DNA from: Rhodobacter sp.
GTDB lineage: Bacteria; Pseudomonadota; Alphaproteobacteria; Rhodobacterales; Rhodobacteraceae
NCBI GenBank assembly: GCA_020250125.1
Contig: JADCEL010000073.1
Span: forward strand, 1,369-65,368
Direction of reading: 5' to 3'
Length of the DNA: 64,000 nucleotides
Shown: positions 1 through 64,000 of the stretch, piece by piece
How positions within the stretch are numbered: the first letter of the stretch is position 1
Layout: each line of letters starts with the position of its first letter
The notes under the pieces: model-generated
Databases searched by the model: none
What the model was told of the DNA's origin: nothing
The model's input: the letters and a program-made list of their open reading frames with translations, nothing else
Translations under genes and position numbers: made by a program

Positions 1-38
1 GATACCCGCGCGGAACGACAATCAGGGAACCGGCCGAG

Positions 39-560
39 ATGTTCGATACGATGACCTTAACCAAGGCGCTGGGCGCGTTCTGCGGATCGCTGCTGGTCTT
101 CCTTCTGATCGGCTGGGCCGGGTCTGCCCTGTTCTACATGGGCGGCGGGCATGGCGGCGCGGCGGAAGAACAGGCCTATCTGATCGACACCGGCGAGGGC
201 GAGGCGACGGCAGAAGTTGCCGACGCCGGCCCTGCCTTTGCCGAGGTTTTTGCCGCCGCAGACGCCGGGGCGGGCGAGAAGGTGTTTGCAAAGTGCAAGG
301 CCTGCCACAAGATGGACGGCACCGATGGCACCGGGCCGCACCTGAATGGCGTTGTGGACCGTGCCAAGGCGGCGGTTGCGGGCTTTGGCTATTCCGAAGC
401 GATCCTTGCGGTGGCCGACCAGTCCTGGACAGCCGAAAACCTGAACGGCTTTCTGGAAAACCCCAAGGGCTACATGCCCGGAACCAAGATGAGCTTTGCC
501 GGCCTGCCCAAGGTGCAAGACCGCGCGAATGTCATCGCCTATCTTGCGTCAGTCCCCTGA
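39..560 (+). CDS. membrane-anchored class I cytochrome c (CycM/cytochrome cy/c552-like)
   Basis: N-terminal TM helix, Ala/Glu linker, CKACH heme motif, GPHL, PGTKM with the axial Met. Confidence 0.9.
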
Positions 561-587
561 CGGATCGGGCATGATCGCGCATGTCAC

Positions 588-610
588 GGCCGCCCCTGTG
601 GGCGGCCTTT
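588..610 (+). terminator. probable intrinsic terminator after cytochrome c
   Basis: GGCCGCCC-ctgt-GGGCGGCC hairpin followed by TTT. Confidence 0.5.
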
Positions 611-745
611 GTCATTGCGGCTCACGCCGGGGACACAAGCGCGCGACCAGCGCCGTGATCGCGTTCAGGACCATCGACAAACGGCAATTTCCTGTCAATG
701 AGTTGGCAAAGCGGCGCAGGCCGCCAGGAGAAAAGGAGTTGCCGG

Positions 746-2650
746 ATGACCGAAGGCCGCAGGGATGCCGCTGTTTGGGCAAGCAGGATCGATGACCGTC
801 CGCAGCGCACCGCCCTGGTGGCCGGGGCGGCATTGCTGGTCCTTGCAACCTTCACCCTGGCGGCGCGCGCCGAAACGGTGATCACCGCGCATGGGATTTC
901 GACCTTTGGCGATCTGAAATATCCGGCGGATTTCGCGCACTTCAACTATGTGAACCCCGATGCGCCCAAGGGCGGGCGGATGACCTTTCTCGGCACCGGA
1001 GCGAGCCAGACCTTCGACAGCCTCAATCCCTTCATCCTGAAAGGCGAACCCGCGCAGGGGCTGACGCTGATCTATGACAGCCTTTTGACAGGTGCCCCGG
1101 ACGAGCCGAATGCCGCCTATGGCCTGATCGCCGAAAGCCTAGAATATCCGCCCGACCGAAACTGGGTGATCTTCAACATGCGCCCCGAGGCGCGGTTCTC
1201 CGACGGCGTTCCGATCACTGCCGACGACGTAGTCTTCACCTGGCACGCGCTGCTGGAACAGGGCCAGCCGAGCTACAAGATCATGCTCAAGGACATCGCT
1301 TCGGTTGAGGCGCTGGACCCGCACAGGGTGAAGTTCACCTTCAAACCCGGCGTGGCCACGCGCGACCTTCCGGCGCTGGCCGGGGGCTTGTCGATCCTGC
1401 CCAAGCACTACTACAACACCGTGCCTTTCGGCGAATCCACGATGGTGCCGCCCGTCGGGTCGGGGGCCTATGTCATCAAGTCCGCCGACCCCGGACGGTC
1501 CATCGAATATTGCCGCAACCCGGAGTATTGGGGCCGCGACCTGCCGGTCAGCATTGGAGCGGCGAATTTCGACTGCTACGTCTACGAATACTACGCCGAC
1601 CGCACGGCAGCGTTCGAGGCGTTCAAGGCGGGGGGGTATCTTTTCCACCAGGAATTCTCATCGCTGATCTGGGCCACGGGCTATGACTTTCCGGCGCTGA
1701 CCAAGGGCTGGGTCATCCGCAAGGAACTGGCCGACAACACGCCCTCGGGCACGCAAGGCTTCTGGTTCAACCTGCGGCGCGAGAAATTCGCCGACCCGCG
1801 CGTGCGCGAAGCCATCGGGCTGATGTTCAATTTCGAATGGACCAACGAGACGCTGTTCTACGGCCTTTACAAGCGCACCGACAGTTTCTTTGAGAATTCT
1901 CCGATGCAGGCCGAAGGGCTGCCCCAGGGCGAGGAACTGGCGGTGCTGGAAGAATTCCGCGACGGCCTGCCACCTGAAATCTTCACCGAACCCGCCTATG
2001 CGCCGCCGCTTTCCGGCAAGACCCAGCTTGACCGGGGCAACATGCGCAAGGCCTCGGCGCTGCTGGATGCGGCGGGGTGGAAGGTGGGTGCGGACGGTAT
2101 CCGGCGAAATGCGAAGGGCGAGGTGCTGAGCATCGCGCTGATCGACGATACCCAGTCCTTCGCGCGGGTGATCGATCCCTTCGTGTCGAACTTGCGCAAG
2201 ATCGGGATCGACGCGACATTCAGCCTTGTCGATGCGGCACAGATGCAGCAGCGCAAGAAGGATTTCGATTACGACATCATGACCGGCCGCTTCACGATGT
2301 CGTTCAGCCCTTCGATCGAGCTGCGCCAAATCTTCAGCAGCGAAGCGGCGACGGCGAAGGGATCGGCCAATCTTTCCGGTATCGCCGACCCGGTGGTCGA
2401 TGCGCTGATCGAGAAGGTGATCCAGGCCAAGACCCGTGAAGAACTGGATGCGCGGGCGAAGGCGCTGGACCGGGTGCTGCGGCAGAAGGGCATCTGGGTG
2501 CCGAACTGGTACAGCGGCAAATACCTTGTCGCCTACTGGGACGTGTTCGGCCAGCCGCCCGAGCAGCCGCCCTATGCGCGTGGCGATGGGTTCTGGTGGT
2601 CAGACGACGCGAAGCTCGGCTTGCTGAAATCGCAAGGTGCCCTGCGCTGA
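746..2650 (+). CDS. yejA: ABC transporter substrate-binding protein, family 5 (YejA-like)
   Basis: [37 protein letters not shown] motifs; AGGAG upstream of ATG 746 (start approximate). Confidence 0.85.
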
Positions 2651-2651
2651 G

Positions 2652-3737
2652 ATGGGGGCCTACATCCTTCGACGCCTGCTGCTGATCATCCCCACGCTGT
2701 TCGGGATCATGGTCATCAACTTCACCCTGACCCAGTTCGTGCCGGGCGGACCCATCGAGCAGGTGCTGGCGCGGCTGGAAGGCGGCGGGGATGCGTTCCA
2801 GACCATCTCGGGCGGGACCGATGCCGGGGCGAGCCTTGAGGCCTCGGGCGGGGATGAGCGCTATATCGGCTCGCGCGGGCTGCCGCCCGAATTCATCGCC
2901 GATCTGGAACGTCAGTTCGGCTTTGACAAGCCGCCGCTTCAGCGCTTTCTGGACATGATGTGGAACTATATGCGCTTTGATTTCGGCGAAAGCTATTTCC
3001 GCTCGATCTCTGTCGTTGATCTGGTGCTGGAAAAAATGCCGGTGTCGATCACCCTTGGCCTGTGGTCCACGCTGATCGCCTATCTCATTTCGATCCCGCT
3101 GGGCATCCGCAAGGCGGTCAAGGACGGAACCCCATTCGATACCTGGACCAGCGGCGCAATCATCGTGGGCTATGCGATTCCCGGCTTTCTGTTCGCCATC
3201 CTGCTGCTGGTGCTGTTTGCGGGGGGGTCCTATTTCAAATGGTTCCCGCTGCGGGGGCTGACATCGGACAACTGGGACCAGCTTTCGATGCTGGGCAAGG
3301 TCGCCGATTACTTCTGGCACATCACCCTGCCGGTGCTGGCATCGACCATTGCATCCTTCGCCACGCTGACGCTGCTGACCAAGAACAGCTTTCTGGACGA
3401 GATCAAGAAGCAGTATGTGATGACCGCCCGCGCCAAGGGGCTGACCGAAAGCGCCGTCCTTTACGGCCATGTCTTCCGCAATGCGATGCTGATCGTGATC
3501 GCGGGCTTCCCGGCGGTTTTCGTTGCCGTGTTCTTCGGCGGCAGCCTGATCATCGAGACGATCTTTTCGCTGGACGGGCTGGGCAGGCTGGGGTTCGAGG
3601 CGGCGGTGTCGCGCGACTATCCGGTGATTTTCGGCACGCTGTTCTTCTTTGGGCTGATGGGCCTTCTGATGGGGATATTGTCGGACCTGATGTATGTCTG
3701 GATCGACCCGCGCATCGATTTCGAGCGGAGGGGATAG
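2652..3737 (+). CDS. yejB: ABC transporter permease YejB
   Basis: [19 protein letters not shown] start; EAA-like loop (TARAKGL); operon position. Confidence 0.9.
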
Positions 3738-3740
3738 ATC

Positions 3741-4850
3741 ATGGCGCTGTCCCCGCTGAACCAGCGCCGCTGGCGCAACTTCCGCGCCAACAGGCGCGCC
3801 TTCTGGTCGCTTGTGCTGTTTTCGGTCCTGTTCGGGCTGTCGCTGTTCGCCGAGGTGCTGGCCAATGACAAGCCGCTGCTGGTGCGGCACAACGGGGCCT
3901 TCTATCTGCCGGTCCTGCGGTTCTATCCCGAAACCGCCTTTGGCGGCGATTTCCAGACCGAAGCCGTCTATCGCGACGTCGAGGTGCAGTGCCTGATCGT
4001 CGCGGCCGGATCGCAGGCCTGCTGGGACGACCCGGCGGGCATTCTGGCCGAGGCGCGGGCCAGCGGCACGGCGGCGGGCGAACCGGTGCAGGCGGGCTGG
4101 CTCCTGTGGCCGCCCATTCCCTACAGCTTCAACACCGTCAACGACATTCAGGGCACCGCCCCGTCGCCCCCGGATGCGCGCCACTGGCTGGGCACCGATG
4201 ACACGGCGCGCGATGTGCTGGCGCGGGTGATCTACGGCTTTCGCCTGTCGGTGGCCTTTGCGCTGATCGTCACCTTCCTGACATCGGTCATCGGCATCAC
4301 GGCGGGGGCGGTGCAGGGCTATTTCGGCGGGCTGACCGACCTTGCCTTTCAGCGGATCATCGAACTTTGGGGGTCCACGCCCAGCCTTTATGTCATCATC
4401 ATCGTGGCGGCGGTCTGGCAGATGAATTTCTGGCTGCTGGTCGGGCTGATGGTGCTGTTTGGCTGGACCGGCCTGGTGGGCGTGGTGCGCGCCGAATTCC
4501 TGCGGGCGCGGAATTTCGAATATGTGCGCGCCGCCCGCGCTTTGGGCGTGGCGGACCGGGTCATCATGTTCCGCCATGTTCTGCCCAATGCCATGGTCGC
4601 CACGCTGACGATGCTGCCCTTCATCATCACCGGAACGGTCGGATCGCTTGCCGCGCTGGACTTTCTGGGCTTTGGCCTGCCGTCGTCTTCCCCGTCCCTG
4701 GGCGAGCTGACCCTGCAGGCCAAGCAGAACCTGCAGGCACCCTGGCTTGGGTTCACCGCCTTTTTTGCCTTTGCCATCATGCTCAGCCTGATGGTCTTCA
4801 TCTTCGAGGGCATCCGTGACGCCTTTGATCCGCGAAAGACCTTCCGATGA
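3741..4850 (+). CDS. yejE: ABC transporter permease YejE
   Basis: LSPLNQRRWRNFRANRR start, HWLGTDD, EYVRAARALG. Confidence 0.9.
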   Translation: MALSPLNQRRWRNFRANRRAFWSLVLFSVLFGLSLFAEVLANDKPLLVRHNGAFYLPVLRFYPETAFGGDFQTEAVYRDVEVQCLIVAAGSQACWDDPAGILAEARASGTAAGEPVQAGWLLWPPIPYSFNTVNDIQGTAPSPPDARHWLGTDDTARDVLARVIYGFRLSVAFALIVTFLTSVIGITAGAVQGYFGGLTDLAFQRIIELWGSTPSLYVIIIVAAVWQMNFWLLVGLMVLFGWTGLVGVVRAEFLRARNFEYVRAARALGVADRVIMFRHVLPNAMVATLTMLPFIITGTVGSLAALDFLGFGLPSSSPSLGELTLQAKQNLQAPWLGFTAFFAFAIMLSLMVFIFEGIRDAFDPRKTFR

Positions 4851-6496
4851 CCGCGCCCGGAACCGTGCTGGAGGTGCGCAACCTTTCCGTCCGCTTCCGT
4901 CAGGATGGCCGGATCATCGACGCGGTCAACGGGGTGAGTTTCTCTGTCGGCAGGGGCGAGACGGTGGCGCTGGTGGGCGAAAGCGGATCGGGCAAATCGG
5001 TGACGGCGCTGTCAACGGTTTCGCTGCTGCCCGACAGCGCGGTTGTCACGGGATCGGTGCGCTACAACGGCGCCGAAATGGTGGGGGCGGCAGAGCCGGA
5101 CCTGCGCCGGGTGCGCGGCAATGACATCAGCTTTATCTTCCAGGAGCCGATGACAAGCCTGAACCCCCTGCACACCATCCGCACACAGCTGGGCGAAAGC
5201 CTTGCGCTGCATCAGGGCCTGACCGGGGATGCCGCGCGGGCACGGATCATCGGGCTTTTGCAAAAGGTCGGCATCCGCGAGGCGGAAAGCCGTCTGGATG
5301 CCTATCCGCACCAGTTGTCGGGCGGGCAGCGGCAGCGGGTAATGATTGCCATGGCGCTGGCCAACGGGCCGGACCTGCTGATTGCCGACGAGCCGACCAC
5401 GGCACTGGATGTGACCATCCAGGCGCAGATCCTGGAACTGCTGGCCGATCTGAAGCGGACCGAGGGGTTAAGCCTGCTGTTCATCACCCATGACCTTGGC
5501 GTGGTGCGGCGCATTGCCGACCGGGTCTGCGTGATGCAGGGCGGCGCGATTGTGGAACAGGGGCCGGCGGCGCAGATTTTTGCGGCACCGAAACATCCCT
5601 ATACGCAAAAACTGCTGGCGGCACAGCCTGCGGGCCGCCCCGACCCGGTTGCGGCGGATGCGCCCGAAATTGTGCGGACCGAAGGTTTGCGCGTGTGGTT
5701 CCCGATCCATCGCGGCTTTCTGCGCCGCACGGTCGGCCATGTGAAGGCGGTCAACGACGCCACCCTGTCGGTGCGCGCGGGCGAGACGCTGGGGATCGTG
5801 GGCGAAAGCGGATCGGGCAAGACCACGCTGGCGCTGGCGATTCTGCGGCTGATCCCGTCAACCGGGCCGGTGGTGTTCCTTGGGCAGGACTTGCAGGCGC
5901 GGCATCGCAGGGAATTGCGCGATCTGCGCCGCAATTTGCAGATCGTGTTTCAGGACCCGTTCGGCAGCCTGTCGCCCCGGATGACGGTGCAACAGATCAT
6001 CGCCGAGGGTCTGGGCGTACACGGGGTGGAGCCGGGCCGGGACAAACGCCAGATGGTGGCCGACATCATGACCGAGGTCGGTCTGGACCCCGCCGCGATG
6101 GGACGCTATCCACACGAATTCTCGGGCGGGCAGCGCCAGCGGGTGGCGATTGCCCGCGCGATGATCCTGCACCCCAAGCTGGTGGTGCTGGATGAGCCGA
6201 CAAGCGCGCTGGACATGACCGTGCAGGTGCAGATCGTCGATCTGCTGCGCGCGCTGCAGCGCAAATGGGGGCTGGCCTATCTGTTCATCAGCCATGATCT
6301 GCGCGTGGTGCGGGCGCTGGCGCACAAGGTGATCGTGATGAAGGACGGAGACGTGGTTGAGGCGGGCGTCGGCGCGCAGGTGTTCGAAGACCCGCAGCAC
6401 GCCTATACGCGGGCGCTTCTGGCCGCGGCTTTCGGCCCGGACGGGGGCCAGACCGCCCCGGGCCAGACAACGGCGGGCCAGACAGCGGCGGTCTGA
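4847..6496 (+). CDS. yejF: ABC transporter ATP-binding protein with two NBDs, YejF-like
   Basis: two Walker A motifs ([16 protein letters not shown]) and two signature motifs (LSGGQ/FSGGQ); ATGA overlap with yejE. Confidence 0.9.
6446..6490 (+). repeat. 3 x 15-bp imperfect tandem repeat encoding the [15 protein letters not shown] tail
   Basis: ggccagaccgccccg / ggccagacaacggcg / ggccagacagcggcg. Confidence 0.8.
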
Positions 6497-6532
6497 CGGC
6501 GCGGCACCATGCCGCGCGGGGACTTGCGCAGA

Positions 6533-7888
6533 TCAGACTGCGGCGCTGTGCCGGGCGGTGCCGTGGTCGTATTCGTCGAACATCCGCGCGATCATCCGGG
6601 TCAGGGGCCGCCCCGGCGCGGATATGGCGGCACCCTGTGCCGTCACCTCGAAGAAATCGCCGAACCGGGACCTCGCGGCAGCGAACAGATCATCAAGGCG
6701 TGCCGGTGTAGTCGCGAAGTCGCGCAGCAATTCGGCGCGGCTGACGCGGAAATCGCACATCAGCGCCTCGATGATCCGGGCGCGCAACAGGTCTTCCCCC
6801 GCAAAGGCATGGCCACGCCGGGTCGAAAACCGGCCCGCGCGGATTGCTTTGGCATGTTCGGATGTGCCGCTGGCGTTCTGCGCATAGCCTTGCGGAAAGC
6901 GCGAGATCGACGAGGCCCCCAGACCGATCAGGACCGGGGCAGTGTCATCGGTGTAACCCTGAAAGTTGCGGCGCAGATGCCCGGTCGCCGCAGCGATGGC
7001 CAATCCGTCGTCGGGCCGCGCGAAATGATCGATGCCGATTTCGGCGTAACCATCCCAGGTGAACAGCCGACGCGCCGTTTCGAACAGGCACAGGCGTTCT
7101 TCCGGTTTCGGGATGGTGTCGGACGGAATCATCTGCTGGCGGCGCGACATCCAGGGCACATGGGCATAGCCATAAAGGGCAACACGGTCGGGTGACAGCG
7201 CAAGCAGCTTCTGTACCGATTCGGCGATCCGCTGCGTTGTCTGGTGCGGCAGGCCGTACAGGATATCGGCGTTCAGGCTGTGAATGCCCCGGTCGCGGAT
7301 CATGTCCGAGACGGACCTGGTCAGGTCATGGCTTTGGTCGCGGCCGATCGTGCGCTGGATCTCGGGGTCGAAATCCTGCACCCCGATCGAGGCACGGGTC
7401 ATGCCCGCTGCGGCAAGGGCATCAAGCCGGGGGGCATCGACTTCGTTCGGGTCGATCTCGACCGAAAACTCGCCGTCCGGCGCAAGCGGGGCCAGGCTGA
7501 AGATCGTATCGGCCAGATCGCGGATCAGGTCGGGCGGGATCATCGTGGGCGTGCCGCCGCCCCAGTGCAGCCGCGCCAGGGTGATTGCGGGCGCAAGGCG
7601 CTGCCCCAGAAGGGCCAGTTCCTGTTTCAGGGTCTGGACATAGGCGATGACCGGATCGATGCTGTGTGTTCCCTGCGTGCGGCAGGCGCAAAACCAGCAA
7701 AGCCGCCGGCAGAAGGGCACATGCAGGTAAAGCGAAATGGCGGAACCTGCGGGGATCGATTCGATCCAGTCCGAAAACGCAGCCCCGCCAATCGTCGCGC
7801 CAAAATGCGGTACTGTCGGATAGCTGGTATACCGGGGAACGCGGGCATCGAACAGGCCATGCCGCGCGAGTTGCGAATGAGTGTCCAT
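6533..7888 (-). CDS. hemN: oxygen-independent coproporphyrinogen III oxidase (radical SAM; HemN/HemZ)
   Basis: PRYTSYPT, YLHVPFCRRLCWFCAC (CxxxCxxC), HWGGGTPT, RRNFQGY. Confidence 0.95.
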   Translation of the reverse strand: MDTHSQLARHGLFDARVPRYTSYPTVPHFGATIGGAAFSDWIESIPAGSAISLYLHVPFCRRLCWFCACRTQGTHSIDPVIAYVQTLKQELALLGQRLAPAITLARLHWGGGTPTMIPPDLIRDLADTIFSLAPLAPDGEFSVEIDPNEVDAPRLDALAAAGMTRASIGVQDFDPEIQRTIGRDQSHDLTRSVSDMIRDRGIHSLNADILYGLPHQTTQRIAESVQKLLALSPDRVALYGYAHVPWMSRRQQMIPSDTIPKPEERLCLFETARRLFTWDGYAEIGIDHFARPDDGLAIAAATGHLRRNFQGYTDDTAPVLIGLGASSISRFPQGYAQNASGTSEHAKAIRAGRFSTRRGHAFAGEDLLRARIIEALMCDFRVSRAELLRDFATTPARLDDLFAAARSRFGDFFEVTAQGAAISAPGRPLTRMIARMFDEYDHGTARHSAAV

Positions 7889-7922
7889 TCGTATAGACTA
7901 AAATTTGACGGTATGCCCTGCC

Positions 7923-7936
7923 TTGATGCAGATCAA
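7923..7936. promoter_or_regulatory. FNR/FnrL box between divergent hemN and fnrL
   Basis: perfect TTGAT-GCAG-ATCAA. Confidence 0.9.
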
Positions 7937-7951
7937 ACGGGAACAGACTTC

Positions 7952-8701
7952 ATGGCACTTCGGGAACCGGTCATTCTTCCGCATCTGCAGGACTGTGGCA
8001 GCTGTACCATCCGGCATAGGGCGGTATGCGCACGCTGTGACAGTGATGAACTGGCCCGGCTGGAGCAGATGAAATACTACCGCAGTTTCCAGGCCGGACA
8101 GACCGTGATCTGGTCAGGCGACCGGATGGATTTCGTGGCCTCGGTTGTTTCCGGCATCGCAACCCTGACCCAGACGATGGAGGATGGCCGCCGCCAGATG
8201 GTGGGCCTGCTTTTGCCGTCTGACTTCGTGGGCCGTCCCGGCCGCAGCACGGCGGCCTATGACGTGACGGCGACGACCGACCTGCTGATGTGCTGTTTTC
8301 GCAAGAAACCCTTCGAGGATTTGATCCTGAGCACCCCTCATATCAGTCAGCGCCTGCTGGAAATGACCCTGGACGAGCTGGATGCGGCGCGCGAATGGAT
8401 GCTTCTTCTTGGCCGCAAGACCGCGCGCGAAAAGATTGCAAGCCTTCTGGCAATCATTGCCCGCCGGGATGTGTCCCTGAACCCGCGCAAGTCCGGACCC
8501 ATCGTGTTTGATCTGCCGCTGACACGCGAAGAAATGGCTGACTACCTTGGGCTGACACTGGAAACGGTCAGCAGGCAGGTTTCGGCGCTGAAGCGCGACG
8601 GGGTGATCTCGCTGGAAGGCAAGCGGCACGTCACGGTGAACGACTTTGACAGGCTGCTGGAAGTTGCCGGTGACGATTCCGATGGCGGCTATCCGGTTTG
8701 A
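7952..8701 (+). CDS. fnrL: Crp/Fnr-family O2-sensing regulator FnrL
   Basis: N-terminal Cys cluster CGSC..RHRAVC..C; HTH REEMADYLGLTLETVSR; real start is ATG 7952, not the ORF-track start. Confidence 0.95.
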   Translation: MALREPVILPHLQDCGSCTIRHRAVCARCDSDELARLEQMKYYRSFQAGQTVIWSGDRMDFVASVVSGIATLTQTMEDGRRQMVGLLLPSDFVGRPGRSTAAYDVTATTDLLMCCFRKKPFEDLILSTPHISQRLLEMTLDELDAAREWMLLLGRKTAREKIASLLAIIARRDVSLNPRKSGPIVFDLPLTREEMADYLGLTLETVSRQVSALKRDGVISLEGKRHVTVNDFDRLLEVAGDDSDGGYPV

Positions 8702-8704
8702 CGA

Positions 8705-8727
8705 CCTGCGGCATTGACTGCCGCAGG
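8705..8727. terminator. hairpin between convergent fnrL and usp
   Basis: CCTGCGGCA-ttgac-TGCCGCAGG, 9-bp perfect stem. Confidence 0.55.
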
Positions 8728-8772
8728 CCCTGACTGTCTGGCAGGGGCGCCCCCCGCAAAGCCTGCCTTTTG

Positions 8773-9612
8773 TCACCGGGCCAGGAAGACCGGCCCCTGT
8801 GCCATTTCCAGCATGTCACGCGTGGCCCCGCCAAGGATGGCCTCGCGGAAGCGCGAATGACCGTAGGCACCCATCACAAGCAGATCCGCGTTCTGGTCGC
8901 GCAGGTGACGCACCAGGATTTCAGAAATGCGCGGCATCGTCCTGGCCAGCACGGAAACCTCGGCCTTGACGCCGTGGCGGACAAGCATCTGGCACAGCGC
9001 GCCCCCCGGATCGGACCGTTCGGGACCATAGTCCGGCGGATCGATGACGGCGATGTTCACAAGATCGGCCTGCCTGAGCAATGGCAATGCGCAGCGGATG
9101 GCCGCCATCGCCTCGGGCCCCTGATTCCACGCGATCACCACACGTTTGCCAAGGGTATCGGACAGCAGGGTTTCCGGCAGCAGAAGCACCGGGGCGGCAC
9201 CTTCAAACAGGACCGCTTCCAGAACGGCCTCTGCTTCTGGGGCACCCTCGGTGCCATAGGGATGCGGCAGCAGGACAAGATCGGCAAAACGGGCTTTGGT
9301 CGATACGATTGCGCCCAGGCTGCCCAGCTGGGCCACGGCGGCTTCTGCGGCCCAGCGCACATCCTGCCGGTTCAGAATGGCACGGGCGGCGGCATCCAGC
9401 TTTTCGGCATCCTCTGCGGCGCGGTCCATCGAGGCCTGGGCCAGAACCGCGGCCCCGCCGATATACGAATACCCGATCTGGGTCCGGTCGATGCCAAGCG
9501 ACAGCACATCAAGATGGGCATCTTGCCGTGCAGCCAGCAGGACGGAAGAGTCCAGCACCTGCGTTACCTTTGCAGGGTCGGTAAGAATGGTCAGCAGGGA
9601 CTTGTAGGACAT
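8773..9612 (-). CDS. universal stress protein (tandem USP domains)
   Basis: MSYKSLL start; ADLLVMGAYGHSRFREAILGGATR motif. Confidence 0.9.
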   Translation of the reverse strand: MSYKSLLTILTDPAKVTQVLDSSVLLAARQDAHLDVLSLGIDRTQIGYSYIGGAAVLAQASMDRAAEDAEKLDAAARAILNRQDVRWAAEAAVAQLGSLGAIVSTKARFADLVLLPHPYGTEGAPEAEAVLEAVLFEGAAPVLLLPETLLSDTLGKRVVIAWNQGPEAMAAIRCALPLLRQADLVNIAVIDPPDYGPERSDPGGALCQMLVRHGVKAEVSVLARTMPRISEILVRHLRDQNADLLVMGAYGHSRFREAILGGATRDMLEMAQGPVFLAR

Positions 9613-9667
9613 GGCGAAACTCCAATGGGCTGTCGGTGCAGTAAACCCGCTGAACTTCCGCAGCGCC

Positions 9668-9681
9668 TTGACTTCGATCAA
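9668..9681. promoter_or_regulatory. FNR box (usp side)
   Basis: TTGAC-TTCG-ATCAA. Confidence 0.8.
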
Positions 9682-9699
9682 GGCGGGGGCCGGCTTTTC

Positions 9700-9713
9700 T
9701 TGACATGGATCAA
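9700..9713. promoter_or_regulatory. FNR box (ccoN side)
   Basis: TTGAC-ATGG-ATCAA. Confidence 0.8.
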
Positions 9714-9808
9714 GGTCGCCGGGCCGTGTTGGCGGCACAAGGGCACATCAGCCGGAAAGTGCCGGGTCGGGGTCAGACCCGAACCTGGCCAGGACGAAGG
9801 GACCGAAG

Positions 9809-11413
9809 ATGTGGGAATACCTGAAACTGATCGTGTTGGCCGTCGTTGCCGTGGGGGCCGCGATTGCGGCCAACTACGCGCATGACCTGCCCTACATGGT
9901 CAACGCCGTTGTGGTGATGCTGGCGGCTGCCATCACCTTTCTGTGGACGCTTCGCCATGTCGGCGATCCGCCTTCGCTTGCGGACGTCAGCGCCAATTAC
10001 AACGATGGTGTCGTCAAGGCGGGGGTGATCGCCACAACCTTCTGGGGCATCGTGGGCTTTCTGGTGGGGGTGGTGATCGCCTTCCAGCTTGCCTTTCCGG
10101 AACTTAACCCCGCCTGGTCCCAAGGCATCCTGAATTTCGGGCGTCTTCGCCCCCTGCACACAAGCGCGGTGATTTTTGCCTTCGGCGGCAACGCGCTGAT
10201 CATGTCGTCGTTCTACATCGTGCAGCGCACCAGCGCTGTCCGGCTTTGGGGCGGCAATCTGGGCTGGTTCGTGTTCTGGGGCTGGCAGCTGATGATTGTT
10301 CTTGCGGCAACCTCTTATGTTCTGGGCGGGACGCAGGGCAAGGAATATGCCGAAACCGTCTGGTATATCGACCTGTGGATCACGGTGGTCTGGGTTGCCT
10401 TCCTGCTGACCTTCCTTGGCACGCTGATGTCGCGGAAAGAGCCGCACATCTATGTGGCCAACTGGTTCCTGCTGTCGATGATCGTAACGGTGGCGATGCT
10501 GCATGTCGTGAACAACGCGGCCATTCCGGTTTCGCTCTTCTCCTCGCAATCCGTGCCGGTCTATTCGGGCGTGCAGGATGCGATGGTGCAGTGGTGGTAC
10601 GGCCATAACGCCGTGGGCTTCTTTCTGACGGCGGGCTTTCTGGGCATGATGTACTACTTCGTGCCCAAGCAGGCCGAACGGCCGATCTACAGCTACAAGC
10701 TGTCGATCATCCACTTCTGGGCGCTGATTTTCCTGTATATCTGGGCCGGTCCGCACCATCTGCATTACACGGCGCTTCCCGACTGGGCGAGCACGCTGGG
10801 CATGGTGTTTTCCGTCATGCTGTGGATGCCAAGCTGGGGCGGCATGATCAACGGCCTGATGACGCTGTCGGGGGCCTGGGACAAGCTGCGCACCGACCCG
10901 ATCATCCGGATGATGGTCGTCTCCATCGGCTTTTACGGGATGAGCACCTTTGAAGGCCCGATGATGTCGATCCGCGCCGTCAACTCGCTGTCGCATTACA
11001 CCGACTGGACCATTGGTCATGTGCATTCGGGTGCGCTGGGCTGGAACGGGATGATCACCTTCGGGGTTCTGTACTTCCTGACCCCGCGCCTTTGGAACCG
11101 CGAACGGCTGTACAGCCTGCAGCTGGTCAGCTGGCACTTCTGGCTCGCGACCATCGGGATCGTGCTTTACGCCAGTTCCATGTGGGTGACGGGGATCATG
11201 GAAGGCCTGATGTGGCGCGAAGTGGATGCCAACGGGTTCCTTGTGAACGCCTTTGCCGACACCGTTGCGGCGAAGTTCCCGATGTATGTGGTGCGGGCGC
11301 TGGGCGGGACGCTGTTCCTGGCCGGTGCGCTGATCATGTGTTACAACCTGTGGAAGACCGTGACGTCTGTGGACAGGAAATCCACGGCACCCTCGGCTGT
11401 TCCCGCTGAATGA
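9809..11413 (+). CDS. ccoN: cbb3-type cytochrome c oxidase subunit I
   Basis: [45 protein letters not shown]. Confidence 0.98.
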
Positions 11414-11428
11414 CCGGAGGGACCATCC

Positions 11429-12154
11429 ATGGCAATTCTTGAAAAACACAAGGCAATCGAAACCCATGCCACGCTGCTGCTGGTTCTCAGCTTTCTTGTG
11501 GTGACAATCGGCGGGCTGGTGCAGATCGTGCCGCTGTTCTATCTGGAAAACACCATCGAGAACGTCGAAGGGATGCGTCCCTACACGCCGCTGGAACTGG
11601 CCGGGCGCGATATCTACCTGCGCGAGGGCTGCTATGTCTGTCACAGCCAGATGATCCGCCCGATGCGGGACGAGGTGGAGCGTTATGGCCATTATTCGCT
11701 GGCGGCCGAATCGCAGTATGACCATCCGTTCCAGTGGGGGTCAAAGCGGACCGGGCCGGATCTTGCCCGGGTCGGCAACCGCTATTCGGATGACTGGCAT
11801 GTGGATCACCTGACCAATCCGCAGTCGGTCGTGCCGGAATCGGTGATGCCGAAGTACGGCTACATGGCCGATACCCTGATCGACGGGCACCACATCCAGG
11901 ACATCATGAAGACGCATCGCATGGTCGGGGTGCCCTACAGCGACGCGATGATTGAAAACGCGCTGGCGGACTTCAAGGCGCAGTCAGACCCGAACGCGGA
12001 CACGGCCGGCCTGGAAGAGCGCTATGGCACAGTCAATCTGCGCAACTTCGATGCGGCACCCGGTATCTCCGAAATGGATGCGCTGATCGCCTATCTGCAG
12101 GTGCTGGGCACGATGGTCGATTTTTCAACCTATACGCCTGTGGCAAGCCGGTAA
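11429..12154 (+). CDS. ccoO: cbb3-type oxidase subunit II
   Basis: [25 protein letters not shown]. Confidence 0.98.
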
Positions 12155-12165
12155 GGGGGCAGGAT

Positions 12166-12375
12166 ATGGAAACCTACAGCCTGCTGCGCGAATTCGCCGA
12201 CAGCTGGATGCTTCTGGCCCTGACGGTTGTTTTCGTTCTGGTCATCTTCTGGGCCTGGCGGCCCGGAAGCCGGGCCATGCATGACGATGCCGCCAACAGC
12301 ATCTTCCGGCATGATGCCAGCCCCGCGCGCGATACCCAAACGGCCCACAGACCGTCGAAGGAGCTTTCGAAATGA
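12166..12375 (+). CDS. ccoQ: cbb3-type oxidase subunit CcoQ
   Basis: [14 protein letters not shown] plus one TM helix; lies between ccoO and ccoP. Confidence 0.95.
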
Positions 12376-13250
12376 GTGAACGCAACCTCACCCGCAAACC
12401 CGGCGAGGTGGAAACCACGGGCCATGAATGGGACGGGATCGAAGAGCTGAACAACCCCCTGCCGCGCTGGTGGCTGTGGACCTTCTACGCAACGATCCTC
12501 TGGGCACTGATCTACACCATCCTGTTTCCGGCCTGGCCGCTGATCAGCGGCGCGACACCGGGTGTGCTTGGGTTTTCGACCCGCGCCAATGTCGCGGCCG
12601 AGATTGCGCGCTTCGAGGCGGCGAACGCGCCGATGCGCGACAGGCTGGTGGCGGCGGATCTGGCCACAATCAAGGACGATCCCGAACTGCTGCAATTCGC
12701 CACCTCTGCCGGGGCGGCGGTGTTCCGGACCAACTGTTCGCAATGCCACGGGTCCGGCGCTGCCGGCGTGCAGGCCAGCGGCTATCCCAACCTTCTGGAC
12801 GACGACTGGATCTGGGGCGGTGCGATGGAGGATATCCACACCACCATCACGCATGGCATCCGCAACACCACCGATGACCAGGCACGCTATTCCCAGATGC
12901 CTGCCTTCGGTGTGGACGGGCTGCTGGAACCGGCGCAGATCGACGCCGTGGTGCAGCATGTGCTTGCCATTTCGGGGCAAGAGCATGATGCGGCCCTGGC
13001 CGCCGAAGGTGCGACCGTCTTCGCCGAGAACTGCGCGGCCTGCCATACCGAAGCCGGAACAGGCGACCGGGCCCTGGGCGCGCCCAATCTGACAGACGCG
13101 ATCTGGCTTTATGGCGGCACGGCGGCGGACCTGACCTATACCGTGACCAATGCCCGCTTTGGCGTGATGCCGAACTGGAACACCCGGCTGAGCGAGGCCG
13201 AAATCCGGTCGGTTGCGCTTTATGTCCACAGTCTGGGCGGCGGCGAGTGA
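12372..13250 (+). CDS. ccoP: cbb3-type oxidase subunit III (diheme)
   Basis: [20 protein letters not shown]; CSQCH and CAACH. Confidence 0.98.
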
Positions 13251-13407
13251 TGGCGCATTGGCGAAATCCCGAACACTGCCACCGGCCATCCCGAACGGTC
13301 CGCGCGGATCGGGGGGTGGCCGGGACTGATCTGATGCGTGCGCAGTGGCGGTCCGGGCTTGCCCCTGGTCGGGCATCCCGGCAAAGATGACCCTTGGAAA
13401 CCTGCTT

Positions 13408-13421
13408 TTGATCCAGGTCAT
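13408..13421. promoter_or_regulatory. degenerate FNR box upstream of ccoGHIS
   Basis: TTGAT-CCAG-GTCAT, about 60 bp before the ccoG start. Confidence 0.6.
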
Positions 13422-13481
13422 GGCCGTGTCGCCCGAATGGGCTGACAGGAAAACACCAACCGGTTGCCATCGGAGAATGCT

Positions 13482-14939
13482 GTGACGTCCCAAGACAGTC
13501 CGCCAGAAGCCCTGTATGCCGCACGGGAGCCGGTGTTCCCCCGCCGGGTGAAGGGCAATTTCCGCACGCTGAAGTGGTGGATCATGGCGGTGACGCTGGG
13601 CATCTACTATGTCACGCCCTGGCTGCGCTGGGACCGCGGGCCGAACCTGCCGGATCAGGCCGTGCTGGTTGACATGGCCGGGCGCCGCTTTTTCTTCTTC
13701 ATGATCGAAATCTGGCCGCATGAGTTCTACTTTGTGGCCGGTCTCTTGATCATGGCGGGCCTGGGGCTGTTCCTGTTCACCTCGGCGCTGGGCCGGGTGT
13801 GGTGCGGCTATGCCTGCCCGCAAACGGTCTGGACCGACCTGTTCATTCTGGTGGAACGCTGGATCGAGGGCGACCGCAACGCGCGCATCCGCCTGCACCG
13901 CCAGAAATGGGACATGGAAAAGCTGCGCAAGCGGGCGGTCAAATGGACGGTCTGGTTCCTGATCGGGCTGGCGACCGGCGGGGCCTGGATATTCTACTTC
14001 ACCGATGCGCCCACCCTGCTGGGCCAGCTTCTGACCTTCAGCGCCCCGCCCGTTGCCTATATCACGATGTTCATCCTGACGATGACGACCTTTGTCTTCG
14101 GCGGGTTCGCGCGGGAACAGATCTGCATCTATGCCTGCCCCTGGCCGCGCATCCAGGCGGCGATGCTGGACGAGGATTCGATCACGGTCGCCTACCGCGA
14201 CTGGCGGGGAGAGCCGCGCGGCAAGCTGAAACATGGCGAACCCGTGGCCGACGGGCAGGGCGACTGCATTGATTGCATGGCCTGCGTCAACGTCTGCCCG
14301 ATGGGGATCGACATCCGCAACGGCCAGCAACTGGCCTGCATCACCTGTGCGCTCTGCATCGATGCCTGCAATGACGTGATGGACAAGGTCGGCAAGCCGC
14401 GTGGCCTGATCGGTTATCTTGCACTGACAGACGAAGCCCTGGAACGTGCGGGCAATCCGCCAAAGTCGGTCTGGGCGCATGTGTTCCGCGTTCGGACCAT
14501 GCTTTACACGCTGCTTTGGGCGACCGTCGGGATTGCCCTGGTCGTGGCGCTGTTCCTGCGCACCGAGATTGACGTCAACGTGACACCGGTTCGCAACCCG
14601 ACCTTTGTGACACTGTCGGACGGGTCCATCCGCAATGCCTATGATTTCCGCCTGCTGAACAAGCATGGCGAAGACCGCGACTTTTACATCTCGGTGACAT
14701 CGGACGCGGCGATGCGCGTGTCGCTGGAAGGCACGACAGAGCTGCGCGTGACCGTGCCGGCCAACCAGACCAAGACGCAGCGGGTGTATCTGACCGCCGA
14801 ACCGGGCAGCCCGGCCGCCAATGACGAGCGCACCGATGTCACGTTCTGGGTGGAAGACCGCGTTTCCAACGAACGTGTCTCGCACAGGACAATCTTCAAC
14901 GGACTGGACCGGGAAGAACCCGAACAGAAGGACGACTGA
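13482..14939 (+). CDS. ccoG: cbb3 assembly ferredoxin/cupric reductase CcoG (RdxB/FixG)
   Basis: GRVWCGYACPQT, CIDCMACVNVCP, CITCALCIDAC; GGAG before GTG 13482. Confidence 0.95.
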   Translation: MTSQDSPPEALYAAREPVFPRRVKGNFRTLKWWIMAVTLGIYYVTPWLRWDRGPNLPDQAVLVDMAGRRFFFFMIEIWPHEFYFVAGLLIMAGLGLFLFTSALGRVWCGYACPQTVWTDLFILVERWIEGDRNARIRLHRQKWDMEKLRKRAVKWTVWFLIGLATGGAWIFYFTDAPTLLGQLLTFSAPPVAYITMFILTMTTFVFGGFAREQICIYACPWPRIQAAMLDEDSITVAYRDWRGEPRGKLKHGEPVADGQGDCIDCMACVNVCPMGIDIRNGQQLACITCALCIDACNDVMDKVGKPRGLIGYLALTDEALERAGNPPKSVWAHVFRVRTMLYTLLWATVGIALVVALFLRTEIDVNVTPVRNPTFVTLSDGSIRNAYDFRLLNKHGEDRDFYISVTSDAAMRVSLEGTTELRVTVPANQTKTQRVYLTAEPGSPAANDERTDVTFWVEDRVSNERVSHRTIFNGLDREEPEQKDD

Positions 14940-14940
14940 C

Positions 14941-15399
14941 ATGGCAGAAATGACCGGGCGCAAGGTGCTTGTCATCACCGTCTCCGCCTTTGGCGTGATC
15001 ATCGCGGTGAACTTTCTGCTGGCTTACAAGGCCATTTCAACCTTTCCGGGTCTGGAAGTTCCGAATTCCTACGTGGCCAGCCAGACTTTCGATGCGGACC
15101 GCGCGGCGCAGCTGGCCCTGGGATGGTCGCTGGCGGCGGACTATGACCGCAGGGGCCAGGTTCTGGAGCTGGTGTTCACGGATGCCAGGGGTGCGCCCGC
15201 CCCGGTGGGTGACCTTTCGGTGCTGGTCGGCCGGCCGACCGAAGCCCGCAACGACAGCTATCCGGTGTTTGTCAAGGATAACGGAGCCTTCCGCGCCCCG
15301 CTGGCCCTGAACCCCGGCAAATGGATGCTGAAGGTAGAGGCCCGTGCGCCCGACGGGACGCGGTTCTTCCGGCGGCTTGATCTGTTCGTAAAGGGGTGA
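14941..15399 (+). CDS. ccoH: CcoH/FixH assembly protein
   Basis: TGRKVL..FGVIIAVN..TFPGLEV.NSYVASQ.F; operon position. Confidence 0.9.
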   Translation: MAEMTGRKVLVITVSAFGVIIAVNFLLAYKAISTFPGLEVPNSYVASQTFDADRAAQLALGWSLAADYDRRGQVLELVFTDARGAPAPVGDLSVLVGRPTEARNDSYPVFVKDNGAFRAPLALNPGKWMLKVEARAPDGTRFFRRLDLFVKG

Positions 15400-15403
15400 T
15401 GCG

Positions 15404-17584
15404 ATGACGGCGCTGCCACGGCTGGAAACGACGCCCTCTGCCTGCCCGGCCTGCGCGGTTGTCCCGTCCGCCCAGCGGCTGGCGGCGATGTCAGTGGCGG
15501 CAGGCGGGCGCATCATGCTGTCACTGCCCGGCGTGCATTGCGCGGCCTGCATTTCCACGGTCGAAGGCGGTCTGGCCAGCCTTCCGGGCGTCCGGTCCGC
15601 GCGGGTGAACCTGACGCTGCGGCGTGTCAGCGTGGATGCCGAACCGGCCGTCTTGACCGAAACGCTGATCCTGGCGCTCAATCTCCTGGGGTACGAGGCG
15701 CACGAGCTTGACGCCGGGCTGCTGTCTGCCACCGAGACCGACCGGCAGGGGCGCGACCTGCTGATGCGGCTTGGCGTCGCCGGATTTTCGATGATGAACG
15801 TGATGCTGCTGTCGGTTGCCGTCTGGTCCGGGGCGGAAGACGCGACGCGCGACATGTTCCACTGGATTTCCGCCGCCATCGCCATTCCGACCGTGATCTT
15901 TGCCGGGCAGCCGTTCTTCCGCTCGGCCTGGACGGCGCTGAAGGCGGGGCGGCTGGGCATGGATGTACCGATTTCCCTTGCCATCATCCTGGCCTCTTCG
16001 ATCTCGCTTTATGAAACGACGAAGGGCGGGCATCACGCCTATTTCGATGCCGCCGTGATGCTGACCTTCTTCCTGCTCGCAGGGCGTTACCTGGACCACC
16101 GCACGCGCGCGGTTGCCCGGTCTGCCGCCGAAGAGCTGGCCGCCCTGGAGGTGCCGCGCGCCATTGTGCTGCGCGACGGAACCGAACAGGTTCTGCCGGT
16201 TTCCGGGGTTTCGGTGGGCGATCTTGTGCTGGTGCGGCCGGGCGGGCGGATGCCTGTCGATGGCATCGTGACCGAAGGCAGCAGCGAGGTGGACCGGTCC
16301 CTGCTGACCGGGGAAAGCCTGCCGGTCTATGCCGGGCCGGGCACGGTGATCAGCGCGGGCGAGGTCAATCTGACCGGCCTGCTGACGCTGCGGGTGTCTG
16401 CGGCGGGCAAGGATTCCTCCTTGCACCGCATGGCCGATCTGGTGGCAGTCGCCGAAAGTGCCAAGACCCGCTACACCTCGCTGGCCGACCGGGCGGCGCG
16501 GCTTTATTCGCCGGGCGTTCATCTTCTGTCCTTCGGGGCCTTCGCCGCCTGGATGTGGATCACCGGCGGGGATATCCGCTTTGCCATCAACATCTCTGCC
16601 GCCGTGCTGATCATCACCTGCCCCTGCGCGCTGGGGCTGGCGGTGCCTGCGGTGGTGACGGCCGCCAGCGGCAAGCTGTTCCGCAAGGGTCTGCTGATCA
16701 AGCATGGCACCGCGCTGGAGCGTCTGGCCGAGGTTGACACCGTGGTCTTCGACAAGACCGGCACCCTGACCCTGGGCATGCCCGAGCCGACCAACCTGCA
16801 GGATCATCCGGTCGAGGTGCGGGCCGTTGCGGTTGCCCTGGCCCGCGCATCGTCGCATCCGCTTGCCATGGCGCTGGCTGCGGCCGGCGGCGGGGCGGCC
16901 GGGGTCAGCGGGATTGTCGAGGTGCCGGGATACGGCATCGAAGGGCAGTGGCGCGGCCGCCGCGTAAGGCTGGGCCGTGCAGGCTGGACCGGGGCCGAAC
17001 CCCTGGACGTGACCGCGACCTATCTGTCGCTGGGCGCGGCCAGCCATGCGTTCACCTTTGCCGACCGCCTGCGTCCGGGGGCCGAAGCTGCGGTTCAGGC
17101 ACTTGCCGCACAGGGCAAGAAAGTGCTGCTGATTTCTGGCGACGCCGAAGGTGCCGTGCGCGATCTGGCGCAGCGCCTGGGGATCACCGGCTGGACCGCC
17201 GGTGCCTTGCCTGCGGAAAAGGCGGCGGCGGTGGCGCAGCTTTCCGCGCAGGGGCACCGCGTGCTGATGGTGGGCGACGGGCTGAACGATACGGCAGCAC
17301 TGGCGGCGGCACATGTTTCGATCTCGCCCGCCTCGGCGCTGGATGCGGCGCGGGTGGCATCGGATATCGTGCTGCTGGGCCAGGACATGGCCCCGATCGG
17401 TGACGCCACCCGGATTGCCGCGCAGGCGACCCGGCGGATCAAGGAAAACTTCGCGATCTCGATCCTTTACAATGTGGTTGCTGTTCCGGTTGCCCTGGTC
17501 GGGCTGGCAACGCCGCTGGCTGCGGCGCTGGCGATGTCGCTGTCATCAATCACGGTTTCGCTGAATGCGCTGAGGCTGAAATGA
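15404..17584 (+). CDS. ccoI: Cu-translocating P1B ATPase CcoI/FixI
   Basis: CPAC and CAAC metal motifs, TGES, CPC, DKTGT, GDGLND. Confidence 0.95.
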   Translation: MTALPRLETTPSACPACAVVPSAQRLAAMSVAAGGRIMLSLPGVHCAACISTVEGGLASLPGVRSARVNLTLRRVSVDAEPAVLTETLILALNLLGYEAHELDAGLLSATETDRQGRDLLMRLGVAGFSMMNVMLLSVAVWSGAEDATRDMFHWISAAIAIPTVIFAGQPFFRSAWTALKAGRLGMDVPISLAIILASSISLYETTKGGHHAYFDAAVMLTFFLLAGRYLDHRTRAVARSAAEELAALEVPRAIVLRDGTEQVLPVSGVSVGDLVLVRPGGRMPVDGIVTEGSSEVDRSLLTGESLPVYAGPGTVISAGEVNLTGLLTLRVSAAGKDSSLHRMADLVAVAESAKTRYTSLADRAARLYSPGVHLLSFGAFAAWMWITGGDIRFAINISAAVLIITCPCALGLAVPAVVTAASGKLFRKGLLIKHGTALERLAEVDTVVFDKTGTLTLGMPEPTNLQDHPVEVRAVAVALARASSHPLAMALAAAGGGAAGVSGIVEVPGYGIEGQWRGRRVRLGRAGWTGAEPLDVTATYLSLGAASHAFTFADRLRPGAEAAVQALAAQGKKVLLISGDAEGAVRDLAQRLGITGWTAGALPAEKAAAVAQLSAQGHRVLMVGDGLNDTAALAAAHVSISPASALDAARVASDIVLLGQDMAPIGDATRIAAQATRRIKENFAISILYNVVAVPVALVGLATPLAAALAMSLSSITVSLNALRLK

Positions 17585-17739
17585 CGATCCTGGGTATCCT
17601 CATTCCCGTATCGCTGTTTCTGGGCGGCATCGGGCTTGCCGCCTTTTTCTGGTCGCTGAAAAACCGCCAGTACGAAGACCCCCAGGGCGATGCCAGCCGC
17701 ATCCTGACCAAGGATTGGGACGACCGGCCAAAACCCTGA
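17581..17739 (+). CDS. ccoS: cbb3 maturation protein CcoS/FixS (52 aa, absent from the ORF track)
   Basis: hand translation MTILGILIPVSLFLGGIGLAAFFWSLKNRQYEDPQGDASRILTKDWDDRPKP; ATGA overlap with ccoI. Confidence 0.93.
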   Translation: MTILGILIPVSLFLGGIGLAAFFWSLKNRQYEDPQGDASRILTKDWDDRPKP

Positions 17740-17811
17740 CGGTCCCTTCGCCGGAAAAGGGCTGTCTTGGGGCAAGGGCGGGCTGTGTCGGGGCGGGAAT
17801 GCCGAAGCCGG

Positions 17812-19419
17812 TCAAGGACCCATCGTGAAGCATTGTACGGCCCGCGCCTGAAGGCGGCGGCAGGCAAGGTCTGCCTGATCCTGCGTCAGCCCGACGAAGT
17901 TCGCGTCATACCCGCCGCCGCGTTCCACCACCTTGCGCAACCCGTCGTTCAGTGTGGCCGTTTCCGCAAGGGCGGTTCGCAGCAACTGCCGTTCCGCCCC
18001 GGCGCGCGACGGGTAGCGGCCCACGTTGATGCCCCAATGCCTGCCGCCGGACGTGCTGATCCGGGTGACGAGTTCGGGCGGTTGCTGCAATGCCTCCGCA
18101 ACCGGAGCGGCATCGGCAAACATTTCTTCCGGGCGCGGACGCGGTGCTGCTGAAACCGGTGGCGAAACCGGGGGAGCCGCCTCCATTGCCTTTGCCACGG
18201 CGGGGGCGGCGGGTTCAGCGACGGGTGCAGGCACCGGCTTTGTGATGGCACCTGCCGGTTCGGCATCGGCCAGTGCCACCGCCTGATCTGCCGTTGCCGG
18301 CATCGCCTGCGGTTCGGCAAGCACAGGCATTGCCGGGGCATCGGTGCTGTCTGCCGCCGCCACCCTGGCATCGGTGGCCTCTGCGGTTGCTTCGGCCAGC
18401 GCGCCGGCGATCCCGTCCTGCATGGCGATGATCAGGTCTTCCGGCGGCGGCGTCAGGTCCGGGCGCGATCTGGGGCGCGGTGATTTCGCCACAGCCATCA
18501 CAAGGAGGATCGTCTTGCCTGCGCCGGCTTCCTTCATTTCGGCATCCGCCACCGCATCGTAATCCGGTGCCGCCGGTTTCTGGACAACGACAGTCGCCGG
18601 AGCTTCTCCGAATCCGATATCCAGCAGTTCGGCCATCTTTGCGTTGCGATGGGCGGTCGATTTTCCGCCCAGCACGGTTGCGATGATCCGTTTGCCGCCG
18701 CGTTCCGCCGAAGCGGTCAGGCTGAAGCCTGCCGGGTTGGTATAGCCGGTCTTGATGCCGTCGGCACCCTTGTAGCTGTCCAGGAAGCGGCGGTTCGTGT
18801 TGTTCACCGTCGTAATCCCGGCGTCTGTCGACCGGCGCGAGAAGATGTTGTAATACTGCGGAAAATCGTAGAACAGCCGACGCCCCAGAACGGTCATGTC
18901 GCGGGCGGTGGACAGATGCCCCGCCTGGGTCAGGCCATTGGCATTCTTGAAGGTGGACTTCTTCATGCCGATGGCCTTGGCGGTGCGGTTCATGCGTTTC
19001 GAAAACGCCTGTTCACTGCCGCTGATGGCCTCGCCGATGGCGGTTGCGGCGTCATTGGCGGATTTCACGGCGGCTGCCCGGATCAGATAGCGCAACTGAA
19101 TCCTCTGCCCCGCCTTCAGGCCAAGCTTCGATGGCGGTTCGGCAGCAGCGTGTTTCGAGATCTTGACCATTGTATCAAGCGAAATCTCGCCGCGTTCGAT
19201 GGCTTCGAACGCGATGTAAAGGGTCAGCATCTTGGTCAGCGAGGCCGGATGCAGGCGGGTCTCGGAATTGGTTTCATACAGCACTTCGCCCGTCCGCGCA
19301 TCCATCACCAGGGCGGCATAGGGCGCGGCCTGAACGGAGCCGGAAAAACCGGCGTTGACAGCAAGTGTCACTGCCACGACCAAGATAACGGCAAAAGCCC
19401 GCCACAGACGCGATGTCAC
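17812..19419 (-). CDS. D-alanyl-D-alanine carboxypeptidase (S11) with Pro/Ala linker and C-terminal SPOR-like domain
   Basis: SLTK (SxxK), SAN, KTG motifs; signal-like N-terminus from GTG 19419 (start uncertain). Confidence 0.85.
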   Translation of the reverse strand: MTSRLWRAFAVILVVAVTLAVNAGFSGSVQAAPYAALVMDARTGEVLYETNSETRLHPASLTKMLTLYIAFEAIERGEISLDTMVKISKHAAAEPPSKLGLKAGQRIQLRYLIRAAAVKSANDAATAIGEAISGSEQAFSKRMNRTAKAIGMKKSTFKNANGLTQAGHLSTARDMTVLGRRLFYDFPQYYNIFSRRSTDAGITTVNNTNRRFLDSYKGADGIKTGYTNPAGFSLTASAERGGKRIIATVLGGKSTAHRNAKMAELLDIGFGEAPATVVVQKPAAPDYDAVADAEMKEAGAGKTILLVMAVAKSPRPRSRPDLTPPPEDLIIAMQDGIAGALAEATAEATDARVAAADSTDAPAMPVLAEPQAMPATADQAVALADAEPAGAITKPVPAPVAEPAAPAVAKAMEAAPPVSPPVSAAPRPRPEEMFADAAPVAEALQQPPELVTRISTSGGRHWGINVGRYPSRAGAERQLLRTALAETATLNDGLRKVVERGGGYDANFVGLTQDQADLACRRLQARAVQCFTMGP

Positions 19420-19605
19420 GTCGATTGTCCTTACCTGCCTCTGGTGCCCCGGTTTTTTCTTGGGGCTTTCACTGCTTCGCAGACAGGTTAGCACAGGGTT
19501 CCATCTGCGAAAACCCCTTTGTGTCAAAGGGTTTTGCGAACTGTCTCACAAATGCCGATGTGCAGATATGGCAGGACCGCCAGCATGGGCCGCAAGATGC
19601 AGTAG

Positions 19606-20304
19606 CTAGCCGTCCAGCATCGACACAAGCGGGACAAGCGCGCCAAGGCCGGGCAACGCGCGGTATCGGGGATGGCCGTTGGGCGGGTCGGCGGCATCAA
19701 GTGCCCAAGGGACACCGCTGGGCACATGAATCCCCCAGGCACCGGCTTCGATTGCGGGCAGGACATCGGATTTCAGAGAGTTTCCGACCATCATCGCCTG
19801 CGCCGCGCCGGTTCCGTGCCGGGCAAAGGCGCGGGCATAGACCGACGCGGTCTTGTCCGATACAACCTCCACCGCATAGAACATGTCCCCCAGGCCGGAC
19901 TGGGCCAGCTTTCTGTCCTGATCCATCAGGTCGCCCTTGGTGATCAGCAGGATCCTGTGGGTCTGGGCCAGCGCCGTCACCGCAGCGCGGGCATCGGGCA
20001 GAAGGTCGATCGGATGCGACAGCATCTCGCGGCCCGCAGCGATGATGTCGCTGATGACCGTGGCCGGCACGCGCCCTTGCGTCACCTCGATGGCTGTTTC
20101 GATCATGGACAGCACGAAGCCCTTCACGCCAAAGCCGTAATGCCCCAGATTGCGCCGCTCTGCCTCCAGAAGGCGCTCCAGCAGGTGGTCAGGGTCTGCA
20201 TGATCGGCAAGCAGGCGGGCAAAATGGCCTTGGGTCATCCGGAAATAGGTTTCGTGATGCCACAGCGTATCGTCTGCATCGAAACCGATGGTCGTCAGTG
20301 CCAT
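19606..20304 (-). CDS. HAD-superfamily hydrolase
   Basis: FDADDTLW motif I, TKGD, MVGNSLKSD. Confidence 0.85.
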   Translation of the reverse strand: MALTTIGFDADDTLWHHETYFRMTQGHFARLLADHADPDHLLERLLEAERRNLGHYGFGVKGFVLSMIETAIEVTQGRVPATVISDIIAAGREMLSHPIDLLPDARAAVTALAQTHRILLITKGDLMDQDRKLAQSGLGDMFYAVEVVSDKTASVYARAFARHGTGAAQAMMVGNSLKSDVLPAIEAGAWGIHVPSGVPWALDAADPPNGHPRYRALPGLGALVPLVSMLDG

Positions 20305-20459
20305 GTGCCATCCTCATCATCCGGACAGTTCTTGCGTGCAGAGGCCGGTCTTGCAAGCGCCCTGCGGCCCCCTTTTCGTTTCGGGCCGTTCCGCTATATA
20401 GTCCTATTCCGTAAACCGAGTCTGACCGGGAGCCTGCCTTGACGCGTCGCCCTTTCCTC

Positions 20460-20780
20460 ATGTCGGGAAAGACCAGTGGAAATGACGGGGAAACCTCTGT
20501 CATCACCAAGACACGTTCGAGGACCGAGCGTCCCCCCCTGTACAAGGTCATGCTTCTGAACGACGATTACACACCGATGGAGTTCGTCGTGCATGTGCTG
20601 GAAAGGTTTTTCGGCCTGACCCATGCGCAGGCGTTCGAGATCATGCTGACGGTGCACAAGAAGGGGCTGGCGGTGGTCGGCGTGTTTTCCTTCGAGGTGG
20701 CGGAAACCAAGGTGGCCCAGGTGATGGATTTTGCCCGTCGCCACCAGCATCCGCTGCAATGCACGATGGAAAAGGAATAA
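20460..20780 (+). CDS. clpS: ATP-dependent Clp protease adaptor ClpS
   Basis: [17 protein letters not shown]...[12 protein letters not shown]; start may be TTG 20439 or ATG 20460. Confidence 0.95.
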
Positions 20781-20798
20781 GGCCGCCTGCGGCCGCCC

Positions 20799-21791
20799 AT
20801 GCGATCTGCACGCCTGACCCTTGCCTTGGACAGTGGCGCGATCACCCTGCCGGAGACAGGAAGAATTCACGTCTTCCGGCCCCGTACCGGGGATGACCTG
20901 TCGGTCCTGCCGAAAGACAGGGTCATCATCATCACCGGATTTCGCCCGGATTACGATGCTTTTGCCGCAGCAGGCTATGCCGTGACGGTTTGCGCAACCG
21001 ACGAGGCGGCGGCCGCCCTGGTCTGCCTGCCGCGCAGCAAGGCCGGGGCCCGCGCGCTGGTGGCAGAAGCATCTGCCGGGGTTGTTCCGGGCGGGCCGGT
21101 GATCGTGGATGGACAGAAGACCGACGGGATCGATGCGATGCTGCGCGACATCCGGGCGCGGGCCGATACGTCAATCCCTGTCGCCAAGGCCCATGGACGG
21201 GTGTTTTCATTCCCCGCCGGGCCGGTGTTCAGCGACTGGGCCGGGGTCGAGACGGTGACGGAAGACGGCTTTGTCACCATGCCGGGCGTGTTTTCCGCCG
21301 ATGGTCCCGACCGTGGATCGCGTCTGCTGGCGGCGGCGCTGCCGGCCAGGCTTCCGGGCCGGATCGTTGATCTTGGTGCCGGCTGGGGGTTTCTGGCCCG
21401 TGCCATTCTGGCGCGGGACGGCGTGCGGCAGCTTGATCTGGTGGAAGCCGAGGCGGCTGCGCTGGACTGTGCCCGGCGCAATGTGACCGATCCGCGGGCG
21501 CGGTTCCACTGGGCCGATGCCGTCAGCTTCCGGCCCGAAGGTGTGATCGATGCCGTGGTCTGCAATCCGCCCTTCCATGTGACGCGGGCCGCCGAACCCG
21601 GACTGGGCGCGGCCTTTATCAGGGCCGCCGCCGCCATGCTGCCACCGGGCGGAACGCTGTGGCTCGTGGCCAACCGTCATCTTCCCTATGGCGCCGTTCT
21701 GACCGAAACCTTCCGCGAGGTGGAAGACATCGGCGGTGACGGCGCTTTTCGACTTGTACATGCGTCACGCCCCGTCCGGGCGCGCCGCTGA
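20799..21791 (+). CDS. class I SAM methyltransferase, RsmC/MTS family
   Basis: PGVFSADGPDRGS, DLGAGWG, NPPFH, VANRHLPY. Confidence 0.85.
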   Translation: MRSARLTLALDSGAITLPETGRIHVFRPRTGDDLSVLPKDRVIIITGFRPDYDAFAAAGYAVTVCATDEAAAALVCLPRSKAGARALVAEASAGVVPGGPVIVDGQKTDGIDAMLRDIRARADTSIPVAKAHGRVFSFPAGPVFSDWAGVETVTEDGFVTMPGVFSADGPDRGSRLLAAALPARLPGRIVDLGAGWGFLARAILARDGVRQLDLVEAEAAALDCARRNVTDPRARFHWADAVSFRPEGVIDAVVCNPPFHVTRAAEPGLGAAFIRAAAAMLPPGGTLWLVANRHLPYGAVLTETFREVEDIGGDGAFRLVHASRPVRARR

Positions 21792-21811
21792 TTTCCGGAC
21801 CGGGGGATCCC

Positions 21812-22618
21812 ATGTCACTTTCCATTGCGGGCAAGACCGCCATTGTCACCGGATCGGCCAACGGCATCGGCCTGGCCATCGCCCGGCATTTTCTGGACAA
21901 AGGGGCGAATGTGATGTTCGCCGACATCGACGAGGACCGGCTGGAAGATGAAATTGGCGCAGAGGCGCGCGCCGAGGGCGCGGTGCGCATGTTTGCGGGC
22001 GACCTTCGGGAAAAACTGACCATCGCCAACCTGCTGTCGGCCACGATGGATGCGTTTGACCGCGTCGACATCCTGGTGAATGCCAGCCGCCAGATGGCGC
22101 TTTCAGACCCGCTGTGCGTCGGCGATGATGCGGTCGAACAGCTGTTGCAGCAAAACCTGATCACCAGCCTGCGCCTGACCCAGATGACGGCAAAGCGGAT
22201 GATTGCCATGGCCGAGAAATCCGAAAGGACAGGGCCTGTCGGCGCCGTCGTCAACCTGTCTTCGATTGCGGCAACCCGGACGCGGCCGGAACTGCTGGGC
22301 TATTCAATTGCCAGCGCCGCGCTGGATCAGATGACACGGTCGATGGCGGTGGTGCTGGCCCCGAAGGGCATCCGGGTCAATGCGGTTGCCTTTGGCAGTG
22401 TCATGAGCGCGAGCCTGCAGGACACCCTGCAGGAAAACCCCGGATATCAGGATTTGATCACCGCCCAGACCCCGATGGGCCGGATCGCGGCGGCGTCGGA
22501 ACTGGCAGAGACCGTGCAGTTTCTGGCGTCAGACGCATCGGCCTTCATGACGGGTCAGATCGTGACCGTGGACGGCGGCCGCAGCCTGCTTGACCCGGTT
22601 CAGGTCCCGGCACACTGA
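21812..22618 (+). CDS. SDR-family oxidoreductase (atypical catalytic motif)
   Basis: TGSANGIG Rossmann motif; YSIAS in place of YxxxK; VDGG. Confidence 0.85.
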   Translation: MSLSIAGKTAIVTGSANGIGLAIARHFLDKGANVMFADIDEDRLEDEIGAEARAEGAVRMFAGDLREKLTIANLLSATMDAFDRVDILVNASRQMALSDPLCVGDDAVEQLLQQNLITSLRLTQMTAKRMIAMAEKSERTGPVGAVVNLSSIAATRTRPELLGYSIASAALDQMTRSMAVVLAPKGIRVNAVAFGSVMSASLQDTLQENPGYQDLITAQTPMGRIAAASELAETVQFLASDASAFMTGQIVTVDGGRSLLDPVQVPAH

Positions 22619-22621
22619 GCG

Positions 22622-23032
22622 CTATTGCGGGTACTGCATCTGGCATTGCCGGATGGCGGGCGTCGCCTGCTGTGTCAGCAGGGCCTGCTGCGTGATCAGC
22701 CCGTCCAGTTTGCGGCGCTCCTGCGCGGGGTCGATGGCGCGGGGGCGCGTCGAGGTGCGGGTGTAATCATCAAGGCACATGCCACCCCCGTTGACCCAGG
22801 TGCGGCTGCCGTCCGGCAGGGGCACAAGCACCGGCTGATCGCAATAGACCCAGGTCGGTGTCTGGATGACAACCTCTTCCAGGCTGTAGCCACGGGCAAT
22901 GTTGGCCTGTGTTTCGGCAATCAGCCCGTTCACCACGGTCAAATCGCGTGTCACGGCGGCGATGCAACGCTCTTGCGGGGTTGCGCAGGACATCAGGGCC
23001 AGCGGCAGGCACAGCAGTGCAGGGCGGATCAT
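22622..23032 (-). CDS. putative Cys-containing lipoprotein
   Basis: MIRPALLCLPLALMSC lipobox; ATPQERCI, coiled segment, terminal C..QYP. Confidence 0.7.
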   Translation of the reverse strand: MIRPALLCLPLALMSCATPQERCIAAVTRDLTVVNGLIAETQANIARGYSLEEVVIQTPTWVYCDQPVLVPLPDGSRTWVNGGGMCLDDYTRTSTRPRAIDPAQERRKLDGLITQQALLTQQATPAIRQCQMQYPQ

Positions 23033-23120
23033 GGCATCGGACTCTTTCGGGCGTTTGTCCGAACCTAGCGCGCGGCTGCGCTCGGTGCTAGCAGAAGGCG
23101 GGACGTGAAGGAGGTTTCCG

Positions 23121-23996
23121 ATGCCCGATGTGTTCGATGACCGCAAGGCCCGTGCCGCAGGCTGGTTCCGGCAGTTGCGCGATCAGATCGTTGCCGCCTT
23201 TGAAGGGCTGGAGGATACCCAGCGTTCGGGGCCGACCGCGCATTTGCCGGCCGGCCGCTTCGAGGTCAGCGAAACCGCCCGCGCCGATGGCGGGGGCGGT
23301 TTGATGAGCGTGATGCGCGGTGGCCGGGTGTTCGAGAAGGTGGGCGTCAACGTCAGCGAAGTCTACGGCACCTTGGGCGAGCGGGCGCAAAAGGCAATGG
23401 CGGCGCGCGGCGTGCCCGGCATGGCGGACGATCCCCGCTTTTGGGCCAGCGGCATTTCCCTGGTCGCCCATATGCAGAACCCGCATGCCCCGGCAGTGCA
23501 TATGAACACGCGCATGTTCTGGACGCCGCATGCCTGGTGGTTCGGCGGCGGGTCTGATCTGAACCCCTGCCTGGAGGTGCCCGAGGATACGGCGCAGTTT
23601 CACGCCAAGCTGAAAGCGGCCTGTGACGCGCATTCGCTGGCCTATTACCCGAAGTTCAAGGCCTGGGCGGATGAATACTTCTTCGTGCCCCACCGGGGCC
23701 GCGCGCGCGGTGTGGGCGGCATCTTTTACGATGACCTGAACACCGGGGACTGGGAGGCGGATTTTGCCTTTACAAGGGCGGTGGGCCAGGCCTTTCTGCC
23801 CGCCTTCGTTCCGCTGGTCGAGCGCCGCCGCAATAAGGCCTGGACCGAGGCCGACCGGGAAGCCCAGCTTGTCCACCGCGGGCTTTATGCCGAATACAAC
23901 CTGGTCTACGACCGGGGCACGAAGTTCGGGCTTGAGACGGGCCATGACGCCAATGCGGTGCTGATGAGCCTGCCCCCGGTGGCGAAATGGACCTGA
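23121..23996 (+). CDS. hemF: oxygen-dependent coproporphyrinogen III oxidase
   Basis: FEKVGVN, HMNTR, WFGGGSDLNP, RGVGGIFYD, YAEYNLVYDRGTKFGL. Confidence 0.97.
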   Translation: MPDVFDDRKARAAGWFRQLRDQIVAAFEGLEDTQRSGPTAHLPAGRFEVSETARADGGGGLMSVMRGGRVFEKVGVNVSEVYGTLGERAQKAMAARGVPGMADDPRFWASGISLVAHMQNPHAPAVHMNTRMFWTPHAWWFGGGSDLNPCLEVPEDTAQFHAKLKAACDAHSLAYYPKFKAWADEYFFVPHRGRARGVGGIFYDDLNTGDWEADFAFTRAVGQAFLPAFVPLVERRRNKAWTEADREAQLVHRGLYAEYNLVYDRGTKFGLETGHDANAVLMSLPPVAKWT

Positions 23997-23999
23997 GAG

Positions 24000-24036
24000 C
24001 CTGATCGGTCGGGGTATCTGCGTCTGGCCGATCAGG
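24000..24036. terminator. hairpin between convergent hemF and gluconolactonase
   Basis: CCTGATCGGTCGG ... CTGGCCGATCAGG inverted repeat (G-U pairs allowed). Confidence 0.5.
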
Positions 24037-24925
24037 GCGTCTGTGCGCCCTGCCGGTTCAAGGCAATGGTATAAAGGCCGGTCGTTGCGGTGATGAACAG
24101 CTGATGCTTTGCCCGCCCGCCGAAGCAGATGTTGGATACCAGTTCCGGCACAAGGATCTTGCCCAGAAGCGTGCCGTCGGGGGCGATGCAATGCACGCCA
24201 TCGCCCGCCGATGACCACAGGTTGCCATCGGTGTCGGTGCGGATGCCGTCGGCGCAGCCGGGCGAAACCGTGTGAAACACCTCGCCCCCCGTCAGCCGCG
24301 CGCCATCGACCGTGAAGACGCGGATGTGCTGCGGATCGGGGTGGTACATCCGGCCTGTGTCGGCAACATACAGACGGGTTTCATCGGGCGAAAACGCCAG
24401 CCCGTTCGGACAGCGGAAATCGCTGAGCACAGCGTCGATCCGGCCCGAAGGATCGACCCGGTAGACCTGACAGGGCAGTTCCTGTTCCGCCTTGTGCCCT
24501 TCGTAATGGGTCATGATCCCGTAATGCGGATCAGTGAACCAGATCGACCCGTCCGATTTGACCACAACGTCGTTCGGCGAGTTGAGCGGCTTGCCGGCAA
24601 AGCGGTCGGCGATCACCGTGATCGAGCCGTCAGGCTCCGTCCGGGTCACCCGCCGCTTTCCATGTTCACAGGACACCAACCTGCCCTGACGGTCGCGCGT
24701 GTGCCCGTTGGCGTGATTCGAGGGGCTTCGGAATGTCGTCAGCCCCGCGCCGGGTGTCCAGCGCAGGATGCGGTCATTCGGGATGTCGGAAAACAGCAGG
24801 CAGTTGGCATCACCGAACCAGACCGGGCCTTCGGCCCAGTCAAAGCCGGTGGCAAGCTGCTTGACCGGGGCATTGAACATCACAAAGGCGCTGAAGCGCG
24901 GATCGATTGCCTCATAGAATGACAT
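24032..24925 (-). CDS. SMP-30/gluconolactonase family protein
   Basis: WAEGPVW, FSDIP, NSPND, PNGLAFSPDE, ADG; start ATG 24925 (MSFYEAID). Confidence 0.9.
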   Translation of the reverse strand: MSFYEAIDPRFSAFVMFNAPVKQLATGFDWAEGPVWFGDANCLLFSDIPNDRILRWTPGAGLTTFRSPSNHANGHTRDRQGRLVSCEHGKRRVTRTEPDGSITVIADRFAGKPLNSPNDVVVKSDGSIWFTDPHYGIMTHYEGHKAEQELPCQVYRVDPSGRIDAVLSDFRCPNGLAFSPDETRLYVADTGRMYHPDPQHIRVFTVDGARLTGGEVFHTVSPGCADGIRTDTDGNLWSSAGDGVHCIAPDGTLLGKILVPELVSNICFGGRAKHQLFITATTGLYTIALNRQGAQTP

Positions 24926-25051
24926 CTGTTCCCCTTTGCCTCGCCAAGGGCGATCCGGGCTTGCATCGCCCGGAACCCGCCGACAGCAATAATGAAGGCT
25001 TCCCCCGCGCGCGCAAGGGACAAGGTTCGGGCAGTCAGCGGTTTTGCAGGC

Positions 25052-25918
25052 CAGCCGGGGCCCAAAGCCCCCCGGCGGGCGCTTCACGCCCGCCGGGTCG
25101 GGCGCTGTCCTCTGTCCCTCCCGGACCTGCCGGTCTACAGGGCATTGTCCCGCGCGGGCGGGGGAAACGCGGGTCGCGTTTCCCCCGCCCGGAGGGGCGA
25201 AGGCACCATCGCCGCCTCAATGGCAGGGGCCATCGTCCTGCCACAGCGCTGCGCCGGGATCAGGAGCGGCCGGGGGCCAAAGCCCCCGGCCAGCGCCCGA
25301 CCCGCCCCCGGCGGGCGCTTCGCACCCGCCGGGTCGGGCGCTGGCCTCTGTGTCTCCCGGACCGCCCGATCTACAGGGGACCGTTCCGCGCGGGCGGGGG
25401 AAACGCGGTGCGTTTCCTGGTCCCGCCCGAAGGAGCGAGAGCACTTTCACCGCATCAATGGCAGGGGCTATCGCCCCTGCCACAGCGTCACGCCGGGATC
25501 AGGACGGGCCGGGGGCCAAAGCCCCCGGCCAGCGCCCGCCCCGCCACCGGCGGGCGCTTCGCCCCCGCCGGGTCGGGCGCTGGCCTCTGTCCCTCCCGGA
25601 CCGACCGGTCTACAGGGCACCGTCGCGCGCGGGCGGGGGAAACGCGGGTCGCGTTTCCTGTTCCCGCCCGGACGGGCGTTCTCGCGAATGCCCGGTCACT
25701 CTGGCAGGGGCCATCTCCCCTGCCCCAGCGCCACGCTGGCCCTTGCCCGGCCGGGGGCCAGAAGCCCCCCGCCCTCGGCGGGCGCTGGCCTCTGTCCTTC
25801 CCGGACCTGCCGGTCTGCAGGGCACCGTCCCCCGCCCAGAGGGGCAATTCCCTTCCCCGGATCGGCAAGACTGTTCCGACCGCCCCTGCGGGCGGAGTGC
25901 CGTTTCAGCACCCTGTCA
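25052..25918 (+). repeat. tandem array of about 3.5 composite palindromic units (~240 bp), ending in a TIR-like TTTCAGCACCCTGTCA
   Basis: hairpin GGCCGGGGGC-caaa-GCCCCCGGCC recurs at ~25054, 25268, 25507 and 25749 (periods ~214, 239, 242); the other hairpins recur in the same order. Confidence 0.9.
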
Positions 25919-27322
25919 ACTGTCATAGCGTGTGGCCCCGCGCCGTCTTTCGTCGATCGGGCGCGACAGGATGGCCGCATGGTGGGCGCGCTGGTCACAG
26001 TTGGCGCGCGGGCAGATCCGGCAGTTGATGCCGATGGGTGTCATCCGGGCACCTGACACCGTGAACTGTTCCGCATAACCGATATCGCCGGCATGTTCGA
26101 CAGCGCAGCCCATGGCCACGGCAAGCCGGTTGTCCTGGGCATGGCGCGCCGAAGTGGGCCTGTCAACGGTGCGGGAGATGACGAAGTATTGCGACGAATC
26201 CGGCATTTCGACGAACTGCGGGACGATCCGGCCCGGCGTGCGGAACGAGGTGTGGACATCAAGCCGCGGGCAGGCCCCGCCGTGTTCCGCCAGATGAAAG
26301 CCGGTGGAGTTGAAGCGTTTCGTCACGTTCCCCGCCTTGTCGATGCGCAGGAAGAAAAAGGGCACGCCCTGCGCCCCTTCGCGCTGCAAGGTCGTGGCCC
26401 GGTGGCAGGCCTGCTCGAAACTGACGCCGAAGCGGGTGGCAAGATGGTCGAAATCGTATTTCGACGCCCGCGCTTCTTTCAGGAAGGGGCCATAGGGCAT
26501 CAGCACGGCGGCGGCAAAGTAATTGGCCAGTTCGACGCGGCACCGGGCCAGCCCGCGCGTATCCGCAAGGCCGGAACGGGCAAGCAGGGTATCAAGCAGC
26601 GCGCGCTGTTCGATCAGACCGATGACATGGACCAGTTGGAAGACGCGGTTGGGGTAATCCAGCGCCTCGGACAGAAGGATATCGCGGCGGGCCTCGTCAT
26701 GGCGGCGCAGGGTGCTGGGCATGTCGGCCACGGACACCACGCGGACCGCAATTCCCAGACGCTCGCGCAGGCGGCGCTTGAGCAGGGAATAGACCTCGTC
26801 CGTTTCGATGGGGTCACTGCCCCAGAAGGCTTCGGCGGCATCCTCGAGCTCGCGGAAGTGATTGCGGTGCCGCCGGAAGTAGCTGTGTACCGCGGATTCG
26901 GGCGAACTGGCAAGGATGGGTTCCGCGCCGGCGGCAGCGCCTGACAGCGCCAGAAGCTGATCCGTCGCCGATTGATAGGCCCGATGCAGGGTCAGAAAGG
27001 CCGAAGCCAGGGTGGGGCTGTGTACAAGGGCGGCCCTGATCTGGGCAAGGTCGGGACGGCCCGCATCGAAGATCGGGTCCTGGATGATGGCCCGCAGGTC
27101 GGCAAGCTGGCTGGACCCGTCTTCATCCGCGATGTCGCGCCAGTCGATTCCGTAAACTTCGAACAGACGCAGCATCACCGGCACCGAGACGGACCGCTCG
27201 TTATTCTCAAGCAGGTTCACGTAAGAGGTGCTGATCCCAAGCGCGCGGGCCATGGCCCCCTGGGTTTCGCCCCGTTCGGTGCGAAGCCTGCGCAGGTGCG
27301 GGCCGATGAATGTCTTCTGCAT
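25916..27322 (-). CDS. XRE-family short-chain fatty acyl-CoA regulator (ScfR/RamB/PrpR/PccR family)
   Basis: N-terminal HTH (LGISTSYVNLLENNER), ELANYFAAAVLMPY, C-terminal CRICPRANCDQR Cys motif. Confidence 0.9.
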   Translation of the reverse strand: MQKTFIGPHLRRLRTERGETQGAMARALGISTSYVNLLENNERSVSVPVMLRLFEVYGIDWRDIADEDGSSQLADLRAIIQDPIFDAGRPDLAQIRAALVHSPTLASAFLTLHRAYQSATDQLLALSGAAAGAEPILASSPESAVHSYFRRHRNHFRELEDAAEAFWGSDPIETDEVYSLLKRRLRERLGIAVRVVSVADMPSTLRRHDEARRDILLSEALDYPNRVFQLVHVIGLIEQRALLDTLLARSGLADTRGLARCRVELANYFAAAVLMPYGPFLKEARASKYDFDHLATRFGVSFEQACHRATTLQREGAQGVPFFFLRIDKAGNVTKRFNSTGFHLAEHGGACPRLDVHTSFRTPGRIVPQFVEMPDSSQYFVISRTVDRPTSARHAQDNRLAVAMGCAVEHAGDIGYAEQFTVSGARMTPIGINCRICPRANCDQRAHHAAILSRPIDERRRGATRYDS

Positions 27323-27372
27323 GGGCTTACCCTGAACCCGGTCATGTTTATAATGTTACAGAAAGTGAAAGA

Positions 27373-27392
27373 TGTAAACTCTCGCGTTTACA
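27373..27392. promoter_or_regulatory. candidate operator for the ScfR-family regulator
   Basis: perfect TGTAAAC-N6-GTTTACA inverted repeat in the AT-rich divergent intergenic region. Confidence 0.55.
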
Positions 27393-27472
27393 GCAGGACC
27401 TGCATGGGTCTTGCGGGCAGCGCCGATGCTGGCATAGGGGGGTCGCAGCAGCGCAGGGTTTGGGAGGACAAC

Positions 27473-28675
27473 ATGCGGACCGGCACCAATCACCTTTTCA
27501 TTCCAGGCCCGACCAACGTGCCGGAAACAGTCCGGCAGGCCATGAACGTGCCGATGCAGGATATGCGCGCACCGGATTTCGGTGACCTGACACTTGGCCT
27601 TTTCACAGACCTGAAGCGCCTGTTCCGGACGGATTCGGGCCGGGTGATGATGTTTCCCGGTTCTGGCACCGCCGCCTGGGAAGCCGCGATGACAAATACG
27701 TTAAGCCCCGGTGACAGGGTGCTGATGTCCCGCTTCGGCCAGTTTTCGCATCTTTGGGTGGAAATGGCTGAACGGCTTGGCCTGAACGTGGTCTGTATCG
27801 ACGTGCCCTGGGGCGGCGGCGTGCCGGTCAGCGATTATGCGCGCATCCTTGAGGCCGATACCAGGGGCGAAATCAAGGCCGTCTTCGTAACGCATAACGA
27901 AACCGCGACGGGCGTGACATCCGATGTGGCGGCAGTGCGGCAGGTGATGGATGCGTGCCGCCACGACGCCCTGCTGTTCGTTGATGGCGTCAGTTCGATC
28001 GGCTCTGTCGATTTCCGGATGGATGACTGGCGTGTCGATCTGGCGGTGACGGGCAGCCAGAAAGGGCTGATGCTGCCTGCCGGGCTGGGCATTCTTGCCG
28101 TCAGCGGAAAGGCCCTTGAGGCAGCCGCGACGGCAACCTCGCGCCGCGCCTATTTCGAATTCAGGGACATGCTGACCCTGAACGAGACCGGGTACTTTCC
28201 CTACACCCCGCCGACGCAACTGTTCCACGGTCTGCGCAAGTCGCTGGACCGCATCTTTGCCGAAGGGCTGGACAATGTGATTGCCCGTCATCACCGGCTG
28301 GCCGAAGGGGTCCGGCGCGGGATTCATGCCTGGGGCCTTGATCTGTGCGCGGAACATCCCTTGCTGCACTCTGATACCGTCTCTGCGATCCGGGTGCCCG
28401 AAGGCGTTGATGCCCGCGATGTGATCAGGATCGGCTATGCGCGCTACAACGCCTCCTTCGGATCGGGTCTGGCACGGCTGGCGGGCAAGGTGTTCCGTAT
28501 CGGTCATCTGGGGGATCTGAACGAAGGGATGTGCCTGACGGCCCTGTCCATCGCTGAAATGGCGCTGGTCGAGGCCGGGGCCAGGATCGACTTCGGATCG
28601 GGCGTGGGCGCGGCGCAAAGCTGGTATGCGAAAGGCGCCGCTGCATCGGACCCGCTGCGCATGGCAGCAGAATAA
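27473..28675 (+). CDS. sgaA: serine--glyoxylate (class V) aminotransferase
   Basis: LFIPGPTNVP, HNETATGV, DGVSS, GSQKG (PLP Lys), FRIGHLGDLN; GGAGG before ATG 27473. Confidence 0.8.
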   Translation: MRTGTNHLFIPGPTNVPETVRQAMNVPMQDMRAPDFGDLTLGLFTDLKRLFRTDSGRVMMFPGSGTAAWEAAMTNTLSPGDRVLMSRFGQFSHLWVEMAERLGLNVVCIDVPWGGGVPVSDYARILEADTRGEIKAVFVTHNETATGVTSDVAAVRQVMDACRHDALLFVDGVSSIGSVDFRMDDWRVDLAVTGSQKGLMLPAGLGILAVSGKALEAAATATSRRAYFEFRDMLTLNETGYFPYTPPTQLFHGLRKSLDRIFAEGLDNVIARHHRLAEGVRRGIHAWGLDLCAEHPLLHSDTVSAIRVPEGVDARDVIRIGYARYNASFGSGLARLAGKVFRIGHLGDLNEGMCLTALSIAEMALVEAGARIDFGSGVGAAQSWYAKGAAASDPLRMAAE

Positions 28676-28692
28676 CCTGACAGGACAAGACC

Positions 28693-29634
28693 ATGAGCCA
28701 TACCCTTTTCCCGCTGCGCCGTCAGAGGTTGCAGCGGTCAGAACTTGCCGTGCCGGCCTCGAACCCGGCGATGATCGACAAGGCCGCCGATGGGCCTGCG
28801 GATTATGTCTTTCTTGACCTGGAAGATGCGGTTGCCCCGCCCGAAAAGGAACAGGCGCGCCGCAATGCCGTTCAGGCCCTGAACGACATCGACTGGGCCG
28901 CCAAAGGCAAGACTGTTTCCGTGCGCATCAATGGCCTTGATACGCATTACATGTACCGCGACGTGGTCGACATCATGGAACAGGCCGGCAACCGGGTTCA
29001 CACGCTACTGGTGCCGAAAGTGGGCGTTCGTGACGATCTTTACATGGTCGAGGCGATGGTCAACCAGATCGAGCAGGGCAAGGGATACAGTACCCGCGTC
29101 GGGCTGGAAGCGCTGATCGAGACGGCCCTGGGCATGGCGAATGTGGAAAGCATCGCGCAATTCGGCGGCCGGCTTGAGGCGCTGCATTTCGGTGTGGCGG
29201 ATTACGCGGCCTCGATGCGCGCCCGCACCACGAATATCGGCGGTCTGAACCCGCATTATCCGGGCGATCAGTGGCATGCCGCACTCAGCCGCATGACGAT
29301 CGCCTGCCGCGCCTACGGCTTGCGCGCCATTGACGGGCCGTTCGGCGATTTCAGCGACCCGGATGGCTACCGGGACGGCGCGCGGCGGGCAGCAGCCCTT
29401 GGTTGCGAAGGCAAGTGGGCGATCCACCCCAGCCAGGTCGCGCTGGCCAACGAGGTGTTCTCGCCGCCGGAGTCCGAGGTGACAAAGGCCCGGCGCATCA
29501 TCGAGGAATTGCGCAAGGCCGAAGCGCAGGGCAAGGGGGCGGCATCGCTGGACGGCAAGATGATCGATGCCGCATCCGAGAAGATGGCGAACAACGTTCT
29601 GGTACTGGCCGAGGCCATTGCCGCGCGCAGCTGA
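28693..29634 (+). CDS. mcl: malyl-CoA/beta-methylmalyl-CoA lyase (MclA type, CitE family)
   Basis: RSELAVP, FLDLEDAVAP, RINGLDTHYMYRDVVD, GKWAIHPSQ resemble Methylobacterium MclA (recalled). Confidence 0.85.
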   Translation: MSHTLFPLRRQRLQRSELAVPASNPAMIDKAADGPADYVFLDLEDAVAPPEKEQARRNAVQALNDIDWAAKGKTVSVRINGLDTHYMYRDVVDIMEQAGNRVHTLLVPKVGVRDDLYMVEAMVNQIEQGKGYSTRVGLEALIETALGMANVESIAQFGGRLEALHFGVADYAASMRARTTNIGGLNPHYPGDQWHAALSRMTIACRAYGLRAIDGPFGDFSDPDGYRDGARRAAALGCEGKWAIHPSQVALANEVFSPPESEVTKARRIIEELRKAEAQGKGAASLDGKMIDAASEKMANNVLVLAEAIAARS

Positions 29635-29638
29635 GGAT

Positions 29639-29659
29639 CGGATTTTCTGCGAAAATCCG
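29639..29659. other. intercistronic stem-loop between mcl and mtkA
   Basis: CGGATTTTC-tgc-GAAAATCCG perfect stem. Confidence 0.6.
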
Positions 29660-29685
29660 CGTCCCGACCGAAGGGGAGGTTCGGA

Positions 29686-30858
29686 ATGGACATTCACGAA
29701 TATCAGGCGAAAGAAATCCTTGCGCGCTTTGGCGTGCCGGTGCCGCGCGGCGGGCTGGCCTACAGCCCGGAACAGGCAGGGTATCGCGCCCGCGAGTTGG
29801 GCGGCAGCGCCTGGGTGGTGAAGGCGCAGATCCATTCCGGTGGCCGTGGTGCTGCCGGGGGCGTCAGGCTGTGCCGCAGCGAGGATGAGGTGCGCGAATT
29901 TGCATCAACCCTGTTCGGGCGCCAGCTGGTGACCAGGCAGACCGATGCCAACGGCAAGGGCGTGTACCGCGTCTGGGTCGAAGGCGCATCGGACATCGCG
30001 CAGGAGTTGTATCTGGGCTTCGTGCTGGATCGCACGTCCGAGCGGATCATGATCGTGGCATCCGCCCATGGCGGCATGGAGATTGAGGACCTTGCCGCAA
30101 CCGATCCCGCGTCGCTGAAGCGCATGACGATTGACCCCGCCGTGGGCCTTTCGGAGTTTCAGGCGCGCGAGCTGGCCTTTGCGCTGGGCCTGAAGGCGGG
30201 CCAGGTGGCGCAGATGGTGACGATCCTGCGTGCCTGCTACCGCGCATACCGTGATCTGGATGCAACCATGGTCGAGATCAACCCGCTGGTGATCACCGGC
30301 GCGGGCGACCTTGTGGCGCTGGATGCCAAGATGAGCTTTGACACCAACGCGCTGTTCCGCAGGCCGGAAATCCACGAGTTGCGCGACCGCAGCCAGGAAG
30401 ACCCGCGTGAATCGACGGCCGGCGACTATGGTCTGGCCTATGTCGGGCTGGATGGCGACATCGGCTGCATCATCAACGGTGCCGGACTGGCCATGGCCAC
30501 GATGGACATGATCAAGCTGGCCGGGGGCGAGCCTGCCAACTTTCTGGATATCGGCGGCGGGGCAAGCCCCGAGCGGGTGGTCAGGGCGTTCCGCACCGTT
30601 CTGGCAGACCGCAATGTCAGCGTGATTCTTGTGAACATCTTTGCCGGCATCAACCGCTGTGACTGGGTGGCCGAGGGGGTTGTGCAAGCCTACCGCGAGG
30701 TTGGCCTGACCCTTCCCGTGGTGGTGCGCCTGGCGGGCACCAATGTGGAAGAGGGCAAGCGGATTCTGGAAGGGTCCGGCCTGCCGCTGATCACGGCAGA
30801 CACGCTGGCAGAAGCGGCCGACAAGGCCGTTGCCGCCCGTGCGAAACTTGCGGCCTGA
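29686..30858 (+). CDS. mtkA: malate--CoA ligase (malate thiokinase) large subunit
   Basis: SucC fold but [15 protein letters not shown] (MtkA-type) rather than NIFGGIxRCD; adjacent to mcl. Confidence 0.85.
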
Positions 30859-30870
30859 GGAGGGGACAGC

Positions 30871-31767
30871 ATGGCAATTCTCATAACGGACCGGACCCCT
30901 GTCATCGTTCAGGGCATTTCCGGGCGGATCGGCCAGTTCCACGCGGCGGACATGATCCGCTACGGCACCAATGTTGTCGGCGGTGTCACGCCCGGCAAGG
31001 GCGGATCGCAGGTACTGGAGCGTCCCGTGTTCAACACCGTGCGGGAAGCGGTCGCGGCGACCGGTGCCGAAGCCAGCCTGGTCTTCGTGCCGCCGCCCTT
31101 TGCGGCCGATGCCATCATGGAAGCAGCCGATGCCGGAATCCGCACGGCGGTCTGCGTCACCGACGGCATTCCCAGCCAGGACATGATGAAGGTGAAGCGG
31201 TTTTTGCGCCGCTATCCGGAAGACCGCAAGATGCGGCTGGTCGGCCCGAATTGCGCCGGGGTTATCAGCCCGGGCCAGGGGTTTCTGGGGATCATGCCGC
31301 CGCATATCTACATGGCGGGCCGGGTTGGCATTGTGGGCCGGTCAGGCACGCTGGGCTACGAGGCGGCCAGCCAGATGAAGGCGCTGGGCATTGGCGTTTC
31401 GACCAGCGTCGGCATCGGGGGCGACCCGATCAACGGATCAAGCTTCAAGGATATTCTCGCGCTGTTTCAGGCTGATCCGGATACGGATGCGGTCATGATG
31501 ATCGGCGAAATTGGCGGCCCGCAGGAGGCCGAGGCGGCGGCATGGGTACAGGACCATATGACCAAACCCGTGGTGGCCTATATTGCCGGTCTGTCCGCGC
31601 CGAAAGGCCGCAAGATGGGACATGCCGGGGCCATCATTTCGGCCTTTGGGGAAAGTGCGCAGGAAAAGGTTGAAATCCTGAGCGCGGCGGGAATCACGGT
31701 GGCCCCGAACCCATCCGCGATGGGCGAGACGATGGCGCGGGTGCTGTCGCTGCGCGCAGCCGCCTGA
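30871..31767 (+). CDS. mtkB: malate--CoA ligase small subunit (SucD-like)
   Basis: GGVTPGKGG, GPNCAG, MGHAGAI phospho-His; follows mtkA. Confidence 0.85.
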   Translation: MAILITDRTPVIVQGISGRIGQFHAADMIRYGTNVVGGVTPGKGGSQVLERPVFNTVREAVAATGAEASLVFVPPPFAADAIMEAADAGIRTAVCVTDGIPSQDMMKVKRFLRRYPEDRKMRLVGPNCAGVISPGQGFLGIMPPHIYMAGRVGIVGRSGTLGYEAASQMKALGIGVSTSVGIGGDPINGSSFKDILALFQADPDTDAVMMIGEIGGPQEAEAAAWVQDHMTKPVVAYIAGLSAPKGRKMGHAGAIISAFGESAQEKVEILSAAGITVAPNPSAMGETMARVLSLRAAA

Positions 31768-31909
31768 GGCGCGCCTGTCTGCGCCTGCGGGGCAGGTCCG
31801 CAGCTCAGACAGGCGTTGCAGACCGGGGGGCGCAGCGTGCGCCGTGGAAGGCCGGGGTTAAGCCTGAACGGTCTACTGGGCATCAAGACCACAAGCCCCA
31901 GGAGATGCC

Positions 31910-32311
31910 ATGGCTTTCCAGTTTTCGGCTGCCGCGCGCAATGCCGCCCTTGATGCGATCGAAAGCGCAATCGGTCCTGCGCCGACGCTGACCCTTCTGA
32001 CCGGGCCCGTCCCCGCAAGTTGCGATGCGGTGGACGACGGCGTTGTGCTGGCAGCAATCCCCTGCCCGCCGGACTGGCTTGCGCCTGCCGCCGCCGGCCA
32101 GAAGGTGCTTGCGGGCACCTGGCAGGACCTGTCTGCGGATGCCGTGGGACTTGCCGCGCATTTCCGCGTTGTTCAGGGCGCAACCTGCCACATCCAGGGA
32201 ACGGTCACAGCCACGGGTGGCGGTGGCGACATGACGGTGGACAATGTCTCGATTGCCACCGGACAACGGGTTACGATCACCGCCTTCACCCTGACGGCCG
32301 GGGGTGCGTGA
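31910..32311 (+). CDS. phage-type virion structural protein (hypothetical)
   Basis: ARNAALDAIE..IG and GGGDMTVDNVSIATGQRVTITAFTLT resemble small beta-rich phage structural proteins; AGGAG RBS. Confidence 0.6.
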   Translation: MAFQFSAAARNAALDAIESAIGPAPTLTLLTGPVPASCDAVDDGVVLAAIPCPPDWLAPAAAGQKVLAGTWQDLSADAVGLAAHFRVVQGATCHIQGTVTATGGGGDMTVDNVSIATGQRVTITAFTLTAGGA

Positions 32312-33435
32312 TGCCAAAACTCGTAAACCGTGCCCGCATGACGACGGCAACAACCGGGACCGGCACCCTAACACTTGGGGCGGCGACACCCGGCTATCAA
32401 TCCTTTGCCGACGCGGGCATCGTTGACGGCGATCAGGTCCGCTACGTCATCGAGGACGGGGCTACGTGGGAAATCGGGCTGGGCACCTATGGCGCCAGCG
32501 GCACGGTCCTGACCCGCCTGCCGCAGGCCAGCGCGAATGCCGGGGCTGCGATCAGCCTGACGGGATCAGCGATCGTGTTCATCACGGCGGTGGCCGATGA
32601 CATCGCCCAGCCTGCCGAAGTGCAGCTGTTCACCACGCCCGGAACGGCCACCTGGACCAAACCGGCAGGTGCGAAAGCGGTGGACGTGATTGTTGTCGGC
32701 GGTGGTGGCGGCGGCGGGTCGGGGCGAAAAAGCGCTTCGGGGACGGCGGCCTTTGGCGGCGGTGGCGGGGCGGGCGGCGGGCGGGCGATCATGACATTGC
32801 CCGCCGTGGCGCTGGATCCGGCGGTCACCGTCAGCATCGGCGCGGGCGGGGCGGGCGGCGCGGCTGTTCTGAGCGATTCCACAAATGGAAACAATGGGGT
32901 GACGGGCGGCCAGTCAAGCTTTGGCAGCTATGTGTTTGCGCCGCAAGGCGGCGCGGGGGCCGGGGGAACCGCGACGTCGGGCACGGCCGGCGCGGCTGTT
33001 ACCCGTGGCCTGTTTCAGGGAACCGCAGGGGGCGCGGGGTCGTCCGCAGCCGGTGCTGCGGGGGTGACCAGCGGTCTGGGCACAGGTCCGGCCGGCGGAG
33101 GCGGCGGCGGTGGCCTGGCGGCTGCTCCGGCGAATGCAGCGGGCGGTGCGGGTGGCATCGCACCGTTTTACGCCAATGCGGTCGCGGGCGCGGGCGGAAC
33201 GGCGGGCGGCGGGGCGGGAGGTACCGGAACCTCTTCTCCGCTGAATGCGGGCGGTCCGGGGGCAGGGGGCGGCGGCGGCGGTTCCAGCACCGGCGGCAAC
33301 GGCGGCAGCGGTGCAAACGGCGGGCTTTACGGCGGGGGGGGCGGCGGCGGCGGGGCAGCCCCGAACGGGCCGGGCAGCAGCGGCAGGGGCGGCAATGGCG
33401 GGCAGGGTATCGTCATTGTGATCACGCACTTCTGA
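32311..33435 (+). CDS. glycine-rich phage fibre-like protein
   Basis: N-terminus MPKLVNRARMTTATTGTGTLTLG...WEIGLGTY, then FTTPGTATWTKPAGAK.V.V..VGGGGGGG and a Gly-rich domain ending GGQGIVIVITHF; TGATG coupling to the upstream gene. Confidence 0.7.
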   Translation: MPKLVNRARMTTATTGTGTLTLGAATPGYQSFADAGIVDGDQVRYVIEDGATWEIGLGTYGASGTVLTRLPQASANAGAAISLTGSAIVFITAVADDIAQPAEVQLFTTPGTATWTKPAGAKAVDVIVVGGGGGGGSGRKSASGTAAFGGGGGAGGGRAIMTLPAVALDPAVTVSIGAGGAGGAAVLSDSTNGNNGVTGGQSSFGSYVFAPQGGAGAGGTATSGTAGAAVTRGLFQGTAGGAGSSAAGAAGVTSGLGTGPAGGGGGGGLAAAPANAAGGAGGIAPFYANAVAGAGGTAGGGAGGTGTSSPLNAGGPGAGGGGGGSSTGGNGGSGANGGLYGGGGGGGGAAPNGPGSSGRGGNGGQGIVIVITHF

Positions 33436-33532
33436 CGGGGGTGCAGGCAAGGGATGCAGGTTCGGCATCCGGTGCTGCGGCTTCAATCCGGGTCTTGGCC
33501 GGGCCTGCACGGAAACGGGAGTTGTCCTTCGA

Positions 33533-33889
33533 ATGTTTGTACCTTTGGCGTCCGCGCCCCTGGCCGATGATGGCCGGGCCGCGCTGCGCGCGTCTGCAGC
33601 GGGGGCTTTGCCCCTTCCGGGGTCTGCAAGCGGCATCGCTCCGGGGCCGCAAGGCACCGCTTCCGGCACCTTTGATCTGGCAGGGGCTGCGGCGGCCGCA
33701 GTGCCGGTCCTTGCCATTGCCGCAGGGGGGATCGGGCTGACCGGGGCGGCTTCTGCGCTGCGTGGGGTAACCGGCGCACCGGGCCGGGCGGTGCTTCCCG
33801 GGGACAGCCGCAATTCGGCAACGCTGCTGACCGGCGCTTTGCGCCGGGCGCGGCTTGTCAGCAACCAGACCACGGGGGATCAGCAATGA
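33533..33889 (+). CDS. Ala/Gly-rich hypothetical protein, phage-associated type, possibly degenerate
   Basis: PLASAPLADD N-terminal motif; ATGA overlap with the next gene. Confidence 0.5.
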   Translation: MFVPLASAPLADDGRAALRASAAGALPLPGSASGIAPGPQGTASGTFDLAGAAAAAVPVLAIAAGGIGLTGAASALRGVTGAPGRAVLPGDSRNSATLLTGALRRARLVSNQTTGDQQ

Positions 33890-34208
33890 CCGAAACCTTC
33901 CACCTCAAGCGCGGTGATACAAGCCCGTCCATCCGCCTGTCCCTGGAACCCGCCACCATCACCCTGATCGGGGCCGAGGTGACCTTTCAGATGCGCGCGC
34001 GCGGCGGCGCGCAGGTTATCGACGCGCCAGCGGTCATCGAAAGCTTTACCGGCACGCCGACCGTCCGCTACGACTGGCAGCCGGCAGATACCGCCGCGGC
34101 AGGTCTGTTCGAGGCAGAGGTGCGCGTGCGCTACGCCAATGGCGGGATCGAGACCTTCCCGAACAGCGGCTTCGTGCTGATCCGGATCGCCGAAGATATC
34201 CGGGCGGC

Positions 34209-34212
<4 letters not shown>
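33886..34212 (+). CDS. BppU-N-like (phage baseplate upper protein N-domain) protein
   Basis: FHLKRGDTSP...VRYDWQPADT...G.FEAEV.V.YANG.IETFP pattern. Confidence 0.65.
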
Positions 34213-35380
<1,168 letters not shown>

Positions 35381-35695
35381 CTATTCCATATGGAATTGCT
35401 TGGGCAGCAGATAGGGGAATTGCGTGGCCGGGTCGATCTCGACCTTCATGATCGGGGCCATCCATTCTGCCCAGCGGGCATTCACCGGGCAGGTGGCCAG
35501 ATGGGCCCGGGTCGCGGCCAGATCATCGGTTTCAAAATAGCCGAACAGGGTCAGGCCATGGCGGAAGATGTTGTAGTTGCGAATGCCGGAGCGGCGCAGC
35601 GTTTCAAGCATCTCGGGCCAGCAGTCATCGTGGCGTTTCAGATACTCCGCCTCGTATCCGGGGCGGACTTCAAGAACCCAGGCATATCCCGGCAT
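35381..35695 (-). CDS. L-rhamnose/L-fucose mutarotase (RhaM family)
   Basis: EYLKRHDDCWPEM, GIRNYNIF, LFGYFE, WAEWM. Confidence 0.85.
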   Translation of the reverse strand: MPGYAWVLEVRPGYEAEYLKRHDDCWPEMLETLRRSGIRNYNIFRHGLTLFGYFETDDLAATRAHLATCPVNARWAEWMAPIMKVEIDPATQFPYLLPKQFHME

Positions 35696-36510
35696 CAGGC
35701 GGCCTCCTGCCAGTGGCGGAAACAGTTCCGCATGGTGACGGTTTCGGTCAGCACATCTTCGCTGAGGGTATTCATATAGTCCTGGTGGGTGTTTTCCAGT
35801 GCCAGCCAGCCAGTATAGCCCGCATCGCGCAAGGTTGCGAAGATGGCGGGAAAGTTCAGTGTGCCTTCGGCGAATTTCGCCTGCAGCGCGCCCATTTTCG
35901 CCTGCCGCAGGTGAACGTGGACGGCGTGTTTTGCCAGCGGGTCCACCTCTTCCTGGCGGTAGCCGAGACAGGCGAAGTGCGAATAGTCAAGCGCCAGGCC
36001 GATGCCCGTGTCATCGATCAGGCGCTGCACCAATGCAGGCGACTCGGCCCAGCTTTGGACATGCGGCTCGATGCAGATTTTCGCGCGGTGGTGGCTGGCG
36101 ACATCCAGCAGGGCCGTCAGGCTTTCGGCGCTGCGGCGGGCGGCGTCGGCGCGGGACTGGCCCGGATTCACGATGCCGGGCAGCAGAAACACGCTGTCAA
36201 TCCCGGCGGCATCGGCAAAGGTCAGCACCCGGTCCAGATCGCGCGCATTCGCATCAATGGTGCCGGGCAGGGCCAGGTTGCGCCCGCCCAGGCCGTCCCC
36301 GAACAGGTGGTAGTAATTGGGAAATGCGATGCCATAGGGTGCCAGCCGCGCCGCTGCCGCCTTGGGGTCCGACAGGATTTCGGCCTTGTCCAGCGCCGAG
36401 CGGTAGAACAGCCCCACGTCCAGCGCGTTGATGCCCAGGGCTTTTGAGATGCCCACGCATTCGTCCAGCGTGCAGGCGGGGAAGGACCATGCGGTCAGGG
36501 AAAGTTTCAT
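35695..36510 (-). CDS. xylose-isomerase-like TIM-barrel sugar isomerase/epimerase/dehydratase
   Basis: IEPH, LDYSH, HVHLRQ, ALE metal-binding pattern; start ATG 36510. Confidence 0.8.
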   Translation of the reverse strand: MKLSLTAWSFPACTLDECVGISKALGINALDVGLFYRSALDKAEILSDPKAAAARLAPYGIAFPNYYHLFGDGLGGRNLALPGTIDANARDLDRVLTFADAAGIDSVFLLPGIVNPGQSRADAARRSAESLTALLDVASHHRAKICIEPHVQSWAESPALVQRLIDDTGIGLALDYSHFACLGYRQEEVDPLAKHAVHVHLRQAKMGALQAKFAEGTLNFPAIFATLRDAGYTGWLALENTHQDYMNTLSEDVLTETVTMRNCFRHWQEAA

Positions 36511-36512
36511 TG

Positions 36513-37565
36513 TCAGCCCCCGATCTGTTCCAATTGGCCACTGCGGGCCGACCGGTAAAGTGCATCCAGCGCTTCGGTCACTCTGGCCCCGTTTTCGGCA
36601 TTGGCGGCGTTTGTCGCCGGCTGGCCCGCGCAAAGTGCGGCGAAGACGCGCACCGGCAATGCGCCGTCATACTCTGCTTCGCCCGGTGCAATCGCCACGG
36701 TTTCATCCTGTCCGTCAAGGCGGGAAAGCTCCAGCCTTGCGCGGCCCGCTTCGCAATCGAAGGAAATCATGCCTTCGGTGCCATAGATGCGGATGTCCAT
36801 ATGCATGCCCCGGTGTTTGGGCACGCTGGCCGCGCCCGACAGCGCAACGGTGGCCCCGTTTGCCGCCCGCGCCACGGCGGCATCGTAGAAATCGACACCG
36901 GTTCTGGATTTGCCATCCATGGCGAAAAGCGAGACAAGCGTCAGGTCGGACACATGCAAAAGCCAGGCCAGGGAATGGGACATCTGCCCCCAGCCATAGC
37001 CCCCCGCACGGGCCGGATCGGCCCAGGTCGAGGCGGGCGGGCGGAACAGATGGTCTTTGGTTTCCAGCATCGGCTCGCCCGCAAACAGATCGTCCAGCGC
37101 TGACCCCATCTGACAGATGGCGTGGCGTACCGTGCCAATGCGGCCCGCCCTGACAAAGGCGGCGGCCTTGGCAGTAAAGGCGGTGAAGTTCATGCCGCAG
37201 GGCACCAGAACCTCGCGCCCCGCCGCACGGGCCGCGGCCGCAATGGCGCGCCCCTCGACCGCCGTGGTGGCCATGGGTTTTTCAACCAGCACATGACATC
37301 CTGCGGCCAAACCGGCCAGGGCGGGGGCGGCATGGGCGACGTGGGGCGTTGATACGATCAGCCCGTCCAGCCGTTCCGCCGCCAGCATCGCGCCCAGGTC
37401 GGTGTAGCGGGCCGCAATGCCGAACCTGTCGCCCGCCACCTGCAAACGCCCTGCATCCAGGTCGCACAGTGCCACGATCCGGGCATCCCGGCCCGCCTGC
37501 ACGGTGGGAATGTGGTTGAACGCGGCCCACCATCCCACGCCGACAACGCCGATCCTTGCGGTCAT
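36513..37565 (-). CDS. Gfo/Idh/MocA-family oxidoreductase
   Basis: IGVVGVG, VSTPHVAH, HVLVEKPM. Confidence 0.9.
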   Translation of the reverse strand: MTARIGVVGVGWWAAFNHIPTVQAGRDARIVALCDLDAGRLQVAGDRFGIAARYTDLGAMLAAERLDGLIVSTPHVAHAAPALAGLAAGCHVLVEKPMATTAVEGRAIAAAARAAGREVLVPCGMNFTAFTAKAAAFVRAGRIGTVRHAICQMGSALDDLFAGEPMLETKDHLFRPPASTWADPARAGGYGWGQMSHSLAWLLHVSDLTLVSLFAMDGKSRTGVDFYDAAVARAANGATVALSGAASVPKHRGMHMDIRIYGTEGMISFDCEAGRARLELSRLDGQDETVAIAPGEAEYDGALPVRVFAALCAGQPATNAANAENGARVTEALDALYRSARSGQLEQIGG

Positions 37566-38293
37566 TCCGCCTCCTCTCCGCCCTGGGCGATGGTCGATTG
37601 AAACACGGTCTGCATATGCCGCTGCGCCGCCCGCGCCGCCGCCTCGGGGTCGCGCGCCTGCAGCGCGTCCAGCAGCCTGCGGTGGTCCTGATAGCTGCGC
37701 TCCAGGACACCGGCGGTTTCGGACGCGCGCTTGCGGAATTCCAGCCCGAGCACGTTCAGGCTTTGGCCGATCCGCTTCAGGAAGGCGTTGCGCGAGCCGA
37801 TCCAGATCGCCTCGTGAAAGGCGTAGTCGGACTTGCGGAAGGCGATGGGATCGTCCAGCGTGTCTGCCTGCGCGGCAAGAATGGCCTCAAGCCGGCCGAG
37901 TTCTTCGGCACCGATGTTTTCGGCGGCGCGGCGCGCCACGTCGCTTTCGATCAGGCTGCGGGCATCGTAAAGCTCGCGGATGTTCATGTCCTGCAGGGAC
38001 AGAAAGAACTGGATCGGCCCCAAAAGCGCCTCTGCATCCAGCTCGCTGATATGCGCACCGCCACCCTGACGGCTGCGGACCACGCCCAGCACCGTCAGCC
38101 CGCGCATCGCCTCGCGCACCGAAGGGCGCGACACGTTCAGCGACAGCGCCAGATCACGTTCGGGCGGAAGCGGATCGCCCGCCTTCAGAACCCCGGTCCG
38201 CACCATGTCCAGAATCCGGCGCACCACCATTTCCGCCACGGATTCCCGCACGATAGGTTCGTCGAATTCGATGCGGGTGACCGGTTCGGTCAT
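37562..38293 (-). CDS. GntR/FadR-family regulator
   Basis: [21 protein letters not shown] wHTH; FCD domain (DYAFH..I, H..LLDAL). Confidence 0.92.
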
Positions 38294-39236
38294 GCGGTTT
38301 TCTCCCGCGTGCCGAATTTCAGGCGCGGCACCATGACCGAAGCGATCAGCAGCAGGCCGATCACCCCGGTCTGGATATGCCCGGTGATGTTCAAAAGCGC
38401 CATGCCGTTGCGGATGTTCAGCACGATCAGGATGGCCAGCAGTGTACCGGTCAGGCTGCCGGTGCCGCCAAAAATGCTGACGCCGCCCAGCAGGACGATG
38501 GTGATGATGTCCAATTCGAACCCGTTGGCGACATCACCGCGCACGGCACCGACGCGGGCGGCATAAAGCAGGCCGGCAAAGGCGGCGATGGTGCCAGAGG
38601 CGATGAACAGGATCATCTTGTGGCGGTTGGTGTCGATGCCCGCGAATTCGGCCACCTCGCGGTTGGTGCCGATCACCTGCGTCTTGCGGCCGAAGCCCGA
38701 GCGTTCCAGCACGATGTAGAGAACCCCGAACAGCACGGCAAAGGCCACAAGCGCAAAGGGCAGCGGTCCGATCAGGCCCTGTTGCCCCAGGGCATCGAAC
38801 CATTCCGGAAAGTCTGTCAGACCCCGGTCTTCGACCAGAACGCGCGCCAGGCCGCGAAACCCGATCAGGGTTGCCAGGGTGACGACCAGCGACGGCAGGC
38901 CGACGCGGGTGATGAACCAGCCGTTCAGCGCCCCGCCCAGCACGCCGATGCCCAGCGATATGGCAATGGCAGCGGGGGCGGCCACGCCCTGTTCCTTGAC
39001 CATCCAGCCAAAGGCGCAGGCCGACAGGCCCATCATCGAGCCCACCGACAGGTCAATCTCGCCGTTGATGATAATGAAGGTCATCACCAGGGCCACGATG
39101 ATCTTTTCGATCGAAAGCTGGAACAGGTTGATCTGGTTGCCCAAGGTAAGGAATTCCGGCGACAGGCCGGCATTGATGCCGATGATCACCACAAGCGACA
39201 TCAGCAGAAAGCCTTCCCAGCTTTTCAGGCGGGCGA

Positions 39237-39240
<4 letters not shown>
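38290..39240 (-). CDS. sugar ABC permease (RhaQ-like)
   Basis: [28 protein letters not shown]; start ATG 39240. Confidence 0.88.
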
Positions 39241-40279
<1,039 letters not shown>

Positions 40280-40283
<4 letters not shown>

Positions 40284-41782
40284 GCGGCCTCGCTCTGGCC
40301 GGTGGCCACGGCCATGATGCCTTCCTGCGTGGCGCGGGCGCTGTCGATGATGCCCATCTGCCGGCCTTCGCGCATCACCAGAATGCGGTCGCCCAGCGCC
40401 AGCACTTCCGGCAGGTCGGACGAGATCACCAGCGCCGTGCCGCCGCCACGCACGAAGGCGCGGATCAGATCATGCACCTCGGCCTTGGCGCCAACGTCGA
40501 TTCCGCGCGTGGGTTCATCGACAATCAGCAGGTCGGGCTGCATCGCCAGCCATTTCGCCAGCATCACCTTTTGCTGGTTGCCGCCCGACAGCACGCCCAC
40601 GGCCATGTCGACATCCGGCGCGCGGATGTTCAGCCGTTCGCGGTAGGCCATGGCCGTATCGCGCTCTCGCCGCCGGTCGATCAGGCCCAGGGGCGACAGG
40701 TACTGCGCCAGCGTGGCAAGGGAAATGTTGGACCGGATCGGCAGCGGCATCGCCAGCCCCAGCTTGCGGCGGTCTTCCGAGACATAGGCAATGCCCAGCG
40801 CGATGGCCTGCGCGGGCGAGGTCATGCGCACCGCCTGCCCCTTGTAGCGCAGCTCGCCCGCCGTGGCCGGGTGGACGCCGAACAGCGACAGCGCCACATC
40901 GGTGCGGCGCGCGCCGATCAGGCCGGCCATGCACAGCACCTCGCCCCGGTGCAGATCGAAGGTGATGTCTTCGAACACGCCCGTCCGGGTCAGGCCGCGC
41001 ACCGAAAGCACCACCTCTTGCTGTGCGGCCGATGGCATCTTGGTGAAATAGTTGCCCACCGCACGCCCGACCATGTCGGCAATCATGCCCTGCGGCGTCA
41101 CCTCGGACACGGGCCGGGTAGAGATATGTCGCCCGTCGCGGATGACCGTGACACGATCGGCAATCTCGAACACCTCTTCCAGACGGTGCGAGATATAGAC
41201 AACCGCCACGCCAGCGGTGGCAAGGCTGCGGGCGATGCGGCGCAGTTCCGCCGCCTCATGCGCGGACAGGGATGAGGTGGGTTCATCCATGATCAGCACG
41301 CGCACGTCCTGCGACAGGGCGCGGGCAATCTCGACCGCCTGCTGTTCGGCCAGGGTCAGGCCGCGCGCCTCGCGGTCGACATCCAGCGTCATGCCGATGC
41401 GGTCGATCAGCGCTTCTGCGCGGCGGCGCATGCTGCGGCGGTCCAGGATCAGACCGGCATCCGTGGCAGAGATGAAGATGTTCTCGGTCACGTCCAGATC
41501 GGGAAAGACCATCGGTTCCTGATAGATCGCGGCCACGCCGCGCAGGCGCGCCGCCTTGGACCCCGACAGGACCACGGGCGCGCCGCCGATTTCGACCTGA
41601 CCCGACGAGGGCTGGTAAATGCCCGTCATGATCTTGATCATGGTGGATTTTCCCGCACCGTTTTCGCCCACGATGGCGTGCACCTCGCCGGGGAACAGCT
41701 CCAGCGTCATGTCCGCCAGGGCCACGGTCATCCCGAAGGATTTGGACACGGCACGCAGGGCAAGGGTGGGAATGGCGGACAT
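40280..41782 (-). CDS. sugar ABC ATPase (CUT2, RhaT-like)
   Basis: [21 protein letters not shown]; start ATG 41782. Confidence 0.92.
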
Positions 41783-41812
41783 GCAACCTCGGGGCGGGCG
41801 CAGGAACAGGAT

Positions 41813-41843
41813 GGGCGCGGCCGGGGCAATCCCGGCCGCGCCC
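41813..41843. other. 13-bp stem-loop just downstream of the SBP gene (mRNA stabiliser/attenuator)
   Basis: GGGCGCGGCCGGG-gcaat-CCCGGCCGCGCCC. Confidence 0.65.
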
Positions 41844-41849
41844 CGTTCA

Positions 41850-42893
41850 TCACTTCGCGGCGGCTTCGACATTGTCCTTGTTGTAGACCGTGAAGGGCCC
41901 CATCAGGATGCGCTTGGCACCTTCGCGGCCGGGATCGGCCTCGATCGTGTAGTCGCCCATGCGGCCTGCGGTAAAGGTTTCGCCGATTTCGCCCTTCAGC
42001 TGGCCGGTGGCCAGGCCATAGGCGGTGTAGTAGGACAGGTAGCCAAGATCGCGGAAGTCCCACAGCGCGAATTCCGGCGCGCAGCCGTTCATCGTGTAGC
42101 TGACCATTTCCGACGGCAGGCCAAGACCCGAGACCCTGACCCTGTCGCACAGACCTTCGTCCTGCATCGCCTTGGCGGCCGCCTGGATGCCCACCGTGGT
42201 CGGGGCCATGATCAGGCCAAGGTTCGGATACTTGTCCACCAGCGCCAGCGCGCGGTTGTAGCTGACTTCGGACTGGTCATCGCCGTAAACGACATCGACC
42301 AGCTTGATGTCCTTGTACTTGGCATCTTCGGCCAGGGTCTTCTTCATCGCCTCGATCCAGGCGTTCTGGTTTGCGGCATCCGGCGTGGCCGAAAGCACGG
42401 CCATTTCACCGGCCCCGCCCAGGATCGAATGCGCCATATCGGCCATCACCACACCGATGGAGCCGAAATCGACCTGCGCCACGAACACGCTTTCGCCCTT
42501 GGCCGACGGGATCGGGCTGTCCCAGGTCACAACCTTGGTGCCTGCCGCCTGTGCGGCTTCGGCCGCCGGGGCGATCTGGTCGCCTGCGTTGTTGGACAGC
42601 ATCACGGCACCCAGCTTTTGCGTGGCCGCCGTTGTCATGATCTCGATCTGGCCGGCCACCGAGTTTTCCGGGGTGGGCCCCGTGAAATCCAGCTTGCCGG
42701 GGTTCGCCAGTTCCTTGTGGGCTTCCTGCGCGCCCTCATTGGCCTGATCGAAGACCAGAATGCCCAGGAACTTGGGCAGCAGGATCATGCTGGTGTCCTT
42801 GCCGCCTTCCAGTTTGATCGCATCGGCATAGGCAAAGCCTGCCCCGCCCAGCATCAGCGCGGCGACCGCGCCGAGAATATTGGTCGTCTTCAT
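41850..42893 (-). CDS. sugar ABC substrate-binding protein (RhaS-like)
   Basis: signal peptide; [30 protein letters not shown]; start ATG 42893. Confidence 0.88.
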
Positions 42894-43021
42894 CAGAGTC
42901 CTCCCATGTTTCGGCACGGATCTGTGCCTGGTCGTTTTGCCGAAGGCGGATGCAGGCTCTTCCCCCATCGCCCGGCGGTCTTCCGCGCCGGGGGGCTGCC
43001 CCGGCGGAATTCTGTTCCGGC

Positions 43022-43981
43022 CTATTCAGGCACGGGTTTGCGCGGCCCCTCGCCGCGCAACGCGCGGGCGATGTCTTCGGCCACCAGCTGCTGCAGCCGG
43101 TGGATCGCCGCTTCGGAATACCAGGCGGCATGCGGGGTCAGCAGCAGATTGGGCGCCTGGCGCAGCACATGGTCCGCCGCCAGCGGCTCCACCTCGAACA
43201 CATCCAGGGCGGCACCTGCGATGGTGCCGCTTGCCAGGGCTGCCGCCAGGTCTTCCTCGACGATCAACTGCCCCCGTGCCGCGTTCACGATCAGCGCATG
43301 GGGCTGCATCGTGGCCAGCCGGGCGGCATTGAAGAACCCGGTCGTCGCGGACGTTGCCGGGGCATGCAGCGAAACAAGGTCGGCCTCGCGCAGCAGCCGG
43401 TCGCCATCCATCAGCGTCACGCCCAGGTGCCCCGCCTCTTCTGCCGAAAGGCCCGGATCAGCGGCGATGAAGCGAAAGCCAAATCCCCGCAGCCGCGCAA
43501 GCACGGCCCGCCCGATCTGGCCCAGACCGAAAAAGCCGAACACGGTCTGCGAAAACGGCTTCATCGGTTTGGCAATCTTCACCGCTGCCCAGTCCCCGCG
43601 CCGGACAGACGCATCCAGTTGCGGCAGTTTGCGCAGCAGGCTCAGGGCTGCTGCCACCGTATGATCGGCCACCTCATCGGTGCAATAGTCGGGCACATAG
43701 CCCAGGCGCAGCCCGGCGGCCCTGGCCGAGGGCAGATCGATGTTGTTGTAGCCGACGCCATAGCGGATGACCGTGGACCCCGGCCTGACCGCGCGCGCGG
43801 CATCCGGGCCGAAGGGCGCGAACTGCACCACGGCCACATCCGCCCCGGCCACAGCCACTGCCACATCGGCCGCCGTCTTGCACTGAAACGCCTTGAATTC
43901 CGCACCCGCCGCCGATGCGGCCGCTTTTTCCTGCGCCAGATCCGGGAATGTGTAATCGGTGACGACAACGCGCAGGGTCAT
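43022..43981 (-). CDS. D-isomer-specific 2-hydroxyacid dehydrogenase (CtBP/PGDH-like)
   Basis: [45 protein letters not shown]. Confidence 0.9.
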
Positions 43982-44763
43982 GGCGTTTCCTTGAGGTAAT
44001 CGTGCAGGATGCGGCCCGCCACCAGCGTGAAATCGGCCCGCCAGTGGATGCCGGTCAGCGGTTCCAGCACGGGCAGGCGGAACACCGGAAGCTGGGCATT
44101 GGGGCGCAATTCGACCGTGCAGGGGCCTTCCCAGGCCTCGTGCACCGTTACCTCGGCCAGACGGCGCGAGGTGATCTGGCGGATCGCGGGACGACCGTCG
44201 ATATGATCGACCGCCTTGAGGTTCAGGTTCGTGCCAAAGTCGAAATAGGGGGCAAGCGCCTCGGGCGCGACGCGGCGCTGCTTGTAGGGCAAGGTGCCGG
44301 TGATCACGTCGATCCCGTTGCGTTCCACCGTTCCGACCATCAGGTCACCGCGCGCCTCAAGGCCGGGCTTGCCCAGTTTCTTCGGCTGGCCATGAATTTC
44401 GCGGCCATGGGCCACGCCGATGTCCGAAGACAGCACGAGATAGGGCGAATAGGCCCCCGCCCCCTGGCCGGGCAGTTCGGCCCCGAACATCACGTTCGCC
44501 TCGGTATAGGGCCCCAGCCAGTCGGTATCGTTCATCCTGTAGATGTGCACACAGGCCACATCGCCCACCGGCACCAGCGGGGGCGGCAGAAGAAAGGCCA
44601 TCGCGGCGGGGTCGGTGCGCCAGTACAGCGTCAGGATTTCGGCATTGCGGAAGCGGAAGGGGAAGGGCGGAATCATCGGCGCATCCCAGGGCGTGGAAAA
44701 GCCGCCCTGCCGGATTTCAGCGAAGGTTGGCCGGGTCAGCCCATATTTCGCCTGGTCTGTCAT
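43978..44763 (-). CDS. acetoacetate decarboxylase-family (Schiff-base) protein
   Basis: GPYTE and GREIHGQPKKLG with the tandem catalytic Lys; start ATG 44763. Confidence 0.85.
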   Translation of the reverse strand: MTDQAKYGLTRPTFAEIRQGGFSTPWDAPMIPPFPFRFRNAEILTLYWRTDPAAMAFLLPPPLVPVGDVACVHIYRMNDTDWLGPYTEANVMFGAELPGQGAGAYSPYLVLSSDIGVAHGREIHGQPKKLGKPGLEARGDLMVGTVERNGIDVITGTLPYKQRRVAPEALAPYFDFGTNLNLKAVDHIDGRPAIRQITSRRLAEVTVHEAWEGPCTVELRPNAQLPVFRLPVLEPLTGIHWRADFTLVAGRILHDYLKETP

Positions 44764-45890
44764 GGCATCGCCAGCCGCTTGACCACCGCTTCCTGCACGT
44801 CGATCCCAAGGCCGGGTCCGTGAATCGGATAGGCCCATCCATCCTTGTGCCACAGCTTTTCGGCCACCAGATCGTCCTGCACGACCACGCCGAAGGGCTT
44901 GTATTCAAAGATTTCCGTATTGGGCGAGGCCAGCGACAGGTGCAGGCTGGCCGCCGTGGTGATGGCGGTGGACCAGGCGTGCGCGTTCATGCCCTTGCCA
45001 AACCGGGTGGCCAGCGCATCGACGCGGCGAAAGCCTGTGACCCCTTCCACCCGCGCGGGGTCCACCCCGTAGACATCGATCGCCTGCACGAATTCCATCT
45101 GGCGGCGATAGCCCGCTTCGGTGAATTCCCGTTCGCCGCTGGCGATGCGCACCGCCGTATTGGCGCGCAAGCGGCGGTATCCGGCATCGTCGGTGGGATA
45201 AAGCGGTTCTTCATACCAGCCGATGCCCAGCGCCTGCATCCGGTTGGCCACGGAAATGGCCGTATCGGCATCCCAGCGCACGCCGTTGCCGATATCCACC
45301 AGAATGCCTGCCTCATCCCCCAGCGCCGACCGCAGGGCGCGGATGAAGCTGACATCGGTGTCCGGATCGCCGCCGATGTTGCTTTCCCCCTTCTTGGCAA
45401 AGCCCAGCTTGCAGGACCGAAAGCCCGCCTCGAAAAAGCCGACGACTTCGGCCACGCAGGCCGCCTCGCCCTTTTTGTTGACGTGGGACGAGGCATTGGC
45501 CAGCAGCCGGTCCTGTTTCAGCCCGCCCAGCAGATCGTACAGTGGCTTGCCCGCAATCTTGCCCGCAATATCCCACAGCGCCATGTCGATGCCCGATATG
45601 GCAAGCGATGCGATGCCGCCCTCGCCGTACCACCAGACATGGCGGCGCATCCTGTGCCAGTTCGCCTCGATCTCTTGCGCCGGTTCGCCCTGCAGCAGCG
45701 GCAGCAGGCCTTCGCAAATCACCAGGGCCACGGCCTTGCAGGCTTCGGGCCACATGGCAATGCATTCGCCCCAGCCGACCACGCCATGATCGGTCTCGAC
45801 CCGGACCAGAACCGTGCGGCGGATGGTGTTGAAATCGTTGGGGTCGGGGTAATGGACAGGAAACGGCTCGATCCGGGCGATCCGGTCCAT
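44760..45890 (-). CDS. enolase-superfamily (mandelate racemase subgroup) acid-sugar dehydratase-like protein
   Basis: GWGE, AISGIDMALWDIAGK, D/EEP/GE metal ligands, HAW. Confidence 0.88.
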   Translation of the reverse strand: MDRIARIEPFPVHYPDPNDFNTIRRTVLVRVETDHGVVGWGECIAMWPEACKAVALVICEGLLPLLQGEPAQEIEANWHRMRRHVWWYGEGGIASLAISGIDMALWDIAGKIAGKPLYDLLGGLKQDRLLANASSHVNKKGEAACVAEVVGFFEAGFRSCKLGFAKKGESNIGGDPDTDVSFIRALRSALGDEAGILVDIGNGVRWDADTAISVANRMQALGIGWYEEPLYPTDDAGYRRLRANTAVRIASGEREFTEAGYRRQMEFVQAIDVYGVDPARVEGVTGFRRVDALATRFGKGMNAHAWSTAITTAASLHLSLASPNTEIFEYKPFGVVVQDDLVAEKLWHKDGWAYPIHGPGLGIDVQEAVVKRLAMP

Positions 45891-45959
45891 CTGCTTCCCC
45901 CTCCCAAGGGCCTGCGTCCGCTATTCTTTTGACAGCCGGGTCCGGCTGCATTAGCGGTA

Positions 45960-45976
45960 AATTGGTAAGGCCAATT
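45960..45976. promoter_or_regulatory. FadR/PdhR-type operator in the divergent promoter of the sugar island
   Basis: AATTGGT-AAG-GCCAATT, one mismatch to the AATTGGT-N3-ACCAATT consensus. Confidence 0.75.
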
Positions 45977-46007
45977 AACACCTGTCACCGCACAAGGGTC
46001 AACAGAA

Positions 46008-46760
46008 ATGTTCAACCTCGCCCCCATTCCTGTCCCGAACCTGTCAGGCCGCAGCGTTCTTGTCACCGGGGCCACGCGCGGTATCGGTGCCGCCCTGGTG
46101 CGGGTGCTGGTGGCGCAGGGCGCGCGCGTCTTTGCGGGTGTTCTTGGCGATCCTGAAGCCCTGCCGGGTGATGCGACGGTCTTTCAGCTTGATGTCACCC
46201 GTCAGGCGGATGTCGATGCCGCAATCGCCCGGGTCCGGGCGGATGCGGGTCGGCTGGATGTTCTGGTCAACAATGCCGGCATTATTTCCCCCATCGGCCC
46301 GCTTGCCAGCCTTGCAAGCGACAGTCTGGCCCCGGCCTTTGCGGTGAACGTCATCGGTGTTCACCGGATGGTCGTGGCGGCCCTGCCCTTGCTGCGCGCC
46401 TCGCAGGGCACGATCGTGAACGCAGGCACGGGGGCCGCGACCACCCCGATGGAAGGCTGGACGGCCTACTGCACCTCCAAGGCGGGTGTCCACATGCTGA
46501 CGCGCCTCATGGCGCTGGAACTGGGGCCAGAGGGGATCCAGAGCTTCTTTATCGGTATTCCGCCGACAGACACCGCGATGCAGGCCGAAATCCGGGCGGC
46601 GGGCCTGAACCCGATCAGCAAGATCCCCCGCGATCAACTTGTGCCCGCCGCTGTGCCCGCCTCGGTCATGGCCTATCTTTGCAGCGCCGAGGCGCGCGGC
46701 ATCGATGAGGTGATGCTGGATGTGCGTCAGGACCGCTTCAAGGCGATGATGCCGCTTTGA
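46008..46760 (+). CDS. SDR-family oxidoreductase divergent from the sugar operon
   Basis: TGATRGIG, NNAG, YCTSK. Confidence 0.88.
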   Translation: MFNLAPIPVPNLSGRSVLVTGATRGIGAALVRVLVAQGARVFAGVLGDPEALPGDATVFQLDVTRQADVDAAIARVRADAGRLDVLVNNAGIISPIGPLASLASDSLAPAFAVNVIGVHRMVVAALPLLRASQGTIVNAGTGAATTPMEGWTAYCTSKAGVHMLTRLMALELGPEGIQSFFIGIPPTDTAMQAEIRAAGLNPISKIPRDQLVPAAVPASVMAYLCSAEARGIDEVMLDVRQDRFKAMMPL

Positions 46761-46827
46761 CTCTGCTTTGACACTGACGCGCAGGCGCGCGACAGTCCGG
46801 GCGACGTTGCCCCGGAAAGGCTTGCCG

Positions 46828-48732
46828 ATGACCCCAGCCCCCGTTTACGACCCCGGCAGGGACGACCTTGGTGTGGTCCTGACCGGGGTTACCCTTGCTG
46901 GCATGATTCTGGCCGCAGCCTCTGCCTATGGCGATATCTCGGCCCAGGTGACGGCCTTCGGATTGACGCTGGTCTACATCTTTGGCGGGCTGCCTTCTGC
47001 CGCCAGGGCGCTGCACAGCCTGTGGTTTGATCTTGTGCTGGACATTGATCTGCTGATGGTTGTTGCCGCCGTGGCCGCCGCCGCCGTGGGCGCGACATTC
47101 GAAGGGGCGGTACTTTTGACCCTGTTCAGCCTGTCGGGGACGCTGGAGAACCAGGCGATGGGCAAGGCCCGCCGCGCGGTCGAGGCGCTGATGGCCCTGC
47201 GTCCGGAAACCGCGCTGCTGCGCCGGGACGGGACTGTCGCGGAAGTTCCGGTGGCCAGCCTTGCGGCGGGCGATGTCGTGGTGATTCGCCCCGGAAGCCG
47301 CATGCCCGTCGATGGAACCATCCTGTCCGGCGAAGGGGCAATCAACGAATCGACCGTCACGGGTGAATCCGTTCCGGTCGTGAAGGGTCCGGGAAGCAGC
47401 GTGTTCGAGGCGACCGTGAACCTTGACAGCGTGCTTGATCTGCGGGTGGACCGCAGCGCATCCGAAAGCACGGTTGCCCGGATGATCCAGCTTGTCACGC
47501 AGGCACAGGCGGCCAAGGCCCCCTCTGAACGGTTCAGTTCGTGGTTTGGCCAGCGTTACACTGCGGCGGTGCTGGCGGGGTCCATGGTCGCTTTTGGCGT
47601 GTTCCTCTGGCTTGGCTGGCCGCAGCAGGACGCGCTGTATCGCGCGGCAACGCTGCTGGTCGCCGCCAGCCCCTGCGCCATTGTCATTTCGGTTCCCGCC
47701 GCAATCCTGTCGGCGCTGTCCGCCGCCGCGCGGGGCGGGGTGCTGTTCAAGGGCGGGGCCGCGCTTGAAACGCTGGGCGCGGTGCGGTCCTTTGCCTTTG
47801 ACAAGACCGGCACGCTGACCACGGGGCAGGCCGAAGTGACCGGGATCGTCAGCCTGACCGGCAGCGAAGATGCCTTCCTTGCGCTGATTGCGGGAATCGA
47901 GGCGCAGTCGGAACATCACATCGCCAGCGCGATCCGCCGACTGGTCGTCCGGCGCGGGTTGACACCCGCATCGGTCAGCGGTGTCACGGCCATTCCCAGC
48001 GAAGGCATTGTCGGGACGGATGATATCGGCCCGCTGTGGGCCGGAAACCCGCGCCTTGCCGCGCGCATGGGGGCGGCGCTGGATGATCCGGGTCTTCTGC
48101 GCCTGGCCGATGGCGACCAGACCGTCATCTACATGGGCCGCGGCCGGCAGGTGCTGGGTGCGGTGGCTGTCGCGGACCAGACACGCGCCTCGTCGCAGGC
48201 GGGAATTCTTGCCTTGCGCAAAAGCGGCATCCGGCAGATCGCCATGATGACGGGGGACCGCCGCCCGGTTGCCCTGCGGATCGGCAGTGCCCTTGGCCTG
48301 CGGGACGATGAAATCCACGCGGACCTGCTGCCGGAAGACAAGGTCGTGCTGATTGCCGATCTGGCCGCAGGCGGCAAGGTCGCCTATGTCGGCGATGGCG
48401 TGAACGATGCCGCCGCCCTGGCGCGCGCCGATGTCGGCATTGCGATGGGGGCGGCAGGCAGCGATGTGGCGCTGCAGGCCGCCGATGTGGCGTTGTTGTC
48501 GGAAAACATGGAACGCCTTGCGGCGGCGCATCTGCTGGCAAAGCGGACGGGGCGGATCATCCGCCAGAACCTGGTTTTTGCCATGGGGGCGATGCTGGTT
48601 CTGGTCACCGGCTCGCTGTTCTTCAACCTGCCGCTGCCGCTGGCGGTGGTGGGGCATGAAGGCGGGACGGTGCTTGTCGTGCTGAACGGGTTGCGCCTGC
48701 TGTTCGACCCGATCCGGTCTGACCGGGCCTGA
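46828..48732 (+). CDS. P1B-4 heavy-metal ATPase (Co/Zn/Fe-type), no N-terminal metal-binding domain
   Basis: SPC in TM, DKTGT, TGES, GDGVND, HEGGT; start uncertain (46768 or 46828). Confidence 0.9.
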   Translation: MTPAPVYDPGRDDLGVVLTGVTLAGMILAAASAYGDISAQVTAFGLTLVYIFGGLPSAARALHSLWFDLVLDIDLLMVVAAVAAAAVGATFEGAVLLTLFSLSGTLENQAMGKARRAVEALMALRPETALLRRDGTVAEVPVASLAAGDVVVIRPGSRMPVDGTILSGEGAINESTVTGESVPVVKGPGSSVFEATVNLDSVLDLRVDRSASESTVARMIQLVTQAQAAKAPSERFSSWFGQRYTAAVLAGSMVAFGVFLWLGWPQQDALYRAATLLVAASPCAIVISVPAAILSALSAAARGGVLFKGGAALETLGAVRSFAFDKTGTLTTGQAEVTGIVSLTGSEDAFLALIAGIEAQSEHHIASAIRRLVVRRGLTPASVSGVTAIPSEGIVGTDDIGPLWAGNPRLAARMGAALDDPGLLRLADGDQTVIYMGRGRQVLGAVAVADQTRASSQAGILALRKSGIRQIAMMTGDRRPVALRIGSALGLRDDEIHADLLPEDKVVLIADLAAGGKVAYVGDGVNDAAALARADVGIAMGAAGSDVALQAADVALLSENMERLAAAHLLAKRTGRIIRQNLVFAMGAMLVLVTGSLFFNLPLPLAVVGHEGGTVLVVLNGLRLLFDPIRSDRA

Positions 48733-48735
48733 GCC

Positions 48736-49392
48736 ATGGCCGCAGTGATCTTCGATCTTGACGGCACGCTGGTCGACAGCGCCCCCGACATCCATGCTGC
48801 CGTCAACCGCATGCTGGCCGATGCGGGCGAGGCGCCGCTGCCGGCACAGACCGTGCGAAGCTTTATCGGCAACGGCGTGCCCACCCTTGTCGCCCGCGTC
48901 CTTGCCGCCTGCGGTCAGGAACCCGATCCGGCCCGGCAGGCAGAATGGCAGGCAGGCTTCCTGCGCCATTACGCGGCGGACAGCACAACCCTGACGCGGC
49001 CTTATCCCGGTGTGACAGCGGCCTTGCCGGCCCTGGCCAAGGCCGGTCATCAGCTTGCGCTTTGCACCAACAAGCCGGAGCTGCCCGCCCGGAAGATTCT
49101 GCACGCCTTCGGGCTGACCGGGCTTTTTCCGGTTGTCATCGGCGGCGACAGCCTGCCGCAGCGCAAGCCGGACCCGGCCCCGCTGCTGGCCGCCGCTGCC
49201 GGCCTCGACGGCCCGGTGCTGTTCGTGGGCGACAGCGAGGTCGATGCCGAAACCGCCCTTGCGGCGCGGGTGCCCTTCCTTCTGTTCACCGAAGGCTATC
49301 GCAAGGCCCCGGTGTCGGCCCTGCCCCATGCAGCACGGTTCGCCCGGTTTTCCGACCTGCCCGCACTGGTCGCCCGGTATGCCGCCGATTGA
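48736..49392 (+). CDS. gph: phosphoglycolate phosphatase
   Basis: [30 protein letters not shown]. Confidence 0.85.
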
Positions 49393-49439
49393 CAGCCCGG
49401 CGGTTTTGCCCGACCGAGGGGCAGGCAGCGGGGGCGGGC

Positions 49440-52400
49440 ATGGCAGCGTGGGAATTCTGGATCGACCGGGGCGGCACCTTCACCGACATCGTGGCGCGGC
49501 GGCCGGACGGACGGCTTGAAACCCGCAAGCTGCTGTCAGAGAACCCCGGACGCTACAGCGACGCCGCCGTGCAGGGCATCCGCGACTGTCTGGGGCTGGG
49601 TCCGGATGATGACCTGCCCGCAGGGGCCATCTCTGCCGTCAAGATGGGCACCACCGTTGCCACCAATGCCCTGCTGGAACGCAAGGGCGAGCGGGTTCTG
49701 CTGCTGATCACCGAAGGGTTCCGCGATCTTCTGCGGATCGGAACGCAGGCGCGCCCGGCCCTGTTCGATCTGGACATCCGCCGCCCCGACCTTCTGTACG
49801 AGGCGGTGGCCGAGGTTCCGGGGCGCCTTGACGCCGGGGGGGCCGAAGTTGCGCCGCTTGACGAGGCGGCCGTCCGCACCGCGTTGCGCCAGGCCCATGG
49901 CAAGGGCATCCGCGCCGTCGCCATCGCCTTCCTTCATGCCCATATCAACCCCGGCCACGAGGCGCGGGCCGCCGCCCTTGCGGCTGAAGAAGGCTTTGCC
50001 CAGATTTCCGCCAGCCACGGCGTCAGCCGTCTGGCCAAGCTGGTGGCGCGGGGCGATACCGCCGTGGTCGACGCCTATCTTTCGCCGATCCTGCGCCGCT
50101 ATGTGGCGCGCGTGGACAGTGCCCTTGACCTGAACCGGGCAACCGGCCGGTTGCTGTTCATGCAGTCAAACGGCGGCCTGACCGAGGCGGCGCGGTTTCA
50201 GGGAAAGGATGCCATCCTCTCGGGTCCGGCCGGCGGCATTGTCGGCATGGTCCGCACCGGACAGGCCGCAGGGTATGACCGGCTGATCGGCTTTGACATG
50301 GGCGGCACCTCGACCGATGTCAGCCATTTTGCCGGTCATTTCGAACGCTCTTTCGAGACAGAGGTTGCGGGCGTGCGGATGCGCGCCCCGATGATGGATA
50401 TCCATACCGTGGCGGCTGGCGGCGGATCGGTCTGCACCTTCCGCGACGGGCGCTTTCAGGTCGGCCCGGACAGTGCCGGGGCAAACCCCGGCCCGGCCTG
50501 CTACCGCCGGGGCGGGCCGCTGACCATTACCGACTGCAACCTGATGCTGGGGCGGATTTCGCCCGCGCATTTTCCGGCCGTGTTCGGACCCGACGGTACG
50601 CTGCCGCTGGATGCGGCGGTCGTGCGCGACAGGCTGGAAGCCCTGGCAGCCGGGATTGCCGCCGTCACCGGCACGGCACCGGCCAGCCCGGAAGAGGTGG
50701 CCGACGGGTTTCTGCGCATCGCGGTCGACAACATGGCGAACGCCATCCGGAAGATCAGCGTCCAGCGCGGGCATGATGTGACCGGCTATACGCTGCAATG
50801 CTTCGGCGGCGCAGGGGGCCAGCATGCAACGCGCGTCGCCGATGCCCTGGGCATGCGGCGCGTTCTTGTGCATCCCCTGGCCGGTGTGCTTTCTGCCTAT
50901 GGCATGGGACTTGCGGAAACCCGCTCGATTCGTGAACGACAGTTCGATCAACCGCTGCGGGACTGGGATCAGGCATCGGCGGTGCTGGATGCCCTGGCGG
51001 TGGAGGCTGAGGCCGACCTTGGCGCGCAGGGCGTGGCGCTGCGCGGCGTGGAACGGCGGGCGCATCTGCGCTATGACGGGTCCCATCAGTCGCTGGACGT
51101 GCCCTTCGGACCGGCCGCTGCCCTGCAATCCGCCTTCGAGGCGGTACACCGGGCGCGGTTCGGCTTCATTTCGCCCGAGCGTCCGCTTCTGTTTGAAATG
51201 CTCAGCGCCGAAGCCGTCAGCGCAACCGCGATGCAGGACGCCGCCCTGCCGCCCCCGGATCATGCGGGCCGGGGCGGCCAGGTGACCATGTGGTCGGCAG
51301 GCTGGTCGGCGGTGCCGCTGCATGACCGCGCCGGCCTTGTGCCGGGCACGGTGCTGTCCGGCCCGGCGATGATCGCCGAGGCGACAGGAACCGTCATCGT
51401 CGAGGCGGGATGGACGGCCCGTGTCGATCCCTTGGCCAATCTTGTGCTGGAACGGACCGCACCGGTCCAGCGCCCGCCAGCGGCCGGAACCGACGCCGAT
51501 CCTGTGCTGCTTGAGGTGTTCAACAATCTCTTCATGTCGGTCGCCGACCAGATGGGCGCCACGCTGGCCAATACGGCGTGGTCCGTCAACATCAAGGAAC
51601 GGCTGGATTTTTCCTGTGCCATCTTCGATGCGCAGGGCGATCTGGTGGCGAATGCGCCCCATGTGCCCGTGCATCTCGGGTCCATGTCCCATGCCGTCAA
51701 GGTGGTGATGCGGCACGTCGCGGCGCAGGTGCGCCCCGGCGATGCCTTCATGCTGAACAGCCCCTACAACGGCGGCACCCACCTGCCCGACGTGACGGTG
51801 ATCACACCGGTCTTCCACGGGGACCGCCCGGTGTTCTGGCTGGGGTCGCGCGGGCATCACGCGGATATCGGCGGGCGCACGCCGGGGTCTTCGCCGCCCG
51901 ACAGCCGCGATATCAGCGAGGAAGGCGTTCTGATCGACGTGACGCCCCTGGTTGTGGCGGGCCGGTTCTGCGAAGACGAAGCCCGCGCCCTGCTGTCCGG
52001 TGGCCGCTATCCCTGCCGGGCACCGGATCAGAACATCGCCGATCTGAAGGCGCAGGTCGCCGCCAATGAAACCGGACGGCACGCGCTGGCGAAGGTGGTT
52101 GCAGCCTATGGCGAGCCGGTCGTTTCCGCCTATATGGCGCATGTTCAGCGCAACGCCGCGGAAAGCGTGCGCAGTGCCATCGGACAGCTGAAGGACGGGT
52201 CGTTCACCTGCCCGATGGATATCGGAACGCAGATTCAGGTCTCGGTCACGGTCGATCATGCCAGGCGCGCGGCGACGGTCGATTTCACCGGAACATCCCC
52301 GCAGCATTGCGGCAATTACAATGCCCCCCTGGCAATCTGCCGGGCGGTCGTTCTGTATGTGTTCCGCACGCTGGTCGGCAAGGCCATTCCGCTGAACGAA

Positions 52401-53021
52401 GGCTGCCTTGCCCCGGTCACGCTGATCGTGCCCGAAGGATGCCTGCTGAACCCGCGCCCGCCTGCGGCAGTGATCGCCGGCAATACCGAGGTCAGCCAGG
52501 CGGCCTGCAACGCCCTTTACGGGGCGCTTGGGGTGATGGCGGCCGCCCAGGGGACGATGAACAATTTCGTCTGGGGCAATGCCGCGTTCCAGAACTACGA
52601 AACCGTCGCGGGCGGCACCGGGGCAGGCCCCGGTTTTGCCGGTTGTGACGCGGTGCAAAGCCATATGACCAACACCCGGATGACCGATCCCGAAATTCTG
52701 GAACGGCGCTTTCCGGTGCGGCTGGAACAGTTCGGCATCCGTCGCGGATCCGGCGGTGCGGGCCGGTGGCACGGCGGCAACGGCGCGGTGCGCCGCCTGC
52801 GGTTCCTTGCCCCGGTCACGGTGACGACGCTGTGTTCCAGCCGCCGGATTGCCCCCTTCGGCGCCGCAGGCGGCGCGCCGGGTGCCGTCGGTCACAACCG
52901 GGTAATCTGGCCCGATGGGCGGGTGGAAGACCTCAAGGGCAATGATGAACGCAACCTGCCCGCAGGGGCCGTGTTCGAAATGCTGACGCCGGGCGGCGGC
53001 GGCTGGGGAACGGCAGGCTGA
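49440..53021 (+). CDS. 5-oxoprolinase / hydantoinase A+B fusion
   Basis: [46 protein letters not shown]; start ATG 49440. Confidence 0.92.
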
Positions 53022-53208
53022 CAGGCGCAGTCACCGCAATGCCTGCACAGATGGTCGTTTCCTTTGCGGAGAACGAAGGGGTGTTCCTGAGAATCCGGAA
53101 GCGGCCTTGCTTCTGCCGGTGCCGGGACCCCGCTGACAAGGGAGCGTGCGGCTTGATGCCCGGGGCGCTGTGCTTCTGCTTCTGTGCTTCGCGGCGGAAC
53201 CGGGTGCC

Positions 53209-55008
53209 CTAATCTGCGGGGTGCAACTGACGTGCGGCAACGTCCCATGGGGGCCGTCTGCGCGGCGGAACGGCAGGAACATAAGGCGCATCAAGGGAAA
53301 GATTGGGCGAATAATGGGGATCGGCGGCGAACAGATCCGGATGCAGGGCCCGTGCACGGGCCGCTTCGTCTGCTTCGCGGCGCTGTTTTTCCGGGTTGTC
53401 CAGATTGCCGCGCGTTCTGCTTTCAAGATGAAAGAACAAGGGTTCCGCCACATAAAGGTTGCGATACCCCTTTTTCATCAGGTCGGCGCAAAGGACCATA
53501 TCGTTATAGGCCACGGGAAAGTCCTCGTCGAAGCCTCCGACAGCCTCAAACGCCGCCCTGCGCAGGGCAAGGCAGGCCCCGGTAACGCCGGACACCTCGT
53601 GCGGGACAGCAGCAAGCCCCTGATAGCCGCCCGCATCCGCAGGCAACCCCACATGGACATGGACCGCGCGGCCATAAAGCCCAAAGACCAGACCGGCATG
53701 CTGCACCCTGCCGTCGGCGTAAAGAAGTTTGGGCCCGACCGCACCTGCCCCGGGAAGCCAGGCAAAGGCCGAAAGCACGCGAAGCCAGTCGGGGCGCAGC
53801 GCCAAGGTATCGTTATTCAGAAAGACCAGCAGGTCACCCTTTGCCAGGGATACGGCGCGGTTGTTGAGCGCTGCAAAGTTGAAAGGGCGGGGATCGCGCA
53901 GCACACGCACAGACCCCGCAGCCTCGGCACGCTCAAGGCCGGCAAGGCAGGCCGGGTCAGACGACCCGTTATCCACCACGATGATCTCGCGCTGTGCGAC
54001 GGGCCAATCCGTCTGGCCAAGCGATTCGAGGCAGGGCCCCAGCAGATCCCACCCGTCCCGCGTCGGAATGATGATGCTGACACTGGGCAGGGGATCGGGA
54101 ACCGGCGGCCTGATCTGCTTTCGCGGCAGGACGGCGCGTTCGAAACGAAAGGCGACAACATGCGGGCAATGCAGGACTTCGTCGCGCGACACATCCGCCA
54201 GGACAGTCATGAGCAGGTCATCAGGTTTCGCATTCTCCCCGCGCAGGCCGGCCCGGATCGCTTGCGGGTTGCGCAAGCGGTCCAGTCTCAGGGCTGTCAT
54301 CGGACCAGGCAGCATGCCCTGGGCGGCCAGAAGCGGATCAAAACCGGGCTTGAACCAGGAATCGGACATTTGCCCGTGGCGGTCGATCGCCATGTCATCG
54401 CCAAAGGCGAGCACGGCGGCGGTCTGACTGCGAAGCGCATCAAGCAGAAGGTACAGTCCGTGCTTGCGCGGAAGTGTGCGCGGCTCAAGCAGGATGACCC
54501 GGTCGGGGGCATCGTCCGGCATGGCGTCCGGCCAGTACGCCCGTGCCCTTTGCCGGACGTCATCCGGCACGTCTGGCGTGAAACGCGGCACCACCGTCAG
54601 GTTCGCGGCGGTCCACAGCGCGCTGGATTGTTGCAGGCGATCCAGAAAGGCAAGGTCAGTCTGTCCATCGACGCAAAGCAGAACGAGCACGCCCTGCGCC
54701 TGCGGCGGATGATCTGCGTCCGGCGACAAGGGCCATCCCGCCGGTGGCGTATCGTATCGGCCAAGCCAAAGCTTCCACCAGGGTGCCCTGATCGCGACAC
54801 CAAGCCTTGGCGGCAGGAAAGGCCGCGTTGCCCCGTTCTTTCGCACCAGCAGCTTGCGCAAGGGCTGGCGAAGATCGCCGTCCGACCGGCGGAATGCCAG
54901 GGCAAGTGCGACGGGCCGAAGCGCGCCGTCCTGACGCACAAACAGGCGTTCCAGCAGTGACAGACCAAGGCGCAGGGGCAAGGCAGGCTGGCGGAAGGTC
55001 ACGGCCAC
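53209..55008 (-). CDS. glycosyltransferase family 2 (degenerate N-terminal domain plus intact C-terminal GT2 domain)
   Basis: VSIIIPTRD, VVDNGS, FNFAALNN, FLNND, VTGACL, YNDMVLC, HLES.TRG, DPHYSPNL. Confidence 0.85.
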   Translation of the reverse strand: MAVTFRQPALPLRLGLSLLERLFVRQDGALRPVALALAFRRSDGDLRQPLRKLLVRKNGATRPFLPPRLGVAIRAPWWKLWLGRYDTPPAGWPLSPDADHPPQAQGVLVLLCVDGQTDLAFLDRLQQSSALWTAANLTVVPRFTPDVPDDVRQRARAYWPDAMPDDAPDRVILLEPRTLPRKHGLYLLLDALRSQTAAVLAFGDDMAIDRHGQMSDSWFKPGFDPLLAAQGMLPGPMTALRLDRLRNPQAIRAGLRGENAKPDDLLMTVLADVSRDEVLHCPHVVAFRFERAVLPRKQIRPPVPDPLPSVSIIIPTRDGWDLLGPCLESLGQTDWPVAQREIIVVDNGSSDPACLAGLERAEAAGSVRVLRDPRPFNFAALNNRAVSLAKGDLLVFLNNDTLALRPDWLRVLSAFAWLPGAGAVGPKLLYADGRVQHAGLVFGLYGRAVHVHVGLPADAGGYQGLAAVPHEVSGVTGACLALRRAAFEAVGGFDEDFPVAYNDMVLCADLMKKGYRNLYVAEPLFFHLESRTRGNLDNPEKQRREADEAARARALHPDLFAADPHYSPNLSLDAPYVPAVPPRRRPPWDVAARQLHPAD

Positions 55009-55871
55009 ACCCCGAAGCGGTGCCGCAGATGCTCGACAGCCAGCCGGTTCGCCCCGTCGCGTCCGATGCCACGTTCGACATGCGATGTCAGCGACCCGAG
55101 CCGGTCATAGGCCCCGTCTGCGAATACCGGTCTTGGCTGGGCGGTGACCCAGACCTTGACACCCTTGAGATAGGCCATTCCCGAAAGCCAGACGTCATCG
55201 ACCGTCCAGAGGATGTCGGGTATGGTCCAGGCTTGGTCAGGGAAGCTGTCAGCAGGCACCAGGGCACCGAGGAAACCCTCAAAGACATCGGCATAGCCGG
55301 ACAAGGCATAAACCGCCCTTGGCGGATGCACGAGGCCGAGAGAGAGGAGTCGCTTCAGGCGATAGGCCGCAGACCGGCCGCGCCTTGCATCAAGAACGGC
55401 GCGCGGAAGTTCCGGCGCAATCCGGGCAATTCCGACCTGCCCGTCAATATTCCAGCCGCGTTCCGCGATGATGTCCACGGGACGCTCCCGGCGTGCCGTG
55501 ACGAAACGTGAAATCCATCCCCGGTCCTGAATGCGGTCATCATCGCACAGCAGAAGGTCCGTCTCCGTCCCCCGCCAGCGCGCTGCGGCAGGCAGAACCT
55601 TCGTGGCCGGACCAAGGTCATCATCGCAATGGATCACGTCCACCCACTCTGGCAGGGGCGGCAGCGACGGAGCCGCGCCGGGAAAGCGGCGGTATGTTCG
55701 GGGCAGGTGCAGCTCTACCCGATCCGGCCGGACATCTTGCCGCATGACAGACGCCAGTTTGCGCGGAAGGTTCGGGAACCGGGGCGGGATCGCGGTCAGG
55801 GTCACGACAAGCTGTTTCTTTGGTCGGTGTGACACCGCAACAGGCTCCGCTCCGCAGGTCCCCGCGGACAT
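54999..55871 (-). CDS. GT-A-fold glycosyltransferase-like protein
   Basis: VVTLTAIPPR, DLGPATKVLP, CDDD, VDDVWLSG; start uncertain. Confidence 0.7.
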   Translation of the reverse strand: MSAGTCGAEPVAVSHRPKKQLVVTLTAIPPRFPNLPRKLASVMRQDVRPDRVELHLPRTYRRFPGAAPSLPPLPEWVDVIHCDDDLGPATKVLPAAARWRGTETDLLLCDDDRIQDRGWISRFVTARRERPVDIIAERGWNIDGQVGIARIAPELPRAVLDARRGRSAAYRLKRLLSLGLVHPPRAVYALSGYADVFEGFLGALVPADSFPDQAWTIPDILWTVDDVWLSGMAYLKGVKVWVTAQPRPVFADGAYDRLGSLTSHVERGIGRDGANRLAVEHLRHRFGVWP

Positions 55872-56166
55872 GATGAAGAGATACCCCGTATATCCGGTGA
55901 CCGGTTTCGCCGAAAGGGGCAGAGGTTGCGAATCAATGCGCAACCGATGCCGCATACGCCCGCCGGACATGCACGGGAACACCGCTTCGCCCGGTGCCGC
56001 AGAAGAGGACGAGGCACCCTTTAACTGCCCCCCGCGTCGTGTCGGGGGGCAACCTGGTCCTGACGGGCGACAATATCCGTCACCCTGCGCGGGATCATGG
56101 ACCTTGCCCTTGGCTGTAACCGCAAGCCGCAATAAAGCTGCGCAAAGAAGGCTGCAGGGAAAAGAC

Positions 56167-56997
56167 ATGTCCGAAGTGTTCGGTTCGTGGATCGGGCGGG
56201 TCCAGGAGGCCCATGACATCGTGACCGCCCGCCAGGTGCGGCAGATGGCGGCGACCCTGGACGTGTCCGGCACCTTTGCCGATGGCGATCCGCTGCCCGC
56301 GCTGTGGCACTGGATGGGGTGGACACCCGAAACCCCGATGGCAGACCTCGGGCCGGACGGTCACCCGGCCAGGGGCGGTTTTCTGCCGCCGGTGCCGCTG
56401 GAACGGCGCATGTGGGCGGGGGGGCGGCTGGCCTTTCTGGCCCCGCTGCGGATCGGTGAAACCCTGCACCGGCGGTCGGAAATCCTGAAGGTGGCCGAAA
56501 AGACCGGCACGACCGGGCGCATGGTCTTTGTCACGCTGCGGCACGAGGTGACAGGGCAGGCAGGGCTTGCGGTGCGCGAAGAGCAGGACATCGTCTATAT
56601 CGCGATGCCTGACCGCTTCACCCCGCCGCCGCCCGTTCCCGCCCCTGCCGCCGCGTGGCGGCGGGATGTGCCGATGGATACCGTGCGGCTGTTCCGCTTT
56701 TCGGCGCTGACCTTCAACGCGCACCGCATCCATTTCGACCTGCCCTATGCGACGGCGGTCGAGAAATATCCGGGGCTGGTGGTACATGGCCCGATGCAGG
56801 CGATGCTGCTGATGCAGGCGGCGCGCGACCGGTCGCAGGGCGCGGTCCCGCGCGGCTACCGGTTTCGCGGCCTGCGCCCGCTGTTTCATTTCGATGCGCT
56901 GAGCCTGCAAGGTCAGGGGCCGGCGGCGGGGGCCGAAGCGCTGGCAACGGTCAACGGCGAAGGGCTGCTGTGCATGCAGGCCGATATCGACTGGTAG
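56167..56997 (+). CDS. meh: double-hotdog hydratase, mesaconyl-C4-CoA/itaconyl-CoA hydratase type
   Basis: DGHP.RGGFLPP, RRMWAGG, EEQDIVY, LFRFSALTFNAHRIH, GLVVHGP; start ATG 56167. Confidence 0.75.
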   Translation: MSEVFGSWIGRVQEAHDIVTARQVRQMAATLDVSGTFADGDPLPALWHWMGWTPETPMADLGPDGHPARGGFLPPVPLERRMWAGGRLAFLAPLRIGETLHRRSEILKVAEKTGTTGRMVFVTLRHEVTGQAGLAVREEQDIVYIAMPDRFTPPPPVPAPAAAWRRDVPMDTVRLFRFSALTFNAHRIHFDLPYATAVEKYPGLVVHGPMQAMLLMQAARDRSQGAVPRGYRFRGLRPLFHFDALSLQGQGPAAGAEALATVNGEGLLCMQADIDW

Positions 56998-57034
56998 GGC
57001 GCGGCTCCTGCCGGCATCCGGGAAAGGACAGACT

Positions 57035-58246
57035 GTGGGCGTGCTGAAAGGAATGCGGGTGGTCGAAGGATCGGCCTTCGTCGCGGTGCCGCTGGCGGGC
57101 ATGACGCTGGCGCAGATGGGGGCGGATGTGATCCGGTTCGACCGCCTGCAGGGCGGCCTGGACGCGCGGCGCTGGCCGGTGACGGCCAGTGGTGCAAGCC
57201 TGTTCTGGGCCGGGATGAACAAGGGCAAACGGTCGCTGGCCGTGGATTTGGGACACCCCGAAGGGCAAGAGATTGTAACCGCCCTGATCTGCGCGCCGGG
57301 CGAGGATGCCGGGCTGTTCCTGACCAATCTTCGCGCCCGCGGCTGGATGGATTATCCCGCCTTGCAGGCGCGCCGCGCCGATCTGGTCATGGTCAGCCTG
57401 ACGGGCACCCGGCGGGGCGAACCGGCGGTTGATTACACGGTCAACCCTGCCCTTGGCTTTCCGGTGGCCACCGGCGCGGAAGGTTCGACCGAACCCGTGG
57501 CCCATGTGCTGCCCGCCTGGGATTGCATCGCCGGGCAGATGGTGGTCAATGCCCTGCTGGCTGCGGAACGGCACCGGATGCGGTCAGGCCAGGGCCAGCT
57601 TGCCGAGTTGTCGCTGAAGGATGTGGCGGCGGCGATGATGGGTCATCTGGGCATCGTCGGCGAGGTGACGGTCAACGGGGTGGACCGGGCCAAGGCGGGC
57701 AATGCGCTTTACGGGGCTTACGGGCAGGATTTCACGCTTGCCTGCGGGCGCAGGGTGATGGTGATCGGCCTGACCGACCGGCAATGGCGCGGCCTGGTCA
57801 AGGTGCTGGGGCTGGAGCAGCAGATCGCGGGCCTGGGTGCCCGGATGGCTTTGGACCTGACACAGGAAGGCGACCGCTGGGCAGCCCGGCACGAAATCAG
57901 CGCGCTGTTCCGCCCCTGGTTTGCGGCGCGGACCCTGGCCGAGGTGGCACCCCTGTTCGATGCAGCCGGGCTGACGTGGTCGGTCTTTCGCAGCTTTGCC
58001 CAGGCGGTGGCCGAAGACCCCGATCTGTCGCCGGACAATCCCATGTACCAGATGCTGGATCAGCCGGGCATCGGGCGCATTCCGGTTCCGGGATTGCCCG
58101 TCAGCTTCGGTGCCATCGCCAGGATGGCCCCGTCCCCGGCACCGGTTCTGGGCGCGCATACCGAAGAAATCCTGTCCGAAGTTCTGGGTCTGGGTGCCGG
58201 GCAGATCGGGCGGCTGATGGACCTGGGCGTGGTCGCGGGCACCTGA
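57035..58246 (+). CDS. mct: mesaconyl-CoA C1-C4 CoA transferase (2-methylfumaryl-CoA isomerase), family III
   Basis: VVEGSAFVA.PL.GMTLAQ.GADVIRFD, GGLD..RWP, ICAPGE.AGLF.TN, VDYTVNP, HVLPAWD track the recalled Chloroflexus Mct end to end. Confidence 0.85.
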   Translation: MGVLKGMRVVEGSAFVAVPLAGMTLAQMGADVIRFDRLQGGLDARRWPVTASGASLFWAGMNKGKRSLAVDLGHPEGQEIVTALICAPGEDAGLFLTNLRARGWMDYPALQARRADLVMVSLTGTRRGEPAVDYTVNPALGFPVATGAEGSTEPVAHVLPAWDCIAGQMVVNALLAAERHRMRSGQGQLAELSLKDVAAAMMGHLGIVGEVTVNGVDRAKAGNALYGAYGQDFTLACGRRVMVIGLTDRQWRGLVKVLGLEQQIAGLGARMALDLTQEGDRWAARHEISALFRPWFAARTLAEVAPLFDAAGLTWSVFRSFAQAVAEDPDLSPDNPMYQMLDQPGIGRIPVPGLPVSFGAIARMAPSPAPVLGAHTEEILSEVLGLGAGQIGRLMDLGVVAGT

Positions 58247-58785
58247 CGGCGCCAAACCCCTGACCGGGCGCTGCGTCCGGCCCCCCCCCGACCTGCCCCC
58301 GCGGCAGGGCGCGTGTTCAGACATGCAGCCCTTCAGCCCGCCTGCCGGACCAGGCAGATGTCAGACGGCACGGTGGAAAAAATGTCGCCGCCGGTAACGG
58401 CACGGGTCTGCAAACCGGCTGTCACCGATGCAGCCGGTGCCCCTTGGCCAACTGTGCCGCCCGATGACAGCAAACAGGCCAGACGGGCGTGCAGGCACCG
58501 CTTTCTGTCTTCCCCCGGTCATGCCGGAAAGAAGAAAGGTATGGCGGGCAGCCTTGATCCGCAGGTCCCAAGACGGGCGGCACCGGTTCCGGGCCGGGCA
58601 AAGGTCCTTGCGGAACCGGCACCGCACCCGGCCCCGCCGCCGCCAGGATCACGCCACCTGACGGCGGACAACCCGAAGACGCCCGCTGATGCTGTCCAGC
58701 GTCGCCCCGGAAGGGCCTTGGCGGTTCCGGGTGCAATCGCCGGGCGGGCCTGCGGCATTACGTTCGGGCAAACCGGTCAAACCGG

Positions 58786-58799
58786 ATGATCAGGATCAT
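58786..58799 (+). promoter_or_regulatory. FNR/CRP-like palindrome upstream of the second usp
   Basis: ATGAT-CAGG-ATCAT; TAGGGT -10-like hexamer at 58822 gives class II (about -41.5) geometry. Confidence 0.5.
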
Positions 58800-58870
58800 T
58801 GTCGGGCCCTGCGGCGCAGGGTAGGGTGATGCTGTCAGGGCAGGGATTTCGTCAGTTGCAGGAGAAGACC

Positions 58871-59287
58871 ATGATCAGGAAGATAGTGTGCGGTGTCGAT
58901 GGAACGGATCATTCGGAAGTGGCGCTTCTTGCGGCTGCGGAGCTTGCCGCAAAGTTCGGGGCTGATCTGACGATCTGTCTTGTCAACGTCGTCTTCGGCA
59001 GGTCGCCCCGCAGCCCGCATGTCCCGACCTGGACGGACGACGAGGCCCGGAAGATTCTGGATGACGCTTCGGCTTTCCTCACAGGCCATGGCCATCGCGC
59101 TGCAAAAGCCGTCGTGGTGAGCGACCGCGAGGCGTCATCGGGCCTGATCGACTTTGCCCTGGCGCAGCAGATCGATCACATCGTGATCGGCACCGGCGAC
59201 AAGCGCGGATTGTCCCGGCTTTTCCTGGGCTCTGTGGCCGCCGATGTCGCCGCGAGGGCCCCTTGCACGGTCATCATTGCCCGCTGA
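58871..59287 (+). CDS. universal stress protein (single domain)
   Basis: KIVCGVDG, IVIG...RGLSRLFLGSVA.DV...APCTV; GGAG before ATG 58871. Confidence 0.9.
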   Translation: MIRKIVCGVDGTDHSEVALLAAAELAAKFGADLTICLVNVVFGRSPRSPHVPTWTDDEARKILDDASAFLTGHGHRAAKAVVVSDREASSGLIDFALAQQIDHIVIGTGDKRGLSRLFLGSVAADVAARAPCTVIIAR

Positions 59288-59342
59288 CCGCAAGGTGGCA
59301 CCGGCCGTGCCGGACCGTTCCGGCAGGCTGATCGCGGCAGTC

Positions 59343-59394
59343 GGGTTTCTGGGGCGGCAGCCCCGGAGCTAGGCCCGCTGTCGCCCCGAAACCC
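59343..59394. terminator. long hairpin between convergent usp and photolyase
   Basis: GGGTTTCtGGGGCGGCAGC ... GCTGTCGCCCCGAAACCC. Confidence 0.5.
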
Positions 59395-59412
59395 CGTCCT
59401 GCTGCCCGCAGG

Positions 59413-60936
59413 TCAAAGGTCCAGCGTCAGCTGACCGGCATCTGCCGTCTTCGCCCGTTTCGGCCCTGCGGCACGGTCATTGACAAAGCGCCCCGTGCCA
59501 TCGGCCCGGCTGGCATGCGCTTTTGCCACGCGGGCCGCTTCGCGGGCGAAACCGGCGTTGCGGCGCAGGCCCCAGACCGTGTCGCGCGCCGTGCGGGCGG
59601 CGGCGGCCACATCGACCAGCGGTTCGGGATAGCGCCGCCCCAGCAGCCCGGCGGCCCCCGGCCACTTCCACGGCTCTTGCAGGAAGATGTCCGGCACCGG
59701 CGCAAGTTCGGGCACCCAGCGGCGGGTAAAGCTGCCCGCCGGGTCCTGATCCAGCCCCTGTTTGACCGGGTTGTAGATGCGGATCGTGTTGATGCCGGTG
59801 GTCCCCGACTGCATCTGCACCTGCGGCCAGTGGATGCCCGGCTCGTAATCGGTGAACAGCCGCGCCAGAACCGGCCCGGTCGCCCGCCAGTCCAGCCACA
59901 GGTGATAAGAGGCAACTGCCATCACCATGCTGCGCATCCGGAAATTCAGCCACCCCGTTGCCGTCAGATAGCGCATGCAGGCATCCACAAACGGCAGCCC
60001 GGTTTCGCCGCCGGTCCAGGCGGCAAGCCGCTGCGCATCCGCCTCGCGCGGGCGCAGCCCTTCGGTGGCGCGGTGCAGACAGCGGGTTTCGATATCCGGC
60101 TGGCTTTCCAGCTTCTGCATGAAATGGTCGCGCCAGGCGAGGCGGCTTTGAAAGCTGGCCAGACTGCCGCCCCAGCCGCCGCCGGGCCGTTCGGCCTGCC
60201 GGGCGGCGGTGGCCTGCGCCACCTCGCGCACCGACAGGCTGCCCAGCGCCAGATGCGGCGACAGCCGCGAACAGGCCCGCTCGGCCGTCAGGGGCGATGA
60301 CATGGCGGCGCGGTAGGGCTGGCCCCGCGCGGTCAGGAAACTGTCCAGTGCGGCCAGGCCCCGCGCCCGCCCGCCCGCCTGGCGGTGCAGGCAGCGGTCA
60401 TCGGCCAGCCGCAGCATCCGCGCGGTCGGGATCGCCCCCGGTTCCGCCCCCGGAACGCCGGTCAGCGCGGGCACCTTTTCTGTCGGACGCGCCATGAACC
60501 CGTCGCGCAGGCCCGCCCAGCCATCGCGCCCCGCCAGGCGGCGCACCACGCCCGATTGCGGCAGTTCCACCCAGTCGATCCCGGCCCCGTGCGCCCAGGC
60601 CCGGACCCGGCGGTCACGCGCAAAGGTCCACAGGTTGCCGGTTTCCTCATGGCTGATGATCCGGCTGATCCGCTGCGCGCGGCACAGCCCGGCCAGCACC
60701 CCGGCAGCATCGCCCACCCGCACCACCAGCGGCGCACCAAGACCGGCCAGCGCAAGGCGCAGGTCCGTCAGACAGTCTTCGGCAAAAGCCCATTGGCGGG
60801 CCGATGTATCGGGCAGCGCCCAATATTCGGGCTCCACAATATACACGGGCAGGACCGCACCCATCCCCGCCGCAAGGGCAAGGGCCGGATGGTCGGCCAC
60901 CCGCAGGTCACGCTTGAACCAGACAAGAACATTCAT
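59413..60936 (-). CDS. DNA photolyase/cryptochrome-family protein
   Basis: WFKRDLRVADHPAL, SRLSPHL, TGLPFVDACMR, GWLNFRMR, DYEPGIHW; start ATG 60936. Confidence 0.9.
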   Translation of the reverse strand: MNVLVWFKRDLRVADHPALALAAGMGAVLPVYIVEPEYWALPDTSARQWAFAEDCLTDLRLALAGLGAPLVVRVGDAAGVLAGLCRAQRISRIISHEETGNLWTFARDRRVRAWAHGAGIDWVELPQSGVVRRLAGRDGWAGLRDGFMARPTEKVPALTGVPGAEPGAIPTARMLRLADDRCLHRQAGGRARGLAALDSFLTARGQPYRAAMSSPLTAERACSRLSPHLALGSLSVREVAQATAARQAERPGGGWGGSLASFQSRLAWRDHFMQKLESQPDIETRCLHRATEGLRPREADAQRLAAWTGGETGLPFVDACMRYLTATGWLNFRMRSMVMAVASYHLWLDWRATGPVLARLFTDYEPGIHWPQVQMQSGTTGINTIRIYNPVKQGLDQDPAGSFTRRWVPELAPVPDIFLQEPWKWPGAAGLLGRRYPEPLVDVAAAARTARDTVWGLRRNAGFAREAARVAKAHASRADGTGRFVNDRAAGPKRAKTADAGQLTLDL

Positions 60937-61029
60937 CGAACAAGGGTGTAGCAGCGGCTGCGGATTCGTAAAGGCCCCGCTTGCACGCAGCCCGGACCGG
61001 GCTAGGGTATCCGGCTTGGGGAGGCATCG

Positions 61030-63588
61030 ATGACCAAAGCCGTTCACCTGTCTGATTACGCCGCATATACACACCTTGTTGCCCGTACCGAGCTGACAGT
61101 CCGGCTGCATCCCGCGGCAACGCGGGTGACCGCGCGGCTTGATCTGGCCCCGAACCCCGGCCGGCCGGGCCGCCACGATCTGCGGCTGGACGGGGAGATG
61201 CTGCGGCTGCTGTCAGTATCGCTGGACGGTGCCCCGCTGTCTGTCCTGCCGGATGCCACCGGCCTTACCCTTCCTGCCGGTCTGCTGCCGCAGGGCGCGT
61301 TCCGGCTGGAAACCGAAGTCGGGATTTCGCCACAGGCCAATACCGCGCTGGAAGGGCTTTACATGTCGAACGGCCTGTATTGCACGCAATGCGAGGCGGA
61401 AGGTTTCCGCAGGATCACCTTCTATCCGGACCGCCCCGATGTGATGGCCCCGTTCCGCGTGCGCATCGAAAGCGATCTGCCGGTGCTGTTGTCAAACGGC
61501 AATCCGGTGGCGCAGGGGCCGGGCTGGGCGGAATGGGACGATCCCTGGCCCAAGCCCGCCTATCTGTTCGCGCTGGTTGCGGGCGATCTGGTGGCGCATC
61601 CGGGTTCGTTTGTCACCGCTTCGGGGCGCAAGGTCGCCCTGAACATCTGGGTGCGCCCCGGCGACGCGGGCAAATGCGCCTATGCCATGGATGCGCTGAA
61701 ACGCGCCATGCGCTGGGACGAAACCGCCTATGGCCGCGAATATGATCTGGATGTCTTCAACATCGTCGCCGTCGATGACTTCAACATGGGGGCCATGGAA
61801 AACAAGGGGCTGAACATCTTCAACTCCAGATACGTCCTGGCCCTGCCCGAAACCGCAACCGACGATGACTTTGCCCGGATCGAGGCGATCATCGCGCATG
61901 AATACTTCCACAACTGGACCGGCAACCGCATCACCTGCCGCGACTGGTTCCAGCTGTGCCTGAAAGAAGGGCTGACCGTGTTCCGCGACCAGCAGTTTTC
62001 CGGCGACATGCGCTCGGCCCCTGTCAAGCGCATCGAAGATGTGCTGACCCTGCGCGCCCGCCAGTTCCGCGAGGATAACGGCCCGCTGGCCCATGCCGTG
62101 CGCCCCGACCGTTATGTGGAGATCAACAACTTCTACACGGCCACCGTCTATGAAAAGGGGGCCGAGGTCATCGGCATGCTGAAGCGGCTTGTGGGCGATG
62201 CCGGTTACGCCCGCGCGCTCGACCTCTACTTCGACCGGCATGATGGTCAGGCGGCGACAATCGAGGATTGGCTGAAGGTCTTCGAAGACATCACCGGCCG
62301 CGACCTGTCACAGTTCAAGCGCTGGTATACCGAGGCCGGAACGCCGCGCCTGAAGGTTCAGGAAGACTGGCAGGACGGCACCTTCACGCTGCATTTCGAA
62401 CAGGTGAACCCGCCCACACCCGGCCAGCCGGACAAGGCGCCAAAGGTCATCCCCATCGCGGTCGGTCTGCTGAACCCGAACGGGGACGAGGTGATGGCGA
62501 CAACAACGCTGGAAATGACGGCGCAGCGGCAAAGCTTCCGCTTTCCCGGTCTTGCCACCCGTCCGGTGGCATCATTGCTGCGGGGGTTCTCGGCACCGGT
62601 CATCCTGGACCGGACCGGCAGCCCCGAAGAACGGGCCTTCCTGCTGACGCATGACACCGATCCGTTCAACAAATGGGAAGCCGGGCGGTCCCTGGCCAGG
62701 GATCTGTTGATGCAGAAGGTGACCATGGGCGCACAGCCCGGCCCGGACTGGCTGGACGCGCTGGCCCGCGTCGTGCAGGACGACAGCCTTGATCCGGCGT
62801 TCCGCGCCCTGGCCCTGGCCCTGCCCGCCGAAGATGACATGGCCCAGACCCTGCACGATGCCGGGATCACGCCGGACCCCGACCGCATTCACTCCGCACG
62901 GCACCGCATGGGCGATGCGCTGGCGCGCCATCTGTCGGGCCAACTGCCCCGCCTGATCGAGGACCTGGCAGAACCCGGCCCCTTCACGCCCGGGGCGCGC
63001 GCCGCCGGGCGGCGCAGCCTGCGCCTTGCGCTGTTGCGCCTGCTTGGCCGGCTTGACGGCGGGGCGCGGGCGGCGGCGGCCTTTCGCGCCGCCGACAACA
63101 TGACCGAACAGGTCGGCGCACTGGGCTGTCTGCTGGACATCGGACAGGGTCAGGCCGAACTTGCCGCCTTCGCGGCGCAATGGGGGCATGACCGGCTGGT
63201 GATGGACAAGTGGTTCAGCCTGCAGATTCTGCATGCGGCCCCCGACCGCGCGGCGGCTGTCGCCACCCGGCTGACCGCGCATCCCGCCTTTGACTGGCGC
63301 AACCCCAACCGGTTCCGGGCGGTGATCGGCGCGGTGGCGGCCAATCACGCCGGGTTCCATGCGGCAAGCGGGGCGGGCTACCGGCTGGTGGCAAACTGGC
63401 TGATCCGGCTGGACCCGCTGAATCCGCAAACGGCTGCCCGCATGTCAACGGCCTTCGAGACCTGGATGCGCTACGACGCCGCCCGGCAGGCGCTGGCACA
63501 GGCGGAACTGACGCGCCTGCACTCGGCACCCGGACTCAGCCGTGATCTGGGCGAAATGACAGGCCGCATGCTGGGGCTGGAAGAGTAA
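61030..63588 (+). CDS. pepN: aminopeptidase N (M1)
   Basis: TQCEAEGFR, GAMEN, HEYFH...KEG, YEKGAE. Confidence 0.97.
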   Translation: MTKAVHLSDYAAYTHLVARTELTVRLHPAATRVTARLDLAPNPGRPGRHDLRLDGEMLRLLSVSLDGAPLSVLPDATGLTLPAGLLPQGAFRLETEVGISPQANTALEGLYMSNGLYCTQCEAEGFRRITFYPDRPDVMAPFRVRIESDLPVLLSNGNPVAQGPGWAEWDDPWPKPAYLFALVAGDLVAHPGSFVTASGRKVALNIWVRPGDAGKCAYAMDALKRAMRWDETAYGREYDLDVFNIVAVDDFNMGAMENKGLNIFNSRYVLALPETATDDDFARIEAIIAHEYFHNWTGNRITCRDWFQLCLKEGLTVFRDQQFSGDMRSAPVKRIEDVLTLRARQFREDNGPLAHAVRPDRYVEINNFYTATVYEKGAEVIGMLKRLVGDAGYARALDLYFDRHDGQAATIEDWLKVFEDITGRDLSQFKRWYTEAGTPRLKVQEDWQDGTFTLHFEQVNPPTPGQPDKAPKVIPIAVGLLNPNGDEVMATTTLEMTAQRQSFRFPGLATRPVASLLRGFSAPVILDRTGSPEERAFLLTHDTDPFNKWEAGRSLARDLLMQKVTMGAQPGPDWLDALARVVQDDSLDPAFRALALALPAEDDMAQTLHDAGITPDPDRIHSARHRMGDALARHLSGQLPRLIEDLAEPGPFTPGARAAGRRSLRLALLRLLGRLDGGARAAAAFRAADNMTEQVGALGCLLDIGQGQAELAAFAAQWGHDRLVMDKWFSLQILHAAPDRAAAVATRLTAHPAFDWRNPNRFRAVIGAVAANHAGFHAASGAGYRLVANWLIRLDPLNPQTAARMSTAFETWMRYDAARQALAQAELTRLHSAPGLSRDLGEMTGRMLGLEE

Positions 63589-63681
63589 GCCGGCCAAGGC
63601 TGTTCAGTTGATGGCAGGCGGTGCCTTGACCCCTTGCGCGACACTGGCATAGCTTGCCCTCAGTAGCGATGGGGGCATGTC

Positions 63682-64000
63682 ATGCCGGTTCTCTTGGGGC
63701 TGTTGGCGGCGGCAGCCGGGGTGATATTCTGGATATACAGGGCGCGCAATGTCGCCCATGCCGCAAAAGACCTGGGTGACATGGCGGGCGATGTGATGTC
63801 TGCCGCACGCCGTTTCGGCTTTCGCAGGCGCTACAACGAACATCCGGTTGACAGCCTGCAGGATCAGGATGTTGCCGTGGCGGGGGCAGGCGTCGCCTTT
63901 CTTGAGATGGCCGGGTTGCCAAGTTCGCAGCAACAGGCTGCGCTGCTGGTCAGCCTGCAGCATCACCTGAATGTTTCTCATGACAGGGGGCAGGAGGCGA
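63682..64000 (+). CDS. conserved membrane-anchored hypothetical protein, truncated by the window end (absent from the ORF track)
   Basis: open frame MPVLLGLLAAAAGVIFWIYRARN...AARRFGFRRR.NEHPVDS; TTGACC -35-like box at 63626. Confidence 0.7.
   Translation, partial: MPVLLGLLAAAAGVIFWIYRARNVAHAAKDLGDMAGDVMSAARRFGFRRRYNEHPVDSLQDQDVAVAGAGVAFLEMAGLPSSQQQAALLVSLQHHLNVSHDRGQEA

Follow-up and report, generated by a model that had tools for sequence, protein, structure and literature searches.

A meh-mct gene pair in a Rhodobacter genome that has deleted mch: a candidate pyruvate-forming exit from the ethylmalonyl-CoA pathway

What could two enzymes of the Chloroflexus 3-hydroxypropionate (3HP) bi-cycle be doing in a freshwater member of the Rhodobacteraceae? 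The question is raised by two adjacent genes, meh and mct, in the 64,000-nucleotide stretch of Rhodobacter sp. DNA analysed here (the window). Accounts of the ethylmalonyl-CoA (EMC) pathway give it a single fixed exit, in which Mch and then Mcl lead to glyoxylate and propionyl-CoA; neither Mct nor Meh is needed for it.

The meh-mct pair and its products

The pair proposed in the preliminary description of this DNA is real, and both reading frames lie exactly where that description had put them. The first gene, meh (56167..56997, + strand), runs from an ATG to a stop at 56997 and encodes a 276-aa double hotdog protein of the Ich/Meh family, a homologue of mesaconyl-C4-CoA hydratase/(S)-citramalyl-CoA dehydratase; a longer reading frame from 55531 is upstream read-through. 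The second, mct (57035..58246, + strand), begins with a GTG on the same strand after a gap of 37 nt, ends with a stop at 58246 and encodes a 403-aa homologue of the mesaconyl-CoA C1-C4 (intramolecular) CoA transferase. Meh matches Pfam PF13452 (FAS1_DH_region) with 45 bits over residues 8-138 and the Pseudomonas aeruginosa itaconyl-CoA hydratase (PaIch, PDB 8HUC/8KHG) with 228 bits over residues 3-274. It thus has the length (about 275 aa) and the full-length homology to a characterised member expected of a double hotdog hydratase, and it adjoins mct. It is 52-55% identical to the meh products of the smtAB-meh-mcl-mct clusters of Competibacteraceae, and JGI annotates its close homologues as '3-methylfumaryl-CoA hydratase'.

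Mct belongs to the family III CoA transferases (Pfam PF02515, 192 bits) and matches NCBIfam TIGR04253 (2-methylfumaryl-CoA isomerase) with 562 bits over model positions 1-402 of 403, the next-best NCBIfam family reaching only 121 bits. This score is below the equivalog cut-off of 725, as are those of all 31 relatives in the family (448-581 bits), and the cut-off appears to be tuned to Chloroflexi-type sequences. Against known structures, Mct scored 535 bits with the Chloroflexus Mct (8APQ) and 532 bits with the Roseiflexus Mct (7XKG), aligning over residues 2-402 with a single 1-residue gap, in line with the earlier remark that its motifs follow Chloroflexus Mct along the whole length; the next PDB match had 91 bits. 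Judged by these alignments, the transferase resembles the intramolecular Mct far more closely than it does any family III enzyme of the intermolecular kind.

The structural study of Mct (PMC9813914) identified the catalytic Asp165, Arg47 and Tyr136 as ligands of the mesaconate carboxylate, and Leu/Ile43 as the residue that narrows the entrance. Asp165, Arg47, Tyr136 and Leu43 are all kept in the window Mct and are invariant in the eight Rhodobacteraceae sequences aligned. Overall, the protein keeps six of the 11 residues named in that study (Leu43, Arg47, Asn100, Arg104, Tyr136 and Asp165), together with Asp135, which contacts the substrate via its backbone. The substitutions are Arg75 to Gly, Phe101 to Leu, Ile74 to Leu and, at a backbone contact, Glu133 to Ala, so that, of the 'cork' residues holding the CoA adenosine, Asn100 and Arg104 are kept and Ile74, Arg75 and Phe101 are changed. 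Position 75 is mostly Lys among the eight aligned relatives, and position 101 is invariably Leu in the clade. We counted the sub-cut-off score (562 versus 725), Arg75Gly and Phe101Leu against the role in the EMC pathway proposed below. Sequence comparison supports the Meh-like and Mct-like identities first proposed, and the transferase is a candidate intramolecular mesaconyl-CoA C1-C4 transferase, a substrate specificity that we infer.

The neighbours of the pair encode a GT2 glycosyltransferase, a product without a family, Usp, a photolyase and PepN. A reading frame at 58313-58789 was judged spurious: it has no family match and a low-complexity composition, and is conserved only in the sister metagenome-assembled genome (MAG). 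In Pfam and NCBIfam searches, none of the neighbouring genes came out as encoding a transporter, Ict, Ccl or an acyl-CoA dehydrogenase. The preliminary description had correctly seen no CoA-loading transferase, lyase or transporter next to the pair, and its argument against a standard ict-ich-ccl operon is supported by this neighbourhood. The same absence speaks against a catabolic pair, in which Meh would act as itaconyl-CoA/mesaconyl-C4-CoA hydratase in the use of itaconate, mesaconate, citramalate or methylsuccinate, and Mct would rescue mesaconyl-C1-CoA or methylsuccinate-derived esters produced by unspecific CoA transferases. What recommends such a role is that the only solved relative of Meh is an itaconyl-CoA hydratase that is also a mesaconyl-C4-CoA hydratase (PMC12290011), and that on a different contig (C86) a CaiB-type transferase adjoins a CitE-like lyase (RipC/Ccl model, 130 bits, short of the cut-off), a pair that could give the CoA-loading and lyase steps. 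The closeness of the transferase to the intramolecular Mct argues against it, as do the gene partners and the putative operator described below, and we regard a catabolic role as improbable.

Linkage to mcl-mtkAB and control of the pair

The window also carries mcl and mtkAB, as first reported. The mcl gene (28681..29634, + strand) encodes an MclA-type malyl-CoA/beta-methylmalyl-CoA lyase, which scored 390 bits against Methylobacterium extorquens Mcl (5UGR) and 305 against Rhodobacter sphaeroides Mcl1 (4L9Y). It is a candidate (S)-citramalyl-CoA lyase; R. sphaeroides Mcl1 forms citramalyl-CoA reversibly, with the equilibrium on the side of cleavage (PMC3832036). Behind it, mtkA-mtkB (29686..31767, + strand) encode a malate-CoA ligase (malate thiokinase), mtkA scoring 696 bits against NF010647 (cut-off 604) and the alpha subunit 432 bits against NF004230. 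An sga-like gene (27485..28675, + strand) for a class V aminotransferase of the glyoxylate aminotransferase type (573 bits to the BhcA model NF045640, below its cut-off of 650) precedes mcl, and divergent from it lies the gene of a RamB/ScfR-type regulator (25916..27313, - strand; NF038139, 363 bits, below cut-off).

In relatives, these genes are joined to the pair in a divergent ramB|sga-mcl-mtkA-mtkB-meh-mct arrangement, an operon that starts with sga and ends in meh-mct. Of the 31 genera with Mct in the family sample, 8 have this operon, and so do 8 of the 80 named loci; it occurs in Mameliella alba, Roseinatronobacter bogoriensis and Roseicyclus, among others, and no prior description of it was found in the literature searched. 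A RamB-type regulator is also directly divergent from meh-mct in three loci (L123, L125 and L170). The presence of mcl and meh-mct in one operon in these relatives supports a functional link of the pair to Mcl and MtkAB, as had been proposed. Among the sampled genera, Mct and MtkA occurred together in 18, Mct alone in 13, MtkA alone in 31 and neither in 138, giving an odds ratio of 6.2 that is not corrected for phylogeny. Other contexts of the pair have to do with glyoxylate or propionyl-CoA, namely meh-mct-prpE, a glyoxylate-reductase-like gene and a ureidoglycine aminohydrolase gene; Competibacteraceae have smtAB-meh-mcl-mct. The order meh-mct, with meh directly upstream, holds in about 72 of the 80 named loci. 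Over the 80 loci the conserved partners are ramB, sga, mcl, mtkAB and prpE, genes of central C2/C3 metabolism, and not ict or ccl, which is the evidence from gene partners against a catabolic pair.

These contexts, the co-occurrence with MtkA and the published partial bi-cycle of Proteobacteria (PMC6593406) favour the route preferred in the preliminary description, the second half of the 3HP bi-cycle. Glyoxylate and propionyl-CoA would be converted via beta-methylmalyl-CoA, mesaconyl-C1-CoA, the C4 ester and citramalyl-CoA to pyruvate and acetyl-CoA, or the reverse, with MtkAB and Mcl supplying or consuming glyoxylate from malate. For relatives that retain Mch, it is probably the correct one. 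In the window, however, 24 kb separate the pair from mtkB, and the motif associated with RamB is missing upstream of meh. This promoter/operator-like motif, CGCGTTTACAGCAGG (27383..27397, + strand; extended form TAAAnTCTCGCATTTACAGCAGGACCCG), is conserved in ramB-adjacent intergenic regions, 11 of the 12 examined carrying it with 0-4 mismatches in front of sga or meh (the exception being L155), and was not found upstream of stand-alone meh genes, that of the window included.

The meh genes of the clade to which this genome belongs have another conserved element in front of them, an operator-like palindrome with the consensus GCGCAAT-N3-ATTGCGC that is perfect in R. amnigenus. The window copy, CCGCAATAAAGCTGCGC (56127..56143, unstranded), ends 24 nt ahead of the ATG of meh and is degenerate, with three mismatches, which we counted against the rerouting of the EMC pathway proposed below. 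Near-identical palindromes are found between phaA and phaB, upstream of phaB, in this genome, R. amnigenus and a third genome (G212), weaker sites (three mismatches) were seen in the vicinity of mcd and of the croR-like gene, and a control search with the reversed pattern gave 0 matches. In the ccr-ecm intergenic region and 5' of phaA the search returned only matches with 4-5 mismatches. A putative operator common to meh and phaB points to acetyl-CoA/polyhydroxybutyrate (PHB) metabolism, and so away from a catabolic pair. Upstream of the palindrome, (nearly) invariant columns of the meh-upstream alignment mark an element, TGGACCTTG (56098..56106, + strand; TTGACCTT in relatives), which we tentatively call -35-like, since a consensus sigma-70 scan called no promoter at this position.

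Separated from mtkB by apparently inserted material, though on the same strand, the pair might be a relic of the ramB|sga-mcl-mtkAB-meh-mct operon, split by rearrangement and now redundant or non-functional with no role of its own; the degenerate operator copy would agree with this. Several observations make it highly improbable. Both reading frames are intact and keep their catalytic residues; Meh and Mct share 93% and 97% identity with their counterparts in the sister MAG and 60-83% with those of many relatives, without disruption; and stand-alone meh-mct is the commonest arrangement. Furthermore, two runs of a single lake study gave RNA-library contigs that cover positions 56158-58262 only, that is, just meh and mct. 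Two of these contigs span the meh-mct junction, and contigs from DNA runs extend over both flanks. The stretches 55832-56157 and 58263-58844 have no RNA-library contig coverage, a weak hint of transcript ends, as such contigs prove presence and not absence.

Deletion of mch and a proposed rerouting of the EMC pathway

The upper EMC pathway is present in the genome. A ccr gene scored 602 bits (cut-off 378), a gene for an ecm-type mutase is divergent from it, mcd gave 903 bits against the Paracoccus denitrificans Mcd (PDB 6ES9), and PhaA/PhaB and a CroR-like hydratase are also encoded. The source of mesaconyl-C1-CoA on which the preliminary description relied was thus found when ccr, ecm and mcd were searched for. 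The genomic Mch that it had assumed was not: neither HMM, protein search nor tblastn gave a match in the 87%-complete assembly. Three relatives (G094, G030 and G083) and R. calidifons have the gene order nnrU-DUF-mch-sdhC. In this genome, mch has been deleted from that locus, which reads nnrU-DUF-[458 bp]-sdhC within one contig, and the 458-bp gap holds a 60-aa relic that is 42% identical to the Mch N-terminus, with DNA-level matches to the 5' end of mch. The sister MAG has the same gap. The completeness of the assembly leaves room for a second, non-syntenic mch. Two substitutes for Mch were considered and set aside: the small single-hotdog Mch-like protein of one relative (G036) is absent from this genome (G000) and the other Mch-less genomes, and the only other MaoC protein encoded here (contig C35, 157 aa) looks PhaJ/CroR-type. 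At the usual exit of the EMC pathway, Mch is therefore absent and the lyase present. Because mch is deleted and no other copy is detectable, the route between glyoxylate plus propionyl-CoA and pyruvate plus acetyl-CoA cannot run here with known enzymes, making the second half of the 3HP bi-cycle an unlikely role for the pair in this genome, if a somewhat less unlikely one than the catabolic use of itaconate and related acids.

Because the genome has deleted the usual next enzyme, Mct and Meh probably reroute the EMC pathway. PhaA/PhaB, the CroR-like hydratase, Ccr, Ecm and Mcd would supply mesaconyl-C1-CoA, which Mct would turn into mesaconyl-C4-CoA and Meh would hydrate to (S)-citramalyl-CoA. 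Two lyases are candidates for cleaving the latter to pyruvate and acetyl-CoA, the MclA-type enzyme encoded at 28.7 kb and the CitE-like one of contig C86. With flux in the direction that we infer, acetyl-CoA, CO2 and reducing equivalents would yield pyruvate, and neither glyoxylate nor propionyl-CoA would be made. We put the chances that the pair has this physiological role, an exit from mesaconyl-C1-CoA to pyruvate and acetyl-CoA, at about even. Besides the enzyme identities, the source of substrate and the loss of mch, the genomic evidence that we count for it comprises the citramalyl-CoA activity of R. sphaeroides Mcl1, the operons that join mcl to meh-mct in relatives, the palindrome common to meh and phaB, the RNA-library contigs over the pair and the recurrence described next. 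The preliminary description had offered as a second alternative that the pair links the use of itaconate, mesaconate or citramalate to the EMC pathway; its EMC link comes closest to the reading that we favour. Loss of the propionyl-CoA branch would have backed the rerouting, but the PCC and MCM genes are both retained, and nothing shows that this branch is dispensable.

The same deletion was seen in 11 other Mct-bearing relatives, in which mch is gone from the nnrU-DUF-sdhC locus (G036, G057, G071, G201, G205, G208, G209, G210, G211, G215 and G216); 7-8 of these 11 have ccr (G036, G057, G071, G201, G205, G209, G215 and G216). No prior description of this Mch-less, Mct-bearing genotype was found in the literature searched. 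Counted against rerouting, Mch is kept in 28 of 31 Mct-bearing genomes, and Mch loss is weakly associated with Mct in the genus-level sample (3/31 versus 4/155, Fisher p = 0.09). Four sampled genera (G091, G114, G125 and G039) carry ccr yet lack both Mch and Mct, so some other Mch-less way must exist, or the EMC pathway is broken there. Ich-like hydratases of three of them (G091, G114 and G039) were considered as an explanation of their Mch loss and rejected, being located in unrelated clusters.

A wider proposal, to which we give somewhat less than even chances, is that a freshwater Rhodobacter-like group has a natural, oxygen-tolerant variant of the EMC pathway in which Mch has been lost and Mct, Meh and Mcl lead from mesaconyl-C1-CoA to pyruvate and acetyl-CoA, with meh and mct forming the tail of an sga-mcl-mtkAB-meh-mct operon under RamB in related genera. 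If true, the retention of Ccr, Ecm and Mcd together with the deletion of Mch and the presence of Mct and Meh would mean a second, pyruvate-forming exit from the EMC pathway, a combination discussed so far for synthetic pathways (PMC12290011). It would change models of acetate, PHB and C4 assimilation in abundant freshwater Rhodobacteraceae, and would provide a ready-made oxygen-tolerant module from acetyl-CoA and CO2 to pyruvate. As the operon is found in cultured Mameliella alba and Roseinatronobacter bogoriensis, the biochemistry is directly testable.

Comparison with known systems

The enzymes themselves are already known, as are partial 3HP bi-cycles with Mcl, Mch, Mct and Meh in Proteobacteria, published for Ca. 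Kentron, Ca. Thiosymbion, Competibacter, Accumulibacter and Ca. Riegeria (PMC6593406). A hybrid route outside Chloroflexi is accordingly not the novelty that the preliminary description had seen in it. Those organisms likewise use Mct and Meh orthologues heterotrophically, but their clusters, which also encode Mch and Smt, are interpreted as assimilating glyoxylate and propionyl-CoA, whereas this genome has deleted mch and has malate thiokinase in place of Smt.

With the 3HP bi-cycle of Chloroflexus aurantiacus and Roseiflexus castenholzii (8APQ/8APR, 7XKG; PMC9813914, PMC9196870), the genome shares the Mct subfamily and a hydratase of the same family adjoining mct. The same chemistry is expected, from the C1 ester to the C4 ester, citramalyl-CoA, and pyruvate plus acetyl-CoA. 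It differs in having neither Mch nor SmtAB, in an Mct that is below the family cut-off and carries Arg75Gly and Phe101Leu, in the proposed source of substrate, which would be the Mcd of the EMC pathway and not the dehydration of beta-methylmalyl-CoA, and in its host, a heterotrophic or photoheterotrophic alphaproteobacterium. The cluster for itaconate and methylsuccinate in P. aeruginosa and Cupriavidus necator, ict-ich-ccl with an acyl-CoA dehydrogenase and an isomerase (PMC12290011; 8HUC, 8KHL), is related through Meh, a full-length homologue of PaIch, and both routes would reach pyruvate and acetyl-CoA by way of mesaconyl-C4-CoA and (S)-citramalyl-CoA. Here, in contrast, Ict, Ccl and a methylsuccinyl-C4-CoA dehydrogenase are missing beside the pair, and the partner of the hydratase is an Mct of the intramolecular type, not an intermolecular transferase. 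Finally, the EMC pathway of R. sphaeroides, M. extorquens and P. denitrificans has in common with this genome Ccr, Ecm, Mcd, the entry through PhaA/PhaB and mesaconyl-C1-CoA; the canonical pathway continues through Mch and Mcl1 to glyoxylate and propionyl-CoA, whereas in this Mch-less genome the proposed exit would lead through Mct, Meh and a lyase.

The meh-mct pair and its products

The meh gene (positions 56167-56997 of the window, forward strand) encodes a protein of 276 residues matching Pfam PF13452. It is followed after 37 nt by the co-directional mct (57035-58246, forward strand), which has a GTG start and encodes a family III CoA transferase of 403 residues. A 488-residue frame opening at 55531 was rejected as the true start of meh and represents upstream read-through. 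The meh product was aligned over residues 3-274 with the itaconyl-CoA hydratase of P. aeruginosa (PDB 8HUC/8KHG; 228 bits), and its close metagenome homologues carry the JGI label 3-methylfumaryl-CoA hydratase (Meh, the mesaconyl-C4-CoA hydratase). The best NCBIfam model for the mct product was TIGR04253 (2-methylfumaryl-CoA isomerase), matched over model positions 1-402 of 403 with 562 bits, which is below the equivalog cut-off of 725 bits; the next family scored 121 bits. Among solved structures, the mesaconyl-CoA C1-C4 CoA transferases (Mct) of Chloroflexus (8APQ, 535 bits) and Roseiflexus (7XKG, 532 bits) ranked first, with a single one-residue gap, and the third match was far lower (91 bits). 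The ORFs, the family models and the structure alignments thus bear out the preliminary description, which had proposed a meh-like gene followed by an Mct-like gene.

The active-site residues listed in PMC9813914 were read off the alignment to the solved Mct structures. In Mct, Asp165 is catalytic, Arg47 and Tyr136 hold the mesaconate carboxylate and Leu43 forms the narrow entrance (PMC9813914). The window's Mct retains these residues together with Asn100, Arg104 and Asp135, and carries substitutions at Arg75 (to Gly), Phe101 (to Leu), Ile74 (to Leu) and Glu133, a backbone contact (to Ala). Position 101 is Leu in all eight Rhodobacteraceae Mct sequences compared, in which position 75 is mostly Lys.

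In one freshwater study, two runs gave RNA-library contigs that span 56158-58262. Two of these contigs cross the meh-mct junction, and the flanks are covered by DNA runs but not by these contigs, a weak but consistent hint that the pair is transcribed as a dicistronic unit. The only ORF in the stretch of approximately 550 bp that separates mct from the Usp gene (58247-58798) is one of low complexity that is not conserved (58313-58789), and this stretch varies strongly, with small indels, among DNA contigs of other lake samples.

Gene neighbourhoods and putative regulatory sites

Of the 200 genera sampled across the family, 31 carried an Mct orthologue (448-581 bits), and the order meh then mct was nearly universal among the loci compared. 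In 8 of these 31 genera the pair directly follows sga-mcl-mtkA-mtkB, with a RamB/ScfR-type regulator gene divergent from the operon. The same sga-mcl-mtkA-mtkB-meh-mct order occurs in 8 of 80 named loci, including those of Mameliella alba, Roseinatronobacter bogoriensis DSM 18756 and Roseicyclus. The ramB, sga, mcl and mtkAB genes of these operons are orthologous to those located at 25.9-31.8 kb in the window (61-89% identity). Three loci have ramB and meh-mct as immediate divergent neighbours. Mct and MtkA occurred together in 18 of the 200 genera; 13 had Mct without MtkA, 31 had MtkA without Mct and 138 lacked both, an odds ratio of 6.2 with kinship ignored. The shared gene order and this co-occurrence therefore indicate that the link between the pair and Mcl/MtkAB, suggested previously for the window, is real at the family level.

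Other neighbours of meh-mct were a glyoxylate-reductase-like dehydrogenase with an aminotransferase, a ureidoglycine aminohydrolase, and a PrpE-like acyl-CoA ligase. The ligase gene lies directly after the pair in four loci (L106 and L107, from Meridianimarinicoccus, L131, and L028 of genome G178), and its product scored 723 bits, below the cut-off, against the propionate-CoA ligase model. In three genomes (G024, G045 and G004; loci L034, L035 and L043) the pair adjoins tuf, encoding EF-Tu, in a ribosomal-protein region, and in Competibacteraceae the order is smtAB-meh-mcl-mct. Two Rhodobacter-like meh-mct loci, L097 and L112, come from MAG records labelled 'Variovorax paradoxus' and 'Limisphaerales bacterium', which are probably mis-binned or mislabelled.

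Inspection of the promoter regions adjacent to ramB revealed a motif of about 28 nt, TAAAnTCTCGCATTTACAGCAGGACCCG, kept in 11 of the 12 examined: the window (27383-27397, within 27375-27405 of the ramB-sga intergenic region) and loci L126, L130, L135, L146, L147, L151, L158, L123, L125 and L170, with none in L155. It lies beside ramB both where sga is the divergent gene and where meh is, and was absent upstream of stand-alone meh genes; it is likely to be the operator of the RamB/ScfR-type regulator.

Just upstream of meh, the window's clade carries a -35-like element, TTGACCTT, and a palindrome, GCGCAAT-N3-ATTGCGC, with three mismatches in the window (56127-56143), one in the sister MAG, which has the closest public mct locus, and none in R. 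amnigenus. The best match in the window's own genome (G000) lies between phaA and phaB (C59:11410-11426; L180:3411), and the site recurs upstream of phaB in R. amnigenus and genome G212, making three genomes in all. Across the phaB and meh sites, among them those of loci L183, L190 and L195, the palindrome takes the form GCGCAAT-A(A/T)T-(A/G)TTGCGC, and a reversed-pattern control gave 0 matches. Weak sites with three mismatches were found near mcd (C34:59608) and a croR-like gene (C35:2657). Because the palindrome occurs at meh and phaB, and weakly near mcd and the croR-like gene, it points to co-regulation of meh-mct with acetoacetyl-CoA/PHB/ethylmalonyl-CoA (EMC) pathway entry.

The mch locus in the window's genome and its relatives

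The window (contig C71; 65-68% G+C) belongs to a 3.28-Mb assembly of 99 contigs that is 87% complete. The closest public mct locus is that of the sister MAG, a freshwater Rhodobacter sp. (97% protein identity), followed by those of R. amnigenus, R. maris, R. calidifons, Pseudorhodobacter and Cypionkella, and most of the DNA runs containing this stretch derive from freshwater or lake metagenomes. The preliminary description had assumed a genomic mesaconyl-C1-CoA hydratase (Mch). As query we used the Mch of a relative (G094), a bona fide enzyme scoring 418 bits against the beta-methylmalyl-CoA dehydratase 8HGN and matching 178 of the 200 sampled genera. Neither the genome protein search nor tblastn gave a match in the 87%-complete assembly, in which the only Pfam MaoC match was a 157-residue PhaJ/CroR-like gene.

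The order nnrU, small DUF gene, mch, sdhC is found in G094, G030, G083 and R. calidifons. In the window's genome nnrU, DUF and sdhC are contiguous on contig C7, and only 458 bp, without mch, separate DUF from sdhC. This spacer encodes, in the correct orientation, a 60-residue segment that shares 42% identity with residues 6-63 of Mch, and matches at the DNA level the 5' end of mch in G030 and G083; the gap recurs in the sister MAG. The absence of mch at C7 is a deletion within the contig and not an assembly gap. The assumed Mch is gone from this locus, with no copy found elsewhere in the assembly, although a second one may lie in the 13% of the genome that the assembly lacks.

Mch was likewise not found in 8 of the 16 closest Mct-bearing genomes; all eight have an intact nnrU-DUF-sdhC locus lacking mch, with spacers of 141 to 1010 bp, and ccr was found in five of them. 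Three Mct carriers of the 200-genus sample with assemblies 93-100% complete, G036, G057 and G071, combine ccr with no detectable Mch, and in G036 and G071 the syntenic locus lacks mch. As a caveat, four other genera (G091, G114, G125 and G039; loci L085, L090, L092 and L086) have ccr and neither Mch nor Mct, with a syntenic locus without mch in three. The association of Mch loss with Mct was not significant at genus level (3/31 versus 4/155, p = 0.09). G172 proved to be a false negative, its mch being truncated at a contig end. In the Mct-bearing isolate R. calidifons M37P (G206), mch (C11:317837-318868; L205) was reported with one in-frame TGA, perhaps through a sequencing error or as the onset of pseudogenisation.

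A candidate route to pyruvate and its relation to known systems

The chemistry of Mct, Meh and Mcl is established in Chloroflexi. The preliminary description had also proposed searching the genome for ccr, ecm and mcd, and all three were found: ccr (602 bits, above the model cut-off), an ecm-type mutase gene divergent from it, and mcd, whose product scored 903 bits against P. denitrificans Mcd (PDB 6ES9). With phaA and phaB also found, the upper EMC pathway is present. A second mutase and a carboxyltransferase on C60 are candidate MCM and PccB by similarity only. The genome has only three HpcH/CitE-type proteins: an HpaI aldolase, the window's MclA-type lyase (390 bits against M. extorquens Mcl, 305 against R. 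sphaeroides Mcl1) and a CitE-like acyl-CoA lyase on C86 (L002). The gene of the last (2688-3554) is overlapped by 4 nt by a CaiB-type CoA transferase gene (1384-2691) and followed by an AtzE-family amidase gene; these CaiB/CitE-like genes could include a citramalyl-CoA lyase or an Mcl2-like thioesterase.

In the route that we propose, Mcd would form mesaconyl-C1-CoA and, Mch being lost, Mct would shift the CoA from C1 to C4. Meh would hydrate the C4 ester to (S)-citramalyl-CoA, which a lyase would cut to pyruvate and acetyl-CoA, for an inferred net stoichiometry of acetyl-CoA + CO2 + 2 NADPH -> pyruvate + reduced ETF. The window's Mcl is of the same type as R. sphaeroides Mcl1, which makes citramalyl-CoA reversibly with the equilibrium towards cleavage (PMC3832036), so the cleavage direction is thermodynamically reasonable. 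The glyoxylate + propionyl-CoA route previously suggested is plausible in relatives with Mch, but is not supported in the window's genome, where mch is deleted from its conserved locus. Comparative genomics, on which the finding wholly rests, partly supports the earlier interpretation.

Partial 3-hydroxypropionate bi-cycles have been published for several Proteobacteria (PMC6593406), and automated pipelines already name these genes. Five serine-cycle cluster patterns are described in PMC13199381, none with meh-mct or a RamB regulator, and a related link, from methylsuccinate through a C4-ester dehydrogenase to citramalyl-CoA, is discussed in PMC12290011 only as a synthetic-pathway tool. The literature searched, including a review of anaplerotic pathways in purple bacteria, yielded no description of Mct or Meh in Rhodobacteraceae, of the ramB|sga-mcl-mtkAB-meh-mct operon or of an EMC pathway without Mch.
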